Positions 1-64,000 of a stretch of DNA of 64,000 nt are shown piece after piece; the stretch's first letter is position 1; every line of letters starts with the position of its first letter. Below the pieces are notes generated by a model that saw only the letters and a program-made list of their open reading frames with translations, was not told where the DNA came from and did no database searches. The DNA comes from an uncultured cyanobacterium. GTDB lineage: Bacteria; Cyanobacteriota; Cyanobacteriia; Cyanobacteriales; Nostocaceae. The DNA is taken from assembly GCA_963706595.1 (NCBI GenBank), contig OY970166.1, positions 5,120,001 through 5,184,000 of the forward strand. Reading direction: 5' to 3'. The position numbers and the translations under genes were made by a program.

Positions 1-851
1 TGATCATCACAAAAACAGTTTATTTTTCCATAAAAAGCTAGAAAATCGACTATATATGCCACCAAAAACTCATGCTGATTTTGGCATTTTGGCATGACAT
101 CCACGGTGATCTAGGATAGTCTATTCATATAAACAAGCTTTGGTAATCTTTGTAGCAGTTTATTAATTATAACTTTGGCTATAATGAGCAATTTTTAGTT
201 AGTGATTTTTTGGTAATAGTTTGATTCAAATTACAAATTACGAGAATTTATCAACCAATCATATAATTAACCAACACTTCACACAAATAATAAATAATTC
301 CCCATACTTAATGTTCTAAAATATTGCTGAGATATTTGTAATGCATTGGCTCAAAAAAATGGGAAATTATGTTTTTCAAAGCTATATTTTACAGAGTGGC
401 AATCATGTATACAAATATTTCCGCCTTGCCTGTGTTAATTACAGATGGTAAAAATTTCTGTCAAGAAATGTATAAATCTCTGGTTTGTCCAGTATAGCTG
501 TTAGCTAAAATGAAAAAAGCCAGACAAATTAGATACAGAGCTAACCAATTATCTGGTGAAATGATTACAAAGAATTGTTGCTCAACATATCGTTGTTACA
601 ACATCCATAGTCAGTGTGATTTGAGGAGCCAACACGTTACAAAAAATGTTGGAAATACGGAAACTGCCAATCTTAAAGTAGCAGATATCTTCACGCAACA
701 AAGCATCTGGGTTCGTTTTTATTTCACTTCTTTGCTGAAGCTATAACCAAGTCCATACTGGGGATATCAAAATCACGTCATGCTAAATACTGCACCTGAG
801 TTTCAGTATTAACACTTTCCTATTATTTGAATTAAACTTATCAAAATTAGC

Positions 852-2084
852 ATGGAAAATATCTCACAACTGCCAACAAAAATCAGAGAGCAAACCGCAT
901 CTCCTGATATTCTCGTAATTTCCCATCTGTTTCTGCCAAAAAAGGCAGTCATTGGGGAATATCTCTATAATCGCTGTCTTCAAGATCCAGAGCGGGTAGT
1001 TGTTCTGGCGGCTGGTTGTTCTGGCGATCAAGTATTTGATCAAGCTCAACAGTTTCCGGTATATCGCTGGCCAAATTCTCGCTCCTGGCTGGGTGATTTT
1101 CTGGGGAGTTTCTTACAGCCTGCGATGGATTTGCTTTGCTCGTTTTTCTTGGCGATTAAACTATATTTTCGTTATCACTACCGTTATATTGAGTGGGGTC
1201 ACGGTTACGAATTTCCGGCGTTGTTGCTATTGAGCTATATTCTACCCATCCGCTTTTTTATTCATCTGCATGGTAGTGATATTCTTGCTAGTTTACACAA
1301 TCCTGTGTGGCGATCGCTCTTTAAATTAACCCTGACACGCGCCGAAGGAATTATTTGTAACAGTTACGTTACCCAAGATTATCTCCGCAAGACTTTTCGC
1401 TTACAAACTCCTACCCACGTCATTCCACCTATAGTCAGACCAGAAAAATTTGGTGTGGACAAGCATCAAGGTAATCTGGAAAATTTACGTCAAAGCGTGC
1501 GGGAAGCTTACAATATTCCCGAAACAGCCATCGTGATTCTTTCGGTAGGAAGGTTAGTCAAGCAGAAAAGCTTCGAGCGCGTGATTGAGAACTTACCACT
1601 GCTGCTAAATGTGGGAGTCGATGTTCACTATCTACTTTGCGGTCAAGGTCCGTGTAAACCTGCGTTAAAAAGTTTAGCGCAGCGCTTGCGGGTAGACAAG
1701 CGGGTACACTTTACTGGATATATACCTGACGCAGAATTAGGTGGCTATTATGCAGCCTGTGATCTATTTGCTATGTTAACTTTGTTAGATCCCAAAGCCT
1801 ATATACAAGGTTTTGGTATTGTCTATTTAGAAGCGAGTTACTTTGGTAAACCTGTAATTGCTTCTCGTTTAGGCTCGGTGATTGATATCGTTCGTCATGA
1901 AGAAAATGGTCTTCTGGTGAATCCCAAATCTGGATACGACGTTTTTCAAGCTTTCAAACGATTATGTAATGACCAACAGTTACGTGAAAAACTCGGTCGC
2001 AAAGGTAAAGAATTAGCCAGACGCAAAACCCTTCACCGTTCGTTGTATCTCTCTGAACCGATCCCGAATGGTTTGTTGAATTAA
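852..2084 (+). CDS. Glycosyltransferase family 4 (GT-B) protein
   Basis: SVGRLVKQK, GFGIVYLEAS and KPVIAS motifs of the Glycos_transf_1 C-terminal domain. Confidence 0.9.
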   Translation: MENISQLPTKIREQTASPDILVISHLFLPKKAVIGEYLYNRCLQDPERVVVLAAGCSGDQVFDQAQQFPVYRWPNSRSWLGDFLGSFLQPAMDLLCSFFLAIKLYFRYHYRYIEWGHGYEFPALLLLSYILPIRFFIHLHGSDILASLHNPVWRSLFKLTLTRAEGIICNSYVTQDYLRKTFRLQTPTHVIPPIVRPEKFGVDKHQGNLENLRQSVREAYNIPETAIVILSVGRLVKQKSFERVIENLPLLLNVGVDVHYLLCGQGPCKPALKSLAQRLRVDKRVHFTGYIPDAELGGYYAACDLFAMLTLLDPKAYIQGFGIVYLEASYFGKPVIASRLGSVIDIVRHEENGLLVNPKSGYDVFQAFKRLCNDQQLREKLGRKGKELARRKTLHRSLYLSEPIPNGLLN

Positions 2085-2293
2085 CCACCCCCGACAATGG
2101 TAACAATTTCTAAGCGATCGCCTGGTTGTATTTGTGTTTCTGACCAATATTGACGGTGTAAAATATCACCGTTATACTCCACCGCGATTAAACGGGGATT
2201 AAAACCTAACTGTTGGAGTAAATCGGGTAAAGAAGTTTGAGACAAGCAACTACGAGTTTCCCCATTTACCTGGAGGGTAATTTGATTAGACAT
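2081..2293 (-). CDS. thiS: Sulfur carrier protein ThiS
   Basis: 70 aa, IAVEYNG motif, C-terminal VTIVGGG; lies directly downstream of thiE. Confidence 0.95.
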   Translation of the reverse strand: MSNQITLQVNGETRSCLSQTSLPDLLQQLGFNPRLIAVEYNGDILHRQYWSETQIQPGDRLEIVTIVGGG

Positions 2294-2313
2294 CTTAAAA
2301 GTGTTGAGTGCTG

Positions 2314-2333
2314 AGACGCGATTTATCGCGTCT
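2314..2333. repeat. REP-like palindrome AGACGCGATTTATCGCGTCT
   Basis: Inverted repeat between thiE and thiS; same family as the copy at 46568-46587. Confidence 0.8.
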
Positions 2334-2349
2334 GTACAAGAAAGGAAAG

Positions 2350-3456
2350 TTATGCTTTAATCCGATGCAGTTGGGAAATCAAATATTGTGTGACTAGGGT
2401 AGGCTGTTCCGCTTCGATGATAGCTCGTACTATCGCTACACGTTCTGCTCCCGCCTCGATCACATCATTGATATTATTCGCATCTATACCCCCTATAGCA
2501 AACCAAGGAATTGAGCTATTTTGGGCGGCGTAGTTGACATATTCTAAACCTGCTGCTGGCTTGTTTGCTTTCGTAGGAGTTTCATAAACTGGACCAACAC
2601 CAATATAGTCTGCACCTTCAGCAATTGCCTTTTGCATTTCTTCTGAATTTGTAGTCGAACGCCCGATCAAACGCTGGTGTCCGAGTAATTGTCTGGCCAT
2701 AGCAATGGGCATATCTTGCTGTCCCAAATGAACCCCATCTGCGTCCACCGCCAAAGCTAAATCCACTCGGTCATTCACGATAAACAAAGCACCATAAGAA
2801 TGGCATAGTTGCCGTAATTTTGTCGCTTGTTCCAGACGCACAGTGTCATCAGTGGTTTTATCACGATACTGCACCAGGGTTAATCCCCCTTTGAGCGCTG
2901 CTTCCACCGTTTTTAACAAAGTTTCTGAGGGAGAAGTAACTAGATATAAATGCGATCGCCACAGCAATTGATGGCGCTGGTAGCCCATTAAACTAGTTTC
3001 CAGGGTATAAACACGATAGCGCATCTGCTTAAAAGCTTTACCCATATTGGGGTGATAGAGCTTGCCGTATTCTTCCAGCACCCGCATTGCTTCTTGGACA
3101 CGACAAAAATTTGCTTGTAATAACGCTTTAATACTAGAGCGTTGTTCTTCCTGGGGATGGGTCAATTCCGTACCGGGGTCCCCTGGTGTATCTCGCGCCG
3201 CCCGCAGTTCAGCAGTATGCCAATGAGCCAACTCTTGACGCAGATACTTGCATTCCCCCAGCAATTGAGCATTGTTTAACCCAAAGCGACACCATTCTTC
3301 GATAATTCGCAAGCCTTCGCGGGCGCGGTCTAGATTTGCATCTAAAATGCGGTAAACAACTTGCTGCATTTGTGCTTTTTGGCTGTTTGACTCGACCATG
3401 ACAACAACCCTATTAGTGCTTTCGTTAAGTGACGTAATGTCAACACTTTTAGACAT
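2350..3456 (-). CDS. thiE: Thiamine-phosphate synthase, cyanobacterial long form (true start may be downstream of 3456)
   Basis: N-terminal RILDANLDRAREGLR domain plus TMP-TENI motifs VQYRDK, NDRVDLA, GVHLGQ and TPTK. Confidence 0.95.
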   Translation of the reverse strand: MSKSVDITSLNESTNRVVVMVESNSQKAQMQQVVYRILDANLDRAREGLRIIEEWCRFGLNNAQLLGECKYLRQELAHWHTAELRAARDTPGDPGTELTHPQEEQRSSIKALLQANFCRVQEAMRVLEEYGKLYHPNMGKAFKQMRYRVYTLETSLMGYQRHQLLWRSHLYLVTSPSETLLKTVEAALKGGLTLVQYRDKTTDDTVRLEQATKLRQLCHSYGALFIVNDRVDLALAVDADGVHLGQQDMPIAMARQLLGHQRLIGRSTTNSEEMQKAIAEGADYIGVGPVYETPTKANKPAAGLEYVNYAAQNSSIPWFAIGGIDANNINDVIEAGAERVAIVRAIIEAEQPTLVTQYLISQLHRIKA

Positions 3457-3798
3457 TTTGATTAAAATTTTCTAGTACGGCGATTTGAAAAATAAGTAGA
3501 GCTTGACTATTCATTTATACATAGGTAGCTTATTACATCATGGTACAAAGATTTAGGGACGACTTTATAATATATCTTAAACTGGACAAAAACCATAATA
3601 CAGCCTTGTGCAATTAGGTCTGTAAATGATAGCTGGTGTGGTCTAGCCATAGAAGTTAGGAAGCATCAAACTATTTTTTCGGTCATGGCTTTGTAGTTTG
3701 AATTAGTAATTATTCTCGGAAATATTGAGCAATGATAGTTTAATCTATCTCTAGGAATAAACGCTGCATTTATGAAGTGGTATTACTTGACTTTCCTA

Positions 3799-4524
3799 TT
3801 AAAGAGCTAATAGGATAATTGCATAACTGATTGTCCCAAAAGCAAATGACCAAAAGCAGCTTTCTCTGACTTCTGGTAGTTCTTCATTGAGTACATTGAG
3901 TACAATACCTCCGGCTAAAAAGGCAAATAAAACTGCAACCACTGCCTGATCAATTTTTGTAACTATGCCAATTAACCAACCAAAAATTATGGCTATTGCT
4001 AATAACCAGCGTCCCACTTGATCATATAATTTTTGGTAATTTTCTCGCAAAGCATGATCATTGACTACAAAATGCAGCGCCATCGCCAAAGCAAATAATA
4101 ATAAACTCTGGATACCTGATTCTTCTCGGTGTACTAGCAAGTAGCCAATTAAAAGATTATAAATAGCAAAAGCACCAATATGTATCCAAAAAAAATCTGA
4201 ATAGGTGATATCTGTCTTTCCTGTTCTGGGAAGGCGTTGACGTGACGTTCTCGCGAATCGCTCTAAGCCATAAAAAACTGTTAAGCCTAAAAGTGCTACC
4301 AAATAGACATGATGCTCTAAAAAACTCAGCCCCAGATTTACACTGCTTTGGAATGTAACTTGTGCTTGGCTCAGTTCTGGCAAAATGTGGATAAATACGT
4401 AAGTAACAGATACCCCACTCCCAAAGGATAAGCAACGACTATGTAGTGTTTTTTTGAGGAATCTGAGTTTACCTGCAAACAAATGTATAGTGGCTAAGGC
4501 GATCGCTAAAATCCCAGTATTCAT
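3799..4524 (-). CDS. Multi-pass membrane protein, ZIP-permease-like
   Basis: About 8 hydrophobic segments; HILPEL and ALHF motifs and C-terminal EELPE resemble ZIP transporters. Confidence 0.55.
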   Translation of the reverse strand: MNTGILAIALATIHLFAGKLRFLKKTLHSRCLSFGSGVSVTYVFIHILPELSQAQVTFQSSVNLGLSFLEHHVYLVALLGLTVFYGLERFARTSRQRLPRTGKTDITYSDFFWIHIGAFAIYNLLIGYLLVHREESGIQSLLLFALAMALHFVVNDHALRENYQKLYDQVGRWLLAIAIIFGWLIGIVTKIDQAVVAVLFAFLAGGIVLNVLNEELPEVRESCFWSFAFGTISYAIILLAL

Positions 4525-4640
4525 GCTTTTTTTTGTATTAGTGACTACAGCCTATAAGTAGGGGATTTTTTTAATTGGCAGTTCCTCAAGTCAGAAAGTC
4601 GAAACAATTATCGACATCATAGTGTCTAAGGGTATAAAAC

Positions 4641-6269
4641 TTGATTGTTAGGACTTATCTCAAGTGGATTTATCTAATTATGTATTCTGAATATCATCAA
4701 GTAGAAATGCAGCAATTAAACCTAAATACCCAGGTTGACAGATCCAATTCTTCCCTGGAATTAGTCTTACCTTTAGTTTCTTCTCTATTGTCTTTCACCC
4801 TGGCTTTAGGAGTGACATTGAGTATCAGCCCCGCTAGGGTCTTGGCTCAAATGCCATCTGTGGAAAGAACGGTGTCTGAAGTTAAAATGTTATTTGTCAA
4901 TCCCAGCGTGGGAAATAACTCATCGGGTAATGGTAGTGAAAGCGCTCCTTTACAGACGATTACTCACGCTTTGCAAGTAGCCTCTCCCAATACAATGATT
5001 ATGCTTTCCCCAGGGACTTATAGCGCTGACACTGGAGAGGTTTTTCCCCTAAAGCTGAAACCAGGTGTTGCGATTCAAGGGGATACTCGCAATAAAGGAC
5101 AGGAAATCACAATTCAAGGCGGTGGCAGATTCCTCAGTAGCAGGTTTGGCGGTCAAAACGTCACAATCATCGGCGCAGATCAAGCTGAGTTAAGCGGGGT
5201 AACGGTGACAAATCCCAATCCTCGTGGTTATGGTTTGTGGATTGAATCGAGCCATCCTGTGATTAGAGAAAATACATTTACTGGTAATACTCAAGATGGG
5301 ATTTCCCTGACTGGTAACAGTGCGCCGATAATTAGGCAGAATTACTTTCATCGTAATGGGGCGAATGGCATGACCATTGGCGGTGATTCCCAGCCAGAAG
5401 TGCGGGAAAATGTGTTTGAGCAAACAGGATTTGGGATCAATATTACTCAAAATGCTGCTCCTGTAATCACCCTTAATCAAATTCAAAACAATCGCTCTGG
5501 GATTATAGTCCAAGCTAATGCGCGGCCGATTTTACGGAATAATTTAATTCAAGGTAATACAGAAGATGGTTTAGTGGCGATCGCTCAAGCCATTCCCAAT
5601 TTAGGTACTATTGCTGAACCAGGTGGTAATGAATTTCGTAATAATGCTCGCCATGACATTAATGCTAGTGCGGCCAAGGAGATGATTCCGGCGGCTGGTA
5701 ACAACTTGTCTCAAAATCGCATTGCTGGTAAGGTCGATTTCAATGCTCAAACAGCACCCGCAGCTCAAATTCCTCAGATCCCTCAGCGTCCCACTGTTGC
5801 AAATCGTCCCATCCCAGCTAATGAAGAAATTACCTCTTCTGCTACCAGTCAGCCCAATCAGGCTAATCAGTCACAGATAAATTATGTGAAGATTGACCCC
5901 AATATTGTAGAATTTACTGCCCCCCAGTCACCATCTCCTGGACAATTAGCGACCACATCAGCAGCACCTCCTTTTGGGGAATCACCGTTGTTACCCGTTC
6001 CTAATAGCAATACTCGCCCCAGTCAGACAACCACATACTTACCGCCTGCTAGAGTTCAGCCGGGTGTACGTTACCGGGTAGTTGTGAATATCGCAACTGA
6101 TCGGGAACGAGCCATAGTGCGAAACTTAGCCCCGGATGCATTTCCGACTATCCGCCAAGGTCGTCGAGTTATGCAAGTGGGAGTTTTTAGCGATCGCAAT
6201 AATGCCGATGAAATGATCAACGTCCTGAATAGTAACGGTTTACAAACCATAATTGAGCCGTTAAATTGA
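4641..6269 (+). CDS. DUF1565 / right-handed beta-helix secreted protein with C-terminal SPOR-like domain (start uncertain)
   Basis: FVNPSVGNN..GS..PL.TIT.AL motif, PbH1-type repeats, Pro/Gln linker, C-terminal VMQVGVFSDRNNA. Confidence 0.8.
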   Translation: MIVRTYLKWIYLIMYSEYHQVEMQQLNLNTQVDRSNSSLELVLPLVSSLLSFTLALGVTLSISPARVLAQMPSVERTVSEVKMLFVNPSVGNNSSGNGSESAPLQTITHALQVASPNTMIMLSPGTYSADTGEVFPLKLKPGVAIQGDTRNKGQEITIQGGGRFLSSRFGGQNVTIIGADQAELSGVTVTNPNPRGYGLWIESSHPVIRENTFTGNTQDGISLTGNSAPIIRQNYFHRNGANGMTIGGDSQPEVRENVFEQTGFGINITQNAAPVITLNQIQNNRSGIIVQANARPILRNNLIQGNTEDGLVAIAQAIPNLGTIAEPGGNEFRNNARHDINASAAKEMIPAAGNNLSQNRIAGKVDFNAQTAPAAQIPQIPQRPTVANRPIPANEEITSSATSQPNQANQSQINYVKIDPNIVEFTAPQSPSPGQLATTSAAPPFGESPLLPVPNSNTRPSQTTTYLPPARVQPGVRYRVVVNIATDRERAIVRNLAPDAFPTIRQGRRVMQVGVFSDRNNADEMINVLNSNGLQTIIEPLN

Positions 6270-6285
6270 ATCTTCTCAGAATTGG

Positions 6286-6365
6286 GTAGGGTGCGTTATG
6301 GACTTTAGTCCTAACGCACCGATAATCTAGAATGGTGCGTTGCGCTACGCGACAACACACCCTAC
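6286..6365. repeat. GTAG-type REP doublet (REPIN-like)
   Basis: Begins GTAGGGTGCGTTA and ends CAACACACCCTAC, with two internal hairpins; lies between convergent genes. Confidence 0.75.
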
Positions 6366-6399
6366 TAAATCCCCCAAGTCTGGGGAACTTTAACGGAAG

Positions 6400-7497
6400 T
6401 TAAATCTTCACTTTTTGGTTGAGGGGACAAGGCATAGTGGTTTTTCCTGCCCAATCTGTCAAAGTATTTTCATCTTTATAATGCCGATGACTTTGCATCA
6501 ACAACCGCCAGGCTTCTTGGGCATCTAATAAGTTAAATTTGTCGGCATAATCCGTTTCTAACCACTCTCGCACCTGAACATAATAATCAGAGTTCATTCC
6601 TGGAAAAATATGATGTTCTGTATGGTGGGAAAAATTAAAATGTAACAGGTCAAAGATTTTATAAACCCGTAAAGATGTAGAATTTACCAGTGGATCATTA
6701 ACATCAGTCATCGGACAAAGCAGATGATTCGTATAAATATAGAACATCAAGCCTGCATTGCCAATTGCAATCGGTAAAAAGTAGCCTAATATAAGTTTTA
6801 TGGGGTCAAATTCTAGATAGGCTAAAATAGCTAGATGAATTATTGACATGAGCAAGATTTCACCTGCGATCGCTCGCCGATCTTTAGCACTCACTGTAAA
6901 TGCAGCCGGAACATAATCAACTGATTTACTATTAAAAAATAGTACCGAGGTGAGATTGCGAAAATTATGTACTCCCCACGCCGAAGTCATACCCACAATT
7001 AGCCAAAAGGGATTGACTTCTAAAGAAGGCACAAATAGATTATGAATCCATTTACCCCAGGTTTTAGACTGTTTTTCTAAGTAATTACGATCTGGATCAC
7101 CCAAGTCATTGGTGTTATTATGATGTACCCGGTTATGAACCGACTTCCATAATGTTGGCGGCATCCACAACATTGTTAGCCCTAGAAAGCTGAAAAAATA
7201 GGCTAATTGTGAGTTTCTAATTACACTACCATGCATCAAATCATGGGAGCTAAATAATAAGGCAACCACACTATTGCCCATAATAATTGTTAGAGGTAAA
7301 TATAACCACAAAAGATAGACTGGCCAATTATCTAATTGAGCCGCTATCATCCAGCCAAGTATCAAAATTGCGAGATTAATTATCAGGATAATTAACTTAC
7401 TCACATCTGGTGTAAATGCTTCAGGTGGAAGCCGAGAACGTAATACTTTCGAGTAAGTTACCTGGCTAATTAATCTCTGCTCAGTATTTAAATTCAT
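6400..7497 (-). CDS. Membrane fatty acid desaturase family protein
   Basis: Three histidine boxes HDLMH, HNRVHH and HHTEHH plus transmembrane segments. Confidence 0.9.
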   Translation of the reverse strand: MNLNTEQRLISQVTYSKVLRSRLPPEAFTPDVSKLIILIINLAILILGWMIAAQLDNWPVYLLWLYLPLTIIMGNSVVALLFSSHDLMHGSVIRNSQLAYFFSFLGLTMLWMPPTLWKSVHNRVHHNNTNDLGDPDRNYLEKQSKTWGKWIHNLFVPSLEVNPFWLIVGMTSAWGVHNFRNLTSVLFFNSKSVDYVPAAFTVSAKDRRAIAGEILLMSIIHLAILAYLEFDPIKLILGYFLPIAIGNAGLMFYIYTNHLLCPMTDVNDPLVNSTSLRVYKIFDLLHFNFSHHTEHHIFPGMNSDYYVQVREWLETDYADKFNLLDAQEAWRLLMQSHRHYKDENTLTDWAGKTTMPCPLNQKVKI

Positions 7498-7757
7498 GGA
7501 TGACGATCACACAATAACTTTAACTAATGCTTGTCTTAAACTAACAGTTTTTCTGCAAGTTTAAGACAAGATACTTATTCACAGTAACATAGTCTGTATC
7601 CATCAGAATCTATTTAGTATTTTTACAGTTTTTCCTAATTTGTCAGGGATGAATTTATCTGTTTTGAATTACTTTTGCGTGGATCTACTTCCGGGAAAAT
7701 ACTATATACCATTTTTTCTGGCTTCGCATCCTTCTAAGCAGTATGTGCTTGCTGGGC

Positions 7758-7835
7758 GTTCGTTCGCGTAGCGTCTCGGAAGAGAACGTTTGTCAGTCAT
7801 ACATTCAGGCAGATTTATGGCTACGCCACGCAGCT
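7758..7835. repeat. Cluster of small dispersed repeats (SDR-like)
   Basis: GTTCGCGTAGCGTCTCGGAAGAGAA (related copy at 54330-54350) and GGCTACGCCACGCAGC in an AT-rich spacer. Confidence 0.55.
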
Positions 7836-8013
7836 GTCAGCCAGAATTTCGAGAATTTTTAAACACAAATAAAATGAATATTAAAAAGAGTGAGATAAAT
7901 ATTAAAGTTGAATATAAAACTCAAGCTTGAAGAATAGTTAAAACCTGTAGTTAGGGTAACTCAAACTTGAATTTATCAATATGAGTGTTAAGTTCTTCCT
8001 GGGCATAGACACG

Positions 8014-8799
8014 TTATCGCTGATCATCCGATATCGCTTTAAGTTTTGATGTAAATGAATCAGATTGATCGCTAGTTGATGGAGTAAATTGTCCAATGGG
8101 TGGATGATTGGCAGATGGTGGTAGTAGTTTTGTGGGCTGGTGAGGTTTTGGTGGTGGAGAATTTCTCTGAAAATTATTTTGTGAGTTTAGCTGGGACTGA
8201 GTAGTAGAGGTCGCAGTGCTGAGAGTGGAATATACTAATATGTTTTCTACTGGCTTCTCCTCCTCTTGTACATTCATCGCTTGTAGGGTTGCAGTTTGAG
8301 TTTGACTATACCTTTTCCGCACCTGAGCAGGTAAGGGATTGGCTGTAACTGGTTGAGGAATCGATGCTGACTCAGATGGAATTTGTGGCTTGATAGGAGG
8401 TAGAACTGGTGCAGTCATTTCAGTTAAGCTTTCGGGAAACTTGCTACAAATCAGGCGTTCAAATTCCATATTGAAATGATAAATCACCTGGCCTCGCCTC
8501 TGCCAAAATGCTAATATTTGCTGCACTGAAATTCCTTTATAGCGTCCTTGATATAGCGCCTCAACGACTGCCAAATGCAGCCAATGTACTGGGTATTGGG
8601 TTTGCCAAAGTTTAATTAGCTCACTGGCAGTATGGCCACTGAGGTCAAAACTATAGTGAGTTAATAGGGCGATCGCCAATTCGGCAGAGGTTTGTGAGGC
8701 TGTTGTAATCATGGGGCTATTGGCTTCAGACGAGGGGTATAAATTGTCTGCCCATCGCTTATAGCCTAACGTGTTTTTAGCTATAGGATTTGTTACCAA
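8014..8799 (-). CDS. Conserved cyanobacterial hypothetical protein (likely ATG start near 8712)
   Basis: Globular N-terminal part LLTHYSFDL...VEALYQGRYK...QILAFWQRRG, low-complexity tail, C-terminal FTSKLKAI. Confidence 0.7.
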   Translation of the reverse strand: MVTNPIAKNTLGYKRWADNLYPSSEANSPMITTASQTSAELAIALLTHYSFDLSGHTASELIKLWQTQYPVHWLHLAVVEALYQGRYKGISVQQILAFWQRRGQVIYHFNMEFERLICSKFPESLTEMTAPVLPPIKPQIPSESASIPQPVTANPLPAQVRKRYSQTQTATLQAMNVQEEEKPVENILVYSTLSTATSTTQSQLNSQNNFQRNSPPPKPHQPTKLLPPSANHPPIGQFTPSTSDQSDSFTSKLKAISDDQR

Positions 8800-8855
8800 G
8801 AGTTTCCAGGCTGATAAACAGTGTCTTTCATTTTACTTGGTCAACTGCTGACTGT

Positions 8856-10934
8856 CTAAACAATATATGTTGAATTAATTTTTGACGTTCGCTGGATAGC
8901 AACTAATGCTTGATAAACCATTGCGGCTACTTCGGCACGTGTGGCTTCCCGCGTCGGTACAAGTTGTTTAGGGTTTGGGTAATTGACCACAATTCTTTGC
9001 TGTGTAGCAGTCATAACTGCTTGTCGAGCATAATCGGGAATTGTCTGACTATCAGTATAAGTGAGTAAAGCATTGTTATCAGCTGTTGGCAGGGTAAGTC
9101 CATTCACTAAGGAGACAATTACCTGTAACCTTTGCACATTTTGAGCGGGGCGGAAGGTGCGATCGCCAAATCCACTGACGAAGCCACCTCTACTAGCAAT
9201 TTGTAAAGCTTGATACGCCCAAAAATCTGGGGCTACGTCGGTAAAATCTGGTGCGGGGCGCTTGGGTGGAGGATTAAAGGCCACTGCTACTAAAGCCGCA
9301 TATTGGGCGCGAGTCATGGGTTGATCTGGCTGGTAGCTACCATCAGCAAAACCATGAGTTAAATTCATGCTGGCTAATCCCCGAATAAATGCTTCTGCCC
9401 AATGTCCGGTAATGTCGGTAAATCCGGGAATATCAACACCAGGGCTGACAATATAGGGGGATGCGATCGCCTTCTCCTGACTGTTGGCTACCAAAGCTTG
9501 ATAAATTAATGCTGCCACTTCACCACGAGTTATATCTCGCAGAGGTTCGAGTTGTTCGGTTTGGGGATAGTTAATTATTAGTAATTTCTGGGTAGCCACT
9601 GCTACAGCATTAGTGGCATAAGTGGGAATTTGAGCGCGATCGCGGTACACGCTTAAAACTTGGGGATTACCGCCAGTTAGTTTTAACCCATTAACTATAG
9701 ACACTATGGCCTGTACTTTGGTCAAATTTTGTCCGCCTCGAAATGTCCCATCAGGAAAACCACTAATGAAGCCCATTTCAGCAGTTTTGAAAATGGCTGA
9801 TGCTGCCCAAAAGCTGGGATTGACATCCGTAAATTTACTACCTTTATTTCTGGAAGGTAACTGAAAAGTTTTGGCAATGATCGCCGCATACTGAGCGCGA
9901 TTGATGGGGGCATCGGGGGCAAAAGTGCCATCGGGAAAGCCGCTAATTGCACCCATCTTCACCAATGCTGCGACAAAATCTGCTGCCCAATGTCCAGCTA
10001 GGTCAGAAAAAATACTGCTGCTACCTGAGATGCTGCGCGGATGATCTTCTAGGACAGCGATAAAATCCACCCTGCCTTTAACTTGGGTAGGATTCAACTG
10101 ATTACCTGCGGAAACTAGCGGTTGTGATGTGGAATTATCTAAATCGAATCGATTATTTTTACTAAAAATATTACCAGCCGCGTCTTGGTTATTACCTAAA
10201 TCAGGGATAGCGTCACCATTGACTAACATCCCGCCTTGGGCATTTTTGGTAATCAGATTATGACGCAGCACAGGTCTAGCGTTACGAGAAAGAGCGATCG
10301 CCGAACGGTTATCTGATATTGTGTTATCTGCGAGCAAAGGGGCTGCAAAGTCACTGATGGCTATGCCCAAAGAATTTTGATGAAATGCATTCCGTAGCAC
10401 TTCTCCCTTGCTATGACGCGCCATCATCAAGCCACTGGCAGCATTTTGTCTAAACACATTATCCACAATTGCGGGTTTAGCATTACCGGTGACAAAGATC
10501 CCTTCTCGACCACAATTAATTAAAGTATTATTAGCTACATTTGCTCCTGCCGACTCAATCCAGATACCTGTACCTTTAGGCGCTGGGTTCGTCACAGTCA
10601 CACCTAAGAGACTGGCGTTACCTTGCAACAGTAATGTGACACTTTGCAGACCAAAGCTAGGACTTTGATACTGACCACTCCCAGAAATCACAATCCCCGC
10701 GCCTTTGTTAGCTTCGTTACCGACTACCGTCACGCCCGTGGGAATAATTATGGGAAACACCTCACCATTAGCTAGGCGATAAGTCCCGGAGGTCAACTGA
10801 ATAATTACTGGAGTTTTGCTGGCTTTTAAGGCACGGGTGAGACTTTTAAACGGACTCGACCGGGAACCAGGATTGGAATCATTCCCCTGCACAGGATTGA
10901 CATAGAGTGTGGGAAGGAGGGTAGAATTCGCCAT
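8856..10934 (-). CDS. DUF1565 beta-helix protein with multiple S-layer homology (SLH) domains
   Basis: N-terminal YVNPVQGND beta-helix region; repeated F.D..GHWA...GFPDGTF.P...TRA SLH motifs. Confidence 0.9.
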   Translation of the reverse strand: MANSTLLPTLYVNPVQGNDSNPGSRSSPFKSLTRALKASKTPVIIQLTSGTYRLANGEVFPIIIPTGVTVVGNEANKGAGIVISGSGQYQSPSFGLQSVTLLLQGNASLLGVTVTNPAPKGTGIWIESAGANVANNTLINCGREGIFVTGNAKPAIVDNVFRQNAASGLMMARHSKGEVLRNAFHQNSLGIAISDFAAPLLADNTISDNRSAIALSRNARPVLRHNLITKNAQGGMLVNGDAIPDLGNNQDAAGNIFSKNNRFDLDNSTSQPLVSAGNQLNPTQVKGRVDFIAVLEDHPRSISGSSSIFSDLAGHWAADFVAALVKMGAISGFPDGTFAPDAPINRAQYAAIIAKTFQLPSRNKGSKFTDVNPSFWAASAIFKTAEMGFISGFPDGTFRGGQNLTKVQAIVSIVNGLKLTGGNPQVLSVYRDRAQIPTYATNAVAVATQKLLIINYPQTEQLEPLRDITRGEVAALIYQALVANSQEKAIASPYIVSPGVDIPGFTDITGHWAEAFIRGLASMNLTHGFADGSYQPDQPMTRAQYAALVAVAFNPPPKRPAPDFTDVAPDFWAYQALQIASRGGFVSGFGDRTFRPAQNVQRLQVIVSLVNGLTLPTADNNALLTYTDSQTIPDYARQAVMTATQQRIVVNYPNPKQLVPTREATRAEVAAMVYQALVAIQRTSKINSTYIV

Positions 10935-11037
10935 TGATGATTTTAATTTATAACAGTCAAGTCATGGATAATAAGTTATACCAATTTTCTATACACTTGG
11001 ACATGAACGAATTTATCTGTGGTTAACTAATTCTTCT

Positions 11038-11076
11038 CCCCTCTCCTTGATAAGGAGAGGGGTTGGGGGTGAGGTT
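11038..11076. repeat. REP-like palindrome CCCCTCTCCTTGATAAGGAGAGGGG plus G-rich tail
   Basis: Inverted repeat; related sequences at 15474-15562, 17924/18278 and 48293-48390. Confidence 0.75.
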
Positions 11077-11102
11077 CGATATTCGGTTAAATCAGCATGA
11101 TT

Positions 11103-11136
11103 AAAAAAATAAGGAGAGCTACTCATGCGGCTCTCC
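11103..11136 (-). terminator. Probable intrinsic terminator downstream of gatB
   Basis: Minus strand reads GGAGAGC...GCTCTCC hairpin followed by TTATTTTTTT. Confidence 0.6.
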
Positions 11137-11257
11137 AGATCATTAGGGTTCATCTACTACACACACAATAGCTCTTTAGGTGTGAGGGGTGTAACCTATT
11201 TTTCTGCCTGCTTTGTAAAGATTTGATGAAAAAATCCTGTAAAGAACTGATGAACAC

Positions 11258-12751
11258 TTAAGTATTCAGTTTTTTCTCGACTAATTCATTAGTGATTTGA
11301 GGGTCAGCTCGTTTGTCAGTTTTCTTCAAAACCTGCCCCACAAAGAAGCCTTTGAGCTTTGTATTGCCGTTGCGATACTTTTCTAGCTCTTTGGGGTTAG
11401 CGGCGATCGCCTCATCAATGAGCAATTCTAGTACACTACGATCAGTGATTAACTCTTGACCTGCAAAAGCCTTCTCAGGGGAAACACCAGCCAGTAAATC
11501 TGGTAGCTTTTGTTTAGCTTGGGCGTTGCTAATTTTCCCTGATGAAATCAGAGTAATTACCTCAGCTAAATTGCCGGGAGTTAAAGCAATCTCAGTAATA
11601 CTGAGTTTTTCCTTATTCAGATAGGCGGCGATATCTTGAGTAATCCAGTTAGCAGCAGCCTTGGCATTTGCACCAGATTTAATTGCAGTTTCAAAATAAT
11701 CAGCCACAGTGCGGTCTTCTGTCAACACTCGTGCATCATAAACCGAAAGCCCCAAGTCATTTTCATAATGATGGCGTTTATAGGCGGGAAGTTCGGGAAG
11801 TTCGCTGCGCCATGCTTCTAATTGCTCGTTAGACACCTCAATGGGAGTTAAATCTGGTTCTGGGAAATAGCGGTAATCACTGGAACCTTCCTTCACCCGC
11901 ATACTACTTGTGCGTTGAGCGCCTTCTTCCCAGAGGCGAGTTTCTTGGATAATGGGTTCACCGGCTTCTATAGCCGCAATTTGGCGTTCAATTTCGTAAT
12001 CAATCGCCCGTTGAATGGCGTTGAACGAGTTCATATTTTTAATTTCTACCTTCACGCCAAACTGTTCTCGCCCCACGGGACGCACCGAGATATTGACATC
12101 ACAGCGTAGAGAACCTTCTTGCATATTGCCATCACTGACACCGAGATAACGCACAATTCGGCGGATTTCTTGAGCGTATTCAGCAGCTTCTTCACCAGAA
12201 CGCAAGTCAGGTTCCGAGACAATTTCCACCAATGGCACACCTGCGCGATTGTAGTCTACCAGAGAATAGGTAGAACCAGATAGGCGATCGCTTCCCGCGT
12301 GTACCAATTTTCCCGCATCTTCCTCCATGTGCAGACGAGTCACACCAATACGTTTACGAATTGGGTTCCCCTCAGCATCTACCATTTCGATTTCTAACCA
12401 ACCATGTTCGGCTATGGGGAGGTCATATTGAGAAATTTGGTAATTTTTGGGCAGGTCAGGATAAAAATACTGTTTACGGTCAAATTTGCTATATTTAGCG
12501 ATTTCGCAATTCAAAGCCAAGCCAGTTTTTACAGCATATTCCAGGACTTTTTCATTCAGTACAGGTAAAACCCCAGGTAAACCCATACAAACAGGGTCGA
12601 TGTTAGTATTAGGGTCAGCACCGAAAGCTGTAGAGCTATTGGAGAAAATCTTGGTATTGGTACTCAGTTGACAATGGGTTTCTAGACCAATAATCGCTTC
12701 GTACTCAGTTTTTACAGTTGTAGCAGCAGTCATACTATTATTGCTATTCAT
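11258..12751 (-). CDS. gatB: Asp-tRNA(Asn)/Glu-tRNA(Gln) amidotransferase subunit B
   Basis: IGLETHCQL, FDRKQYFYPDLPKNYQISQ, HMEEDAGK and DYRYFPEPDL motifs. Confidence 0.98.
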   Translation of the reverse strand: MNSNNSMTAATTVKTEYEAIIGLETHCQLSTNTKIFSNSSTAFGADPNTNIDPVCMGLPGVLPVLNEKVLEYAVKTGLALNCEIAKYSKFDRKQYFYPDLPKNYQISQYDLPIAEHGWLEIEMVDAEGNPIRKRIGVTRLHMEEDAGKLVHAGSDRLSGSTYSLVDYNRAGVPLVEIVSEPDLRSGEEAAEYAQEIRRIVRYLGVSDGNMQEGSLRCDVNISVRPVGREQFGVKVEIKNMNSFNAIQRAIDYEIERQIAAIEAGEPIIQETRLWEEGAQRTSSMRVKEGSSDYRYFPEPDLTPIEVSNEQLEAWRSELPELPAYKRHHYENDLGLSVYDARVLTEDRTVADYFETAIKSGANAKAAANWITQDIAAYLNKEKLSITEIALTPGNLAEVITLISSGKISNAQAKQKLPDLLAGVSPEKAFAGQELITDRSVLELLIDEAIAANPKELEKYRNGNTKLKGFFVGQVLKKTDKRADPQITNELVEKKLNT

Positions 12752-13014
12752 ACTATTAATATTAGTTTAGCCGTCTGTCGCTTCCAGGCGGGTATTACGA
12801 AAATACCTGTTCGAGAAATGCGGTTTGAGGAATGGGGATTTAGTTAAATACACTGGTGACAGCTTCCGTAACTTTACCCCTTCTTCCGTTAAGATAATGA
12901 GCTATGTGGTGACTAAACTGATTTAACAGTGATTGCAAACAAATGACGTTTCCCCAAATGGCGAGGGGCAGACTTCAGAAATATTATATATTTCATCTAT
13001 AGGTAATAAACAAG

Positions 13015-13740
13015 ATGTCAAATCAGGATTATAAATATGACGTTGCGCTTTCTTTTGCAGGGGAAGACCGTAAATACGCAGACGAATTAGCACAAAGGCT
13101 AAAATCTCTTAATATTCGTGTCTTTTATGACGAATATGAACAAACCACACTTTGGGGAAAGAACCTATATACTCATCTTTCTGAGGTATACCAAAAGGAA
13201 GCTCGTTTCTGCGTCATGTTTCTTTCACAAAATTACGCTCAAAAGTTGTGGACAAACCGTGAACGTGAAGCGGCTCAAGCTCGTGCTTTTCAGGAAAATA
13301 AAGAATACATTCTTCCTATACGTCTGGACGATACAGAGATACCAGGAATCCTAATTACTACTGGATACCTAGAATGGTCTAATGCTGATTCAATTGCTAA
13401 GAGGGTGTTTGAAAAATTGAGCATTAAGGTGACATCTGATATTCCTGTTACTGGTGATGAGGCATCAGAAGTAGGAGAAGATTATACTGAATTACGGGAA
13501 TTATTGAATAATCAAGAATTTGCAAAAGCTGACTTTTTAACTGCAAAGTTGATGCTTCGGGTTGCAAGACAAGAACAAGAAGGCAGGTTAAGTCTAGAAA
13601 ATCTGCTCGAATTCCCAAAAAAAGATATAGTTACTATCAACAGACTTTGGGTATCAGGAAGCAAAGGAAGATTTGGATTTAGTGTGCAAAAACAGATTTG
13701 GATGGATTTGGGTTGGATAGAAAAGTGCCTCGAAAGGTGA
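13015..13740 (+). CDS. TIR domain + GUN4 domain protein (C-terminally disrupted)
   Basis: YDVALSFAGEDR...WTNRE...ILPIRLD TIR (catalytic Glu present), then DY..L..LL....F..AD..T...ML...I..LW...S.GRFGFSVQK.IW GUN4. Confidence 0.85.
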   Translation: MSNQDYKYDVALSFAGEDRKYADELAQRLKSLNIRVFYDEYEQTTLWGKNLYTHLSEVYQKEARFCVMFLSQNYAQKLWTNREREAAQARAFQENKEYILPIRLDDTEIPGILITTGYLEWSNADSIAKRVFEKLSIKVTSDIPVTGDEASEVGEDYTELRELLNNQEFAKADFLTAKLMLRVARQEQEGRLSLENLLEFPKKDIVTINRLWVSGSKGRFGFSVQKQIWMDLGWIEKCLER

Positions 13741-14346
13741 GCTTGGGCAAATTGAAAGGCATCTTATGATCGAGAGAACTGTGTAAGTTTTTTTGAATGG
13801 TGGAATGGGTAGAAGGGTAAAAAAGTGTTATTAATATATATTTGAGCAAAGGGCAGCCGCAGGACACCTGCCTCTAGGAATATATGTAAAGGTACACCGA
13901 AGTTAATAATGGATGTATAGAGATACATCAGAAATGGTGGGAACTGCGACTGTCTGCGACGAAATAAAAGTAAAGGAAGAGGAAGAAAGAGAATGGAAAG
14001 AGTTAATTAAGTAAGGAAAGAAAATTAGAGAGAAAAATATGAAAAAATTGTAAGGGTACTAGAATACTTTTATATATTTATTGTAAAATATTTAATACGT
14101 ATTTTAATAGTCATGGCATTGGGTGCATTTATAGGAAATTTTTTAAAAAATGGCATTTTAGGTATGGGATTTGCAGTAATTTTATTAATAGTGTTAGAGC
14201 TTTTTGGATTAGAAACGAACGTAAAAGTAAAGAGTAAATTATTTACGAAGATTAAACGAGTGAATGAAGGAAAGAGGAAAAGCGTTACGTAAAGCGTGAA
14301 GACTACATAAAATTCTTGGAATCTCTGTGTGAAGTGTAACACATAA
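13741..14346 (+). pseudogene. Degenerate distal part of the TIR-GUN4 gene
   Basis: Out-of-frame GUN4 GHLP motif at 13862-13873, two transmembrane-like segments, terminal V-K-C-N-T-stop at about 14329-14346; several intervening stops and frameshifts. Confidence 0.65.
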
Positions 14347-14381
14347 ATGTTCCAGCCTTTCCTAAACATTTGTTATCAAAA

Positions 14382-14830
14382 TCAGGAATTCCGATACCTG
14401 GCACTGTCATAACAATTAGCCACCACAAACTGTTCAGCCACTTCACGAACTGCCGAATCTTCAAATTCCCATTCCGCCCAAGGTAATCGCATCTGCCCTG
14501 GCGATGTCTTTTTACCCTTATGCTTTATAACTTTAGGCAACAATTTACTTCCCCAGTGATAGCTTTTCCCTGGTTTAGGTTGAGGCTTATACTTCTTACA
14601 AAAACCTCGATATTTAGCAGCGCATTCAGACAACGAATTACCCAAAGATAAAAAATCAGGATGCCATTGAGTTAGTCCATCATCTGTTAGCCTATCGTAA
14701 GTGCCAAATTTACTAAAATCATAGAAAAATCCCGCTTCCCTTCCAGTCGCTTTGGGGTTAGGGTGAATGTACTGCAGTGTAATCGTAATGCCCTATGATA
14801 AATTAACCAGTGCATGTGGTTTTCATATTT
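14382..14830 (-). mobile_element. 5'-truncated REP-associated tyrosine transposase (RAYT / Y1 HUH) remnant
   Basis: Frame upstream of the annotated ORF reads TLQYIHPNPKATG...GFFYDFS.FG.YD.L..DGLTQWHP.FL.LG; YIHxNP is the catalytic-Tyr motif of RAYT-type transposases; N-terminal HUH part is missing or decayed. Confidence 0.75.
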
Positions 14831-15430
14831 CTAATCTCGACTTGCAATCGCCATGTTTTTTTTAGTATTTTACGAATACCGCGCAACAACTCAATGAATA
14901 GCAACACTCGCTTACAGATAATTTTAGCTAATACACCTGTGGGTATTGTATTACCTGCGATCGCTCAACTCAATCTGCCTAACTGGTGGTTAGCCGGGGG
15001 TGCAGTGCGAAATACAGTGTGGTGTGCAGTATTTGGTCAAAAATGTCGTTTATTCATCAAAGACTTCGATATTGCCTTTTTTGATGAATCAGGAGACCGT
15101 TCCCAGGAACTAGCAGCAAAGGCACAATTAACCGCACAATTTCCCAATTATCAGTTTGATGTCAAAAATCAAGCGAGTTTTGCCCGTTGGCGTTCAGGAC
15201 GAACACCCTACACCAGTACAGAAAATGGTATTGAAAATTGGTTACACACCGCCACTGCTGTGGGAGTTCGACTAAATGCACAAAGGGAATGGCAATTTTT
15301 CACTCCCTACGGCTTAGACGACTTATTTGGGGGAATTATTCGCCCGACACCAGCACATATCAACAACCCCGACGCTAAAAATAAAGCATCTGAATTTCTT
15401 TCCAAATGTCCAGATTTACAGTTAGCATAA
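14810..15430 (+). CDS. Nucleotidyltransferase family protein (DUF925/NTP_transf_6 type); likely start at 14894
   Basis: WLAGGAVRNTVW...KDFDIAFFD...DVKNQA...PYGLDDL motifs. Confidence 0.85.
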   Translation: MHVVFIFLISTCNRHVFFSILRIPRNNSMNSNTRLQIILANTPVGIVLPAIAQLNLPNWWLAGGAVRNTVWCAVFGQKCRLFIKDFDIAFFDESGDRSQELAAKAQLTAQFPNYQFDVKNQASFARWRSGRTPYTSTENGIENWLHTATAVGVRLNAQREWQFFTPYGLDDLFGGIIRPTPAHINNPDAKNKASEFLSKCPDLQLA

Positions 15431-15446
15431 ACTCAGCATTTCCCCT

Positions 15447-15580
15447 CACGCTATGTGGAAAAATCAATGAGAAACCTAACCCCCCAACCCCCTTCCCTAC
15501 AAGGGAAGGGGGAGAATTCAAAGCCTCTCTCCTTGTAGGAGAGAGGTTTGGAGAGAGGTTTTCTAAATACCCTAAAAATA
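15447..15580. repeat. MITE-like element with two REP palindromes (inverted relative of 48272-48421)
   Basis: TCACGCTATGTGGAAAAAT...CCCCTTCCCTACAAGGGAAGGGGG...CCTCTCTCCTTGTAGGAGAGAGG; matches the reverse complement of the 48.3 kb element. Confidence 0.7.
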
Positions 15581-15581
15581 C

Positions 15582-17795
15582 TTATTTCGATATCAATTCC
15601 CTAAAGCTTTTATCATCAGCAATTTCATCAAAATCAATATCAAAAGCCGCATCTTCTTGATATCTAGGATTCAATTCAATTGCTTGCTGAAGATTTGCCA
15701 AAGCTAATTTCAGTTGTCTTTGCAGCGCATAACAAGCGGCTTTATTGTAATAAGCGCTTGCATAGTTGGGATTAATTTCTAATGCTTTGTCAAAACTAGC
15801 GATCGCCTCATCATCCTCTCCTAATCTTACCAAAGCATAACCACGTTTATCCCAAACCTTAGCAGAATTGGGATTAATATCAATGGCTTGATCAAAACTA
15901 GCGATCGCATCCTCATATCTTTCCAATTCTATCAAAGCCAGACCACGATTCAACCAAGCCACCGGATCATCAGGTTTGACTTGGGTAGCTTTGTCAAAAG
16001 AATCGAAAGCTTTTTGCTGTTGTCCTAGTTTACCAAAAGCCACACCGCGATCGCACCAAGCCTGATGATAATCTGGTTGAATTTCAATAGCCTTTTCATA
16101 GGATGCGATCGCATCTTTGTAGCGTTGCAATCTTCCCAGAGTTAAACCGTGTTTTAACCAACCAACATGATTATCAGGATCAGCTTTCACTACTTTATCA
16201 TAGAGTGCGATCGCCTCTTCATATTTTCTTTGAGAAAATAACTCATCTCCTACTTGGAGGTCATCATTCACTAACTCTGACTCTTGTGGCTGAACTTCCT
16301 GAATTTCTGACTTTTCAGGAACCGATAGCGGCTGAGTATTTACCAATTGTTCCTGAATTTCTGACTTTTCAGGAACCAATAGCGGCTGAGTATTTACCAA
16401 CTCTTGCAAAATTATATTCTTGCGTTCTTGAGCATCCAACTGCAACTCAGAAAGTTGAGCCACAAAATCCGTCTCTAATTTTTCTAGCTTTTCTAGAATT
16501 AGCAGCTTTTGTTCTTGAGCATTTAATTGTAATTCCGAGAATTGAGCCGTAAACTCAGAACCTGATGCTTCTAAATTCCTAATAATTTGCTCTTTTTCGT
16601 TTTGAGCATCTACCTGTAATTCAGATAATTGAGATGCAAAATCTGACTGTAATTTTGTTATCCTCTCCAGGATATCATCTTTCTGTTGCTGAGTCTCAGA
16701 CTGCAATTCAGCCATTTGAGCTTTAAATAAATTTTCTAACTCCCCTAAACTTTCCAGAGTTTTATCTTTCTCTTGTTGAGCATCTACCTGCAAACCGCCT
16801 AAACTCTCAAAAAAGCTATGTTTTTGTTGCTGAGTCTCAGATTGCAATTCAGCTATTTCTGATTTAAATAATCTTTCTAATTCTCTGACATTTTCTAGAA
16901 TCTCATTCTTTTCTTGTTGAGCATCCACCTGTAAATTTGTGAAACTTTCAACAGTGGTATCCTTATTTTGCTGAGTTTCAGACTTTAAGCTAGAAAGATA
17001 GGAAATAAATTCATTCTGAGATTTTTGTAAATCTTCCAGAATTATATTTTTTTGTTGTGCAGCTTCTAAATGCAATTCATCTAGTTTCTGATTTAGCTCA
17101 GATTCTAACCTAGCTAAATTTTCTATAGTTCTATCTCTCGTTTGTTCTGCTGACCATTGCAATTGAGATAGTTTTTCCACAAATTCCGACTCTAAATTTT
17201 CTTGAATATTTTGAACTTTTGTTTCTAATCCTGCCAATATATTATCTCTTGACTGCAAAAGTTCAGAAGTCAAATTAGCTAAATTATCTTGCTCTTTTTT
17301 AATATTTTCTTGTAGAGTCGCAACTTCTTTTTCTAATTCCCGATTTATCTTTTTCGATTCTTGAATTAAATTTTCGGCATCTTGCTTGACAATAGTTAGC
17401 TGATGTTGTAATTGTTCCACTCCCTGTAGCTGCGCCATTGCTCTATGAACAATTTCACGAATTGCCACTTTTCGCAACACCCAGAATAAAGCAATCACCG
17501 CCACAGGAAACAAACTCAATATCACCAACCACACATTGAATAAAACAACCGTGTTATTCAATGGTTGCGCCCCAACCGGTGGGACTTGCTCTGGAGTCGG
17601 CTGTTGTGCTTGCAACTGAGCCAACTTTTCCGGCTGCTGATGAGATATAACCTCAGCAGTATTCAGTTGTGTGGAAACGGATGGCCTGAGTTGTCCACTA
17701 GCCATACCAGCAGACAGCAGCAACGGCGAAAAGACAACAGCGTTTTTCAACACTAAAGTGAGGACAACTTGATTTTTGCGCTTCATAAGAACCAT
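15582..17795 (-). CDS. Membrane-anchored coiled-coil + TPR protein
   Basis: Signal-like N-terminus, one transmembrane helix, long E/Q/L-rich coiled coil, 54-nt internal duplication, about 6 C-terminal TPRs. Confidence 0.85.
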   Translation of the reverse strand: MVLMKRKNQVVLTLVLKNAVVFSPLLLSAGMASGQLRPSVSTQLNTAEVISHQQPEKLAQLQAQQPTPEQVPPVGAQPLNNTVVLFNVWLVILSLFPVAVIALFWVLRKVAIREIVHRAMAQLQGVEQLQHQLTIVKQDAENLIQESKKINRELEKEVATLQENIKKEQDNLANLTSELLQSRDNILAGLETKVQNIQENLESEFVEKLSQLQWSAEQTRDRTIENLARLESELNQKLDELHLEAAQQKNIILEDLQKSQNEFISYLSSLKSETQQNKDTTVESFTNLQVDAQQEKNEILENVRELERLFKSEIAELQSETQQQKHSFFESLGGLQVDAQQEKDKTLESLGELENLFKAQMAELQSETQQQKDDILERITKLQSDFASQLSELQVDAQNEKEQIIRNLEASGSEFTAQFSELQLNAQEQKLLILEKLEKLETDFVAQLSELQLDAQERKNIILQELVNTQPLLVPEKSEIQEQLVNTQPLSVPEKSEIQEVQPQESELVNDDLQVGDELFSQRKYEEAIALYDKVVKADPDNHVGWLKHGLTLGRLQRYKDAIASYEKAIEIQPDYHQAWCDRGVAFGKLGQQQKAFDSFDKATQVKPDDPVAWLNRGLALIELERYEDAIASFDQAIDINPNSAKVWDKRGYALVRLGEDDEAIASFDKALEINPNYASAYYNKAACYALQRQLKLALANLQQAIELNPRYQEDAAFDIDFDEIADDKSFRELISK

Positions 17796-17923
17796 CCTGA
17801 TTCTTGGGTCAATTTTTGAAGTGGCTTGCCTATCTCCAATCTATACCAGAATTCAATTTTGACCGAACACTTCACCGCGCGCAAGCCCCCAAAATTATTT
17901 AGGGAGGATTTCGGATTTCGGCT

Positions 17924-18285
17924 CCCTCTCCTGACTAACCAGAAGATTGCAGTAAATCTTTATACCGTTGATTTATACTTCAGTAGGGTGTGTTATGCCA
18001 CAGGCTAACGCATCATCCCAGATTCTCAGTGGGTTATGGACGTTAGTCCTAAAGCCACCTACCTAAATCAAAGGTTTTTGGACTTGTGTGTAGACTGTGG
18101 TTCCTGACTAACTACCGTATACACACAGCTTGAGCCAAAGAGAGCTTCCAGCCCTAAAAACAAGATTTCCGCTTAAATCCAGTTCCCCTCCTCGCTTGCG
18201 GGGAGGGGCTAGGGGTGGGGTTTTATGACACAAAAGAGAATTTCCCGACTTGTGTGTACACTGTGGTTCCTGACTAAGGAGAGGG
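17924..18285. mobile_element. Two tandem ~165-bp MITE-like modules nested in a REP palindrome
   Basis: TCCTGACTAA at 17929, 18102 and 18268; each module ends GACTTGTGTGTA(G/C)ACTGTGG; outer arms are CCCTCTCC and GGAGAGGG. Confidence 0.65.
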
Positions 18286-18538
18286 CTTGCGTAAGGTTTT
18301 ATACAAAATAAATTTAGAGGCATATCACCTCTTTGGGTTCAACAGCTTCCTCCCAGTGGCTCAAACTAGACACAACTCCCTTCAGAATTAAGCAGTCTGG
18401 CGAAAATTGATGTCCTTCGGCCTTTGAGTCCCCAAAAACTTAATATTTCATACCAAATGATAGAAGAAGGACAGTGATGATTGTGTTACCTTAGTATAGT
18501 ATTGCTTGCAAAGCAAACTATTGAATTAAGAGGCAATC

Positions 18539-19030
18539 ATTATCGTAGTCAAAAAACAACTAATCAACTCGCAAATTAAGTCAAATCAAGTCTACTTGAT
18601 TGATCATGAGAATAATAACCGTGGTCTGGTTGACACTTCCGAAGCTCTACAGCTAGCCGAAAGTGTAGACCTTGACCTGGTTGTAGTCTCCGAAAACAAA
18701 GACACGCCAGTTGCGAAGATTATCAACTATGGTAAGCTTCAGTATCAAAAGAAAAAACGTCAGACTCAGAGCGCTAGACCAAGCGTCAAGGAAGTTCGAT
18801 TCCGTCCCAACGTGGGTGCAGCTGACTATAATTTACGCATTGAGCAAGCAGCTCAATGGTTAAGCAAAGGCGATTCTGTTAAGTTCGCTATTCGTTTGCG
18901 AGGCCGAGAACATCAACATCGCGAGCAAGCTGGAGAAATGCTAGACCGCATTGTAGCTGCTTTGAGTGAAGTAGGCAAAGTCCAGTCACTGGATAAACGC
19001 TCACTGATTGTTCAAGTCGTTCCTGCTTAA
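18539..19030 (+). CDS. infC: Translation initiation factor IF-3 (short paralog) with predicted ATT start
   Basis: IF3_N and IF3_C motifs (KIINYGK, KEVRFRP, LRGRE); frame stays open upstream of the annotated TTG through LINSQI to ATT at 18539, preceded by AAGAGG. Confidence 0.9.
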   Translation: MIVVKKQLINSQIKSNQVYLIDHENNNRGLVDTSEALQLAESVDLDLVVVSENKDTPVAKIINYGKLQYQKKKRQTQSARPSVKEVRFRPNVGAADYNLRIEQAAQWLSKGDSVKFAIRLRGREHQHREQAGEMLDRIVAALSEVGKVQSLDKRSLIVQVVPA

Positions 19031-19299
19031 AATAATCTTTCAGGGATATCTTTTAAATCGCCTACTAAAAATAAAAGCTGTACATAGGGAATGAGGTTGA
19101 ATGACCCAAAGCCTGATTGGTTACAGCTTGTATAAACAAAAAGTAGGAAATCGGAGAAGGCGCAAGTGAAATCAGATGCAGTTACTTGGTTCGAGTTAGC
19201 CAGGAAGCAGATGATTCACTTGCCATATTTTAGTTTGTATTTCAGGAATTTCCCAGAAGATATAAATTCTCCAAGTCATACATCCCAAATAACTTCTTT

Positions 19300-19842
19300 C
19301 TGATACTTTTAACCGAGACATTCTCCGACATTTGAGATATCGTGAACATCCAGTACAACATCACCAACTGAGTCAGTGAAGGTGGTATCCCACATTGCCT
19401 TGAGGAAAATCCCCACGGCTCCATTAAAATCACGCGGTATTTCATAACCACAATTAGGGCAAAAAAAGTTCTTAGAACTACCAAGTTTTCTATGAGTGTT
19501 ACCGCATTTAGTGCAAGTCTTCGATGTATATTCTTCAGTTATCCTTACCAATTTGGAACCGTAGCGGTTACACAAATGCTCAAGGGTTTGAGAGAACTGA
19601 TAGAATGCCCAACTCATCATCGCACGGGAAGTCTTATTTCTTAACTTCCGCTTCTTTTTAACAACCATTTGGGAAGTTTCAAAGGTGGGAAGTACAATCA
19701 CATCGTAGTTTTTAGCTAGATATGACCCGACTTGTTTATGGCACTCAGAGCGTAGATTCTTGATTCTGGTTCTGAGTCCTTCGTCCCTTTGTCTCAACTA
19801 ATTGAGTAATAATTTTTTATTTTCCAGTCTCTGAGTCACCGG
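19300..19842 (-). mobile_element. tnpB: Internally deleted tnpB-bearing insertion sequence (IS607-like); only the TnpB C-terminal half (19309-19797) remains
   Basis: RuvC-II Glu (PTFET), EEYTSKTC..CG...F.C..CG zinc ribbon and RuvC-III RDFNGA; no RuvC-I or tnpA; short AT-rich end directly upstream. Confidence 0.8.
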
Positions 19843-19880
19843 ATGGCAAACAATCGAGACTCAGCCGATGATACTGTTAC

Positions 19881-20331
19881 CAAAAAATTGGGTTTAAAGC
19901 CTCGTCGTTCTACGACGGCTTTTAATTGATTAGTGTACCAGTATGCTGCTATAGTAATTGTAGTGGAAAGGTAATCAACCACTTAAAAAACCTAGCCGTC
20001 GAAAGACAAAGCACTGAACCTTGATAATTGAACGGCAGTTGCTCTAATTGGGGAAACCCCAAGACCGCACTGCCTCATCTATGCGGTTCTACTGCATTAT
20101 TCTAGTTTCCTCCTAGCAGTAGGTAAAAGATTTATAGGGGCTAGACGAATCAGCATTTTGAAACAATTTGTTTCAAACCAAACAGGACTTGCACTCATGC
20201 AAATAGGGTAGGGCATACCCGAATTAACGCTTGGGGAGAATCCCACCTCTGGTTTAGACGACGCAAGGACTCTAGGTTAAGTGGTTTCGTTGAACCAAGA
20301 ATCCCCGTCGATTTATCGCGGGGAGTGTCAA
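19881..20331 (+). mobile_element. Non-autonomous IS200/IS605-family element (451 bp, no coding capacity)
   Basis: Inserted 3' of TTAC (19877-19880); left hairpin AAAGCCTCGTCGTTCTACGACGGCTTT; right hairpin TCCCCGTCGATTTATCGCGGGGA; ends in TCAA; no target duplication. Confidence 0.85.
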
Positions 20332-20350
20332 ATCCTCTGACTAGGTAAAT
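20190..20350 (+). ncRNA. Putative TnpB omega/reRNA scaffold at the element right end, with flanking guide (boundaries approximate)
   Basis: Structured right-end region ending in TCAA, where IS200/IS605 omega RNAs are encoded; inferred from position. Confidence 0.5.
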
Positions 20351-20369
20351 TGTTGCCTTCCGCAAACTC

Positions 20370-20657
20370 TTACTCTTGAGGCTCATCAGAGATGGGTTCA
20401 GATTCGTTTTCGGGTTCGGTTTTGAGATTAACTGGCAGTTTAACGGGTTTGGGTCCACGCGCCAGGGCAGGATTACCTCTTTGAATATTATCATCTTTAA
20501 AAGATGATTTTTTCCCGCCGCCAGAAGAGCGATTAACAACTGGTTTCAAGCTTTTCGACTGAGATTCCACAGGGGGCGTAGAATCGGAATGTTCGGAACT
20601 ATTGTCTGTAATTGCTTGGGACTGACGTTCCGATTTCTTGATTGGGCGTTCTACCAT
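20370..20657 (-). CDS. Small hydrophilic cyanobacterial hypothetical protein
   Basis: MVERPIKKSERQ N-terminus and NPALARGPKP motif; low complexity. Confidence 0.65.
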   Translation of the reverse strand: MVERPIKKSERQSQAITDNSSEHSDSTPPVESQSKSLKPVVNRSSGGGKKSSFKDDNIQRGNPALARGPKPVKLPVNLKTEPENESEPISDEPQE

Positions 20658-20848
20658 TGTTAATTTTTATAAACTTATCTGTATATTACATCGGTTTGGT
20701 GAGAACTTGTGAAAAGTGCGCTGCTAAGTAACACAAGGCTTAGGCGAAGTACCAAAGGCAGAAGCAACTTAAGAAGTTAATCATATTTTAATTATCTACT
20801 ATATACAGATAGTTACCTTGTGTGTAATCTTAAGAATATTAGGATTTA

Positions 20849-20919
20849 TTCGGTGACAGTATTTGTTTTGAGTATTGACAGGTGTTCCCTTTTGGTATCT
20901 ACAAATTTAATTCTCCGAA
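20849..20919 (+). promoter_or_regulatory. Conserved 5'-UTR boxes of cold-inducible cyanobacterial rbp genes
   Basis: TTCGGTGA (20849-20856), TTTGTTTTGAGT (20862-20873) and TCTCCGAA (20912-20919) in the expected order. Confidence 0.75.
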
Positions 20920-20959
20920 ATTTAAATCTATACACAGTAATAATTTTGGAGACAATCCG

Positions 20960-21283
20960 ATGTCGATTTACGTAGGCAACCTTTCTTACGAGGTTACAGA
21001 AGCTGACCTTAGTGGTGTATTTGCTGAATATGGCACTGTTAAGCGGGTTCAAGTACCTACTGACCGTGAAACAGGCCGGATGCGTGGTTTCGCTTTTGTT
21101 GAAATGGATACAGAAGCAGAAGAAACAGCTGCCATTGAAGCACTAGATGGTGCTGAATGGATGGGTCGCGGACTGAAAGTGAATAAGGCTAAACCCAAGG
21201 AAGACAGAGGTTCCTTTGGTGGTGGTAACAGAGGAGGAGGATATGGTGGTGGTGGTGGTGGTGGTGGCCGTAACCGCTACTAA
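20960..21283 (+). CDS. rbp: RRM RNA-binding protein with glycine-rich tail (Rbp family)
   Basis: [13 protein letters not shown]2, [11 protein letters not shown]1 and Gly-rich C-terminus; ATG at 20960 follows GGAGA. Confidence 0.95.
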
Positions 21284-21462
21284 ACTTCACCACTAAAAAT
21301 TTCCTTTAGGGAATTACCAAAAATAAATTAGCCATAATTTGTAGGGAGCGTTACGGCATTGAGTCTCAGGGTTTTGCCTGTGTAGTCGCGACTAACCGTC
21401 GCCCGGTGCAATATCTGAGCCTACAGATTGGTTATTTTGTGAGTGGGAATTTTCCAAGAGTA

Positions 21463-21495
21463 CAAAAAAGCCAGATTTTAAATCTGGCTTTTTTG
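21463..21495. terminator. Intrinsic terminator (bidirectional type)
   Basis: CAAAAAAGCCAGATT-TTA-AATCTGGCTTTTTTG perfect hairpin with A and T tracts. Confidence 0.85.
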
Positions 21496-21581
21496 CGTAA
21501 CTATGGGTGAATTTGTGATAAACATTTCTTAGATGCTACCGTCTACAAATCGAGATAGGAGTAAAAGGACTTTCTCTGACT

Positions 21582-23630
21582 ATGACGCGTAGACACAAAA
21601 TAGCTTACAGCTTGACATCACTAATCAGTGTCAGCTTAATATCGCACTTGATTGCACCTGATTCTGCCCTTGTGGCTGCACCACCGAGAAACCCCGACAA
21701 AACGGTAAATTGTGAAATTTTAGTGGTGGGTGGTGGACTTTCCGGCGTAGCTACAGCTTACGAAGGTTTACTAGCTGGGCGTAGAGTTTGCCTCACAGAA
21801 ATTACCGATTGGTTGGGAGGACAAGTTTCTTCCCAGGGAACATCTGCATTAGATGAACGCCCCACCCAGCGCAGTCGCCAATTTTATTCTCGTGGCTACT
21901 TGGAATTGCGAAATCGCATTGAACGTAAATACGGTAAACTTAATCCTGGGGAATGCTGGGTAAGTGACTCTTGCTTTTTGCCTCGTGATGCTCACACCGT
22001 GATGGCTCAGATGCTCAAAGATGCTGAAAGAAAGGGTAGAGGTAAGTTAGAATGGTTCCCCAATACGGTAGTTAAAGATTTAGAAGTTAGCCCATCTACA
22101 GTTGAGGGTGGTGGACAGTTAATTAATAGCGCGATCGCAATTCAACATCAACCAGCACCAGGCGCACCGCCTCATAACACTTTCACTTTATCTCAAACCA
22201 TTGAAGATGCTTATCGCTACGAAAACTCATCTCGGTTTACCAAAAATATTATTCGCCTAGTTCCCCAAAAGAGCCAAGGTAACGCCCCAAAATGGTACGT
22301 TGTCGATGCTAGCGAAACCGGGGAAATTATCGCCCTTGCTGACGTTCCCTACCGCTTAGGTATTGACCCTCGTTCTCATTTAGAACCTTCTTCTTCCAGC
22401 GCCCAAAACGATCCTTATTGTACCCAAGGCTTTACTTACACTTTTGCAATGGAGGCTACCAAGGAACCACAACCCCAAGAAATGCCGCCATTTTATCTCC
22501 AGTATTCCCCATATTTCAGTTATGAATTACAGCGACTGGCAAACTTTGACTTAGTTTTCACCTATCGCCGCATTTGGAGTCCGCAACAGGGACAACCTGC
22601 AACCTTCGGAGGTGTGAGATTTTCCACTCCCACGCCAGGGGACATTTCCATGCAAAACTGGACTTGGGGTAACGACTATCGCCCCGGAACTGCCCAAGAT
22701 AACCTAGTTTACACGCGCCAACAGTTGCAAGCTGCTGGACAGTTGCAACCTGGGGGTTGGCTGGGGGGACTGCGAACAGAAAGCCTCCGCAAAGGTGAAG
22801 AAATCTCACTTTCGTATTATTACTGGCTAGTAGCTGGAACTACAGATTCTCAACTGGGTGAAGGTGTTAAACAGCAATACCCAAATAATCGCTTTATATC
22901 CGGCTTAAATTCCCCAATGGGAACAGCGCATGGTTTATCGAAATATCCCTATATGCGCGAAGGAAGGCGGATAATTGGCCGTCCCAGTTGGGGACAACCA
23001 GAAGGGTTTACGATTTGGGAAACTGATATTTCTCGTCGTGACTACAACGATGAGTATTACCGCAATACTCTACCGGCAGCTATGTACCGCAGATTACAAG
23101 CTACACTAGCCGGCTTGGAAGCAGTATCTGTACTTACAGGACAAAAACCTCCCGAACAGGTGATGTGGCGGACTCGTTCGACTATTTTTCCTGATTCTGT
23201 AGGTATTGGTCACTATGCCATAGACTTCCATCCTTGCATGGAGAAAAGCCCCCCAGAAGCTGCTGGTAACAGAGAACGTCCTGGAGAAAGGCGCGGTGCT
23301 GGTCAAGCTTATCCCTTCCAAATTGCCCTCAGAGCCATGATTCCCCAAAAAATCGATAATTTGATTGTAGGGGGCAAAAGTATCGCTACCAGTCACATTG
23401 CTGCGGCTGCTTATCGGGTACACTCATTTGAATGGTCGTCTGGTGCTGCTGCGGGAACCACTGCGGCTTTCTCTTTAAAAAATCAAGTTGCACCTTATCA
23501 ACTGGTAGAGGATTTACCGAGGGCTGCACCACAATTACAAGCTCTCAAACGTCTGTTGCAGCAAAATGGCAACCCGACAGCTTTCCCTGATACTTCCATT
23601 TTTAACGAAAACTGGGATAATTGGCGTTAG
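21582..23630 (+). CDS. Secreted FAD-dependent oxidoreductase
   Basis: Signal peptide, ILVVGGGLSG Rossmann motif, YMREGRRI and NLIVGGKSIATSH motifs. Confidence 0.85.
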   Translation: MTRRHKIAYSLTSLISVSLISHLIAPDSALVAAPPRNPDKTVNCEILVVGGGLSGVATAYEGLLAGRRVCLTEITDWLGGQVSSQGTSALDERPTQRSRQFYSRGYLELRNRIERKYGKLNPGECWVSDSCFLPRDAHTVMAQMLKDAERKGRGKLEWFPNTVVKDLEVSPSTVEGGGQLINSAIAIQHQPAPGAPPHNTFTLSQTIEDAYRYENSSRFTKNIIRLVPQKSQGNAPKWYVVDASETGEIIALADVPYRLGIDPRSHLEPSSSSAQNDPYCTQGFTYTFAMEATKEPQPQEMPPFYLQYSPYFSYELQRLANFDLVFTYRRIWSPQQGQPATFGGVRFSTPTPGDISMQNWTWGNDYRPGTAQDNLVYTRQQLQAAGQLQPGGWLGGLRTESLRKGEEISLSYYYWLVAGTTDSQLGEGVKQQYPNNRFISGLNSPMGTAHGLSKYPYMREGRRIIGRPSWGQPEGFTIWETDISRRDYNDEYYRNTLPAAMYRRLQATLAGLEAVSVLTGQKPPEQVMWRTRSTIFPDSVGIGHYAIDFHPCMEKSPPEAAGNRERPGERRGAGQAYPFQIALRAMIPQKIDNLIVGGKSIATSHIAAAAYRVHSFEWSSGAAAGTTAAFSLKNQVAPYQLVEDLPRAAPQLQALKRLLQQNGNPTAFPDTSIFNENWDNWR

Positions 23631-23687
23631 GGTTGAAGAATCTTAGATTTTAGATTTGGGATTTAGGATTGACCACATAGATTTATC

Positions 23688-23798
23688 GGCGTTGCTGATT
23701 TGAAGTATGAACACGATTTGTGATGATGTCAAAACCCCTGTAGAGACGTTCCATGGAACGTCTCTACATTTAAATTCATATTTGGTTTCAGCAACGCC
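23688..23798. mobile_element. 111-bp MITE with 8-bp target-site duplication
   Basis: Terminal inverted repeats GGCGTTGCTGA / TCAGCAACGCC; GATTTATC on both flanks; internal palindrome TGTAGAGACGTTCCATGGAACGTCTCTACA. Confidence 0.85.
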
Positions 23799-23893
23799 GA
23801 TTTATCTATGGGTTTATACGATTAAGGAATTATTTGTCTAGGGGCTAGCTAGGGTAAACGGATAAACCGCTATTTCATCTTTGCTTTTCCAGT

Positions 23894-23958
23894 CCCTATT
23901 ACCCACTCCCCACTCCCCACTCCCCATTCCCCACTCCCCACTCCCCATTCCCTACTCC
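23894..23958. repeat. STRR heptamer tandem repeat (CCCCACT)n
   Basis: About 9 imperfect units. Confidence 0.9.
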
Positions 23959-24024
23959 GCAGACAATAGACTAGACTGGTTATTTATAGTGTAGATTTGT
24001 AAAATTCTGTTGGCTCACTGTTTT

Positions 24025-24351
24025 ATGGTTACAAGACTTTCAGCAGCTGTGTGCGGAACAAGTGCAGCACCAACTGTAGCTCCTGGAAAGACTACTCAAG
24101 TTATCCGCAAGACTTATCCGAATTACAAGGTGATTGTTTTAAACGATGACTTTAATACTTTTCAGCACGTGTCTGAGTGTTTGATGAAATATATTCCGGG
24201 AATGACTGGTGATAGAGCTTGGGATTTGACCAATCAGATACATTATGAAGGGCAAGCTATTGTCTGGGTAGGTCCCCAAGAAATGGCGGAACTGTATCAT
24301 CAACAACTACGTCGAGCTGGTTTAACAATGGCACCTTTAGAAGCGGCTTAA
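24025..24351 (+). CDS. clpS: ATP-dependent Clp protease adaptor ClpS
   Basis: YKVIVLNDDFNTF and IHYEGQAIVW motifs. Confidence 0.95.
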   Translation: MVTRLSAAVCGTSAAPTVAPGKTTQVIRKTYPNYKVIVLNDDFNTFQHVSECLMKYIPGMTGDRAWDLTNQIHYEGQAIVWVGPQEMAELYHQQLRRAGLTMAPLEAA

Positions 24352-24356
24352 TTATC

Positions 24357-24680
24357 ATGGGCAAACCCGCAAAAGACGCTTCTGGCAAAGATGGCAGATT
24401 AGTCTGGAATCACTCAACTCATCTTTCTGGTCTCATTCCAATTTTAGAACGTCTCTGTCAGCAGGATGGGATTCAAACTGTCACGCCAGGTGTGATTGGG
24501 CGGGCGAAAGGCCATTGTCCAAAAATGCAACTACGTGTATCTGTACCTATTCGAGGTGGTTATAAAGTCATAGCGCGTCAGGGTAAGACCGTACAAGAGG
24601 TTTTTATCCTGACCACTTTAGATCAGGATAAATTTAAAGATACTATTGCGATCGCCATGAAAATTAAATCAGCCTCATAG
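24357..24680 (+). CDS. DUF2103 family protein
   Basis: NHSTH..GLI..L...TPG.I...G.K.IAR.G..VQEVF pattern. Confidence 0.8.
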   Translation: MGKPAKDASGKDGRLVWNHSTHLSGLIPILERLCQQDGIQTVTPGVIGRAKGHCPKMQLRVSVPIRGGYKVIARQGKTVQEVFILTTLDQDKFKDTIAIAMKIKSAS

Positions 24681-24716
24681 TCCATTGTCCATCGTGCATC
24701 GATTCTTGACTATTGG

Positions 24717-25037
24717 CTATTCTTCCACTTGGCGGACTGAAAATTTGTGTAATGGCAAACTGAGAACGCAAGAGAAAGTTAAGAAATATGACAAAGCGAT
24801 AGTGATTTTTACTGACATGAGTGCAGTTTCCCAATCAGGTAAAATCAACTTTTCCAGCCCAAAAGCACAACAGTAAACCAGCCAGTAAGAGAAGCTCATT
24901 CTAAAGAGAATTTTCTCTGTTTCTTCCAGATTATCTTTTGGCTGTTTGCGATCCCACAGTAATAATAGACCAGCAACACAAGCAACAAAGGATACAGCAA
25001 CTACAAATTCGTGGCACATTAAATTCATTGAATGCAT
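24717..25037 (-). CDS. Small membrane protein, hypothetical
   Basis: Three hydrophobic segments. Confidence 0.6.
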   Translation of the reverse strand: MHSMNLMCHEFVVAVSFVACVAGLLLLWDRKQPKDNLEETEKILFRMSFSYWLVYCCAFGLEKLILPDWETALMSVKITIALSYFLTFSCVLSLPLHKFSVRQVEE

Positions 25038-25249
25038 TTGCGTTGATCCAATACTTTCCCGATGAGATTCAGTCTAAAGGAATATTCTCCCTATACCCAA
25101 AATATATTTACAAACTGCAATAGAACACTGTAATTAAGTTTAAGTAATGCAACGAAAGGTTGAGTTAAATTAAGTTCACTAATTTAAACAATTTTTAATT
25201 TAAATTAAATAGTTTTGTAAAGCAAGTCTAAGCCCGTTAAAGTTTAGTT

Positions 25250-26116
25250 TTATTGAAGAGAGCTAATTCTGTTTTGTAACTCAATCAAATCAGGATACTG
25301 ATTAACATCCAGTTGATTCAACGCCCAATCAAAAAACTTGTCTAGAGCAATATATTGAGATTTTTGTCGCTGCATAGCTTTTTGAATATCATTACCATGA
25401 AACCAGATCAAATACTGCTTATGTGTCCAAAATTCCTCTTGGGCAAACTGCTGCTGATATACAGCAAGGCTTTGTTCAAATCTGTCTGGAGTGACAGTTC
25501 CAACAGCCTCTTGAAAGCGGTTAATTAATTCTACAGCTTGATTTTGACAGTCTTGAAGAGCGAGTGAGGGTGGAAGTTTACCACTACCACCTGTCCATGT
25601 TGTTTTGAGTTGATGTCGAGATGTACTTGATTGCAATAAATCAGCTAATGCCCATCTTACTGTTTGATAATCTTGCAAGCTGATTGCAGCTTCTTCCATC
25701 CAAGGTGAAATCGCCTCAAATCCTGGTGAATCTCCATGTCCCCATTTAGAAGTAGGATTATCTTGTTTTTCTATATCTTTTGTGTGCCAATAGTTATGAA
25801 TTAAATCGGCATTTAATAGATAATTTTCTACACAAGCACGATGGGTAAGCATCATGGAATTGAGTGGTATTAATGCACTATTATCAGTAGGTTTAGCGTC
25901 AAAATCGCGGTCGCGAAAAATTATGTATTGTTGATTTGTCGCTCCTTCTTTAGAGAAGTAACCCTGAACAAAAACCGAAAATGTAAATTTACTGCCAGCA
26001 GGAACAATTGTGGGCTTATTTGTTAAAACGTTTTCGACAACTCTATTCAGGAGTCTAAAATCTAAGCTAGTTTGCTTGCCCTCACAGAAAATAATTTTGC
26101 CACTAACAACACTCAC
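25250..26116 (-). CDS. TOPRIM-like nuclease (DUF4435/AriB-like)
   Basis: IIFCEG....LD, RDRDFD (DxD) and VENYLL motifs; starts 2 nt after the upstream ATPase stop. Confidence 0.7.
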   Translation of the reverse strand: MSVVSGKIIFCEGKQTSLDFRLLNRVVENVLTNKPTIVPAGSKFTFSVFVQGYFSKEGATNQQYIIFRDRDFDAKPTDNSALIPLNSMMLTHRACVENYLLNADLIHNYWHTKDIEKQDNPTSKWGHGDSPGFEAISPWMEEAAISLQDYQTVRWALADLLQSSTSRHQLKTTWTGGSGKLPPSLALQDCQNQAVELINRFQEAVGTVTPDRFEQSLAVYQQQFAQEEFWTHKQYLIWFHGNDIQKAMQRQKSQYIALDKFFDWALNQLDVNQYPDLIELQNRISSLQ

Positions 26117-26118
26117 AA

Positions 26119-27180
26119 TTACACCTCTAGTCTGATAATATATGCTTCCGGTACTAATTGCTCTATATAATCAGAGTGGGTTGTAATGATAAACTGATTA
26201 TTTGTGCCTAACTTGGGTAAAGCTCTCAGCAATGCCTGTTGCATTGGTGGATGTAAATGCAACTCAATTTCATCAATAAGAATGACAGAGTTATGAATAT
26301 TCCAACTAGCAAAGTCCACTAGCATTGGAAAAATAGCACGTTCACCCCCGGACATCTCAGAAATTTCATACTGGTTTCTACCGTCATATAAATAAAACCA
26401 GAGTTCACTGAAGATATCATCCACATTCTCTCGCGGAACTGGTCCTTCAAAACTTCGTTCTGGAAAAACTGCTTTGTAAGCGCGTTCAATTTCGGCGTAT
26501 AAATCCTTTTGTCCTGGGCGTAAATGGGGAATTTTCTGCGTTTCTACATCTTGATGGAATTGTCGCCATTTAGAAAGGCGATCGCGCAAGAGGTCTTCTG
26601 TGATTTCAACTTTGCGATCTGGATCTTCTGTAGTCAGGCTAGTTGAAGTTCTCTGTTCTGTGTACCAAAGAATTGTACCCACTCGTTCAAATACTGAAAA
26701 TCCTTCAGCACGGAGTAATTGTTTAGCGTATTCTCTTCCTTTAAATTGAAATAATTCAGCAGCACTATCTGCTTGAACACGTCCATTTCGCCATTTCAGG
26801 GTAACAATATGCTTGTCACCAGGAGGCTGCAAATCACGACCCATGTTTTGTAATTTCTGTTGAAATTCTCCCACAGCTTGGAGTTCACCAGATGAGAATT
26901 GTACCTTTACAGTTACCTCTGGCTCAAATCCGCCCCAGTTACTTCCAAGCAGTTCATAGTTAAATCCTGCCCATTCTAAATCGGAAGGTGCTTTTAAGCG
27001 TCCAGTTGCTGTGCCGAGAGTTGAGGCGATCGCTTGTAAAAGACTTGTTTTTCCAGCACCATTCATGCCGATGAGAACAATAATATCTCGCGCTAACCCA
27101 GTTTCTGGATCTGTGAAATCAAATACTGGAGAAGACCGGAATCTCTTAAAATATTTTAGTTGTAGGGATTGAATTTTCAT
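26119..27180 (-). CDS. Soluble ABC-type (AAA_15/AAA_21-like) ATPase
   Basis: Walker A GMNGAGKT, signature MSGGE, Walker B ILIDEIE-LHLHP and H-loop TTHS. Confidence 0.9.
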   Translation of the reverse strand: MKIQSLQLKYFKRFRSSPVFDFTDPETGLARDIIVLIGMNGAGKTSLLQAIASTLGTATGRLKAPSDLEWAGFNYELLGSNWGGFEPEVTVKVQFSSGELQAVGEFQQKLQNMGRDLQPPGDKHIVTLKWRNGRVQADSAAELFQFKGREYAKQLLRAEGFSVFERVGTILWYTEQRTSTSLTTEDPDRKVEITEDLLRDRLSKWRQFHQDVETQKIPHLRPGQKDLYAEIERAYKAVFPERSFEGPVPRENVDDIFSELWFYLYDGRNQYEISEMSGGERAIFPMLVDFASWNIHNSVILIDEIELHLHPPMQQALLRALPKLGTNNQFIITTHSDYIEQLVPEAYIIRLEV

Positions 27181-27390
27181 ATTGAGATTCTCCTAAATAG
27201 GAGAAACAGTGATTTTAAAAAAGTATTGAATTACAATAATTTTACATTAGACATCTGGTGAAAATAAAATATGCTTTATCTAAAAACCTTGCACTGCGGT
27301 TAATACGTTAAAAATCCCTTGTCCAAAACCTGAAAAGGATTTTTAGGACTTATTGTTTTTGCCCAGCCTCCAAAAAATGGTAGTTCATAG

Positions 27391-27651
27391 TTAATAATGG
27401 TATCGACAAGAAATAATAGTTAAATAAACATCATCAACAGCATAAACCAAACGATTGGTATCATCAATTCGCCGTGACCAAAATCCTGCTAAATTTTCCC
27501 TGAGAGGCTCTGGCTTACCAATACCCTCAAAAGGCATCCGCATCGTCTCCTCAATTAGTTTATTGATTCTTTTGAGAGTCTTTTTATCTTGCCCTTGCCA
27601 GTAAAGATAATTAGCCCAAGCCTCATCAGTCCATGCCAACATTTTAGTCAT
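27391..27651 (-). CDS. yoeB: Txe/YoeB family toxin
   Basis: GIGKPEPL...WSRRI...RLVY...CRYHY. Confidence 0.95.
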   Translation of the reverse strand: MTKMLAWTDEAWANYLYWQGQDKKTLKRINKLIEETMRMPFEGIGKPEPLRENLAGFWSRRIDDTNRLVYAVDDVYLTIISCRYHY

Positions 27652-27898
27652 CTAGCAAATCTCGCTCCACCACGTTCCCCTGCTTAAATTGAGCAATAGA
27701 ACGTTCTAAATGGGCTGCATTTGCCGGAGACTTCAATAAATGCACAGTCTCCATCAGACTATTAAAAAACTCCAGCGACATCACCACCGCATCATCCGCG
27801 TCTCGTCTGGTGATAATTGTATAGTCAGCATCTTCCGTCACCTGATCTAAAACTGTTTTTAGACTATTTCTTGCTTCGCTAAAAGAAATAATTTTCAT
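27644..27898 (-). CDS. yefM: Phd/YefM family antitoxin (ATG at 27898)
   Basis: MKIISFSEARNSL...ETVHLLKSPANAAHL; overlaps yoeB by 8 nt. Confidence 0.92.
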   Translation of the reverse strand: MKIISFSEARNSLKTVLDQVTEDADYTIITRRDADDAVVMSLEFFNSLMETVHLLKSPANAAHLERSIAQFKQGNVVERDLLDD

Positions 27899-27907
27899 CT
27901 GGGGAAA

Positions 27908-27956
27908 GTTGTACTGTTTATTGTACAAGTGTAGCGTTTTTTCTAGATTGTACAAT
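27908..27956. promoter_or_regulatory. Probable YefM-YoeB operator
   Basis: TGTACA-core palindromes at 27922 and 27949, plus TGTACT at 27910, 12 bp from the 27922 core. Confidence 0.65.
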
Positions 27957-27996
27957 AATTACAAGAAAAGAGCGCTTCGTGTGGAAACAATTTGAT

Positions 27997-28188
27997 TCAA
28001 AATGAGGCGATATCATCTTCGGCAGATTCGTCGTCTATAAAACGTAGTCGCTCAAATAAAGGCAGTTCTTTTTTTTGTTGCTGCAAGTAATTGGATAATA
28101 TTTTAATGATTGCTTCCTGTGGATTCTCATAGTGACTAACTGCAATAATTTCATTAATTAGTTCATCATCTATTGTGATCATGGTCAT
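27997..28188 (-). CDS. Orphan VapB-like antitoxin (possibly a remnant)
   Basis: 63 aa; M.ITIDDELI.E......E.I..IL..Y ribbon-helix-helix-like N-terminus; no cognate toxin follows. Confidence 0.5.
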   Translation of the reverse strand: MTMITIDDELINEIIAVSHYENPQEAIIKILSNYLQQQKKELPLFERLRFIDDESAEDDIASF

Positions 28189-28366
28189 GGCTTTGTCCCC
28201 GGTTGTTTTAAAGAAATTTAACGTGAGTTCGACAGAGAGGAAAGTCTGAAAAGCTTGTTAGGTAGTAATTTGAAGAAATAGGATGCCAAAGAATGAAGAA
28301 AATGGAGAGAGAATAGTTGAAAAAATTACAAAAAATGCGGAGACTAAAAATATTATACCTACTTTA

Positions 28367-28837
28367 CTAATGCTCACAAGCAGCAATACTTACCCAGGTG
28401 CTAGAACCATCAGCCCAATGTTCTTTTTTCCAAATAGGGGCATTATGTTTAAGAGTATCAATAGCATAACGACAAGCTTCAAACGCTTCACTACGATGCG
28501 GACAACCAACGGCTACTAAGACGCTGATTTCTCCCACTTGCAAACGCCCGACGCGATGATAAATTACTACCCGCTTCACATCAGACCAAGTGGAACGAAT
28601 ATCAGCAGCAATTTGATAAAAAACTCGTAACGCCATTGGTTCATAAGCTTGATATTCTAAAGCAATCACAGGTTGTCCATCTGTTTGATTGCGAACCATT
28701 CCACTCATCACCACTACAGCACCATTAGCTGCGTCGTTGGCTTTGGCGTAGACTTCTTCCAGGGATAATGGCGCAAAGGTGATGGCAAAACTATCTTCGG
28801 TTTTTGGTTTAATGGCAGAGGTTAGTGTATTAGACAT
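28367..28837 (-). CDS. moaE: Molybdopterin synthase catalytic subunit
   Basis: G.VRN, LEYQAY, HRVG.L.VGE, PHR.EAF and PIWKKE motifs. Confidence 0.95.
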   Translation of the reverse strand: MSNTLTSAIKPKTEDSFAITFAPLSLEEVYAKANDAANGAVVVMSGMVRNQTDGQPVIALEYQAYEPMALRVFYQIAADIRSTWSDVKRVVIYHRVGRLQVGEISVLVAVGCPHRSEAFEACRYAIDTLKHNAPIWKKEHWADGSSTWVSIAACEH

Positions 28838-28880
28838 GGTAGTTTCACGCAGAGGCGCACCAGGCGCAGAGAGAGAGTAA

Positions 28881-29843
28881 TTAAGGAAGGCTATTTCTTT
28901 TATTGAGAAATTTTAGTTGATGATACAGACAGCTAATTAGCGGTAAATTTACACCTGCTGCTTGGGCTTTTTTTTATGGGTTGCCGAAAATTGCTTCTAC
29001 TTCTAAGGGTCGGTGTTCATCATAGTCAATTTTCATGCTGGTACGGTAAGGTTTCATTTTGAGAGTGTAATTCAGCATGGTTTGAATGAAGCTGTCAGGA
29101 ATGATACGCCCGGAAGTTTTCGCGCCAGCTACTACTTCGTTCATCAATTGTTCAACTAATTTACGGGTGTCAGCATCAGCCATTAATTCGTCTGTTGTCG
29201 CATTGAGTATTACAGACAGCCCATTGTAGGGTATATTCCATACCAGTTTTTGCCAACGCGCCAGCAATAAATCTGCGGCTAATTCTATTGGGATACCAGC
29301 ATTTTGAAAATCATCAGCAATATGCTGCGTCCTAGCTGTAATTGGATAAGGTCTATATTCATGGGTATATTCACCCAAGGTAATTTTTCCATAATTTAAG
29401 TGCAGAATGTGTCCTGATCCCACTTTATTGGAACACAGAAAACATAACCCACCAATAACTTGAACATTGCTGACAATTCGGGCAATATCCTCTTCTACAC
29501 CCAAACCATTTTGTAATACTAAGACTATCCCGCTATTTTTAACCACGGGTGGTAATAATTTTGGTAGTAAATGGTTTTGAGTCGTCTTCAGTGCCACTAT
29601 GACTACATCACATTTTGGCATCTGGTTGACATCGTTATAGGCGTTAACTTGGGGAAGAGTAAAATCACCATCTTTTGATTCGACAAATAAACCAGATTGG
29701 CTGACGTGTTCGTAATCACTTTTGAGCAAAAAGTGGACATCTAAACCAGATTTTTGCAATTTAGCGCCATAAAACCCACCTAATGCACCAGTTCCGAGGA
29801 TGGCGTACTTGCGATCGCGCAGCAGTCCGAAGGAATCGCACAT
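28881..29843 (-). CDS. panE: 2-dehydropantoate 2-reductase with an in-frame TAA at 28974-28976 before the last ~30 codons
   Basis: GTGALGG, LQNG, WQKLVWN and TSM..D....RPLE motifs; frame resumes after the stop as KKAQAAGVNLPLISCLYHQLKFL. Confidence 0.85.
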
Positions 29844-30201
29844 TTCTTATATACAGGATTCTCTAAGAATAATCATAAAGCGATGTCCGAACGCCCCATC
29901 TACAGTTAACTTTTTGTAATAAAATTTTAAGCTATTACATAATATTTTAAGAATTTGCACATAATAAATGATCCTGTTTGATGTATTTTTACAGTAGGAA
30001 TTACTCTCAGGTAAAAATTACCCAACTGAATTTAAAATTCTCTAATAATTACGATAAATATTATGAGAGTTTCTTGAAAGAGTTTAAATTATGTTACATA
30101 AGCGGAGTAATCACTTTAGCGGTGTGTTAAGGTGAATTCAAATATCTAAAAATATGTTTATTTACTATTTTTAAGATGTTGACATTAATCCCACTAAATT
30201 A

Positions 30202-30537
30202 ATGCTTGATTTCAACGCCTTAGCTGAGTTCTCCCGTACAAACTGCACCAGCATTTGTGCATTTCTTGTCCCAGCCAACATAATTGCCACATCATTGACA
30301 ATTATCTTCACAGTACTGCGTCGCCCCATACATCAAGTGTGGAAATCTGTGGGATTTGCTACTATCTTCGCTTTAGTGATGGTACTGCACGTATTTACTT
30401 GGTTTATGATAGGCGTGGTAATGTTGCCTACTTATATATTGTTGTCCCTAGCAATCAGTTGTTTGGTGACTAATTTTGCAGCTATCCTTTGGCAAAAGTA
30501 CCAAGTTCGGAATCAGACTCAGACTCAAAGAGCTTAA
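30202..30537 (+). CDS. Small conserved cyanobacterial membrane protein
   Basis: SICAFLVPAN and HVFTWF.IGVVM.PT.IL hydrophobic motifs. Confidence 0.7.
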   Translation: MLDFNALAEFSRTNCTSICAFLVPANIIATSLTIIFTVLRRPIHQVWKSVGFATIFALVMVLHVFTWFMIGVVMLPTYILLSLAISCLVTNFAAILWQKYQVRNQTQTQRA

Positions 30538-30768
30538 AATCCGCGCATAAATCTTTATTTTTGGCTCTTAGGCAATAATTTGCCAGATTTCAGGATATCT
30601 AAAAATTAGGCGTTGCTGAACTTGAAGAGGAAATGCCAAAATTAAATTTCCTTAACTTTTGTTCTCTGCGCCTCTGCGCTTGGTACGTGTTAGCGGGCTG
30701 TAGCCCGAAAAATCTACATTCTCAATCAACAGCACGAAATTTTGCAGATTTTTGGATATTAATTCTTA

Positions 30769-30941
30769 GAGGATGTTTTAAAAGTTTTGGGCGAATATAA
30801 TTCGCTACTACACAAGCAAAGTCCACCTGCGTGGACTAATGAAAAATTCAGGTTTTTAACCCGCGCAGGCGGGTTTGGTTTGTATAGCCGCGACTTCCAG
30901 TCGCTAGGGCTAGTAATAAATTAGACTTTACAAACATCCTC
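30769..30941. mobile_element. 173-bp MITE with TTA target duplication
   Basis: Terminal inverted repeats GAGGATGTTT..AAAGT / ACTTT..AAACATCCTC; TTA on both sides; internal multi-hairpin cargo similar to 51345-51473. Confidence 0.8.
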
Positions 30942-33900
30942 TTAGGGAACTATACCTTTAATTGTATATGCTGCCCAGTAGTAAGGATGACTGTAAAGTT
31001 TCTTATTGGGAACCATTTTACTACTTCTATATAAATATGTTGCTAAATAAGCTTTAAGTTTTAATTCATCAGGATCTAAATTATTTAGGAGGTTTTCATA
31101 CCATTTTGTGAGTTCAAGGGCTGTTAGTTCTTTTAGCCATAATGTGGCTTCAGCTAAGGCTGTAACTGGTGATTTATTTGATTGTAGTCTTCTATAAAAC
31201 TCAATCATGACTAAAGCGTTAGCAGATGATTCTACAGTCCATAGGGTACTTACTATATGGGGTACTCCTCTACAGATAAAACCAATGGCTAAATCCATAT
31301 ATTCGGTGTTAATGTGCTGATTTTTAGTTCTCGCTGTTTCACAAGCGGAAAAAGTTACTAATTTGTAACTACTGAGGTTTCTTTGGGAAATTTCTTCTAA
31401 GGTTATTTGCTCTTCATCTACTAATGTCAAGGCAGATTTTTTCGGCTCACTGTAGTTGTTGATTACGCGCCCGGCAAAATGAAAAATATTATTATGATCA
31501 AATAAGGCATTTGCTACTTCATTTTTGGTAGCATTAGCTCCCTGGATGCGTTGGGGATGATTGAACATTTTGCTAATAATTTCAGATTCTAATTTAGCAA
31601 ATTTTAGTGGGGAAGAATTTGTGCTGTTGGGGTACTCGACACTAAGCAGTGTTTGATGTGGTAATTGCCATAGACTTTCTGCTTTGACAGACAAACCTTT
31701 TTGGACACTGGGCAAATAGCTAATGCTGAAATTACTTGTTAGTTCTGACTGAGACGGCGAAGAAGGATTAAAAAGAGTATGGAGAGGCAATCGATGTAAG
31801 TCGCGGTGGGGAATTAAAATTAGTTGGGTGATGTCTTCGAGTTCTTGTGTAATTGTGGAAATTTGCAGAATATTTTGCAGTTGCAACAGCTTTTCTGCCA
31901 TATCCACTCGCCAAACATGATTAATTTTACTATGTTGGTCTTGGGCTTGACTGAGATATTCTTGGTATTCCTGATGCCAATCTTCCAGCCAATCTTCAAA
32001 TTCAATTAAGCGTCTCACTGCTTCTGGTAAAGGTAATTCATGAGCAAGCTGGGCGTTTTTTTCTAAGTCTATTGTGACTACATTTTGTATGGGTGTAAAG
32101 AGTAAAATGGGTGATGGAGCTTGGTCTTTGATAATGAAGGTATGTAAGGCGACTGGGCTAATATGCCAGTAAATAATTGCTGTGTGGGGATTGAGGAGTT
32201 GCTGAACTGCACTGTAGTAGTGTGAGTAAATCTGTTCATGCCAATCAGATAGTAGCCAAGTTAAACAAGAATTTTTGCCCTGTTCTGCCATTTCCCAGGC
32301 TTCTACTAAGTCGCCGTACTCTACAGCTAAATCAACTTCTAATTGACCAATTCCGGCAAACTTAAGCGCTAGTTGTTTTTTACTTTCATCTGAACGGGTT
32401 GATTCAGTCAGTAGTTGTGCTAATAAATCGGCGGCTTGTTGCTGTACTTTTTGTGCTTGTGCTGTTTGACTTATACCTAAAAGTGCTTTAATCAGAGATT
32501 GCAAAACTTCTAAATGCAATTCGGTAAAATCGTCTGTTGTTAGGGTTAACAGCGCTTGATTGTACTCGGTTATGGCTTGATACCAATAATTACGCGATGT
32601 GGGATATTTCTTACCTCGTTCGTAGTAAGTATTGCCTTTTGCGATGTGCAGTCTACCCCAACCTTCTGGGTGGGTATCTGGGCGAATATGTTTCAAGCCT
32701 TCTGCATAGCTTGCTAGTTTACCCTCATAACCGCCCTGCTGCAAGGCAGAATTTTGTGTGGCGATGCTAGTTAAGGAATTTAATGGTGTTTGGGTGGATA
32801 AATGGCCAGCAGCCGTTCCTCGACCAATCCAAGCTTCCCAATAGTCAAGTTTAATTTGTAAGGCGTTGTCGTAGGTAACGATCGCTTCGGCAAATCTTTC
32901 TAAATGATACAGGGCTACTGCTTGATTGTACCAAGCTAAGTGAAAGTCGGGTTTGATGGCGATGGCGTTGTGGTAGGAGGCGATCGCCTCTTCTCTTTGT
33001 CCTAAGTTGTCTAAGGCTATACCCCGGTTATACCAAGCTAAATATAAATCTGGTTGTGTTGCTAGTGCTTGATCCCAGGAGGCGATCGCTTCTGACCAAT
33101 TGCCTAAATTAAATAAGACTACACCCCTGTCAATCCAGACTTCATGGAAATCTGGTTGAATTTCAATGGCTTGGTCGTAAGAGGCGATCGCTTCTGGATA
33201 TTGTTCACTGACCGCTAAAGCGATACCTCGGTAATACCAGTTTTCTGGGTCTTGTGGTTCCAGATGTAGGGCTTGGTCATAACTGGAAATGGCTTCACCG
33301 ATTTGTCCTAACTTCAACAGCGCTAAAGCTTTGCTAGAAAAAGCTTCTGGTTTATGAGGCTGAATTTCTATGGCTTGATCAAAAGAGATAATCGCTTCTT
33401 CAAATCGTCCTAATTCACCTAAAATCCCACCCCGGTTATACCAAGATTTGTAGTGATTGGGTTTGAGTGCTATGGCTTCATCATAAGAGGCGATCGCTTC
33501 GGTAAAATATTCTAAGTGAAATAAAGTTAAACCCCTGTTAAACCAATATTCAAAGGCATCAGGGTTCATGTCTATGGCTTGGTTATAAGATGCGATCGCA
33601 CCTAGCAAATCACCAGTTTTGGCTTGCTGAAGACCTTGATAAAACCAATCTTGCCCTTCAATATCAGGTTGAGCAGTCATAGCTGACATCTGGTTCATAG
33701 GTGACAGATTAGCAGCTAGCTGTGGAACTAAATTGGCACTCTGTTCCCACCTCACCAACGACTCATCCAAGGTATACGCTACATTCGGCTCCAAATTTGC
33801 CCAAGACTCATCCCCATTCTCAGGAGAAGATACTGTTGCGACTTCAGCTTCTTGTTCTTCCGACTCCCCTGAAAGTTCACTGAAATTGCCGATCACATTT

Positions 33901-34562
33901 TCGTCAGTCGGACTCAGAAGCGATGGGGCTGTGATTGCGGTTTCTTCAACTGCTGCATATTCCCAGACAATTTCCTCGTTATTCTCAGTCAATATTTCTG
34001 ACGGAGAATCAACAATTTGCGATCTGGCTGCGGTAATTTCAAATTCTGGGTCGTCAGACTCCCACAACAATTCGCCTAAGCTACGTATCAACTCCTGTCC
34101 TGGAGAGTCTAATGGGATCTCGAACATTTCCGGCGTTGCGGTTTCACTCTCTTCCTCCTCAGCCAGTTCTCCTGTCAACAACCGGATGCCAATATCGTAA
34201 GAAAGTTCACCAACCTTGCCAATTCCCAGTTCGCCTAGTTGCATCATCTGAGTTGCTAACTGATGATTTGGCGCTGGTGACAACAGCAATTTTTCGCCAA
34301 ATATCAATAGCCAATCTATCCACCGCTCAATACTGATGCGGTCTTCCATACGCTGTAGATACTCCAGCGCCCATTGTTGTCCTCGTCCTTGCTGTACACC
34401 TGCCAACAACTGGGTATATAAAACTTCCAGATCCCCATTAGTTAGCTCAGGTGGTGTTTGTGACACCTCCAGACCCCTCGCAGCCTTGAAAGAACGACTC
34501 TGCTTATTACCCACGGGGTGGTTTGAAAATTTGTTAAGCCAGTGCAATAGCTGCGTGAGCAT
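30942..34562 (-). CDS. TPR repeat + CHAT (caspase-like) domain protein
   Basis: About 9 TPRs; LILIPH..LH.LP, FSACET, STLW.V and HPYYWAA CHAT motifs. Confidence 0.9.
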   Translation of the reverse strand: MLTQLLHWLNKFSNHPVGNKQSRSFKAARGLEVSQTPPELTNGDLEVLYTQLLAGVQQGRGQQWALEYLQRMEDRISIERWIDWLLIFGEKLLLSPAPNHQLATQMMQLGELGIGKVGELSYDIGIRLLTGELAEEEESETATPEMFEIPLDSPGQELIRSLGELLWESDDPEFEITAARSQIVDSPSEILTENNEEIVWEYAAVEETAITAPSLLSPTDENVIGNFSELSGESEEQEAEVATVSSPENGDESWANLEPNVAYTLDESLVRWEQSANLVPQLAANLSPMNQMSAMTAQPDIEGQDWFYQGLQQAKTGDLLGAIASYNQAIDMNPDAFEYWFNRGLTLFHLEYFTEAIASYDEAIALKPNHYKSWYNRGGILGELGRFEEAIISFDQAIEIQPHKPEAFSSKALALLKLGQIGEAISSYDQALHLEPQDPENWYYRGIALAVSEQYPEAIASYDQAIEIQPDFHEVWIDRGVVLFNLGNWSEAIASWDQALATQPDLYLAWYNRGIALDNLGQREEAIASYHNAIAIKPDFHLAWYNQAVALYHLERFAEAIVTYDNALQIKLDYWEAWIGRGTAAGHLSTQTPLNSLTSIATQNSALQQGGYEGKLASYAEGLKHIRPDTHPEGWGRLHIAKGNTYYERGKKYPTSRNYWYQAITEYNQALLTLTTDDFTELHLEVLQSLIKALLGISQTAQAQKVQQQAADLLAQLLTESTRSDESKKQLALKFAGIGQLEVDLAVEYGDLVEAWEMAEQGKNSCLTWLLSDWHEQIYSHYYSAVQQLLNPHTAIIYWHISPVALHTFIIKDQAPSPILLFTPIQNVVTIDLEKNAQLAHELPLPEAVRRLIEFEDWLEDWHQEYQEYLSQAQDQHSKINHVWRVDMAEKLLQLQNILQISTITQELEDITQLILIPHRDLHRLPLHTLFNPSSPSQSELTSNFSISYLPSVQKGLSVKAESLWQLPHQTLLSVEYPNSTNSSPLKFAKLESEIISKMFNHPQRIQGANATKNEVANALFDHNNIFHFAGRVINNYSEPKKSALTLVDEEQITLEEISQRNLSSYKLVTFSACETARTKNQHINTEYMDLAIGFICRGVPHIVSTLWTVESSANALVMIEFYRRLQSNKSPVTALAEATLWLKELTALELTKWYENLLNNLDPDELKLKAYLATYLYRSSKMVPNKKLYSHPYYWAAYTIKGIVP

Positions 34563-34837
34563 CTGCCATACTCTTGGATTTTGTTTCTCCTAAATCATTG
34601 TAGCGATCGTTGTGTTCAAAAACTCATTTATTACGTAAAACCCACTGTTATTAAACCTGACTTCAACTATCTGCTTATAAAAAATATCCAAAACTTTTTT
34701 ATTTCCAGACTGGTGACTAGTACCGCAGGGATTTGGTCAAAAAGCTTATTATGTAAGCGTTTCATTGAGTTCAAATGGCTGTGCTATTTACGCCTAGCGG
34801 CACTAGGGACTAGGGATTAGGGACTGAAAAGTTTCTT

Positions 34838-34902
34838 CCCCCCTGCTCCCTGCTCCCTGCTCCCTGCTCTCTGCTCCCTGCTCCCTGCTCCCCACTCCCT
34901 GC
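34838..34902. repeat. STRR heptamer tandem repeat (CCCTGCT)n
   Basis: About 9 units. Confidence 0.9.
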
Positions 34903-34910
34903 TTCTTTCG

Positions 34911-35595
34911 TCAAGTCTGCTCTGTATTTGATTGAGTGGGAGCATGATATTGATTGATTAGTTCCTGAACAATCAGTTGTGGATCATCTGTCTCAAGTGC
35001 CAGTTGCTGGGCAATTTGCTGGCGTAAGTTCTGATCCTGCTCCAACATCATAAATAGCTCATCTAGAGTCACAGTTTGGGTTTCTCCCTCGTTGGGCAAA
35101 TTTTCTGGCTGACCTACTTCCTCTTCTATTGGCTGATCATTTTGAGATGATAAAGTTGTGTGGACTGCATCTGGCCCGTCATATTCCCATATTGGTTCGC
35201 CTTGATTGCGTGTCAACAACTGCATACCAATTTCATAAGCAACATTTCCCACTTCACCAACGCCCAGATCACCCAGTTGCACTAAGCGAGCCGCTAATTC
35301 ATTGTTAGGTGTGGGTGATGCTAGCAATCTTTCGCCAAAGCGCCGTAACCATTCTACCCAGCGTTCAGTAGAGACACGATGTTCAATATTATGTAGCCAA
35401 TTTTGCGCCCACTCTTGTCCTCTAGCCTGATGAACGCCTGCTATAAGTTCGGTTGAACAGAAATTCTAAGTCCGTATCACTCAGGGGTGGTGCTGGTTTT
35501 TCTGGCAGATCATCCCCCAGATTGGAGGAAGTTCGTTTCCCCCCAAACAAGCTGCGAATCAGACCTTTGAACCATTGAATTAGCCGCCTGAGCAT
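34911..35595 (-). CDS. Hypothetical protein paralogous to the N-terminal domain of the adjacent TPR-CHAT protein; +1 frameshift near 35454
   Basis: Joined frames read MLRRLIQWF...DLEFLF-TELIAGVHQARGQEW...ERWVEWL..FGE.LL.SP.PN..LA, colinear with the neighbour's N-terminus. Confidence 0.75.
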
Positions 35596-35823
35596 TTTTT
35601 TTGCACCTTGAGTATTGTTGACTAAAATGTGTAGACTAGAAATCTTGGGTTTGTTCTAGGGTATGACACATACATAACCCATGTACAAAAGTTTAACTAA
35701 ATCGCGTAATTCCCCACGGCTCTGTAGCCGGGAAATATAAGTGAGTCAAAAACAAAACGCCCTCTTGATGTTTGTCTACGCAGTAAAAAGAATCTTTGAG
35801 GATAGCACTGAAGTCTTCCATCC

Positions 35824-38800
35824 ATGTCTTACGAACCCCTCCACCATAAGTATCGCCCCAAGAGTTTTGCTGAACTGGTGGGACAAGAGGCGATCGCTAC
35901 TACCCTCACCAACGCGATCCGCACTGCTAAAATTGCCCCTGCCTATTTGTTTACAGGTCCCAGAGGTACGGGAAAGACTTCTAGCGCCCGGATTCTCGCT
36001 AAATCTTTAAATTGTCTCAACAGTGACCACCCCACTGCTGAACCCTGTGGAGTGTGTGATGTTTGTCAAGGCATCACTAAGGGCTATTCTCTCGATGTGA
36101 TAGAAATCGATGCTGCTAGTAACACTGGTGTTGATAATATCCGTGAGTTAATTGAAAAGGCACAATTTGCCCCTGTACAGTGTCGCTACAAGGTTTACGT
36201 GGTCGATGAATGTCTGACTGGAGATGCTCTGGTTTTAACTGATCAAGGACTCGTCAGAATTGATAACCCTAGCCTCAAGGGTAAGAAGGTGATGAGTTAC
36301 AACGACTCATCAGGCGAGTGGCAATTCAAGCAAGTTGTTAGGTGGTTAGATCAAGGAGAACGTCAAACGCTGGTTATCAAGACGAATAACCGAGAAATTA
36401 GATGTACGGGTAATCACTTAATCAGAACAGATCAGGGATGGATAGCAGCAAAAGACGTAAAAGAAGGAGCGAAGATACTATCTCCTGTGAATGTGGGTGC
36501 GGTACCCTCATTTATAAATTTGGTGTCGATGGACGCATCCGGCGATTCGTTAGCGGACACCAATTTAAAGGCAATACATCCGGGCAAAAATCTTACAATC
36601 TGGAATCTGTTCTTCAACAAGCTGAATTATTTAGACCTCTCTGTGCTTGCGGGTGTGGCGAAAAGCTTAATATCCCCACATTTTTACAAAAAAAAGGTAG
36701 GGGAATTGGCAGCATCCAGTCTCACTGGAAAAGACATCCATACAAAAAAGGACACGGAAATTGGGAACTCAGAACAGAAAAGTTCCTTGCCAATGCTGCG
36801 GTTTTACAACCAGATGCACTTGGACTTATCTATGGAACCTTACTGGGAGACGGCTCCATCTCTTACCCTAATAAATACAGCCGATTCCCCAGATTGTGCT
36901 GGACACACGCAGAAAAGCAGCAAGAATGGTTGGAATACAAAGCCAAGCGCCTTCAAGAATTACGTCCACAACTGCGAATTGCCATTAACAAAGGGTACGG
37001 AAACACCTCAGTTACCTGCAACACCGTTTGTCATCCCCAACTCAAAGATGTCTTTGAAATTGTCAAACCAAATGGGGATAAAAAACTTGTCTCTATGGAC
37101 TGGCTCAATCGAATTACCCCAGAGGGACTTGCTTGGTGGTTTTGCGATGATGGATCACTCAGCCTTACTCCACAAGGCAGTCCACAGATTCAATTGCATA
37201 CTGAAGGATTCTCTGTCACAGAAAATCAACTCATTGCTACTTGGCTTACCTCAATGGGATACCCAGCCGCAAGTAAGTCTTACACCAGAAGTAGTACAGG
37301 ACAGAAATACTACTACATCTGGATGGGGGCAAGAACCAGTAGACAATGGTTGGCAGACCTCAAACAATATTCAATCCCCTCAATGGATTACAAGTTTGGA
37401 GACAGTCGAATCTGTTCACCTCGCTGGAGTTGAACGAGTCTATGACATTGAAGTGGCAGATAATCACAACTTTGTCGCAAATGGGCTTTTGGTGCATAAT
37501 TGTCATATGCTCAGTACGGCGGCATTCAACGCGTTATTAAAAACATTAGAAGAACCACCGAAGCACGTAGTTTTTGTTTTAGCCACAACAGACCCGCAGC
37601 GAGTCTTACCAACGATTATTTCACGCTGCCAAAGATTTGATTTTAGACGGATTCAGTTGGAGGCGATGGTTAATCATTTAAGTGCGATCGCCTCTAAAGA
37701 AAGTATTAATATATCTCCGGATGCTGTCACCTTAATCGGTCAAATTGCTCAGGGAGGATTGCGAGACGCGGAAAGTCTACTGAGATCAATTAGCTTTGAC
37801 TGTGGGTGAAGTAACTCCTGACAAAGTTTGGGATTTGGTCGGTTCGGTGAGTGAACAAGACTTAATTGCATTATTGAAGGCGATCGCTCAAAATAACCCA
37901 GAAGGAGTTTTAGATTGTAGCCGGAAAATCCTCGATAGTGGCAGGGAACCGCTAATTATTCTGCAAAACCTCGCCGCTTTATACAGAGATTTGCTCATAG
38001 CACAAACAGCAGCTAATCGCCAGGATTTAGTGACTTGTACTCAGCAAACCTGGACAGCGTTGCTTGAATTGTCCCAAAAACTCGACATGAGTACAATTTT
38101 GCGGGGACAGCAACACCTACGCACAGCAGAAATGCAAATCAAAAATACCACCCAGCCCCGCTTATGGTTGGAAGTAACACTACTAGGATTATTGCCGAGT
38201 GCAAATGTTCAAACCCAAGCTGCAAGCACACCTCAGCGAGTAAATACGCCGGCTGTAGCTCCAAATTATTACCCAGTTGCTGCTGCACCACCTCAGCCCA
38301 CAAATCACAATCCCACAGTTAACCCAGTATCTGCACCTCAGCCTACAAATCACAATCCCACAGTTAACCCAGTATCTGCACCTCAGCCCACAAATCACAA
38401 TCCCACAGTTAACCCAGTATCTGTACCTCAGCCCACAAATCACAATCCGGTTCATCCCACCCCAACCACATCAGAACCTCAAACTCAAGCACCAGCACCT
38501 GTAAATAGTGAACCTGCATATCCACAGGAAGTTACTACACAATCAGAGTATGACTTAACTCAAGTTTGGCAGCAGGTCTGTATGAATATTCAGATGCCTT
38601 CTCGGCAAGCTTTACTGGGTCAAATGTGCCAGATTACAGAGTTTAACGGCAACGTGGTTCGTATTGCTGTCAAAGGCGCTTGGTTAGACACACTTAAATC
38701 TGATCTACCAGTGATTAAGGCTGCTTTCCAGCAGATTTTTCAGCGCGAAATCCAGGTTTATCTGGAAAAAGGAAATTCTTCTACTTCTAAATCAACAAGA

Positions 38801-39154
38801 ACAAATCCTCAACCACAAAATCCTACTCCCGTTCAGCAACCACCAGCACCCAACTACAATCAGCAAATTCAATCTTTCACACCGACGCTTCCAGCTACAC
38901 AAACACCAACACCAGTCGCAACACCAGCAAAAACCGAATCAACGACGAGTGCAGCTAGGATACAAACCTTGCCTTCGCGAACAACGCCAACGCCTCTGGC
39001 TGATTGGGAAACCGATGAAGTGGAGAATGCCGCCCAAAATCTAGCAAAGTTCTTCAATGGGCAAGTTATCCGCCTCACAAACGATGGAATAGATTCGCCT
39101 GAATCTGTGACTACATCTGAGGGCTTGGATGAACCAGAAATTGATGATGATTAA
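35824..39154 (+). CDS. dnaX: DNA polymerase III subunit gamma/tau with intein; +1 frameshift near 37782
   Basis: KYRP, GPRGTGKT, EIDAAS, DE|C-HML and SRCQ motifs; removing one base at about 37782 restores ESLL-DQLAL and joins the 37796-39154 ORF. Confidence 0.95.
36211..37500 (+). mobile_element. DnaX intein, 430 aa
   Basis: Starts CLTGD after the Walker B DE; block B CTGNH; blocks F/G VYDIEVADNHNFVANGLLVHN followed by Cys. Confidence 0.95.
36438..37433 (+). CDS. LAGLIDADG homing endonuclease encoded in the -1 frame inside the intein
   Basis: Two CxCGCG repeats, LIYGTLLGDGS and GLAWWFCDDGS motifs, LHTEGF and C-terminal MDYK. Confidence 0.9.
   Translation: MDSSKRRKRRSEDTISCECGCGTLIYKFGVDGRIRRFVSGHQFKGNTSGQKSYNLESVLQQAELFRPLCACGCGEKLNIPTFLQKKGRGIGSIQSHWKRHPYKKGHGNWELRTEKFLANAAVLQPDALGLIYGTLLGDGSISYPNKYSRFPRLCWTHAEKQQEWLEYKAKRLQELRPQLRIAINKGYGNTSVTCNTVCHPQLKDVFEIVKPNGDKKLVSMDWLNRITPEGLAWWFCDDGSLSLTPQGSPQIQLHTEGFSVTENQLIATWLTSMGYPAASKSYTRSSTGQKYYYIWMGARTSRQWLADLKQYSIPSMDYKFGDSRICSPRWS
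38291..38448 (+). repeat. 45-nt coding tandem repeat (PQPTNHNPTVNPVSA) x3.5 in the DnaX linker
   Basis: Units start at 38291, 38336, 38381 and 38426 (partial). Confidence 0.95.
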
Positions 39155-39297
39155 TAATTATTATTATTTTCTAGACAGTGCAAGATAGAAAAGATCAAAA
39201 TTCATCCAAAACACCGAGGAACATAGAATAGTTCAGACTCGTCTACAAATACAGACTGTTGAGATAAATAATTGCTTAGTCGGGGGCATCAATAATT

Positions 39298-39732
39298 ATG
39301 AATGTTCTTAAGCTGCTTACACCCGCAGCTTTGGTAATGAGTTTGTCCTTGACTGAGGCTAGTTTAGCTGAAGTCCCACGGGTGCAAATTCAACCTGATT
39401 TAAAGTCAGAAACACTAGTCTTAAATGGTACGTCAGGAGGAAAAGTTGCCAGTAATTGCGGCAATATTGGTAATACACCCAATCAAATTATCCAGTTAAC
39501 CAAGCCACTGCCTTACTTACGTTTAACAGTTGAGAGTCTTGGACAGCCTACACTGCGAATTGATGGGCCTGGCGGCAGTTTTTGTGTTTTGTCAGATAAT
39601 TACTCTGAAATCAATCCAGAAATTACTGGTTATTATATGCCAGGAGAATACAAAGTATACGTAGGTGAGTTATCTCAAAATCAGTATAAATATACCCTTT
39701 CAATTTCGCAACAAAAGCAGCCGAGCAATTAG
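39298..39732 (+). CDS. Secreted hypothetical protein with PPC-like beta domain
   Basis: Signal peptide; PTL.I.GP...C....PG.Y.VYVG...Y.LSIS pattern. Confidence 0.65.
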   Translation: MNVLKLLTPAALVMSLSLTEASLAEVPRVQIQPDLKSETLVLNGTSGGKVASNCGNIGNTPNQIIQLTKPLPYLRLTVESLGQPTLRIDGPGGSFCVLSDNYSEINPEITGYYMPGEYKVYVGELSQNQYKYTLSISQQKQPSN

Positions 39733-39756
39733 TTGCGGTCGGCAAGAACGGCAATT

Positions 39757-39892
39757 AAGTAAGTCGGTGCAGTAAAACCAAACTATGTAAACAAAAGTAA
39801 ATAAGGCTCAAACTCTTTCTCCCCCTTCTCCCTGCCCCCTGCCCCCTGCCCCCTGCCTTATTGCAACAATAATTATTTACGCCGACCTACTT
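39757..39892. mobile_element. MITE carrying a (CCCCTGC)n STRR
   Basis: Imperfect terminal inverted repeats AAGTAAGTCGGTGCA / TACGCCGACCTACTT. Confidence 0.65.
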
Positions 39893-39894
39893 GG

Positions 39895-42800
39895 TTACTT
39901 TTTGCTGATGGCATGGTGCAAGCTATTTAATAAATCTGGCGCTGTGTAGGGCTTGGCAATAACTAGCTGGACAGCAGGATGATCTGCATTTACCAAAGAT
40001 TCCTTCGGGTTAATGCCGCTACAAGCAATGATTTTTACCTGTGGGTTCATTTTTTGTAAGGTGCGAATGGCGGTGATGCCATCCATTTCCGGCATCATAA
40101 TATCCATTAAAACGGCACTGATTTGCTTTTTGTGCTGGGCATAAAGTGCGATCGCCTCAATGCCATTACTGGCTGTAAGAGTTTTATAATTATATTTTTC
40201 CAGGACAATTTTCGCAATCTCCCGAATTTCAACTTCATCATCCACAAATAAAATTAGTTCTCCCTGTCCGGGAAATATTTCTACATTATTGATATCAAGG
40301 GATTGACTGACTTCCACCGCAGGCAAGAATACCTGAAATTTACTACCTTGATCAACTGTGCTTGATACATTCATAAACCCACCGTGGCTTTTGATAATTC
40401 CCAGCACTGTTGCCAGCCCCAATCCTGTACCTTTGCCGACTTCTTTGGTAGTGAAGAATGGATCAAAAATTTTATCTAATATTTCCGGTGGTATACCCAT
40501 TCCCGTATCGGCAACAGTCATCACAATATAATGGCCAAGTTTGGCATCAAGATTCATGCGGGCATAGGCTTCATCAATAAACATATTCTTTGTAGAAATT
40601 GTGAGCGTACCACCTTCTGGCATAGCATCACGGGCATTAACCACAAGGTTCATTAGCACTTGATGTAGTTGTGTCGCATCTCCAGAAACAGCCCACAGGT
40701 CTTCTGGTATGGTGATGGCAAATTCGAGGGATTTGGGAAATGTTTGTTGGGCTATCTGAGTAATTTCCGCAATCAGATGCTTGAGTTGAACTATGGTGCG
40801 CTCTCCCTTAAATCCGCGCGCAAATGACAAGACTTGTTTGACTAAAGCCGCCCCTCGGATGGTGTTGTTTTCAATAATTTGTAGTAGGTTTTGATAATGC
40901 TCTTTGTCTTGAGCGAATCTGACCTGTAGCAATTGAGATGCTGCCAAAATAGGTGTTAAAATATTATTTAAGTCGTGAGCAATACCACCCGCTAGAGTGC
41001 CAAGGCTTTCCAATCGTTGAGTGCGTAAAAACTGCTCTTGGAGTTTTTTCTTTTCTGTAATATCAGTGTCTACAGAAAAAATGGACTTCGGTTTTCCTAC
41101 TGAGTCATACATCAGCGTCCAACGGCTGGCTACGACAATTTCTTGCCCAGATTTAGTCATTTTACGTAACTCACCCTGCCACGAGCCGGATTCAATTACA
41201 GCTTTTATACAGACTGGAAGATGTGGCGAATTTTTTTGGCAAAAAAGCTCCTGGGGGTCTTTGCCTAAAGCCTCTTCGGCTCGCCAACCATAAATCCTCT
41301 CTGCACCTTGATTCCAGAATAAGATTTGGCTTTGGAAATCTCGAACTAAAATCGCATCAGTGGCAATATCAAGTAAGGCTGCTTGCTCGCTAATTTTCTC
41401 TTGGGCTTGTTTGCGATCGCTAATGTCAGAAAAAGACACAATTACCGCATAAGGAAGGGGGTCATTGTCGTGAAACAAGGGTTGGGAATTAATGGAAATC
41501 CAGGTGAGTTGTCCATTGGGCTGATAAATTCCCATGACCACATTCGAGCAAGGTTTTCCGGTACGTAAAGTCACAATTGATGGATGCGTTTCACTAGGGA
41601 AGGGAGAGCCATCTTCTTTGATAGTTTGCCACCTGGGTTCGTCAGAGGTGTGGTGGAGTATTTGGTCTAAAGTCCGCCCCAGAATTCTTTGGGCGCTGGC
41701 ATTACAGGCAACTATATTGCCATTAGCTTCTTGGAGCATGATCCCCTCCTGCATGGCAGCAACGACGGAACGATAACGTTCTTCACTGGCTCGCAGTGCT
41801 GCTTCTGCCTCTTTGCGATCGCGTAGCGCTGCTTGCAGTTCGCCTATACACCTAGTTGTACCAATAAACCGGATTGGCTGACCCAGTTCGTTACAAAATA
41901 CTTTACCGTTTCCACTTAGCCAATGAATACTGCCATCTGGCCACACAACCCGAAATTCACTTTGATATTCACTTTTTTCCGCAATACTGCGAGCTATCAC
42001 CTCAGACAAATATTCCCTGTCTTCAGGATGAACTAACTTAAAAAATTCTTCTATGCTTTGGGAACTAGGACTATTGGATAAACCATAGAGCAACTCCATA
42101 TTGGCAGAACATATTACTTGATTAGTGCGGAGATCCCAGTCCCAAATCCCCATTTTAGTGGCTTCTAGGGCTAAAGTTAGTCGCTCTTCACTTTCTTGCA
42201 ATGATGCTTCAATTTGCTTGCGCTCGGTGATATCTTCGGCAAACCCGGCATTATATTCAATCTCTCCTTGTTGATTATGTATGCTAAAGCCCCGATCCCA
42301 GATCCAACGTATGGAACCATCAGGGCGGAAAATGCGATATTCGACATCAGCATACTTATCGTCCATCTGTCGTTGGTGTTTTGCCATCAGACGAGGAAGA
42401 TCATCTGGATGAATGGTTTCTATCCAAGAGTCAGGTTGGTCAGCCAGACTTTGGCAAGAACGATGCCAAATTTTTTCATAAGCAGGACTAACATACAAGT
42501 GCTGGCTGAAATCCGGCTTTGACATCCAAACAACTGCTTGGGCTTGTTCGGCAAAATTGCGAAATTTTTCTTCACTTTCTTGCAGCGCTAACTCCATCTG
42601 CTTGCGCTCGGTGATATCTCTGCCCACCCCCTGCAATTCCACCACTTCTTGGCTTTCATTCTTAATTGCTATAACGTTCCATTGCACCCAGCGCATACCC
42701 TTAACTGTCAACATACATAACTCATTAGTGATTAAGTTATGCGGTGGGGAGGTCAGGATGCTGATATTTTTGGTGATTTGAGGCAAGTCATCAGGATGGA

Positions 42801-44134
42801 AAAACTGAAAAACCAACTGACCAAGTAATTCGTGCAATTGCTGACCCAAAGCTTGGCAAACTACTGTATTGGCAAAGGTAATTTGTCCCTGCAAATCGAT
42901 CCGCATAATCAAGTCGGTTTGAGTTTCTACTAGCTGACGATAAAGTTTCTCGCTTTGCTGCAAGCACTCTTCAGCACGTTGGCGTTCAGTGTTTTCCTGT
43001 TGTAAAAGCTCGTTAGATAGGAGAAGTTCCTGCGTGCGTTCCCCTACCCGGATTTCTAACTCATTCCTGGCTTGAGATAATGCTTTTTCTGCTTGTTTAC
43101 GGGCGCTAATGTCACAAAGCAACCAGAGCCAACCCAGCTGCTTACCCTGTTTATATATCGCAGACTCTCAGACTCGCTGGGAAAGATGGCCCCGACCGTG
43201 GCTGGAGGTGAATTTCCCAGTCTTCTATCTCCTCTAATGTCTGTAGTTGAGACCTAAAGTCTGGGCGATCTTGTTCAGCAATAAATTGACTTAATTCTTC
43301 GCCTTTTAAATGATTTTGTTGTACAGACAGTAAGGTGGCTGCTGCATGGTTAGCTTTTTTAATCACACCTGTGGTATCGGTGACTAAATAACCATGAGGA
43401 GCGAACTCAAATAAATCCTGATAACGCTGACGCTCTAACTCGGCGGTTTCACGCGCCATCACCAGTTGTTCATTTTGTTGCCGTAGTTCTTCTTCCACCA
43501 CTTGGAGTTCTTCGAGGGCTTGTTGAAGTTCTTCATTAACTTGGATGACTTCAACGGTTTGTGCGTCCAACCATTTTTTTAAATGACTGTGCGTTTGGCC
43601 GCCCATTACCTCTGCTGGATATCGATTTTGCGGTAAGGTTTCCAAATCAAAGGTGTTGAGCAAGGTAGTTTCAGTGACCACCCCTACTAATTGCTCCTGT
43701 TGGTCTAAAATCGGCAGATGGCAAATTTGATGCTGGCGCAATAGTGACAAAACTGTAAAGATATCCTGGGAAGGGGATGGTGTCAGGGTAATGACTGGCT
43801 GTACCATCACTTGCGCGATTTTCACCTGAGATAAATTTATGCGGTTAGCCGTAACTCTAATGACATCTTTAGTTGTAAAAATCCCTAATAATTTGCCTTG
43901 TTCTACAACCAAAACACAAGTATTAGTTTGACGATAGTCTGTGCTGTGAATGAAAGCATTCGGGGAATTGGTTGGTGACGAATTAATAGTTCTTTCTTGA
44001 CTCATCAAGATAATGGCATCGACTACATAACTATCAGGGCTAATCGTTAAAGGACATCGATCAATAGCATGATATAAACTAGGCAAGTCAATTAGCTGAT
44101 TATTGGATCTCATAGTTAATTCATCAATTTTCAT
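39895..44134 (-). CDS. Hybrid sensor histidine kinase (CBS-CBS, multiple PAS, HisKA, HATPase, REC); frameshift near 43162
   Basis: H-box IAHDLNN, N-box [10 protein letters not shown]-boxes, REC MDIMMP; the two ORFs join as [24 protein letters not shown]. Confidence 0.9.
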
Positions 44135-45384
44135 GATCTGAATGACATCAGAACTACATAACGAAACATATACTGAGAAACTTGTTGATTATTAAAGATT
44201 ATTGCGGTGGAAAAGGCTATAAATCAGATTGCTGAAGATGAAGATGCTTGGTTTACAAAAAAGCCAGTCCTGGCTACAGCCTAAATAGGTATACAACCAG
44301 GGCTATGGAGGAAAATTTTGTAGTTCTCAAACCCATTGTATTCTTGAATTAGGGATAGATGATCTTTTACTTAAAGACATTACACTAATTAATCCTCTAA
44401 TCTAGAGGGGGTCAAACCACCCAGGCCAAATATTTAGGCGATCGCTTGATTTATTCATGTACTTTTACATACATATAATTCTTGCTTGAAAGATTGTAGA
44501 AACAGTATTTTCACATTACTTACTTAATAAAATATTCAAATCAAAAGTTTTAATTCATACAGGAATTGCAGGCTAGTAATTACTTGTGGGAAGGAAGAAC
44601 TGCCAGAATTTGTGACATTTCAAAATAATTCGGAAAACTCAACTAGGAGCTTTAGACCCAAAAACATGAAATTGCTTGCATCAAGTAATATTCATATATG
44701 AAGATTTTCTCCATCATCCTATAGTTCTCAAGAAGTAGACATTCAGTATCAACATAATAAATACCCTGATCAACTCAGTGTGTTATTGTTGCCTGATGAG
44801 TTTGTTTAGATCATGCAGGCTCACAATTTATCACCCAATCAGAGCCAAGATGGTTGAGACAACCTAACTGACAAATGTAATTGTATTGTCTCGCTAATAC
44901 CTCCACCCAAAGCATCAAGACAACTACCTCTGATAGCATATTTACGCCACTTTGCTAACCCTACTCCTCAACTTGTTAATATCCCAAAAACGTAACTGAG
45001 GCAAAATCTAGTTTTGAGTGCTTAGTTGAAGTTACTGCTGAGTTTACTAAACATCTGGTTTCTTTGAGTAAAGTTTTTACAGCTTGATTTCAAATCACGG
45101 AACTGTAGATTTTGACAGGGTGATATTATTTCTGGTGCTGATATTCCTGGACAAACAATTTAATCGGGTGTGATTAAAAATCAGGTGGCAAAAGGTAAAT
45201 TTGAGAACATCAAGGTAAGCCGATGAAGTAGAATGCATAAGTATATATGCATGAGGCTTGTTTCTAGGCAAGAAAAATATTCGTACGTTTATTTACTCCA
45301 TGACGCTTGAGCATGATTGTAGTTTTACGGATTTACTGATCAAAATATTTGTATATTAAGGATGATATCAGAGGCATTACGGAA

Positions 45385-46521
45385 ATGGATCAAATTGTGA
45401 TCAACGACACAACTTTGCGTGACGGGGAACAAGCTGCTGGTGTGGCTTTTAACTTACAAGAGAAAATAGCGATCGCTCAATTACTCGATGCCATTGGAGT
45501 CCATGAGTTAGAAATCGGGATTCCCGCCATGGGTAAAGCAGAACAACACGCCATAGCGACAATTGCTGACTTAGGTTTACAAGCGAACCTTCTAGGTTGG
45601 AACCGCGCCGTAATTTCAGATATTCAAGCTTGCATAGATTGTGGTTTGCAGCGAGTGCATATATCTATACCTGTGTCTGCGATCCAAATTACCGCTAAAT
45701 TTGAGGGAAAATGGCAGGTAGTTTTAGAGAAACTGCGAGATAGTATCAGCTTTGCCCTTGATCATGGATTGTTTGTTTCCGTAGGCGGAGAAGATTCTTC
45801 CAGAGCCGAGTCAAAATTCCTTTTGGATGTAGCGCTTTATGCTCAAGAATGTGGTGCATCACGGTTTCGCTTTTGTGACACAGTAGGAATTCTCGATCCT
45901 TTCACAACTTATACAGAAGTTAAGCAATTGGTAACAGCATTATCCATACCCGTAGAAATGCATACGCACAATGATTTTGGTTTAGCAACTGCTAACTCTC
46001 TAGCCGGAATCAAAGCGGGCGCTTTATCAGTGAATACAACAGTCAATGGTTTAGGCGAAAGAGCCGGAAATGCGGCTTTAGAAGAAATCGTCATGGCTCT
46101 CAAACGCATCCATAATACTAATTTAGGTATCGATACTTCTCGCTTACTGGAAATTTCCCGACTTGTAGCATCAGCATCAGGGTTTAATGTGCATCCTTGG
46201 AAAGCAATTGTCGGCGAAAATAGTTTTGCTCACGAATCAGGTATCCATGCTCATGGTGTACTCCAAAACCCTGATACTTACGAACCCTTTGCACCCGAAG
46301 AGGTAGGAGGCGAGAGGCGTTTGGTGTTGGGTAAGCATTCAGGAAGACATTTATTGTCTAACGTGCTGGAGCAGCATGGGATTTCTCTGAACCCAGAAGC
46401 CATGAAATCTGTTTTAGATGCGGTGCGACAAGCGTCTATGGAGAATAAGCGGAGTTTAACTACACAAGAACTTTTACATTTAGCTGAAACACACCTAAAT
46501 AACGCGGTTCAGACGCGATAA
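45385..46521 (+). CDS. nifV: Homocitrate synthase (stand-alone copy)
   Basis: [44 protein letters not shown] and HESGIH; no LeuA regulatory domain. Confidence 0.9.
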
Positions 46522-46587
46522 ATCAAATTAGACGCGATAAATCAAATTAGACGCGATAAATCAAATTAGACGCGATAAATCGCGTCT
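46511..46587. repeat. 19-nt tandem repeat x3 fused to a REP palindrome
   Basis: AGACGCGATAAATCAAATT x3, then AGACGCGATAAATCGCGTCT. Confidence 0.95.
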
Positions 46588-48150
46588 CTACAAAACGGTA
46601 TTTTGGGATGAAGCGTCAGCACCAGAACCATATTTCCACGCGTCAACTAAACGATGCCAATAATATTGTTGCTCAATGGGCTGATTTTTTATCCATGTTT
46701 CTAATATGGGACTTAACTTAAATAAGGCAGTGTAAATACCTAAGTTACTGTAATGCACTAGCCAATCTAGTAAACTCAGTAAACCAACTTGGGGAATGAT
46801 TTTGGCAATTAATCCTGGATGAAATAAACCAGTTTTTAATAGTGTTTGTGTGAGTCCCGAAAACTGCACTACATCTTGCAAAAATGGTTTTAATACTGGT
46901 GTTCCCAATTGCTGCATTTCCTCAAATACCGCCTTGAGTAGTTGGTTAATTTGGTCTGGGGCTATTTTCTGATTTATCCCCACACTCATGGCTTGTTGAA
47001 ACAACCAGGTGACTGTCAGGTTGGGTTGATAGGGTTGCAGGAGGGCTAAATTTTGGGCAGATAATTGATTGCTTTGTACTGCTTCATGAATACCATAAGT
47101 TAACCGCTTGAGGTGACGTACCATCGCCCCAAATCCGCCGAAACTCAAGGGAGATTGACTACCACTGCTGTCTCCCACTGTTAACAGGCGATTCCAAGGG
47201 GTTTTGATGGGGCTTTGGCGATAGGAAGGAAAGAAGCCAAACAGCGCTCGTTGAAATTGCAATTGGTTTAATTCCACACGCTGATATTTTGGTAGGAGTC
47301 GCAGATATTCTTCAAACAATGCGGCTAAAGTCAGGCGTTGTGGTTCTGCATCCATGTAGGTAAATAAGTAAGTCGTTCTCCCGTCTTTAGCTGGGAAGGC
47401 TTCCCAAAAGTATTGACATTGATTTTCTAAGGGTGTGAAGGAATATAGCAAGTCGCCAGTGGTATTTTCTGGGAAACCTTGGGCGCAACTTCCTACGACT
47501 AAGCATAAAGCGTCTGGTTTTTTACCTTGGCGGGCTTGGCGGGTGATGGGAGAAAAATTTCCCATTGCGTCGATTAATAATTTAGTTTTGTATTGGTTAT
47601 TGACTATGACTCCTTCTGGGTGAACTGTTGCTTCAGTGAAGGGTGTGTTTTCTAACAAGTTTCCCCCAGCAGCGAGAAATCGGGTTTTTAATGTATCTAG
47701 TAGATAAACTGGATCTACGCCAATATTTAAGACATCTTCTACCCAGATTTCTGTCCCACCAGCAAAACTGACTCGTGCGGGGTTATATTTAGTTGCGATC
47801 GCCTGTTCTAATTCTTCAATACTCAGCAAGTTTAATTCTACAAATACTTCTAATTCTGGGCGAGAAATATTCCATTCTTGTTCTCTCCCCCGTAAAATTC
47901 CCCGTTCCATTAACGCCACCCGCAATCCTTTAACTGCTAAGGCGGAAGCAATTAAAATCCCTAAAGTCCCACCACAAACGATGACATCCCACTCTACAGC
48001 GTCTAATGGTTGCTGACTTTCTTTAACTACCGTGGGGATGGGGGCGGTATTTTCTCTGATGGATGTTAAAAGGCGATCGCCTTGGCGCAAACCGCCGATC
48101 ACATCGCCCGGTAGTTGAGAGAGAATTTCTTCAGTTAAAGATGGGGACAT
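46588..48150 (-). CDS. cruP: CruP-type lycopene cyclase paralog (FAD-dependent)
   Basis: VCGGTLG, GREQEWNISR, QYFWEAFP, QSPLSFGGFG and WKYGSG motifs of the CruA/CruP family. Confidence 0.8.
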   Translation of the reverse strand: MSPSLTEEILSQLPGDVIGGLRQGDRLLTSIRENTAPIPTVVKESQQPLDAVEWDVIVCGGTLGILIASALAVKGLRVALMERGILRGREQEWNISRPELEVFVELNLLSIEELEQAIATKYNPARVSFAGGTEIWVEDVLNIGVDPVYLLDTLKTRFLAAGGNLLENTPFTEATVHPEGVIVNNQYKTKLLIDAMGNFSPITRQARQGKKPDALCLVVGSCAQGFPENTTGDLLYSFTPLENQCQYFWEAFPAKDGRTTYLFTYMDAEPQRLTLAALFEEYLRLLPKYQRVELNQLQFQRALFGFFPSYRQSPIKTPWNRLLTVGDSSGSQSPLSFGGFGAMVRHLKRLTYGIHEAVQSNQLSAQNLALLQPYQPNLTVTWLFQQAMSVGINQKIAPDQINQLLKAVFEEMQQLGTPVLKPFLQDVVQFSGLTQTLLKTGLFHPGLIAKIIPQVGLLSLLDWLVHYSNLGIYTALFKLSPILETWIKNQPIEQQYYWHRLVDAWKYGSGADASSQNTVL

Positions 48151-48271
48151 ATTCAGGTGATTCCAAGGGGCTATTAGTTTTCATCGTACATTTCCCACAC
48201 CTGTTTTACAGAATATTGGCCAGAGCTTTTTGGTAAAAATAGTAATTAAGTCTGATTTAGTCCTAATTTAG

Positions 48272-48421
48272 GACTTTTCACGGTATCGGGAAAACCCCTC
48301 TCCAAACCTCTCCCCTACAAGGAGAGAGGCTTTAATTTTTCCCCCTTCCCTCGCAGGGAAGGGGGTTAGGGGGTTAGGGGGTTAGGTTTCACGTTAATTT
48401 TTCCACATAACGTGAAAAGTC
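48272..48421. mobile_element. 150-bp MITE with REP palindromes
   Basis: Terminal inverted repeats GACTTTTCACG / CGTGAAAAGTC; internal CCCCCTTCCCTCGCAGGGAAGGGGG; truncates the adjacent transposase remnant. Confidence 0.8.
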
Positions 48422-48699
48422 AGGCTAGATATCGGGGGTTTTGTCGCAAGTACAAGCCAAAGCCAAAATCAGAAAAGCGTAACCACTGGGGAAGCAAGCC
48501 GTTAGCGGGAATGAAGTTTAAAGGAAAGCTGAATAAAAAGAAAACATCACCAGGACAAATGAATTTAACTTGGAACAACTGGGAATCAACAGACCCAGAA
48601 ATTCAGGAAGTAGCTGATAAATTTGTCATGGCGAATTGCTATCAACCACCAGGGGGGAGTGCCAGGGAACGAAAACCGGGAAACCTTGAAACTTCGTAG
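48422..48699 (+). mobile_element. C-terminal remnant of a RAYT-like transposase, paralogous to 14382-14830
   Basis: YRGFC.KYKP.PK....HWGSK.L......KKTSPGQM.L.W..WE..D....EVA..FV.ANCY is shared with the 14.4 kb copy. Confidence 0.75.
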
Positions 48700-48740
48700 A
48701 AAAGTCGGCAATAAAAAATGTTTATGATTGACTGAAAGCT

Positions 48741-51248
48741 TTATAGGTTACAGTTTACAACTCTCTGCGCGAGAGAAGAGTAATTTTCACGCATACAATA
48801 ACTAAGGCTGACCCCATTTATGACTTTTACGTTCACCGCGTTCGTCCATATAATCCCTTGTTTGTATTTACGCTCCTGAACACTCAAACCAAAGCGACCA
48901 TCACTATATTGCACCCAAAGTTGGTCAATGGTGCGGAGGTCAGAACAGGGAAATTTTTCTATATCTTCACTAGATAAGTAACCTTGACTTTCTCGGTTAG
49001 CCACCTTGAGCATCATTTTAGCTGTTTCCTCATCAGCTTCCTGCCAATTTCCAGCTATCAAGTGTTCTAAAAGTTGTCTGTATTGTGGCGGCCATTGGTC
49101 TTTAACAACCCTTATTCCTTCTCCATCAGTGCGGTTTTCCTGAGTCCAACAAGTAAGATAATTCTCATCTCTTGCTGGATACTGTTTTGCTTCTGCTTCC
49201 GTGGGTAATCTATAACGAATTAGGTTGTTGTTAAAATTAGAATTAAAACTCAACCAAGCACAAAAACGATTAGCAGCTTGAAAAGTAATGCCAGTAACAG
49301 GTTGAGTACGAGCAATATATTTTAAGTTCAAGTCCCATAAGTCAAATAAGTGATATTCTGCAATTGTAATGTATCCCTGATCAATTTTTTGCGTTTCATT
49401 AATTCTCAATAAATTATTCAACCTCCTTGATAGTTTTACCTGTGCTGCTATTATAGCAATTTCTAGGTCAGGGGATTCCAAACCAGCTTCGAGAATATTT
49501 TCAAGTTCTCGCCGTGTTTGTGGTTCTACTTCCTTACTTTCTTTCCAACAATCATAAGCTAAAGTTAAGGAAGCAACCGTCTGATTTTGTAACGCTGCTT
49601 TAATCAATTTTGTGGCATCACTTTGAGCAGCATAAAGGCGAATTGTTTCTGCCCACCAAGGATTATCCAAATTATCAATTAATATTTGGTTATCAATTAA
49701 TATTTGTTTTTGCTGCAACTCTTTCACCTCAGCCGCAGCTAAATATTCCTGAAAACTCAAATGAGCAAATTCAAATTTGCCTTGCTCTTTTTCCACTATT
49801 AAACCACTCACATCTTTAACTTGTTCTAAAAATTCTCCTGGTGTTAGTGTATTATTAACTATTGTTTGTAGCTTCCTAGCAATTAAACTCTCAACTTCTG
49901 CTGGTGCAAAAGTGCGAGTTTTCTTTTGCATCAAATCCAGCGCTAAAACTTGTAATACTGATTTATTTTGGTCAGATGTAAGAGGTGCTGTGATTTCCTT
50001 AGCAGCTTGTCGAGTTCCTAAAAGTAAATCACAAATTTTTTGATAAAGTTCCACCCTTTCTCCTGGTAATGCACTACCGTTATAATGAACAGTAGCAATC
50101 ATTGTCACCAATAGCGGATTGGTTGCCATATCAGCAATAGCACGATTATTAATAATCCGATCAATTAAATCTGCGGCATTTTTCTCAGATTTTGCTTTTA
50201 CAGCTTGATTATTTTTCCCAGCGCGACTTCTAATTTCTGTTTGCAGATACCAACTATTAATAAATTGCTTCATCTGCTCTAAAGTGAAAGGTAGAACTTT
50301 TAAAATAACTCCTACTTGATCCACAGGCGCACTACTATAACCATAAGGACGAGAAGTAATAATAAAAGCTGTTTGGCGATAAATAGCCATTTGCTGATTT
50401 ACCCATGCACTTACCTGCAAACGTTTTTCACTATCAGCAACTTCATCCAATCCATCCAACATGACTAAACATTTACCATTCTTTAACTGTTCATTAAACC
50501 AGTCTGTTTGGGGGTTTAGTTCAGCAAAAGCAGGTTGGTTTTTTAAGTGATTAGTAATTAATTCTGGTAAGTTAGGAGGTTGTTGGCTGGTAATTTCTTC
50601 ACGGATATCGCGCAGGTACAATAACACTGGTAAAAATTGCGTTGCTTTATATTTGCTATAACCATTTTTGGCATAGGTCAAAGTTAAATGCTTGAGCAAA
50701 GTTGTTTTACCATATCCAGGGGGAGCGATAACAGCCATGCGGCGAAAACTATTTTGTTGAGAAATAGCAGCTAAAAAATCCCAAATTTCTTGATTTTCAG
50801 AATGTTGACTGGTGTGTTGAGTCGTAACCATTGCACCAGAAATATTTTCTAAATTACCTGTCTCAACTTTTAATGGTACAAATACATCCTCTAAATCTAA
50901 TACAGGTAAGCCAATTCTGAAACCCTCAGTTTCAAAGTCACAATAAAAATCGACTAATGCTTTTTTATACTTACTCTCAAATCCTGAAAGTTTTTTAATA
51001 ACTTTTTGTGGTAAATCGTCTGCTTGTTTAGCAGTCCATTCTCCAGCTTGTTTACCTTTTTCTTCTGCTTTGGTTTCTACGGCTTTCATAAATTCGCCGC
51101 TAAACTTCACCCAAATAGAGGAACTAGCAGTGAGAAAAGTAGAAATTACAGCCTGTGTCCATTGTTGGTTAAGGAGAAAATGACCTGTTACACCAACTCC
51201 AGCACCAGTAGGAAACCATTGGAATAATGCCTGTGTAATCTTTTGCAT
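48741..51248 (-). CDS. NACHT NTPase with partial FGE/C-type-lectin-like segment and C-terminal GUN4 domain
   Basis: APPGYGKT, MLDGLDE, ITSRP, NPLL and FAHLSFQEYLAA; QPVTGITF..A..FC.WL...YRLPTEAE; W..AD.ET..MML...FPC.DL.TIDQLW..YS.GRFG.SVQ; SSLAQRVVNCNL. Confidence 0.9.
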   Translation of the reverse strand: MQKITQALFQWFPTGAGVGVTGHFLLNQQWTQAVISTFLTASSSIWVKFSGEFMKAVETKAEEKGKQAGEWTAKQADDLPQKVIKKLSGFESKYKKALVDFYCDFETEGFRIGLPVLDLEDVFVPLKVETGNLENISGAMVTTQHTSQHSENQEIWDFLAAISQQNSFRRMAVIAPPGYGKTTLLKHLTLTYAKNGYSKYKATQFLPVLLYLRDIREEITSQQPPNLPELITNHLKNQPAFAELNPQTDWFNEQLKNGKCLVMLDGLDEVADSEKRLQVSAWVNQQMAIYRQTAFIITSRPYGYSSAPVDQVGVILKVLPFTLEQMKQFINSWYLQTEIRSRAGKNNQAVKAKSEKNAADLIDRIINNRAIADMATNPLLVTMIATVHYNGSALPGERVELYQKICDLLLGTRQAAKEITAPLTSDQNKSVLQVLALDLMQKKTRTFAPAEVESLIARKLQTIVNNTLTPGEFLEQVKDVSGLIVEKEQGKFEFAHLSFQEYLAAAEVKELQQKQILIDNQILIDNLDNPWWAETIRLYAAQSDATKLIKAALQNQTVASLTLAYDCWKESKEVEPQTRRELENILEAGLESPDLEIAIIAAQVKLSRRLNNLLRINETQKIDQGYITIAEYHLFDLWDLNLKYIARTQPVTGITFQAANRFCAWLSFNSNFNNNLIRYRLPTEAEAKQYPARDENYLTCWTQENRTDGEGIRVVKDQWPPQYRQLLEHLIAGNWQEADEETAKMMLKVANRESQGYLSSEDIEKFPCSDLRTIDQLWVQYSDGRFGLSVQERKYKQGIIWTNAVNVKVINGVSLSYCMRENYSSLAQRVVNCNL

Positions 51249-51328
51249 CTGACGAACTTTATGGAAGATATTGATACAGTTACGCTTAAATACGTCTTTA
51301 ATAAAAGATGATACGCTAATTTACTTAT

Positions 51329-51473
51329 CTGACATCTTGCACTAAGCCCTGGCGATTAGAAATCGCGGCTATACAAACAAAGTCCGCCTACGCGGACTCA
51401 CAGAAAAACAAGGGTTTTTAACCCACGTAGGTGGGTTTCGCCTGTGTAGCCGTGACTTCCAGTCGCCTGGTGC
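51329..51473. repeat. Multi-hairpin dispersed repeat (related to the cargo of the 30.8 kb MITE)
   Basis: GCGATTAGAAATCGC, AGTCCGCCTACGCGGACT, AACCCACGTAGGTGGGTT and GACTTCCAGTC hairpins. Confidence 0.75.
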
Positions 51474-51494
51474 TTTTCTATTCTCGTTAAAAAC

Positions 51495-51986
51495 CTAAAT
51501 CTGATACCAAGCAGTCAAAGCCACCGCCAAAGCATCAGCAGCATCATCTGGCTTAGGAATATCGTCTAAATCCAACTCTCGCGCCACAGCATCTTGCACT
51601 TCCGATTTATCGGCATTACCATAACCTGTTAAGGCTAGTTTAATTTGGCCAGGAGTAAATTCAACATAGGGCAGCTTATGCTGTGCCAAAACCAACATCA
51701 GTACACCCCTAGCCTGTGCCACAAGAATTGTATTTGCCATCCGATAAAAGAACAATTTTTCAATTGCTACCAAATCTGGTTGTAATTCCGAAATCACGGT
51801 GTGCAAATCGTCAAACAAGGTACACAGGCGCTGTCCCATTTCCATTTTGGATGAAGTCTGGATGACTCCGAAATCTACCATACTCACCGACGTATCCGAA
51901 ATTTTAGCCGAAGTTTGGGTACAAGTAATTAGCCCAAATCCTAAAATTGCCAGTCCCGGATCTAATCCTAAAATGCGTTTTTCCAT
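51495..51986 (-). CDS. ruvC: Holliday junction resolvase RuvC
   Basis: [27 protein letters not shown] and DDAADALA. Confidence 0.95.
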
Positions 51987-52131
51987 TAAATTCAATTTAA
52001 CTGGCAATTTTGACGACTTGCTGCTAGTGTAAAGTCCTTGATAAATTTGATAATTCCACATTTGGTGTTCATACCAAGTAGTATAAATTTTCTGTTAAAC
52101 ATTTATTTTGTAGCACTGCTCCGAATCAGGT

Positions 52132-53502
52132 ATGTCAATTGGTTTTCTCAGACAAGCTCTCAAAGCCCTGCAAAAGCAGTCGCGCCACCGCACCTCCCAT
52201 CGTGTTAACCAGTGGTTCAAGTGGTTATCTCCTGGGCTAGCCATCAAACGCTGGTTGCTAATCAGTCTTGGAGGTGTACTGCTGGCAATTTTGGGGTTGG
52301 CGATATCGGTGAGGCTAACCCCAATTTTTTGGGCGCTGGAGTTGGTGAGGAGTTTTCTGGGAGTAATTGCTGAGATTTTACCCCACTATATCAGCGGCCC
52401 TTTGGTATTACTGGGAGGTGTACTTTTGCTGTTTTGGGGGCAAACTCGTACCGTCAGTTCAATTACTCAGGTAATCAGACCAAACGGCGAAGAGGATCTG
52501 ATTGACGTGCTGATGGCACATCGTCGATTGTACCGGGGTCCGAAAATAGTCGTAATTGGTGGGGGAACTGGACTTTCTACTTTATTACGGGGATTAAAAA
52601 CCTACAGCGCTAATACTACTGCTATTGTCACTGTGGCTGATGATGGTGGTTCTTCAGGGCGGCTGCGTCAGGAATTTGGCGTTTTACCACCAGGGGATAT
52701 TCGTAATTGTTTGGCAGCCCTGGCAGATGAAGAAAAGTTATTAACAGAATTATTTCAATATCGTTTTAAAGCTGGGGACGGTTTGACAGGCCATAGTTTT
52801 GGCAATTTGTTCTTAACTGCCATGAGCGATATTACTGGGGATTTAGAACAGGCGGTTGCAGCCAGTTCCAAGGTGCTAGCAGTCCGGGGACAAGTTCTGC
52901 CAGCAACTCTGAGCGATGTTCGCCTCTGGGCAGAATTAGACGATGGCCGTCGCATTGAGGGTGAGTCTAGTATTCCCAAAGCTGGGGGGAAAATTGTCAA
53001 AATTGGCTGTATCCCTGCTAACCCTCCGGCTTTGCCTACAGCTATTAAAGCTATTAAAGAAGCTGATTATATTATTGTGGGACCAGGTAGTTTATATACC
53101 AGTCTGATTCCTAATTTACTTGTACCAGAAATTGCTGATGCGATCGCCAAATCTACAGCCCCTCGCATCTACATCTGCAATATCATGACTCAAGCCGGAG
53201 AAACTCAGGGATATACTGTTGCTGACCACATTAAAGCTATTGATGCTGCCTGTGGAGACAGACAGCTGTTTGATGCAGTCTTGGTACACAAAAAATCTCC
53301 CTCGGAAAAATCACTCCTGCGCTATGCTCAACAAAATTCCCATCCAGTTTTCTTAGATAGGGAAGATGTCACTCTATTAGGGCGGCGAATTGTTTTAGCT
53401 AATATCTTGTATGAAGATGAAACAGGTTGCGTGCGTCACAACCCCCAGAAACTAGCACGAGTTTTATTGCGATGGTACAGTGGAACCCATCAAGGGAAGT
53501 GA
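52132..53502 (+). CDS. yvcK: YvcK/GlmR (CofD-like) family protein with N-terminal transmembrane segments
   Basis: [31 protein letters not shown] and GPGSLYTS. Confidence 0.9.
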
Positions 53503-53630
53503 ATTCAAATTGGAGCCGGAAAAAATATTTTCTATTGACCAATATTTCCTGAATGGTACAAACCCCCAGATTTATCTGTGAGGTAAATCCAAAATCTAAA
53601 ATCTAAAATCCCAAATTATATGACTCGGCT

Positions 53631-54077
53631 ATGAATATTTTGCTTGCAGATGCAGAAGCAACGTTACGCTTGGGCATCACACTTGGCCAAAATCTGAATG
53701 CTGGCAGTGTGATTTTATTAGAAGGTGATTTGGGTACTGGAAAAACTACACTAGTACAGGGAATTGGTCAAGGTTTAGGCATCAATGAACCAATTGTTAG
53801 CCCTACTTTCACTCTCATCAATGAGTACACTCAAGGACGTTTACCCCTCTACCATTTAGATTTATATCGCCTAGAACCCTCTGAGGTCGAAGCCTTGAAC
53901 CTAGAAACTTATTGGGAAGGTTTTGAGGTAATGCCGGGAATTGTAGCCATTGAATGGGCAGAACGAATGCCCTACAAGCCAGATAGTTATCTAACTTTGG
54001 CGTTGGCTTATGGAGATGACGGCACTCGTCAAGCCAAAATTGCCCTATTTAATTGCGCGATTCCCAAATTGATTTAG
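53631..54077 (+). CDS. tsaE: tRNA threonylcarbamoyladenosine biosynthesis ATPase
   Basis: GDLGTGKT, SPTF, HLDLYRL and IEW. Confidence 0.95.
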   Translation: MNILLADAEATLRLGITLGQNLNAGSVILLEGDLGTGKTTLVQGIGQGLGINEPIVSPTFTLINEYTQGRLPLYHLDLYRLEPSEVEALNLETYWEGFEVMPGIVAIEWAERMPYKPDSYLTLALAYGDDGTRQAKIALFNCAIPKLI

Positions 54078-54299
54078 CCAGTTGCAGGATGTGAGCGCCC
54101 CAGGAGGGGAAGTCAAAAGTCAAAAGACTCCTCACAGATGTTTTCATTTTCAATCCAAAATACTCGCGGCGCTGCGGACGCGGCGCTAACGGCAATCTCA
54201 AATCTAAAATTCTTTGCCCCGCAGCTATACCTGCTCGCAAATCTCACATCCCGAATTGTCTGATCTCAGTACAACGCTACAAATATTTGTCCGATAGTC

Positions 54300-54385
54300 G
54301 TAAAGCCCTGCGGGCATAGCTGCGCTTACCGCGTAGCGTCTCGAAGAGAAGAGAAGAGAAGAGAAGAGAAGAGAAGAGAAGAGAA
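54300..54385. repeat. SDR-like repeats followed by (GAAGA)8 microsatellite
   Basis: AGCCCTGCGGGCATAGCTGCGCTTA and CGCGTAGCGTCTCGAAGAGAA, then a pentamer expansion. Confidence 0.8.
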
Positions 54386-54417
54386 AAAAAGAAGAGAGGG
54401 AGAATTCCACACTCGTT

Positions 54418-54471
54418 CTATCTACCACTACCACGCTCATCAAGGAAATTCACTAACATTTTTGTCTTCAT
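54418..54471 (-). CDS. patS: Heterocyst-pattern inhibitor peptide PatS (17 aa, MKTKMLVNFLDERGSGR)
   Basis: Translated by hand; C-terminal ERGSGR and two Met starts as in Anabaena PatS; lies downstream of a dihydroorotase gene. Confidence 0.95.
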   Translation of the reverse strand: MKTKMLVNFLDERGSGR

Positions 54472-55074
54472 TATCCAAAAATTAAGGAAATACTGTTTAA
54501 CTTAAGAACTGGTTATGATTGACATCTACTAGCTTTTTGCTGCGGTTAGCTAGGATTGGCGTATTCTCGCAGATGATATTGCAGTAGATGAATAAAAACT
54601 AGACTCAAACCGTCACAGAAAATTGCTCTTGCAGGTAATATCTAGCACGCTACTAGATAATTTTTAATACTTTCCCTTAAGGGCAGTCATATTCAGATGA
54701 GAATTAACATAACTCTGTCCTCTAGCGGATCATCTTTGTGAATAGAGATGTGAGATGAATTTGAATTACTCAGTAGATGCTGGTATTTTTTTTCATCTGC
54801 TAACACTACGGTTATTCCTATTGCTTCATTGGTTTAATTATCTCGATAAATAGTAATTAAGTTTGTTTGATCGGATGCTGATTTGTCTTGATTTGCTCGG
54901 TTTTCCTGGCTAATGTTAGGCTGGTTAGCAAAGTTACTGCCGACAATCTAAAACAATGAGAACTGTAATAATTAGGTTTTAAGACCGTACAAATTAAGTG
55001 CATATAAAATTTTTATATGTATAAAACATAATGTCCACAGAAATTTGGCCGTTTACTTAACCCTACTAATTCTC

Positions 55075-55101
55075 TACAGTTATTTAGAGAAAAAATCCGG
55101 A
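55075..55101 (-). promoter_or_regulatory. DIF1-type heterocyst-specific promoter of patS
   Basis: TCCGGA (55096-55101)-N18-GTA on the minus strand, about 600 nt upstream of the patS ATG. Confidence 0.75.
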
Positions 55102-55459
55102 TAGTTAAATACAAAAAGGTTGTTGTGAAAAGTTAATGTTAAACATTTGTCGCTCAATTCGATTGACTGATGTTCGTGGTTAGTATTTCTAGGTCAGATT
55201 CGGGGTCTATAAACAAAAATTTACTGATTGTAAATTAATGAGATTAATTTATTTAAATAATTTTTATTAGAAGTTCTACTTATGTCTGGATGTATTGATG
55301 TAGTTATTAAAATGGTAAAAATTATTTTTCCCAGCAAACTAGCTGAGAATTTTAGTTTAGTATTTATACGATTTTTATAGTATAAATACAATCTGATTTA
55401 TGCAAAAAATTGCTACATTGTATTTCTATGAAACCATCGCACCAAAGGAATCATATTTG

Positions 55460-56700
55460 CTACAAAAAAGTTAAAGCTTGTCCGCGTACTTCTGGATTTA
55501 CCTTGCCTTGGTCATAAACAATTTCACCGCCGACAATGGTTGTTACAGCCCATCCTGTAAGGTTCCAGCCTTCAAAAGGACTCCAACCACATTTAGTTAA
55601 GAGTTCCTCACGCTTGACTGGACGATATGTGTTTAAATCTACAAGGACTAAATCGGCATCGTAACCAGGAGCGATCGCACCTTTATTGGGTATACCATAA
55701 GCCACAGCCACAGCCTGAGACATCCAGTTAACGACTTGAGATACAGTACACTTTCCTTCCTTAGCCGCCGTTAACATCACCGCTAGGGAAGTCTCTACTC
55801 CAGGCATTCCAGAAGGCGTATTGGGATATTCTTGCGCTTTTTCTGCCAAAGTGTGAGGTGCGTGATCTGTAGCAATAAAATCAATGACACCATCGCGCAA
55901 AGCTTGCCAAAGCACTTCGTTATCGTGGGGCGATCGCAACGGTGGATTCATCTGTGCCAGAGTGCCAATTGTTTCATAGGCACTGGTATTCAATAATAAA
56001 TGCTGTGGTGTCACCTCTGCCGTTACCCAACTGGGTTTTTCCTGACGCAGCAAGTCGGCTTCTTCCGCCGTAGACAAATGTAGGATATGTAAACGACGTT
56101 GATATTTGTGAGAAAGTTTTAAGGCTCGTTGGGTTGCCAAAAGTGCCGCTTTACTATCTTGAATCTGAGAATGAACCGCCGGATCATGAATACCCGCAAA
56201 TTCTTGGCGACGTTGATTAATTCTGGTTTGGTCTTCCGCATAAACAGCAATTAACCGCCGACCTTAAGCAAAGATCGCCTCTAGTGCCTCATCTTGATCC
56301 ATCAGTAGCTGACCATGCATCGACCCCATAAAAACCTTAATACCGCAAAAGCCGCCCTAGAAGGGCGGGGTTTAAACCCCAGGTTTTCGGTAAACAAATC
56401 TTCTTTGTGTTCTAGTCCTGGTTCGCGGAAATGGACCTGCGGATCTATGACTCCTGGCAACAAAGTTAACCCTTGTGCGTCAATCTCTGTAGTGGGTGTT
56501 GCCGGGGAAATTTCTGGTGCAACTTCAACGATTTGGCGATGGGCAAAGCCCCGCCTGCGGCGATCGCGTTCGCGGAGCGTGTGCTTTGCACTCAGCGCTG
56601 CTGCAAGCAGATCGCGCGTCAGCACATCCCCCACCATTAACTCACCATCAGGGAGAATAATACTAGCGCGGCGAATCAGTAAACTTTGTGGAAATGACAT
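55460..56700 (-). pseudogene. pyrC: Dihydroorotase-family pseudogene
   Basis: [31 protein letters not shown] and ATDHAPH motifs; disrupted by an IS end with adjacent deletion, a TAA at 56264-56266 and HAED changed to YAED. Confidence 0.85.
56347..56389 (-). mobile_element. Isolated left end of an IS200/IS605-family element
   Basis: TTAC|CGAAAACCTGGGGTTTAAACCCCGCCCTTCTAGGGCGGCTTTT; same family as the left end at 19881. Confidence 0.8.
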
Positions 56701-56930
56701 GAGCTTAACCGGATTTAGACATATGCTTATACTTTTAGGTTAAACTCGGTGACGCTTCCCTTCATAGATTTTTGCATAACGTTAAGAAAAAATTTATTTT
56801 CAACTGATCAATCCCTCTCTGAAAGATGCTAACTTCAGCCAGGAAATCAGAATTTACTCGTTAAGATGAAAGAATATAGTCTCCCTGAACGAGTTAAGTA
56901 GCTGCACTTCTCCCTTATTCCAGTAGTTTC

Positions 56931-57572
56931 ATGCGAAATCAAGTGTCTGATAACAACTCTAGTCAACAACCCGATAATTCCTGGCTCGCTGAATTAGCCA
57001 GAACAGTTGTATTAAGTATTGTGCTAGCTCTAGGCATTCGTACTTTTGTTGCTGAAGCTCGCTGGATTCCTTCTGGCTCGATGGAACCCACACTCAACGG
57101 CACTCCAAACCAGTGGGAGGCAGACAAAATAATTGTCGATAAATTGAAGTATAGATTTTCTGAACCGCAGAGGGGAGATATTGTCGTCTTTTCACCTACA
57201 AAAACACTACAAGACGAACAATACAACGACGCATTTATTAAACGTATAGTCGCCTTACCAGGAGAAAAAGTAGAACTCAAGGATGGACAAGTCTATATCA
57301 ACGATAAACCCCTTGAGGAAGTCAACTATCTCAAATCACAGCAGCGCACAGCAATTGATGTTTGCACATCAGGAGCGCAACCAGCTTATTTGGCAAAACC
57401 CGAAACTATACCCCCCAACTCATATTTAGTTTTAGGTGATAATCGCAACAGTAGCTACGACAGTCGCTGCTGGGGTGTTGTCCCGCGCGGAAATATTATC
57501 GGTCGTGCCGTACTCCGCTTTTGGCCTCTAAATAATATTGGCGGACTGGACAAGCCACCATTATACCCATAA
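56931..57572 (+). CDS. lepB: Signal peptidase I
   Basis: IPSGSMEPTL, RGDIVVF, FIKR and GDNRNSSYDSR. Confidence 0.95.
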   Translation: MRNQVSDNNSSQQPDNSWLAELARTVVLSIVLALGIRTFVAEARWIPSGSMEPTLNGTPNQWEADKIIVDKLKYRFSEPQRGDIVVFSPTKTLQDEQYNDAFIKRIVALPGEKVELKDGQVYINDKPLEEVNYLKSQQRTAIDVCTSGAQPAYLAKPETIPPNSYLVLGDNRNSSYDSRCWGVVPRGNIIGRAVLRFWPLNNIGGLDKPPLYP

Positions 57573-57576
57573 ATTA

Positions 57577-58359
57577 ATGCCATACTTAGCCAGAACTCTA
57601 CTCTACCCGATTAAATCACTGGATGGCGTTGAAGTTGAGCAAGCAAAGGTTCTGGCCAGTGGGGCGCTAGAGTCTGACCGTGAGTTTGCCATTTTTGACG
57701 CACAGGGTAGGTTTGTGAATGGCAAGCGCGTGAGCAAAATCCATTTAATTAGATCACAGTGTGACATTCCTAATAGAACTATCTCGCTGCAAACCCCGAA
57801 GCAGGACTCACCAAGAGTTTTTCATCTGGATGCAGAACAGCAAGAAATAGCGGCAAGCCTCAGTGATTTTTTGGGGTTTGCCGTGACATTAGGGCAAAAT
57901 CCTTTCCTGGGCTTTCCCGACGATACCAACTCACCAGGTCCAACAGTAATTAGTACAGCAACTTTAACAGAGGTAGCTTCCTGGTTCCCTGGTTTGAATG
58001 TTGATAATATGCGTCGCCGCATCCGTGCCAATATTGAAGTTGATGGTGTACCAGCATTTTGGGAAGATCAGTTATTTAATCAAACAGGCAATCTAGTCTC
58101 CTTGCGAGTGGGAGATGTGAGTTTATTGGGGATCAACCCATGTCAGCGTTGTATAGTTCCAACACGCAATCCTGACTCTGGAGAAGCTTACCCAAACTTT
58201 CAAAAAATATTTGTGCAGCAGCGACAAGCAAGTTTACCAGATTGGGCGGACTCATCGTACTTTAATCATTTTTATCGCTTGAGTGTCAATACACGATTAA
58301 CACCATCAGAGACTGGAAAAATTTTGCAAATTGGTAACAAAATTGACATATTTACTTGA
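57577..58359 (+). CDS. MOSC domain protein
   Basis: YPIKSLDG, DREFAI, R.RANI...FWED and PCQRC motifs. Confidence 0.85.
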   Translation: MPYLARTLLYPIKSLDGVEVEQAKVLASGALESDREFAIFDAQGRFVNGKRVSKIHLIRSQCDIPNRTISLQTPKQDSPRVFHLDAEQQEIAASLSDFLGFAVTLGQNPFLGFPDDTNSPGPTVISTATLTEVASWFPGLNVDNMRRRIRANIEVDGVPAFWEDQLFNQTGNLVSLRVGDVSLLGINPCQRCIVPTRNPDSGEAYPNFQKIFVQQRQASLPDWADSSYFNHFYRLSVNTRLTPSETGKILQIGNKIDIFT

Positions 58360-58963
58360 TAAATCTAGTATGATCTATGTCTAAATTGTGAGTTATTTAG
58401 CAAATTTGACTGCAAGTATATAAGCGCAGAATGCAGTTGGAAAAGAGGCAAGGGAGCAGGGAGCAGGGGGGAAAGTCCAGATGGGGATTCGACCCCACCA
58501 GGACGACGAGAACCATTTTGTAGAAATGGGGGACTCAGACCCATGTTCTGCTCCGCTTCACGGCAGGAGGAAGGGGTCATTTCCCCCTACCTCTTCGTTA
58601 AAAAAATATGTCTATACGATTGTTCTACAATCTAGGTTTATACTAGTAGCAGTTAGTTGCTGCTCATTTACCAAGGATTAATCCAGTAATTTCACTGAAA
58701 AACACAGTAATATGAAAAAAGCTAATTTGGCTCAATTTTAGCGTTGGGGAAAAATTAAACCACAATGTTATCCAAAGTTCAGCCACTCAAATTTTTAACG
58801 ACTTAATAATCATCGTTTTGATTCAGCGCTGGATCATCACACCAATTGTGCAGTTAAAGATAGAAACGCCGTCAGATAAAAGTCAACTTTTCCGATTTTT
58901 CCGATTTTTAGCCAGCGAATATCAGTGTGAGAAAATTATGGAATTGACTGGAAATAAGGCATA

Positions 58964-60800
58964 ATGCATTACAAGCGCTTAGACCCCGATAAAAAAGATA
59001 TCTTGCTCATTGACGATACTCCTAACAACCTGCGAGTTTTGTCATCTATTCTCACAAAACAAGGATATAACGTTCGCAAAGCCTTGAACTGGCAAATGGC
59101 GTTGATTGCTTGTCAAACAGTGTTACCGGATCTGATCTTACTCGACATTATGATGCCGGATGTCGATGGTTATGAAGTCTGCCATCACTTGAAATCGTGG
59201 CATATTACAGCAGAAATTCCGGTAATTTTTATTAGTGCTTTAGATGATCCTTTCGACAAGATAAAAGCTTTTAAAGTTGGGGGAGTAGACTATATTTCTA
59301 AACCATTTGACTTTCAAGAAGTTTTAGTCCGTGTGCAGAATCAATTGGCATTAAGGGCAGCACAAATAGAAATATTAAAGTTAAATGACGAACTAGAAGC
59401 AAGAGTAAAACAGCGCACTTGGGAACTAGAAAAAACTCTACAAATACTAAAAGAAGAAATTGACTCTCGTCAACAGATGCAAGGTAAATTACTGGACATG
59501 GTATTACATGATTCACTCACTGGTTTACCAAATAGATTTTTCTTTAGTAAACGATTAGAAAAAGTTTTACATCTGTCCAAGCAAGAATCAACTTATCAGT
59601 TTGCTATATTGTTTTTGGATTGCGATCGCTTTAAAATTGTCAATGATTCTCTAGGACATTTAGTAGGAGATGAATTACTCGTTGCTATTTCTCAGCGCCT
59701 GCAAATATGTCTAAAAAAATCTGATACCCTAGCACGGTTAGGCGGCGATGAATTTGGGATTATCTTAGAAAACTTACCAGATGTTAATGCCGCCATCAAA
59801 GTATCTGAGCGGATTTTAGAAAAATTATCACTTAGCTTCAAACTTTCAAGATATGAAGTTTTTATCAATGCTAGTATTGGGATTAATTGGGGCAGTAAAG
59901 ACTACGAACAGCCAGAATATTTGCTCCGGGATGCTGACACGGCAATGTATCATGCCAAAGCTCTAGGAAGAGCTAGATATCATCTTTTTGACCCAGTTAT
60001 GTATCAAGAAGCAATTCAGCTTTTAGATTTAGAAAATGACCTGCGTCGAGTCTGTTGAACGACAAGAGTTTGTTGTCTACTATCAGCCAATTATTTCTTT
60101 AATCACAGGTAGAGTTTCTGGATTTGAAGCACTTGTACGCTGGAAGCATCCAATTCGTGGTTTAATTTTTCCCACAGATTTTATTCCCATAGCCGAAGAA
60201 ACAGGTTTAATTAATACTATCGATAAATGGGTCTTGCGGTCAGCTTGTCATCAACTAAGTATCTGGCAAGATTACCCAGCAACACCAAAAAACTTAACTA
60301 TTAGCGCTAATTTGAGTGCGCGGTTGTTTTCACAACCTAATTTAATATTTGAAATTGATCAAATTATTCAGGAAACAAAAATAAATCCAGCTAACTTACA
60401 ACTAGAAATAACCGAAAGTGTTATCATGGAAAATACTCATACGGTAAAAACAGTTATTCAGCAGCTAAAAGACAGAAATATTAAATTAGTAATGGATGAT
60501 TTTGGTACAGGTTATTCTTCTTTAAGTTATCTACATAATTTTCCTTTAAACACATTAAAAATTGATAAAAGTTTTGTGAAAATTATGGAAAAAAATCCCG
60601 AAAATTTAGGACTATTACCAGCTATAATCAGTATTGCTGAGTCAATGGGAATGACTGTGGTAGCCGAAGGAGTCGAAACTAGAGAACAATTAGAAAAACT
60701 GCGAAGTTTAAATTGTGATTTCGCTCAAGGATATCTATTCTCTAGAGCTATAGAACCAAAATTAGTCCTCAATTTTCTTGAGACAGCACCTCAATGGTAA
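58964..60800 (+). CDS. REC-GGDEF-EAL c-di-GMP signalling protein; +1 frameshift near 60051
   Basis: REC LLDIMMP, GGDEF, EALVRW and DDFGTGYSSL; removing one base restores LRRAVERQEF. Confidence 0.9.
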
Positions 60801-60866
60801 TCACAAAATTATTAATTGAATAATGCCATCGATGCTTGAGTCCATTATTAAAAGTATAATAGAAAT

Positions 60867-62021
60867 GTGACTGATTTGTTCGCCCCTTTACAATCCTTGA
60901 AAGAAGGACACTGGTTTAAGCTGATCTGCGGAGCTAGCTTCCAACACCTGCCAGCCGTTAGGAGTTTAACATTAGCCTATACATTGGCAGGCGCTGATTG
61001 TATAGATGTGGCAGCTGATCCAGCCGTAATCGCAGCAGCGCAAGAAGCGTTACAAGTAGCTAGGCATTTACTTGAGGATGCGAAGGCGCGAGGTTATGGC
61101 TATCAAGGCAATTTACCTTTGTTGATGGTCAGCCTGAACGATGGCGAAGACCCCCATTTTCGCAAAGCCGAGTTTAACTCTAGTGAATGCCCTACAGATT
61201 GCCCTAGACCCTGTGAAACCATTTGCCCAGCCCAAGCCATTGTTTTTAACCAGAGGGATGACACTTCGACTTACCTCGGCTCCGCTCGGCACGAGTCGCT
61301 CAGTGTGAACTTTTCGGGTGTTGAAGCCCAAAAGTGCTACGGCTGTGGACGTTGCATACCAGTTTGCCCTTATGGTAAAATTTATACAAAATCATATATG
61401 TCCAGCTCTGGTGCGATCGCGCCATTAGTAATGTCAAAGGTCGTAGATGCCGTAGAAATTCACACAAAAGTTGGACACTTGGCAAAGTTTCGCCAATTAT
61501 GGCAAACAATTTCACCTTGGGCTGACCAACTAAAGGTATTAGCCATTAGCTGTCCCGATGGCGAAGGCATGATTGACTACCTACGTGCAATTAGTGAAGT
61601 AATTACCCCATTGCGTGGCTCCTTGATTTGGCAGACAGACGGCCGACCGATGAGTGGTGATATTGGAGATGGCACTACTTTAGCAACGGTAAAACTAGGG
61701 CAAAAAGTTTTGACAGCTAAGTTACCGGGATATGTGCAGTTAGCAGGTGGCACTAATAGCTACACCATTGTTAAGTTAAAGGCAATGGGATTGTTGAAAA
61801 ATGCAGAGTACCATCCTCAACCCCATGTTTCTGGAATTGCTTACGGTAGTTACGCCCGTGTGCTGCTGTCACCAATTCTCGATCAGTTAGAGAATCAGGA
61901 GGTGAGTCAAACCAGTGTCAAGGCGAAAGTTCGCCTCGAAGCAGAACCCGAATTACTTTGGCCAGCAGTCAAGCTTGCCCATTCCCTGGTTTCCCAGATC
62001 AAGTCACAGCAGGAGCGCTAA
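60867..62021 (+). CDS. ldpA: Circadian input Fe-S protein LdpA
   Basis: WFKLICGAS, DPHFRKA, two 4Fe-4S motifs and WQTDGRPMSGDIG. Confidence 0.92.
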   Translation: MTDLFAPLQSLKEGHWFKLICGASFQHLPAVRSLTLAYTLAGADCIDVAADPAVIAAAQEALQVARHLLEDAKARGYGYQGNLPLLMVSLNDGEDPHFRKAEFNSSECPTDCPRPCETICPAQAIVFNQRDDTSTYLGSARHESLSVNFSGVEAQKCYGCGRCIPVCPYGKIYTKSYMSSSGAIAPLVMSKVVDAVEIHTKVGHLAKFRQLWQTISPWADQLKVLAISCPDGEGMIDYLRAISEVITPLRGSLIWQTDGRPMSGDIGDGTTLATVKLGQKVLTAKLPGYVQLAGGTNSYTIVKLKAMGLLKNAEYHPQPHVSGIAYGSYARVLLSPILDQLENQEVSQTSVKAKVRLEAEPELLWPAVKLAHSLVSQIKSQQER

Positions 62022-62085
62022 TCGCTCGTTCACTTCGGCTGCGCTCAGTGTAAACGTTATCTCTAAAAACGTCACCATAGAAAGC

Positions 62086-63822
62086 ATGACGATTACAGAA
62101 GACCTTCAAAAGTTATTAGACATTCTGCCCCAAGACCTGCGACAAAATCTAGAGAGTCATCCCCAACGAGATAGTTTAGTTGAAGTGGTCTTGGATCTGG
62201 GTCGTTGCCCAGAGGCTCGCTTTCCTAATCAAGCTGAGTATCTGAGCGAAACACCCGTTACTCAAGCCCAAATCGATGATTGCATTCAGCGAATCGGAAC
62301 CTTTAGCGGAGATAATCGCGCCGGAATTGAGCTAACTTTGCATCGGATCAGTGCTATTCGTAACCGGAGTGGTAAAATTATTGGCTTGACCTGTCGCGTG
62401 GGTCGGGCAGTATTCGGCACCATTGGCATGATCCGCGATTTAGTGGAAACTGGTAAATCAATTCTCATGCTGGGGCGGCCGGGTGTGGGTAAAACTACTG
62501 CTTTAAGAGAAATTGCCCGTGTTTTAGCAGATGATTTCCATAAACGGGTCGTAATTATTGACACCTCCAACGAAATCGCCGGGGATGGTGATGTGCCTCA
62601 CCCGGCTATTGGTCGTGCGCGGCGGATGCAAGTGGCAAAACCCGAACTTCAGCATCAGGTAATGATTGAGGCAGTGGAAAACCACATGCCAGAAGTCATC
62701 GTGATTGATGAAATTGGTACAGAATTAGAAGCTTTAGCGGCGCGTACCATTGCGGAACGGGGTGTGCAATTGGTTGGTACTGCCCACGGTAATCAAATTG
62801 AAAACTTGATTAAAAACCCTACTCTTTCTGATTTAGTGGGCGGGATTCAGGCTGTGACTTTGGGGGATGACGAAGCTAGAAGGCGGGGCAGTCAAAAGAC
62901 CGTTTTGGAACGCAAAGCTCCTCCCACTTTCGAGATTGCTGTGGAAATGTTGGAACGGCAACGCTGGGTAATACACGAAAGTGTGGCGGATACGGTAGAT
63001 ACTCTGCTCAGAGGTCGTCAGCCTAGCCCACAAACGAGAAGCGTTGATGAGCAAGGTAAGGTGGCGATGACACGGCAGTTATCGGTGGTTAACGGTCGAG
63101 GTGGGCAAGTTGCCCCCAGAGAGGAATCTTTTCCAGCAGTGCGACCAACTAATGGCTGGCGTTCATCAGGACAAATGGTAGCATTGCCACCTTTGTCTTT
63201 AGAACGGGAGCGGATGACTGGACGTAGTGAGTTTGACCGCTTGCTGGATGAATCCTTCAACTACTCTGAGAGTTTTGATGTCAAAACCAGTAGACACTCA
63301 GGGCCCAATGGCGAAGATTTGCCTCTACACATTTATCCTTATGGTGTGAGTCGCCATCAATTAGAACAGGTGATTGGTGTATTAACTTTGCCAGTGATCT
63401 TGACAAAAGATATTGATACTGCGGATGCAATTTTAGCATTGCGATCGCACGTCAAAAACCACGCCAAGTTACGGCAAATGGCTAAAGTTCGTCATGTGCC
63501 AATTCATATCATTAAGTCCAGTACAATTCCACAGATTACCCGTGGTTTGCGGCGGTTGCTGAACATTGAAGATCCGGAAATGACCGATGACCGGGAACTG
63601 CAATTGTTTCTGCACGGTGGCTCAGATGATGAGATGGATGCTCTCGAAGAAGCCAGACTGGCTGTAGAGCAGATTGTAATTCCCAAAGGTCAGCCAGTGG
63701 AGTTATTACCCCGTTCTTCCAAAGTCCGCAAAATGCAGCATGAGTTGGTAGAACACTATCGACTCAAGTCTGATAGTTTTGGCGAAGAACCAAATCGGCG
63801 TTTGCGGATTTATCCGGCTTAA
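62086..63822 (+). CDS. ycf45: Ycf45-like AAA ATPase with C-terminal R3H domain
   Basis: GRPGVGKTT, DTSNEI, VIDEIG and RKMQH. Confidence 0.85.
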   Translation: MTITEDLQKLLDILPQDLRQNLESHPQRDSLVEVVLDLGRCPEARFPNQAEYLSETPVTQAQIDDCIQRIGTFSGDNRAGIELTLHRISAIRNRSGKIIGLTCRVGRAVFGTIGMIRDLVETGKSILMLGRPGVGKTTALREIARVLADDFHKRVVIIDTSNEIAGDGDVPHPAIGRARRMQVAKPELQHQVMIEAVENHMPEVIVIDEIGTELEALAARTIAERGVQLVGTAHGNQIENLIKNPTLSDLVGGIQAVTLGDDEARRRGSQKTVLERKAPPTFEIAVEMLERQRWVIHESVADTVDTLLRGRQPSPQTRSVDEQGKVAMTRQLSVVNGRGGQVAPREESFPAVRPTNGWRSSGQMVALPPLSLERERMTGRSEFDRLLDESFNYSESFDVKTSRHSGPNGEDLPLHIYPYGVSRHQLEQVIGVLTLPVILTKDIDTADAILALRSHVKNHAKLRQMAKVRHVPIHIIKSSTIPQITRGLRRLLNIEDPEMTDDRELQLFLHGGSDDEMDALEEARLAVEQIVIPKGQPVELLPRSSKVRKMQHELVEHYRLKSDSFGEEPNRRLRIYPA

Positions 63823-63823
63823 T

Positions 63824-63965
63824 GGGGAGTGGGGAGTGGGGAGTGGGGAGTGGGGAGTGGGGAATGGGGAGTGGGGAGTGGGGAATAGGGAGTGGGGAGT
63901 GGGGAGTGGGGAGTAGGAAGTTACAATCCTTCCCCCCTGCACCCTGCACCCTGCGCCCCTGCCTC
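63824..63965. repeat. STRR tracts (GGGGAGT)n and (CCCTGCA)n
   Basis: About 13 heptamers followed by about 5 heptamers. Confidence 0.9.
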
Positions 63966-64000
63966 TTCCACTGGACTGACTTTAGCTCGATATAGTAGCT

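Follow-up and report, generated by a model that had tools for sequence, protein, structure and literature searches.

Two genes with unlike N-termini can end in the same way, and the question is what their common end is for. The window, that is, the whole stretch of 64,000 nucleotides analysed here, contains two such genes, one beginning with a TIR domain (locus A) and one with a NACHT domain (locus B). They had been read from the letters alone as sharing a GUN4 end, and Pfam confirms TIR_2 with GUN4 in A and NACHT with GUN4 in B. Each gene lies tail-to-tail with a remnant of the same Y1_Tnp family, as the earlier note had described (14385-14792 on the minus strand and about 48412-48696 on the plus strand). 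The gap from stop to stop is 35 nt in A and 41 nt in B. The earlier note proposed that a motif spanning the GUN4 stop codons is a cis site at which RAYT transposases diversify the C-termini of GUN4 genes. We asked what is present in the window and what the related genomes contain. Locus A has the following parts.

13015..13740, plus strand: ORF of 241 aa, TIR_2 and the first part of a GUN4-like domain, ending at TGA 13738-13740
13741..13873, plus strand: continuation of GUN4, frame-shifted and with stops, ending at the GHLP codons 13862-13873
13874..14312, no strand: A-rich stretch of about 440 nt, closed in all frames, at the place of the variable tract in relatives
14313..14404, plus strand: degraded copy of the inter-gene block, with the motif of the earlier note at 14329-14376, a third-frame TAA at 14344-14346 and the transposase-end motif at 14393-14404
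14385..14792, minus strand: Y1_Tnp-family remnant of 136 codons, 5'-truncated, stop at 14382-14384 (family length about 255 aa)

In the ORF of locus A, TIR_2 occupies aa 10-123 and scores 69.9 bits against a Pfam cut-off of 28, which places it in the family. GUN4 follows at aa 151-233 (profile positions 2-86 of 141); a separate GUN4 match, which runs on into the frame-shifted part, spans window positions 13465-13761 and includes two TGA codons. The GUN4-like domain (PF05419) scores 86 bits in A and 91 bits in B, above the cut-off of 29.2, and the profile is reached only to position 84-86 of 141. The gene had been thought to run on to a 'CNT-stop' at 14344-14346. It turned out that the frame ends at 13740, that the rest of GUN4 is frame-shifted with stops, and that about 440 nt of closed sequence follow. 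Thus, the TIR-GUN4 gene of locus A is broken. A 59-codon ORF inside the closed stretch (14113-14292) had no Pfam match, and by eye the block of locus A falls short of the consensus by about 40 nt. The Y1 remnant begins at the YIHxNP motif, lacks the HUH motif and a start codon, and is 54-76% identical to full-length homologues. No orthologue of locus A was found in the 10 genomes of the same genus that were searched. Locus B has these parts.

48741..51248, minus strand: ORF of 835 aa with, by Pfam, NACHT, a short FGE-sulfatase-like piece and a GUN4-like domain
48781..48880, minus strand: decayed second half of GUN4 and tract, from 'SVQ' to the block; GHLP lost, deletions relative to orthologues, frame still open
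48659..48780, minus strand: full-length conserved block of 122 nt, read in frame a (..AQRVVNCNL), stop at 48741-48743
48412..48696 (start approximate), plus strand: Y1_Tnp-family remnant, 5'-truncated, C-terminal extension only, stop at 48697-48699
48290..48405, no strand: small palindromic interspersed repeat, abutting and replacing the 5' part of the Y1 remnant

The NACHT domain of locus B belongs to its Pfam family at 37.3 bits (cut-off 26.7), and the GUN4 match covers profile positions 7-84 of 141. The segment before the motif had been called scrambled. Compared with orthologues it is the decayed second half of GUN4, with the GHLP codons lost and with deletions, and not a clean variable region. 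The palindromic repeat has a second copy in the window at about 15450-15540.

The motif common to A and B is identical at 37 of 49 positions without gaps (blastn, E 3e-5 in a two-sequence search), and it is collinear with a match of the two Y1 remnants of 150/222 (68%, blastn). In the same genome, the motif and/or the remnant follows four more GUN4 places, which gives 6 of the 10 GUN4 places in total. For this reason, we regard the motif as more than a chance likeness. All five members of this Y1 family that tblastn detects in the genome adjoin a GUN4 place. The Pfam model Y1_Tnp (PF01797) gives no hit to the remnants of the window, which start at or after YIHxNP and lack HUH. Both loci are inactive relics. 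Since both Y1 copies are without HUH, nothing in the window is being diversified now.

There is little doubt that both loci represent decayed copies of a module conserved across Cyanobacteria, nor that this module is made up of four parts: a gene of signalling or defence type with several domains, which has NACHT, AAA_35, TIR, caspase, kinase or another domain at the N-terminus and a GUN4-like end; a G/T-rich variable tract after the GHLP codons; a DNA block of constant length (about 120 nt), with TAA stops for all three frames within its first 35 nt and with the 3' coding end of the Y1 gene as its last ~45 nt; and a convergent gene for a Y1 (HUH) transposase-like protein of about 255 aa. The expected enrichment of the motif and of convergent Y1 genes at GUN4 ends was found. 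A convergent GUN4-domain gene lies directly downstream at 65 of 80 cyanobacterial loci with a full-length Y1 homologue, and at 65/74 when at least 1.4 kb of downstream sequence is required; among the 15 exceptions, 6 have less than 300 nt downstream. Of the partner ORFs in other genomes, 57/58 match GUN4 (PF05419); this set, drawn from the 65, leaves out six with an in-frame stop in the tblastn span and the short ORF of L062. In 21 related genomes, at least 18 of 26 Y1-family hits stand beside a GUN4 place. PADLOC reports TIR hits (ThsB-like, PDC-S66), and the GUN4 parts match positions ~284-448 of its 450-position PD-T4-6 model. By these profile scores, the NACHT and TIR GUN4 proteins are members of predicted STAND/NLR-like and TIR defence-type families. 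We found no published description of this module.

The Y1-like protein of the relatives is well conserved. HUH is present in 117/120 homologues and YxHxNP in 118/120, and full-length relatives belong to Pfam Y1_Tnp (66-73 bits, cut-off 23). The name RAYT holds for them only loosely: they are of the Y1 family, but two full-length relatives score 70.5 and 65.5 bits with the NCBIfam model REP_Tyr_transpos, below its cut-off of 80, and this model gives no hit to the window remnant. The NCBIfam IS200 model gives 25.7 bits (cut-off 55). PDB sequence searches with the family alignment and with one full-length protein returned no hit. In 11/11 pairs, dN/dS of the Y1-like gene is 0.06-0.25, and that of the adjacent GUN4 gene is higher, 0.15-0.52. 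Judged by these rates, the Y1-like gene is under strong purifying selection and appears to be functional in the relatives. In related genomes it is often lost while the GUN4 genes persist; it is thus dispensable. We also considered an IS200/IS605 insertion sequence and rejected it, since the block is one-sided in all but a few loci, the copies within one genome are diverged, and the Y1 loci have syntenic orthologues.

The block is the most regular part of the module. Between its two anchors, 50 of 58 copies are equal in length within 1 nt. Among 75 units, the GUN4 gene reads the first 35 nt in frame a in 28, in frame b in 17 and in frame c in 20; in 8 units the stop comes earlier, and in 2 it comes later. 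With three frames in use and three staggered TAA stops, the conservation must lie in the DNA and not in the peptide. The coding half of the block thus appears to be conserved as DNA, which fits a cis site. GUN4 paralogues without a Y1 remnant retain its first ~30 nt, so that conservation of the block start needs no Y1 gene in cis. At several loci (L027, L067, L088, L114) the block is duplicated in tandem. Known Y1 enzymes require a hairpin. A stem of at least 4 bp is possible at the block start in 39 of 58 copies (19% in shuffled sequences), and RNAalifold on 50 copies gave no consensus structure on either strand.

Could the block be simply the junction of an ordinary conserved convergent pair? 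It would then consist of overlapping 3' ends, a terminator or an antisense-regulatory region, the tract would be a fast, unconstrained low-complexity linker, and the Y1 protein would have another role. About 45 nt of the block are indeed the Y1 gene's own coding end, and the fixed spacing suits a shared terminator or control of convergent transcription. However, the 35 nt on the GUN4 side are conserved despite three-frame reading and are retained even where everything downstream has been replaced. Neither a consensus RNA structure nor an Rfam family was found; Rfam in E-value mode, run on five loci, gave only three weak unrelated matches far under the gathering scores. We consider this explanation improbable, and the tract makes it harder to hold.

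The tract is 19-256 nt long, its length modulo 3 is distributed as 21/21/32, and its G+T content is 70% as compared to 50% in the GUN4 core. It is replaced outright between orthologues with flanks of 85-99% identity. In three Microcystis genomes the Y1 gene is 97-99% and GUN4 92-97% identical. Two of these genomes have tracts without similarity to each other, and in the third the G/T-rich sequence is ~125 nt long and runs over the block. On a metagenome contig, 14 substitutions and 7 gap letters all fall within a 31-nt tract, as compared to 3 differences in 805 nt of the Y1 gene. Logan contigs from four metagenome runs, which as contigs cannot show heterogeneity within a clone, branch exactly at the outer edge of the block. 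An alternative 65-nt tract in runs X1 and X3 was set aside as a sign of heterogeneity because it probably belongs to the paralogue L118. Where the Y1 gene is intact, 6/6 usable pairs have tracts that are 29-57% identical between flanks of 77-97%; 5 of 11 pairs were dropped, L012/L018 as lacking the block by pattern, and L013/L020, L059/L077, L008/L013 and L029/L033 because the loosened GHLP anchor was misplaced, with a pre-tract identity of only 54-67%. Thus, the peak of replacements and indels that had been predicted just upstream of the motif is seen between close strains, in Microcystis, in the metagenome and in syntenic pairs.

In the genus of the window, the tails of 4/4 syntenic pairs with a Y1 gene or remnant are 50-66% identical at 87-89% core identity, and 13/14 tails of pairs without Y1 are 92-100% identical; this contrast comes from few ortholog groups and is confounded, the Y1-linked pairs being more diverged. 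Variability is found as well in L082/L169, a pair without Y1. Unrelated tracts are also seen in several Y1-less pairs of Microcystis, and the orthology of these pairs is uncertain. For an unconstrained linker, the replacement at 97-99% flank identity goes far beyond neutral change, and in orthologues without Y1 the tail matches the domain core in conservation. On the other side, the tract of L013/L020 behaves like other unalignable intergenic DNA.

Other sources of tract variation were weighed. Gene conversion among paralogues is unsupported: the tracts are unique, with only 16 of 3321 pairs matching, of which 10 are orthologues and 6 are duplicated blocks or near-orthologues. A contingency locus would work without Y1, by slipped-strand mispairing in G-runs or short repeats that shifts the frame among three C-terminal peptides. 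Some tracts have G runs of 7-9 nt and internal direct repeats, all three frames are used, and the three staggered stops give three defined tails. But orthologous alleles differ by wholesale replacement and not by repeat number, many tracts have no simple repeat, and the conserved Y1 partner is left unexplained. We hold this to be quite improbable. Still less credible is that the tracts are targets of a diversity-generating retroelement (DGR). The genome has five RVT_1 places, and cyanobacterial DGRs are described as targeting C-terminal domains of similar multidomain proteins (PMC7517822, as far as the consulted part of that paper goes). The earlier note had named a template repeat with adenine-specific changes as evidence against its own proposal. 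At 5/5 loci of the own genome, a genome-wide search with the 160 nt preceding the block found no further copy resembling a template; the allele lengths differ, and the substitutions are of all kinds. A DGR source is therefore hardly to be expected.

How could the tract be replaced? The Y1 protein would be a domesticated single-strand DNA nuclease-ligase, and the block its cognate site. It would nick the outer edge of the block and keep hold of the block side. At the gene side, the free end may be trimmed, extended or re-copied and then rejoined, so that the sequence from GHLP to the block would be repeatedly replaced and changed in length. Whichever frame came out, one of the three staggered TAA codons would end it, and the richness in G and T would keep stop codons few. 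The result would be turnover of the C-terminal tail of a sensor domain. With decay of Y1, as in the genome of the window, the tails would freeze and the module would erode. That a domesticated Y1 nuclease acting at the block turns over the 3' end of GUN4 genes is a claim to which we give slightly less than an even chance; both the cutting and the causation are inferred from sequence comparison. More tentative is the wider claim of targeted variation independent of reverse transcriptase, in which a Y1 (HUH) nuclease would recognise a signal of ~120 nt after GUN4-type sensor domains (NLR-like, TIR, caspase, kinase) and rewrite the last 20-250 nt by cutting, processing and rejoining, with a three-frame terminator making every outcome translatable. 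The cis-site proposal is thus partly supported. Its three predictions, namely the enrichment, the local peak and the missing DGR template, held in other genomes, and the DNA-level conservation of the motif fits it; a conserved hairpin was not found in the motif, and the window copies are inactive.

The main competitor is a selfish or hitch-hiking element. The block and the Y1 gene, in Microcystis a larger unit, would harbour at GUN4 ends or recombine among them, and the tract would be weakly constrained host DNA at the element's end, scarred by insertion, excision or deletion, with no adaptive diversification. In Microcystis, paralogues with GUN4 domains of only 70-95% identity carry a 73-nt block that is 97-100% identical. 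The Y1-less sites there have a single 46-nt filler in common, together with a flank of 130-409+ nt that is 97-99% identical, and filled and empty sites differ by 845 nt. Close Y1 copies stand beside unlike N-terminal architectures, with 21 label changes against a minimum of 9 on a quick tree in which 23/45 forks are unresolved. The distances of Y1 and GUN4 correlate moderately (r = 0.44), and nearest neighbours agree in 16/55. The frequent decay of the Y1 gene points the same way, as do five of the eight GUN4-less Y1 loci, which lie beside a NACHT, KAP, TIR, CHAT or trypsin gene that has lost its GUN4 end by deletion. Yet such an element has no recognisable ends. Similarity between copies begins at the ATG, no conserved sequence upstream of it is seen by eye in 76 loci, and few loci have the block pattern ahead of the Y1 gene (the 7-mer in 6/76; L044 is the clear case). 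Syntenic inheritance up to dS ~1, together with the low dN/dS, also speaks against selfishness. Precise Y1 excision is scar-free in IS608, which does not suit a scarred tract. Insertion at new sites does not explain replacement at one orthologous locus with flanks of 97-99%, and paralogues share no tracts. We consider a selfish element unlikely, though clearly less so than an ordinary convergent pair.

Turnover driven by Y1, if it takes place, would be a new class of targeted diversification. If Y1 does not drive it, a three-frame-terminated gene end conserved as DNA still calls for explanation. To our knowledge, there are few mechanisms by which a bacterial gene is varied in one particular stretch. 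Y1/RAYT transposases that have been domesticated occur widely, and their function is a long-standing question. The module offers a concrete case, with a defined enzyme gene, a DNA signal of ~120 nt and a defined junction with sequence turnover in nature, and it is present in cultivable strains of Microcystis, Nostoc, Calothrix and Trichodesmium. Intact copies stand, for example, at the orthocaspase-GUN4 locus of Microcystis and in Calothrix NIES-4101/4105, Cylindrospermum NIES-4074 and Trichodesmium IMS101. Because GUN4-like domains are attached to NACHT, TIR, caspase and kinase domains and resemble part of a PADLOC defence model, the module also suggests that they are rapidly evolving sensor ends of conflict or signalling proteins in cyanobacteria.

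Among known systems, RAYT/TnpA-REP proteins are described as domesticated Y1 HUH transposases tied to REP/REPIN (Bertels 2017, PMC5581495; Quentin 2018, PMC6006769, in the parts consulted). The module shares with them a class-2 type Y1 core (NHVH, WE, YIHANP), with an 'SS' motif and then a long C-terminal tail after it, as well as low copy number, vertical inheritance, slow evolution and a tie to one conserved DNA sequence. Its core motifs resemble subclass 2.1 in the table of Quentin 2018 (PMC6006769), where this subclass is listed without REP. In contrast to RAYT/TnpA-REP, the cognate sequence of the module is one-sided and lies inside the 3' end of one gene family instead of being scattered between genes; genome-wide REP/REPIN flanks are missing from the own genome, where the block motif matches GUN4 gene ends only. 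The module also lacks a robust hairpin, has a hypervariable tract and scores under the NCBIfam REP-transposase cut-off. With TnpA of IS200/IS605 (IS608, ISDra2) it shares the Pfam Y1_Tnp domain and presumably the single-strand cut-and-rejoin chemistry. Unlike these elements, it has neither left and right end hairpins nor near-identical multicopy elements, it has syntenic orthologues, and its protein carries an extra C-terminal domain of ~110 aa.

Nearer in setting are the hyperdiverse prochlorosin genes of marine picocyanobacteria, with which TnpA-REP is co-localised and for which a diversifying role was proposed (Laurenceau et al., bioRxiv 10.1101/2020.03.09.984088); a later note by the authors, in its available part, leaves causality open. 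There too a cyanobacterial Y1 transposase-like gene stands beside a diverse gene family. The gene family and the Y1 clade are different, and the available part of the preprint describes no fixed block, three-frame stop or defined junction. DGRs likewise vary the 3' end of a sensor-type gene, at a site next to a conserved cis element, and the multidomain proteins that they target in cyanobacteria are of the same kinds. Unlike them, the module has no linked reverse transcriptase and no template repeat, and its tracts change in length and are replaced instead of altered at adenines.

The last comparison, with V(D)J junctional diversity, is an analogy only. RAG is a domesticated transposase, the recombination signal sequences are of fixed length, and variability lies at the coding end abutting the signal. 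The enzyme families are unrelated, no joining of gene segments is seen in the module, and every step of its mechanism is our proposal. The two systems share three traits: the transposase is domesticated, its signal is conserved and constant in length, and variability stays within the coding end next to the signal. If rewriting without reverse transcriptase does occur, the module would be a bacterial parallel to the signal-guided junctional diversity of immune receptors.

The source genome is a single contig of 5.57 Mb, of which the window covers positions 5,120,001-5,184,000. Two GUN4-domain genes of the window (loci A and B) each face, tail-to-tail, a decayed copy of a Y1 (HUH) transposase-like gene:

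13015-13740, plus strand: locus A ORF with TIR_2 and a GUN4-like domain (GUN4 profile positions 2-86 of 141 only)
13862-13873, plus strand: locus A GHLP codons, within the frame-shifted remainder of GUN4
14385-14792, minus strand: remnant A, 136 codons, beginning at YIHPNP
about 48412-48696, plus strand: remnant B, 5'-truncated
48741-51248, minus strand: locus B ORF with NACHT, a short FGE-sulfatase-like piece and GUN4 (profile positions 7-84)

Both remnants belong to one protein family and are truncated at the 5' end, and neither contains the HUH motif or gives a Pfam match. The motif that an earlier note had described as common to the two loci was recovered (37 of 49 positions identical) and is collinear with a 68% match between the remnants. 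The same note had placed the end of the locus A gene at 'CNT-stop' (14344-14346). It turned out that the locus A frame already closes at 13740 and the remaining GUN4 lies in another frame with stops inside, so that 'CNT-stop' is no longer in an open gene. Past the frame-shifted GUN4, about 440 nt have no open frame in any of the frames; a 59-codon ORF in this A-rich filler (14113-14292, plus strand), with a hydrophobic N-terminal half and no Pfam match, is probably spurious. A search of 10 same-genus genomes yielded no orthologue of locus A. Compared with orthologues from Amazonocrinis and from two same-genus genomes, locus B is missing the GHLP motif and some 40 nt after 'SVQ', and its frame is still open. 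The missing 5' part of remnant B is replaced by a palindromic interspersed repeat (48290-48405, minus strand), which is about 110 nt long and has many CCCC/GGGG runs. Its second window copy (15450-15540, plus strand) follows the nucleotidyltransferase gene adjoining locus A.

The source genome has 10 GUN4 places, including one full-length canonical GUN4. Using tblastn, we found that remnant A matches five places, each lying immediately behind a GUN4 place in convergent orientation. The motif, with a very short remnant, is also present at a sixth GUN4 place (1,363,947). No copy is complete: truncation is always from the 5' side and leaves 136, 109, 103, 79, 47 or only a few codons. The nine PF01797 places of the genome were rejected as members, being other Y1 families located elsewhere. 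Outside the window, an ORF of 247 codons similar to DDE-type transposases (1,212,900-1,213,700) stands where the 5' part of another Y1 remnant is expected, pointing to an IS insertion as the cause of the truncation. In this genus most copies of the Y1 gene are decayed; among 21 genomes searched, full-length copies were found in two of the 10 from the same genus and in one further relative.

All major cyanobacterial orders have proteins of about 255 aa that carry the annotation 'transposase' (PF01797) and share 54-76% identity with remnant A. Among the best 120 of 230 matches at E <= 0.001, HUH is present in 117 and YxHxNP in 118. The family motifs are SNHVHYL and YIHANP, followed by a conserved C-terminal extension of about 110 aa. 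The proteins exceed the Pfam Y1_Tnp cut-off and fall under those of the NCBIfam REP-associated (70.5 vs 80 bits) and IS200 (25.7 vs 55 bits) transposases. In relatives the Y1 gene is under strong purifying selection, with dN/dS of 0.06-0.25 in all 11 pairs at dS of up to about 1; selection on the adjacent GUN4 domains is weaker (0.15-0.52). Mean protein distance is 0.27 for Y1 and 0.53 for GUN4, and many Y1 loci have syntenic orthologues.

Out of 301 confirmed genomic loci that encode a full-length Y1 homologue, we examined the 80 best. A GUN4 domain lies directly downstream on the opposite strand in 65 of the 80, which bears out the enrichment of convergent Y1 genes at GUN4 genes that the earlier note had proposed to look for. 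Six of the other 15 loci have less than 300 nt of downstream sequence and nine at least 1.4 kb. Eight GUN4-less loci were scanned; in five, the gene converging on Y1 is of the KAP, NACHT, trypsin, CHAT or TIR type and lacks a GUN4 end. Two of these loci keep a truncated block (the block being the conserved DNA of about 120 nt between the GUN4 and Y1 genes). GUN4 was found in 57 of 58 partner ORFs scanned. Their N-termini are NACHT (14), AAA_35 (9), TIR_2 (8), caspase (7), protein kinase (7) and CHAT, trypsin, EAD1, KAP and VWA (one each), with none in eight. Y1 and GUN4 distances are moderately correlated (r = 0.44, reached by 0 of 2000 permutations), and Y1 copies that are close relatives can adjoin different N-terminal architectures. 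This indicates that the GUN4-block-Y1 end has moved or been homogenised relative to the gene bodies. The main rival to the mechanism proposed below, in which a selfish or hitch-hiking element occupies the ends of GUN4 genes, is one we consider rather unlikely.

In Microcystis, the repeated unit has three parts: the block; either the Y1 gene or a filler of 46 nt; and 130-409+ nt of flank. The 409-nt flank past the Y1 gene (L102:2925-3333, holding a 69-aa ORF) recurs in L105, L108, L124 and L126, 98-99% identical beside different GUN4 paralogues. Since this flank is common to different paralogues and sites without the Y1 gene have one filler in common, the unit exceeds the Y1 gene.

The length of the block is almost invariant (50 of 58 copies within 1 nt between two anchors). 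Read in GUN4 sense, it opens with a pyrimidine run and TCTCGC; after four variable bases come AGACTTGTAA and two more TAA codons, so that each of the three frames has one TAA stop. It ends with GATACCTGGCAC, within the Y1 gene's own coding end. Among 75 units, different GUN4 genes read this DNA in the three frames (28, 17 and 20), eight stop earlier and two later; examples of the encoded tails are ..SLASRLVNCNI, ..LLSRRDL and ..FSRVETCKL. Conservation is thus in the DNA and not in the peptide. The first 30 nt or so are retained in GUN4 paralogues without a Y1 remnant. Neither a consensus RNA or ssDNA structure nor an Rfam family was found for the block; a short stem could form in 39 of 58 copies vs 19% of shuffles. 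Nothing comparable was found upstream of the Y1 start codon. One Microcystaceae locus, L044, is possibly rearranged or more element-like: its near-perfect copy of the start of the block (L044:2926-2947) is located upstream of Y1, about 55 nt from the start codon, and not downstream, and the GUN4 gene runs into the Y1 end with no block between. Four further loci (L027, L067, L088 and L114) carry tandem duplications of the block start, with units of 48-84 nt, which give two consecutive three-frame stop sets.

The tract between the GHLP codons and the block varies from 19 to 256 nt (median 62; length classes modulo 3 of 21/21/32) and contains 70% G+T, compared with 50% for the core of GUN4. That the locus is simply a co-regulated gene pair whose linker is unconstrained appears improbable, more so than the hitch-hiking element. 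In three Microcystis genomes the Y1 gene is 97-99% and the GUN4 domain 92-97% identical. Two of them have tracts of 34 and 36 nt without anything in common, and in the third about 125 nt of G/T-rich, repeat-containing DNA replace tract, block and spacer up to the Y1 end. Repeat slippage at a contingency locus is an explanation to which we give little credence. Metagenome contigs of this locus, with 0-3 differences in about 800 nt of the Y1 gene, diverge exactly at the outer edge of the block into different C/A-rich continuations; one has 14 substitutions and 7 gap letters, all in its 31-nt tract. In ortholog pairs of other lineages with intact Y1, tracts are 29-57% and flanks 77-97% identical in all six usable pairs (five of 11 were left out for anchoring faults), so the predicted peak of variation upstream of the motif does exist. 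In the window's genus, tails of syntenic pairs are 92-100% identical in 13 of 14 without a Y1 remnant, and 50-66% in four of four with a Y1 gene or remnant (core 87-89%); this contrast is suggestive, not decisive, because ortholog groups are few and the Y1-linked pairs more diverged. Exchange of tracts among paralogues was rejected, since all 16 matches in 3321 pairs are explained by orthology or duplicated blocks. The orthologous Microcystis loci L124 and L108 are 97-98% identical in N-terminal gene bodies and downstream flanks, and their GUN4 domains align weakly (77% over 84 nt). Thus, the whole GUN4 domain is sometimes exchanged, beyond the tract alone.

A diversity-generating retroelement (DGR) is highly improbable. 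The source genome has five RVT_1 places, but no template-like second copy exists there for any of five pre-block segments, and alleles vary in length and show substitutions of every kind, not the adenine-specific changes of a template repeat. Our preferred reading, held tentatively and at slightly less than an even chance, is that turnover of the tract is driven by a domesticated Y1 nuclease-ligase acting at the edge of the block. With stops in three frames and a G/T composition poor in stop codons, each product would be translatable. Y1 action at this edge is made less likely by the absence of a robust hairpin.

The GUN4 parts match positions 284-448 or so, the C-terminal third, of the 450-position PADLOC model of PD-T4-6, an E. 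coli defence protein. Thus, judging from these profile matches, the C-terminal part of PD-T4-6 may be GUN4-like. The matching domains lie in:

13015-13740, plus strand: locus A
48741-51248, minus strand: locus B
L102:550-2007: locus in another genome
L039:3844-6573: locus in another genome

Full-text literature searches found no paper that connects Y1 transposases with genes of the GUN4-domain type. According to Kaur et al. 2020 (PMC7159879), GUN4 serves cyanobacterial conflict systems as a sensor or effector domain; the passages concerned do not mention transposases. For TnpA-REP beside prochlorosin genes, a diversifying role has been proposed by Laurenceau et al. (bioRxiv), with causality left open. 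By the description in the table of Quentin et al. 2018 (PMC6006769), the Y1 family studied here resembles their subclass with NHVH, WE, an SS motif, a long tail and no REP.

Follow-up and report, generated by a model that had tools for sequence, protein, structure and literature searches.

Within the 64,000-nucleotide stretch of cyanobacterial DNA analysed here (the window), a minus-strand gene at 48741..51248, referred to as locus B, encodes an NLR-like STAND NTPase of 835 amino acids in which a NACHT domain is followed by a compact FGE-type C-type lectin (mini-CLec) and a GUN4 domain. The gene is defined by its open reading frame, by Pfam matches and by orthologues, and its 835 codons run open through to SSLAQRVVNCNL. 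The NACHT core (residues 170–333; 50250..50741, minus strand) matches PF05729 above the cut-off (E = 3e-9), with Walker A and Walker B motifs visible in the sequence. The mini-CLec (residues 601–718; 49095..49448, minus strand), recognized from PF03781, an AF2 model and VIA alignments, ends in a GIRVVK strand and lacks the large FGE insert. The proximal GUN4 core (residues 722–797; 48858..49085, minus strand) matches PF05419 (E = 1e-25), over profile positions 7–84 of 141 only, and is matched to GUN4 structures by Foldseek. A rewritten segment of 90 nt (48780..48869, minus strand) takes the place of the distal GUN4 core, the GHLP anchor and the normal variable tip. It is followed by a constant end (48741..48779, minus strand), identified from the sequence and a family profile, that consists of a CT-rich foot, a short palindrome and, spaced 7 nt apart, a TAA in each of the three frames. 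Beyond the gene come a non-coding spacer of fixed length (48660..48740) with a degenerate motif of the GATACCTGGCA type at a distance of 106 nt from where the palindrome starts, a convergent C-terminal remnant of a RAYT, that is, a TnpA-REP-like Y1 HUH protein (48424..48699, plus strand), and a MITE of about 150 bp (48273..48423). A Pfam profile scan thus substantiates the 835-residue frame with NACHT, FGE-like and GUN4 matches described in the original prediction, made from the letters of the window alone.

Orthologues from the same genus are 84% (L002) and 80% (L003) identical to the locus-B protein. Over residues 111–600, 18 non-synonymous and 19 synonymous lineage-specific codons were counted, comparable to the orthologues, and the NACHT region has no excess of amino-acid change. 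Matches to EruA and DS8 are partial and far under the cut-off, and the PADLOC match is confined to the GUN4 part. In the best 30 of 121 genomes (its own included), none of the 29 other loci of the adjacent oxidoreductase gene has a GUN4 or RAYT gene within 1.5 kb; locus B is therefore accessory.

About 30 distal GUN4 residues are replaced in the locus-B protein, and both the (V/I/E)W and the GHLP elements are absent. L002, L003 and the 13 of 16 homologous proteins that reach the C-terminus (P0001 and P0013 end before it; P0008 is L003 and P0012 is L002) have a normal distal core and a GHLP-like motif with an individual tip, and beyond the motif their sequences diverge until one of the three constant tails is reached. 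In sequencing-run contigs from relatives, 181 and 158 different letters stand in place of 48778–48879, and one loose contig end there reads as normal sequence. The segment at 48780–48869 is therefore a derived allele. These comparisons bear out the earlier observation that F.DRVGW- and GHLP-type elements are missing although the frame stays open to the constant end. The protein had also been called intact, which holds for the reading frame but not beyond it, given that the distal GUN4 is replaced.

The substituted residues had been described as unrelated to GUN4. Gapped alignment of the segment to the orthologues is indeed not significant (p = 0.2–0.44), but a resemblance to the orthologue is seen in the first approximately 16 nt, and when L002 is compared in register, the register being fixed by a short seed, 31 of 75 positions are identical against 20.4 expected (p = 0.005, post hoc). 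No in-register likeness to L003 was found. We rejected the segment as a plainly hypermutated orthologue copy, because the gapped alignment is not significant and the in-register likeness is suggestive only. The segment is 38% A, a content that only one of 101 variable tips approaches (36%), and a search of its own genome found no source for it. At 99 nt, its SVQ-to-palindrome distance is the shortest of 109 ends (next 142, median 223), and shuffling gives an open frame across it in 7.8% of cases. The right border coincides exactly with the constant end (48777–48779) in all relatives compared, and among the non-anchor ends listed locus B is the only read-through end devoid of both a VGW-type and a GHLP-type motif. 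Elsewhere in the gene, the proximal GUN4 part has six non-synonymous lineage-specific changes versus one synonymous change, and there is a second shortened patch in the mini-CLec loop together with an 18-nt duplication.

In the AF2 model of residues 597–835 (mean pLDDT 86.5), the confidence over the rewritten segment falls to 47–68, compared with 74–89 in L002, and lies below 50 at residues 805–814. TM scores (target) to GUN4 structures are 0.51–0.57 for locus B compared with 0.73–0.75 for L002; the proximal two thirds match the GUN4 fold, and the distal third is replaced and of low model confidence. The modelled ligand-binding surface has probably been destroyed in this allele. Locus B is a damaged, extreme allele that provides evidence on the limits of rewriting rather than an experimental model.

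The Pfam FGE-sulfatase match that the original prediction anticipated was obtained, marginally, at residues 647–707 (E = 4.4e-5; 23.7 bits against a cut-off of 23.3). It spans profile positions 89–138 of 255 only, and profile–profile alignment likewise reaches no further than the N-terminal part of a full CLec. Both would suit the earlier proposal that GUN4 took over the distal part of a truncated CLec sensor, leaving an intact, swapped sensor for which a RAYT would serve in trans. However, VIA aligns model residues 601–718 from first to last strand with TvpA, CarF, PvdO and ToxD (for TvpA 2y3c residues 59–329, Z = 9.3 and r.m.s.d. 3.3 over 113 residues); Foldseek returned weak FGE matches only, and the whole-fold alignment came from VIA. 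The predicted domain covers an entire CLec fold, which argues against truncation. Homologues have it whether they end in GUN4 or in CLec, and we predict that the FGE-like part is a complete, closed, compact CLec common to the family. A full DGR-type CLec forms the end of four homologues, in three of which it is preceded by a retained first half of GUN4. In a midpoint-rooted tree of 23 NACHT-region sequences (L012 was omitted as too short), the CLec-ended forms fall into two supported clades, each holding a GUN4-ended member. The half-GUN4 remnants before the CLec suggest that in these relatives CLec replaced distal GUN4, the reverse of the direction first proposed. An ancient event in the proposed direction stays conceivable, but with a family-wide mini-CLec, half-GUN4 remnants and no intact cognate RAYT found in the genome, we regard the swap as highly improbable for locus B.

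The constant end of locus B belongs to a wider module. Its layout comprises a GUN4 core, a template-less G/T-rich segment of 24–200 nt situated at the porphyrin-binding loop of GUN4, a hairpin with stops in three frames, a 106-nt spacer and a convergent RAYT. Six GUN4 genes in the same genome end in the module element, five of them with a RAYT fragment, and across genomes the GUN4 targets are fused to NACHT, kinase, TIR and other proteins. A full RAYT partner, found at the GUN4-linked locus L011, has 258 residues and scores 70.5 against a cut-off of 80 with the NCBIfam RAYT model. Used as the query, it gave 383 matches, the best 80 of which were examined. At 66 of these 80 loci, chosen by RAYT sequence alone, a convergent GUN4 gene is present, and 4 of the 14 loci where none was found had less than 500 nt downstream. 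The HxH and YIHxNP motifs are kept in all 80 proteins, and 74 of the 80 tails contain a GQxxLxW motif, which may resemble sliding-clamp-binding motifs. At 73 of 138 sites, the distance from the palindrome to a GATACCTGGCA-type motif is exactly 106 nt. The constant end reads through in 95 of 109 ends, with the three tails used 43, 29 and 23 times. The flanking element is a conserved palindrome plus spacer, without a GTAG foot and without covariation, as the palindrome has no compensatory changes. The spacer is non-coding in all six frames. An antisense protein frame within it was discarded, as five frames hold stops in most sequences and the sixth in 26 of 73, with no codon periodicity; a structured RNA or DNA was discarded as well, consensus folding giving no structure and Rfam one sub-threshold 24-nt match outside the module. 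The variable-tip module is real.

Variation concentrates in the tip. Among 138 ends from genomes and metagenomes, 103 have a GHLP-type anchor, and these yield 101 unique tips of 24–200 nt that are 71% G+T (G 0.38, T 0.33, A 0.17, C 0.12). In-frame stops occur in 12 tips versus 59.5 expected from shuffles; judged from the sequences, selection is shown to act against stops in the tip. In 20 pairs with at least 93% identity over the 150 nt upstream, the tips are 29–69% alike and share at most 3 leading nucleotides in 19 of the 20, so that close relatives have near-identical flanks, sharp borders and wholly different tips; the comparisons use assembled contigs and genomes, and the pairs come mostly from one clade and are not independent. 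The 3' border reads TCT in about 90% or more of the 101 tips and corresponds to the CT run at the foot of the short palindrome. Mapped onto the genome's own GUN4, the tip begins right after the equivalent of Pro208, which the accessible part of PMC1084334 gives as needed for folding of Synechocystis GUN4, and replaces the stretch with Arg214 and Arg217, tied to porphyrin binding in the same text. The α6/α7 loop with Pro208, Leu210, Arg214 and Arg217 is replaced by a variable tip in the orthologues and is absent from locus B. The wobble base of the GHLP proline already varies.

Searches of the genome for a source of its own tip segments found none for four of six, locus B included; the other two have 17–23-nt matches elsewhere, at or above the shuffle maximum, which leaves room for some capture of genomic DNA into tips. 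Direct local repeats exceeding all shuffles occur in 18–19 of the 101 tips, and most tips have neither a repeat nor a local template. Fourteen repeats inside tips contain only three mismatches in total, and six of them begin upstream of the anchor end. Repeats this close to perfect speak for accurate re-copying combined with untemplated fill-in and not for mutagenesis of particular bases. Mutagenesis by wobble or deamination (A to G, C to T) was rejected on the same three mismatches and on upstream changes that lack such a spectrum, and snap-back copying of the anchor was rejected because inverted matches are not enriched (4 of 101 tips). Separately, GC skew is weak in this genome.

The RAYT at locus B is broken. 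Its remnant corresponds to residues 171–243 of the full relative at L011 and contains neither the HUH motif nor the catalytic Tyr. Where the MITE stands, a relative's contig has 516 other nucleotides, and a loose end there reads, by eye, as RAYT continuation; the genome holds 12 full-length copies of the MITE, and a flank duplication is visible by eye in 9 of the other 11 but not at locus B. The replaced 516 nt and the missing duplication support a MITE-linked loss of the 5' part of the RAYT, as had been proposed from the letters, and speak against clean insertion of the MITE into an already truncated RAYT. It had been added that any activity would have to come in trans. Within its own genome this is improbable, as searches found fragments only and no intact cognate RAYT, and the only further RAYT-like protein has 32% identity across the core. 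Locus B is therefore likely frozen.

Evidence that tip change depends on the RAYT comes from 64 metagenome loci. The 14 close pairs whose tips are the same all lack a RAYT or lie on a cut-off contig, whereas none of the 14 pairs with a long RAYT piece share a tip; the pairs are few and related, and identical pairs may be one strain sampled twice. Thirteen pairs of RAYT-less loci also differ in tip, 36 of the 64 ends have no RAYT piece nearby, and 2 of 9 'long' RAYTs are internally deleted. The different tips of near-identical genes and the linkage of RAYT to GUN4 at 66 of 80 loci agree with the earlier suggestion that the GUN4 end is a variable, predicted ligand-binding segment, here tied to a RAYT. 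On balance, we favour the reading of locus B as a damaged allele of a module that is likely rewritten by the facing RAYT, with the change reaching about 22 codons into the GUN4 core and the RAYT gene broken.

A mechanism can be proposed. The accessible part of PMC8266576 describes TnpA-REP enzymes that cut C|T beside stem-loops and rejoin the 3'-OH. By analogy, a RAYT, its catalysis being presumed, would be positioned by the palindrome and the fixed 106-nt spacer, nick the coding strand at C|T at the palindrome foot and remain bound to the constant side. The free 3' end would be trimmed back and refilled, mostly with untemplated G/T-rich DNA and occasionally with faithful re-copies of upstream sequence, after which the HUH enzyme would rejoin the refilled end. 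Since each of the three frames runs into a usable tail, tips of any length would be tolerated. Protein selection would likely set the upstream border at GHLP, given that the proline wobble base varies and Pro208 is needed for folding. We predict that the protein works as an NLR-like switch and that its GUN4 tip, taking the place of the porphyrin loop, would present a diversified surface for ligand binding; locus B would be a rare overshoot with the frame kept. Its A-rich segment may not derive from the usual fill-in, and the in-register likeness to L002 points instead to substitution of the old sequence. In its full form the proposal is that a domesticated HUH nuclease drives junctional, CDR3-like diversification, free of reverse transcriptase and template, of a ligand loop in cyanobacterial sensors of the NLR, kinase and TIR types, the DNA itself providing the three-frame exit; that the module is interchangeable with DGR–CLec modules on the same NACHT scaffold; and that locus B, as an overshoot, places the limit in protein selection and not in a second DNA site. 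We hold this broader proposal tentatively, at somewhat less than even odds.

Two competing accounts accept the module and dispute the role of rewriting. Ordinary decay would attribute the locus-B segment to deletion plus drift, or to illegitimate recombination, in a GUN4 end freed from selection. Its A-rich composition does resemble normal GUN4 coding DNA, and the excess of non-synonymous change in the proximal GUN4, the second shortened patch and the 18-nt duplication fit as well; on the other hand, decay would have to account for a border placed exactly at the constant end in all relatives compared, for a frame kept open against the shuffle expectation, and for a drop in identity from about 90% in the gene body to at best 41% across 75 nt, which is too much for drift. 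Decay therefore seems unlikely to us, although it is the alternative to be taken most seriously. A RAYT might also merely spread or maintain the cassette, while tip variation arises at a G-rich tract from repair by the host, slippage or recombination, with diversifying selection acting on it. The local repeats, the differing tips of RAYT-less copies and the withdrawal of the causal claim by the authors of the procA study (10.1101/2020.03.09.984088) speak for this account; the many tips without repeat or local template, the sharp 3' border at the CT foot and the restriction of identical tips to loci without a long RAYT speak against it, and we consider it rather improbable.

Diversity-generating retroelements (DGRs) substitute adenines at fixed length. 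The genome does contain a reverse transcriptase beside an FGE gene (4623989–4626104) and ten near-full FGE domains, so a tip mutated from a remote template had to be considered. A template-like copy of any tip was not found in the genome, however, and tip lengths range over 24–200 nt in all frames. This largely refuted account has one gap left, a template carried by an unassembled plasmid, and we judge the account to be almost certainly wrong.

Few bacterial mechanisms are known for diversifying a defined protein segment. The module, whose border is exact and whose cis element is fixed, provides a second and testable example of what has been proposed, though not proven, for TnpA-REP proteins, namely that they diversify host genes, and it bears on the long-open question of what benefit RAYTs bring to their hosts. 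If the proposal is true, GUN4 fusions would be recast from pigment sensors to variable receptors. NACHT proteins with a C-terminal GUN4 are common in cyanobacteria according to the accessible parts of Kibby et al. (10.1101/2022.07.19.500537) and Kaur et al. (PMC7159879), where GUN4 is read as a tetrapyrrole sensor and a RAYT link is not mentioned; here, the segment with the porphyrin-binding arginines is the variable tip. The literature searched, with subscription papers and bioRxiv supplements outside its scope, contained no description of a GUN4–RAYT module. NACHT–GUN4 proteins and the idea of a variable gene facing a RAYT are both known, and the module is a variant of a proposed, unproven kind.

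The closest published case is that of procA facing tnpA-REP in marine picocyanobacteria (Laurenceau et al., 10.1101/2020.03.09.984088), with which the module shares tail-to-tail geometry, a conserved intergenic sequence and distance, an indel-rich hypervariable C-terminal segment, many C-terminal RAYT remnants and a TnpA-REP that has a long C-terminal tail and reportedly derives from Trichodesmium-type proteins. The same authors report cyanobacterial relatives that are not beside lanthipeptide genes and no strong evidence on causality, and the word GUN4 is absent from their main text. Convergent genes, a conserved spacer and a variable C-terminal segment are all present here, and a lanthipeptide target is not: the target is GUN4 on NACHT, kinase, TIR and other proteins instead of a lanthipeptide precursor (prochlorosin), and, unlike in the procA system, the constant end lies inside the coding region with a three-frame exit and the tips are G/T-rich. 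The facing protein itself resembles RAYT/TnpA-REP enzymes of subclass 2.1, which the accessible part of PMC6006769 characterizes as Y1 HUH enzymes with NHVH and YIHxNP motifs, a long tail and no REP, and the tip border agrees with C|T cleavage beside a stem-loop as given in the accessible part of PMC8266576. In contrast to the dispersed REPs of RAYT systems, the module uses one fixed site in a protein-coding end. Like the CLec targets of cyanobacterial DGRs, as far as the accessible part of PMC7517822 describes them, it places a variable C-terminal ligand-binding tip on multidomain kinase, TIR and NACHT proteins, and the exchange of CLec and GUN4 ends on one NACHT scaffold ties the two together. 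The locus-B mini-CLec is predicted to have the CLec/FGE-type fold of a DGR target, yet it is internal and not the variable part; and the module differs from a DGR in having no reverse transcriptase or template, in its variable length and in not being adenine-specific.

The GUN4-tip module (GUN4 core, variable tip, palindrome with a three-frame stop end, spacer and convergent RAYT, a TnpA-REP-like Y1 HUH protein) also occurs at locus A, a TIR-GUN4 gene at 13015-14792 of the window. There, the reading frame is disrupted downstream of the GUN4 core, the variable zone is enlarged to ~600 nt of C-poor sequence, the palindrome is gone and the HUH portion of the RAYT is missing. The source genome holds four further copies (G000:C1 1212233, 1363895, 1928711 and 2327479), hosted by TIR, KAP-like NTPase and kinase genes; all three tails are in use among them, and an insertion sequence interrupts one RAYT remnant. 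At three loci of other genomes or metagenomes (L152, L174 and L186), the constant end is preceded by G/T-rich sequence, and the 700 nt upstream of it contain no GUN4 motif; it may mark a different or decayed target.

A high-copy, palindromic REP-like repeat lies upstream of the locus-B gene (51345-51466; about 90 matches across the source genome) and at 30841-30911; a 198-aa RAYT-like protein (G000:C1 329258-329683) may be its partner. A partial second copy of the MITE family represented at 48273-48423 occupies 15446-15578 in the opposite orientation. The window also contains an intein-bearing dnaX (35824-39154), which continues into a second, overlapping ORF starting at 37796.

In locus B, the NACHT-mini-CLec-GUN4 gene, the mini-CLec has a shorter and diverged loop compared with relatives (49318-49378). 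Against the same relatives, 18 nt near 49671 are duplicated in tandem. The source genome encodes ten near-full FGE domains, and an RT adjoining an FGE gene (G000:C1 4623989-4626104) likely constitutes a DGR. Four NACHT homologues of locus B (L005, L006, L008 and L018) terminate in a full DGR-type CLec, preceded in three of them by a half-GUN4 remnant. Two types of variable module, GUN4 and the DGR-type CLec, are swapped on one NACHT scaffold.
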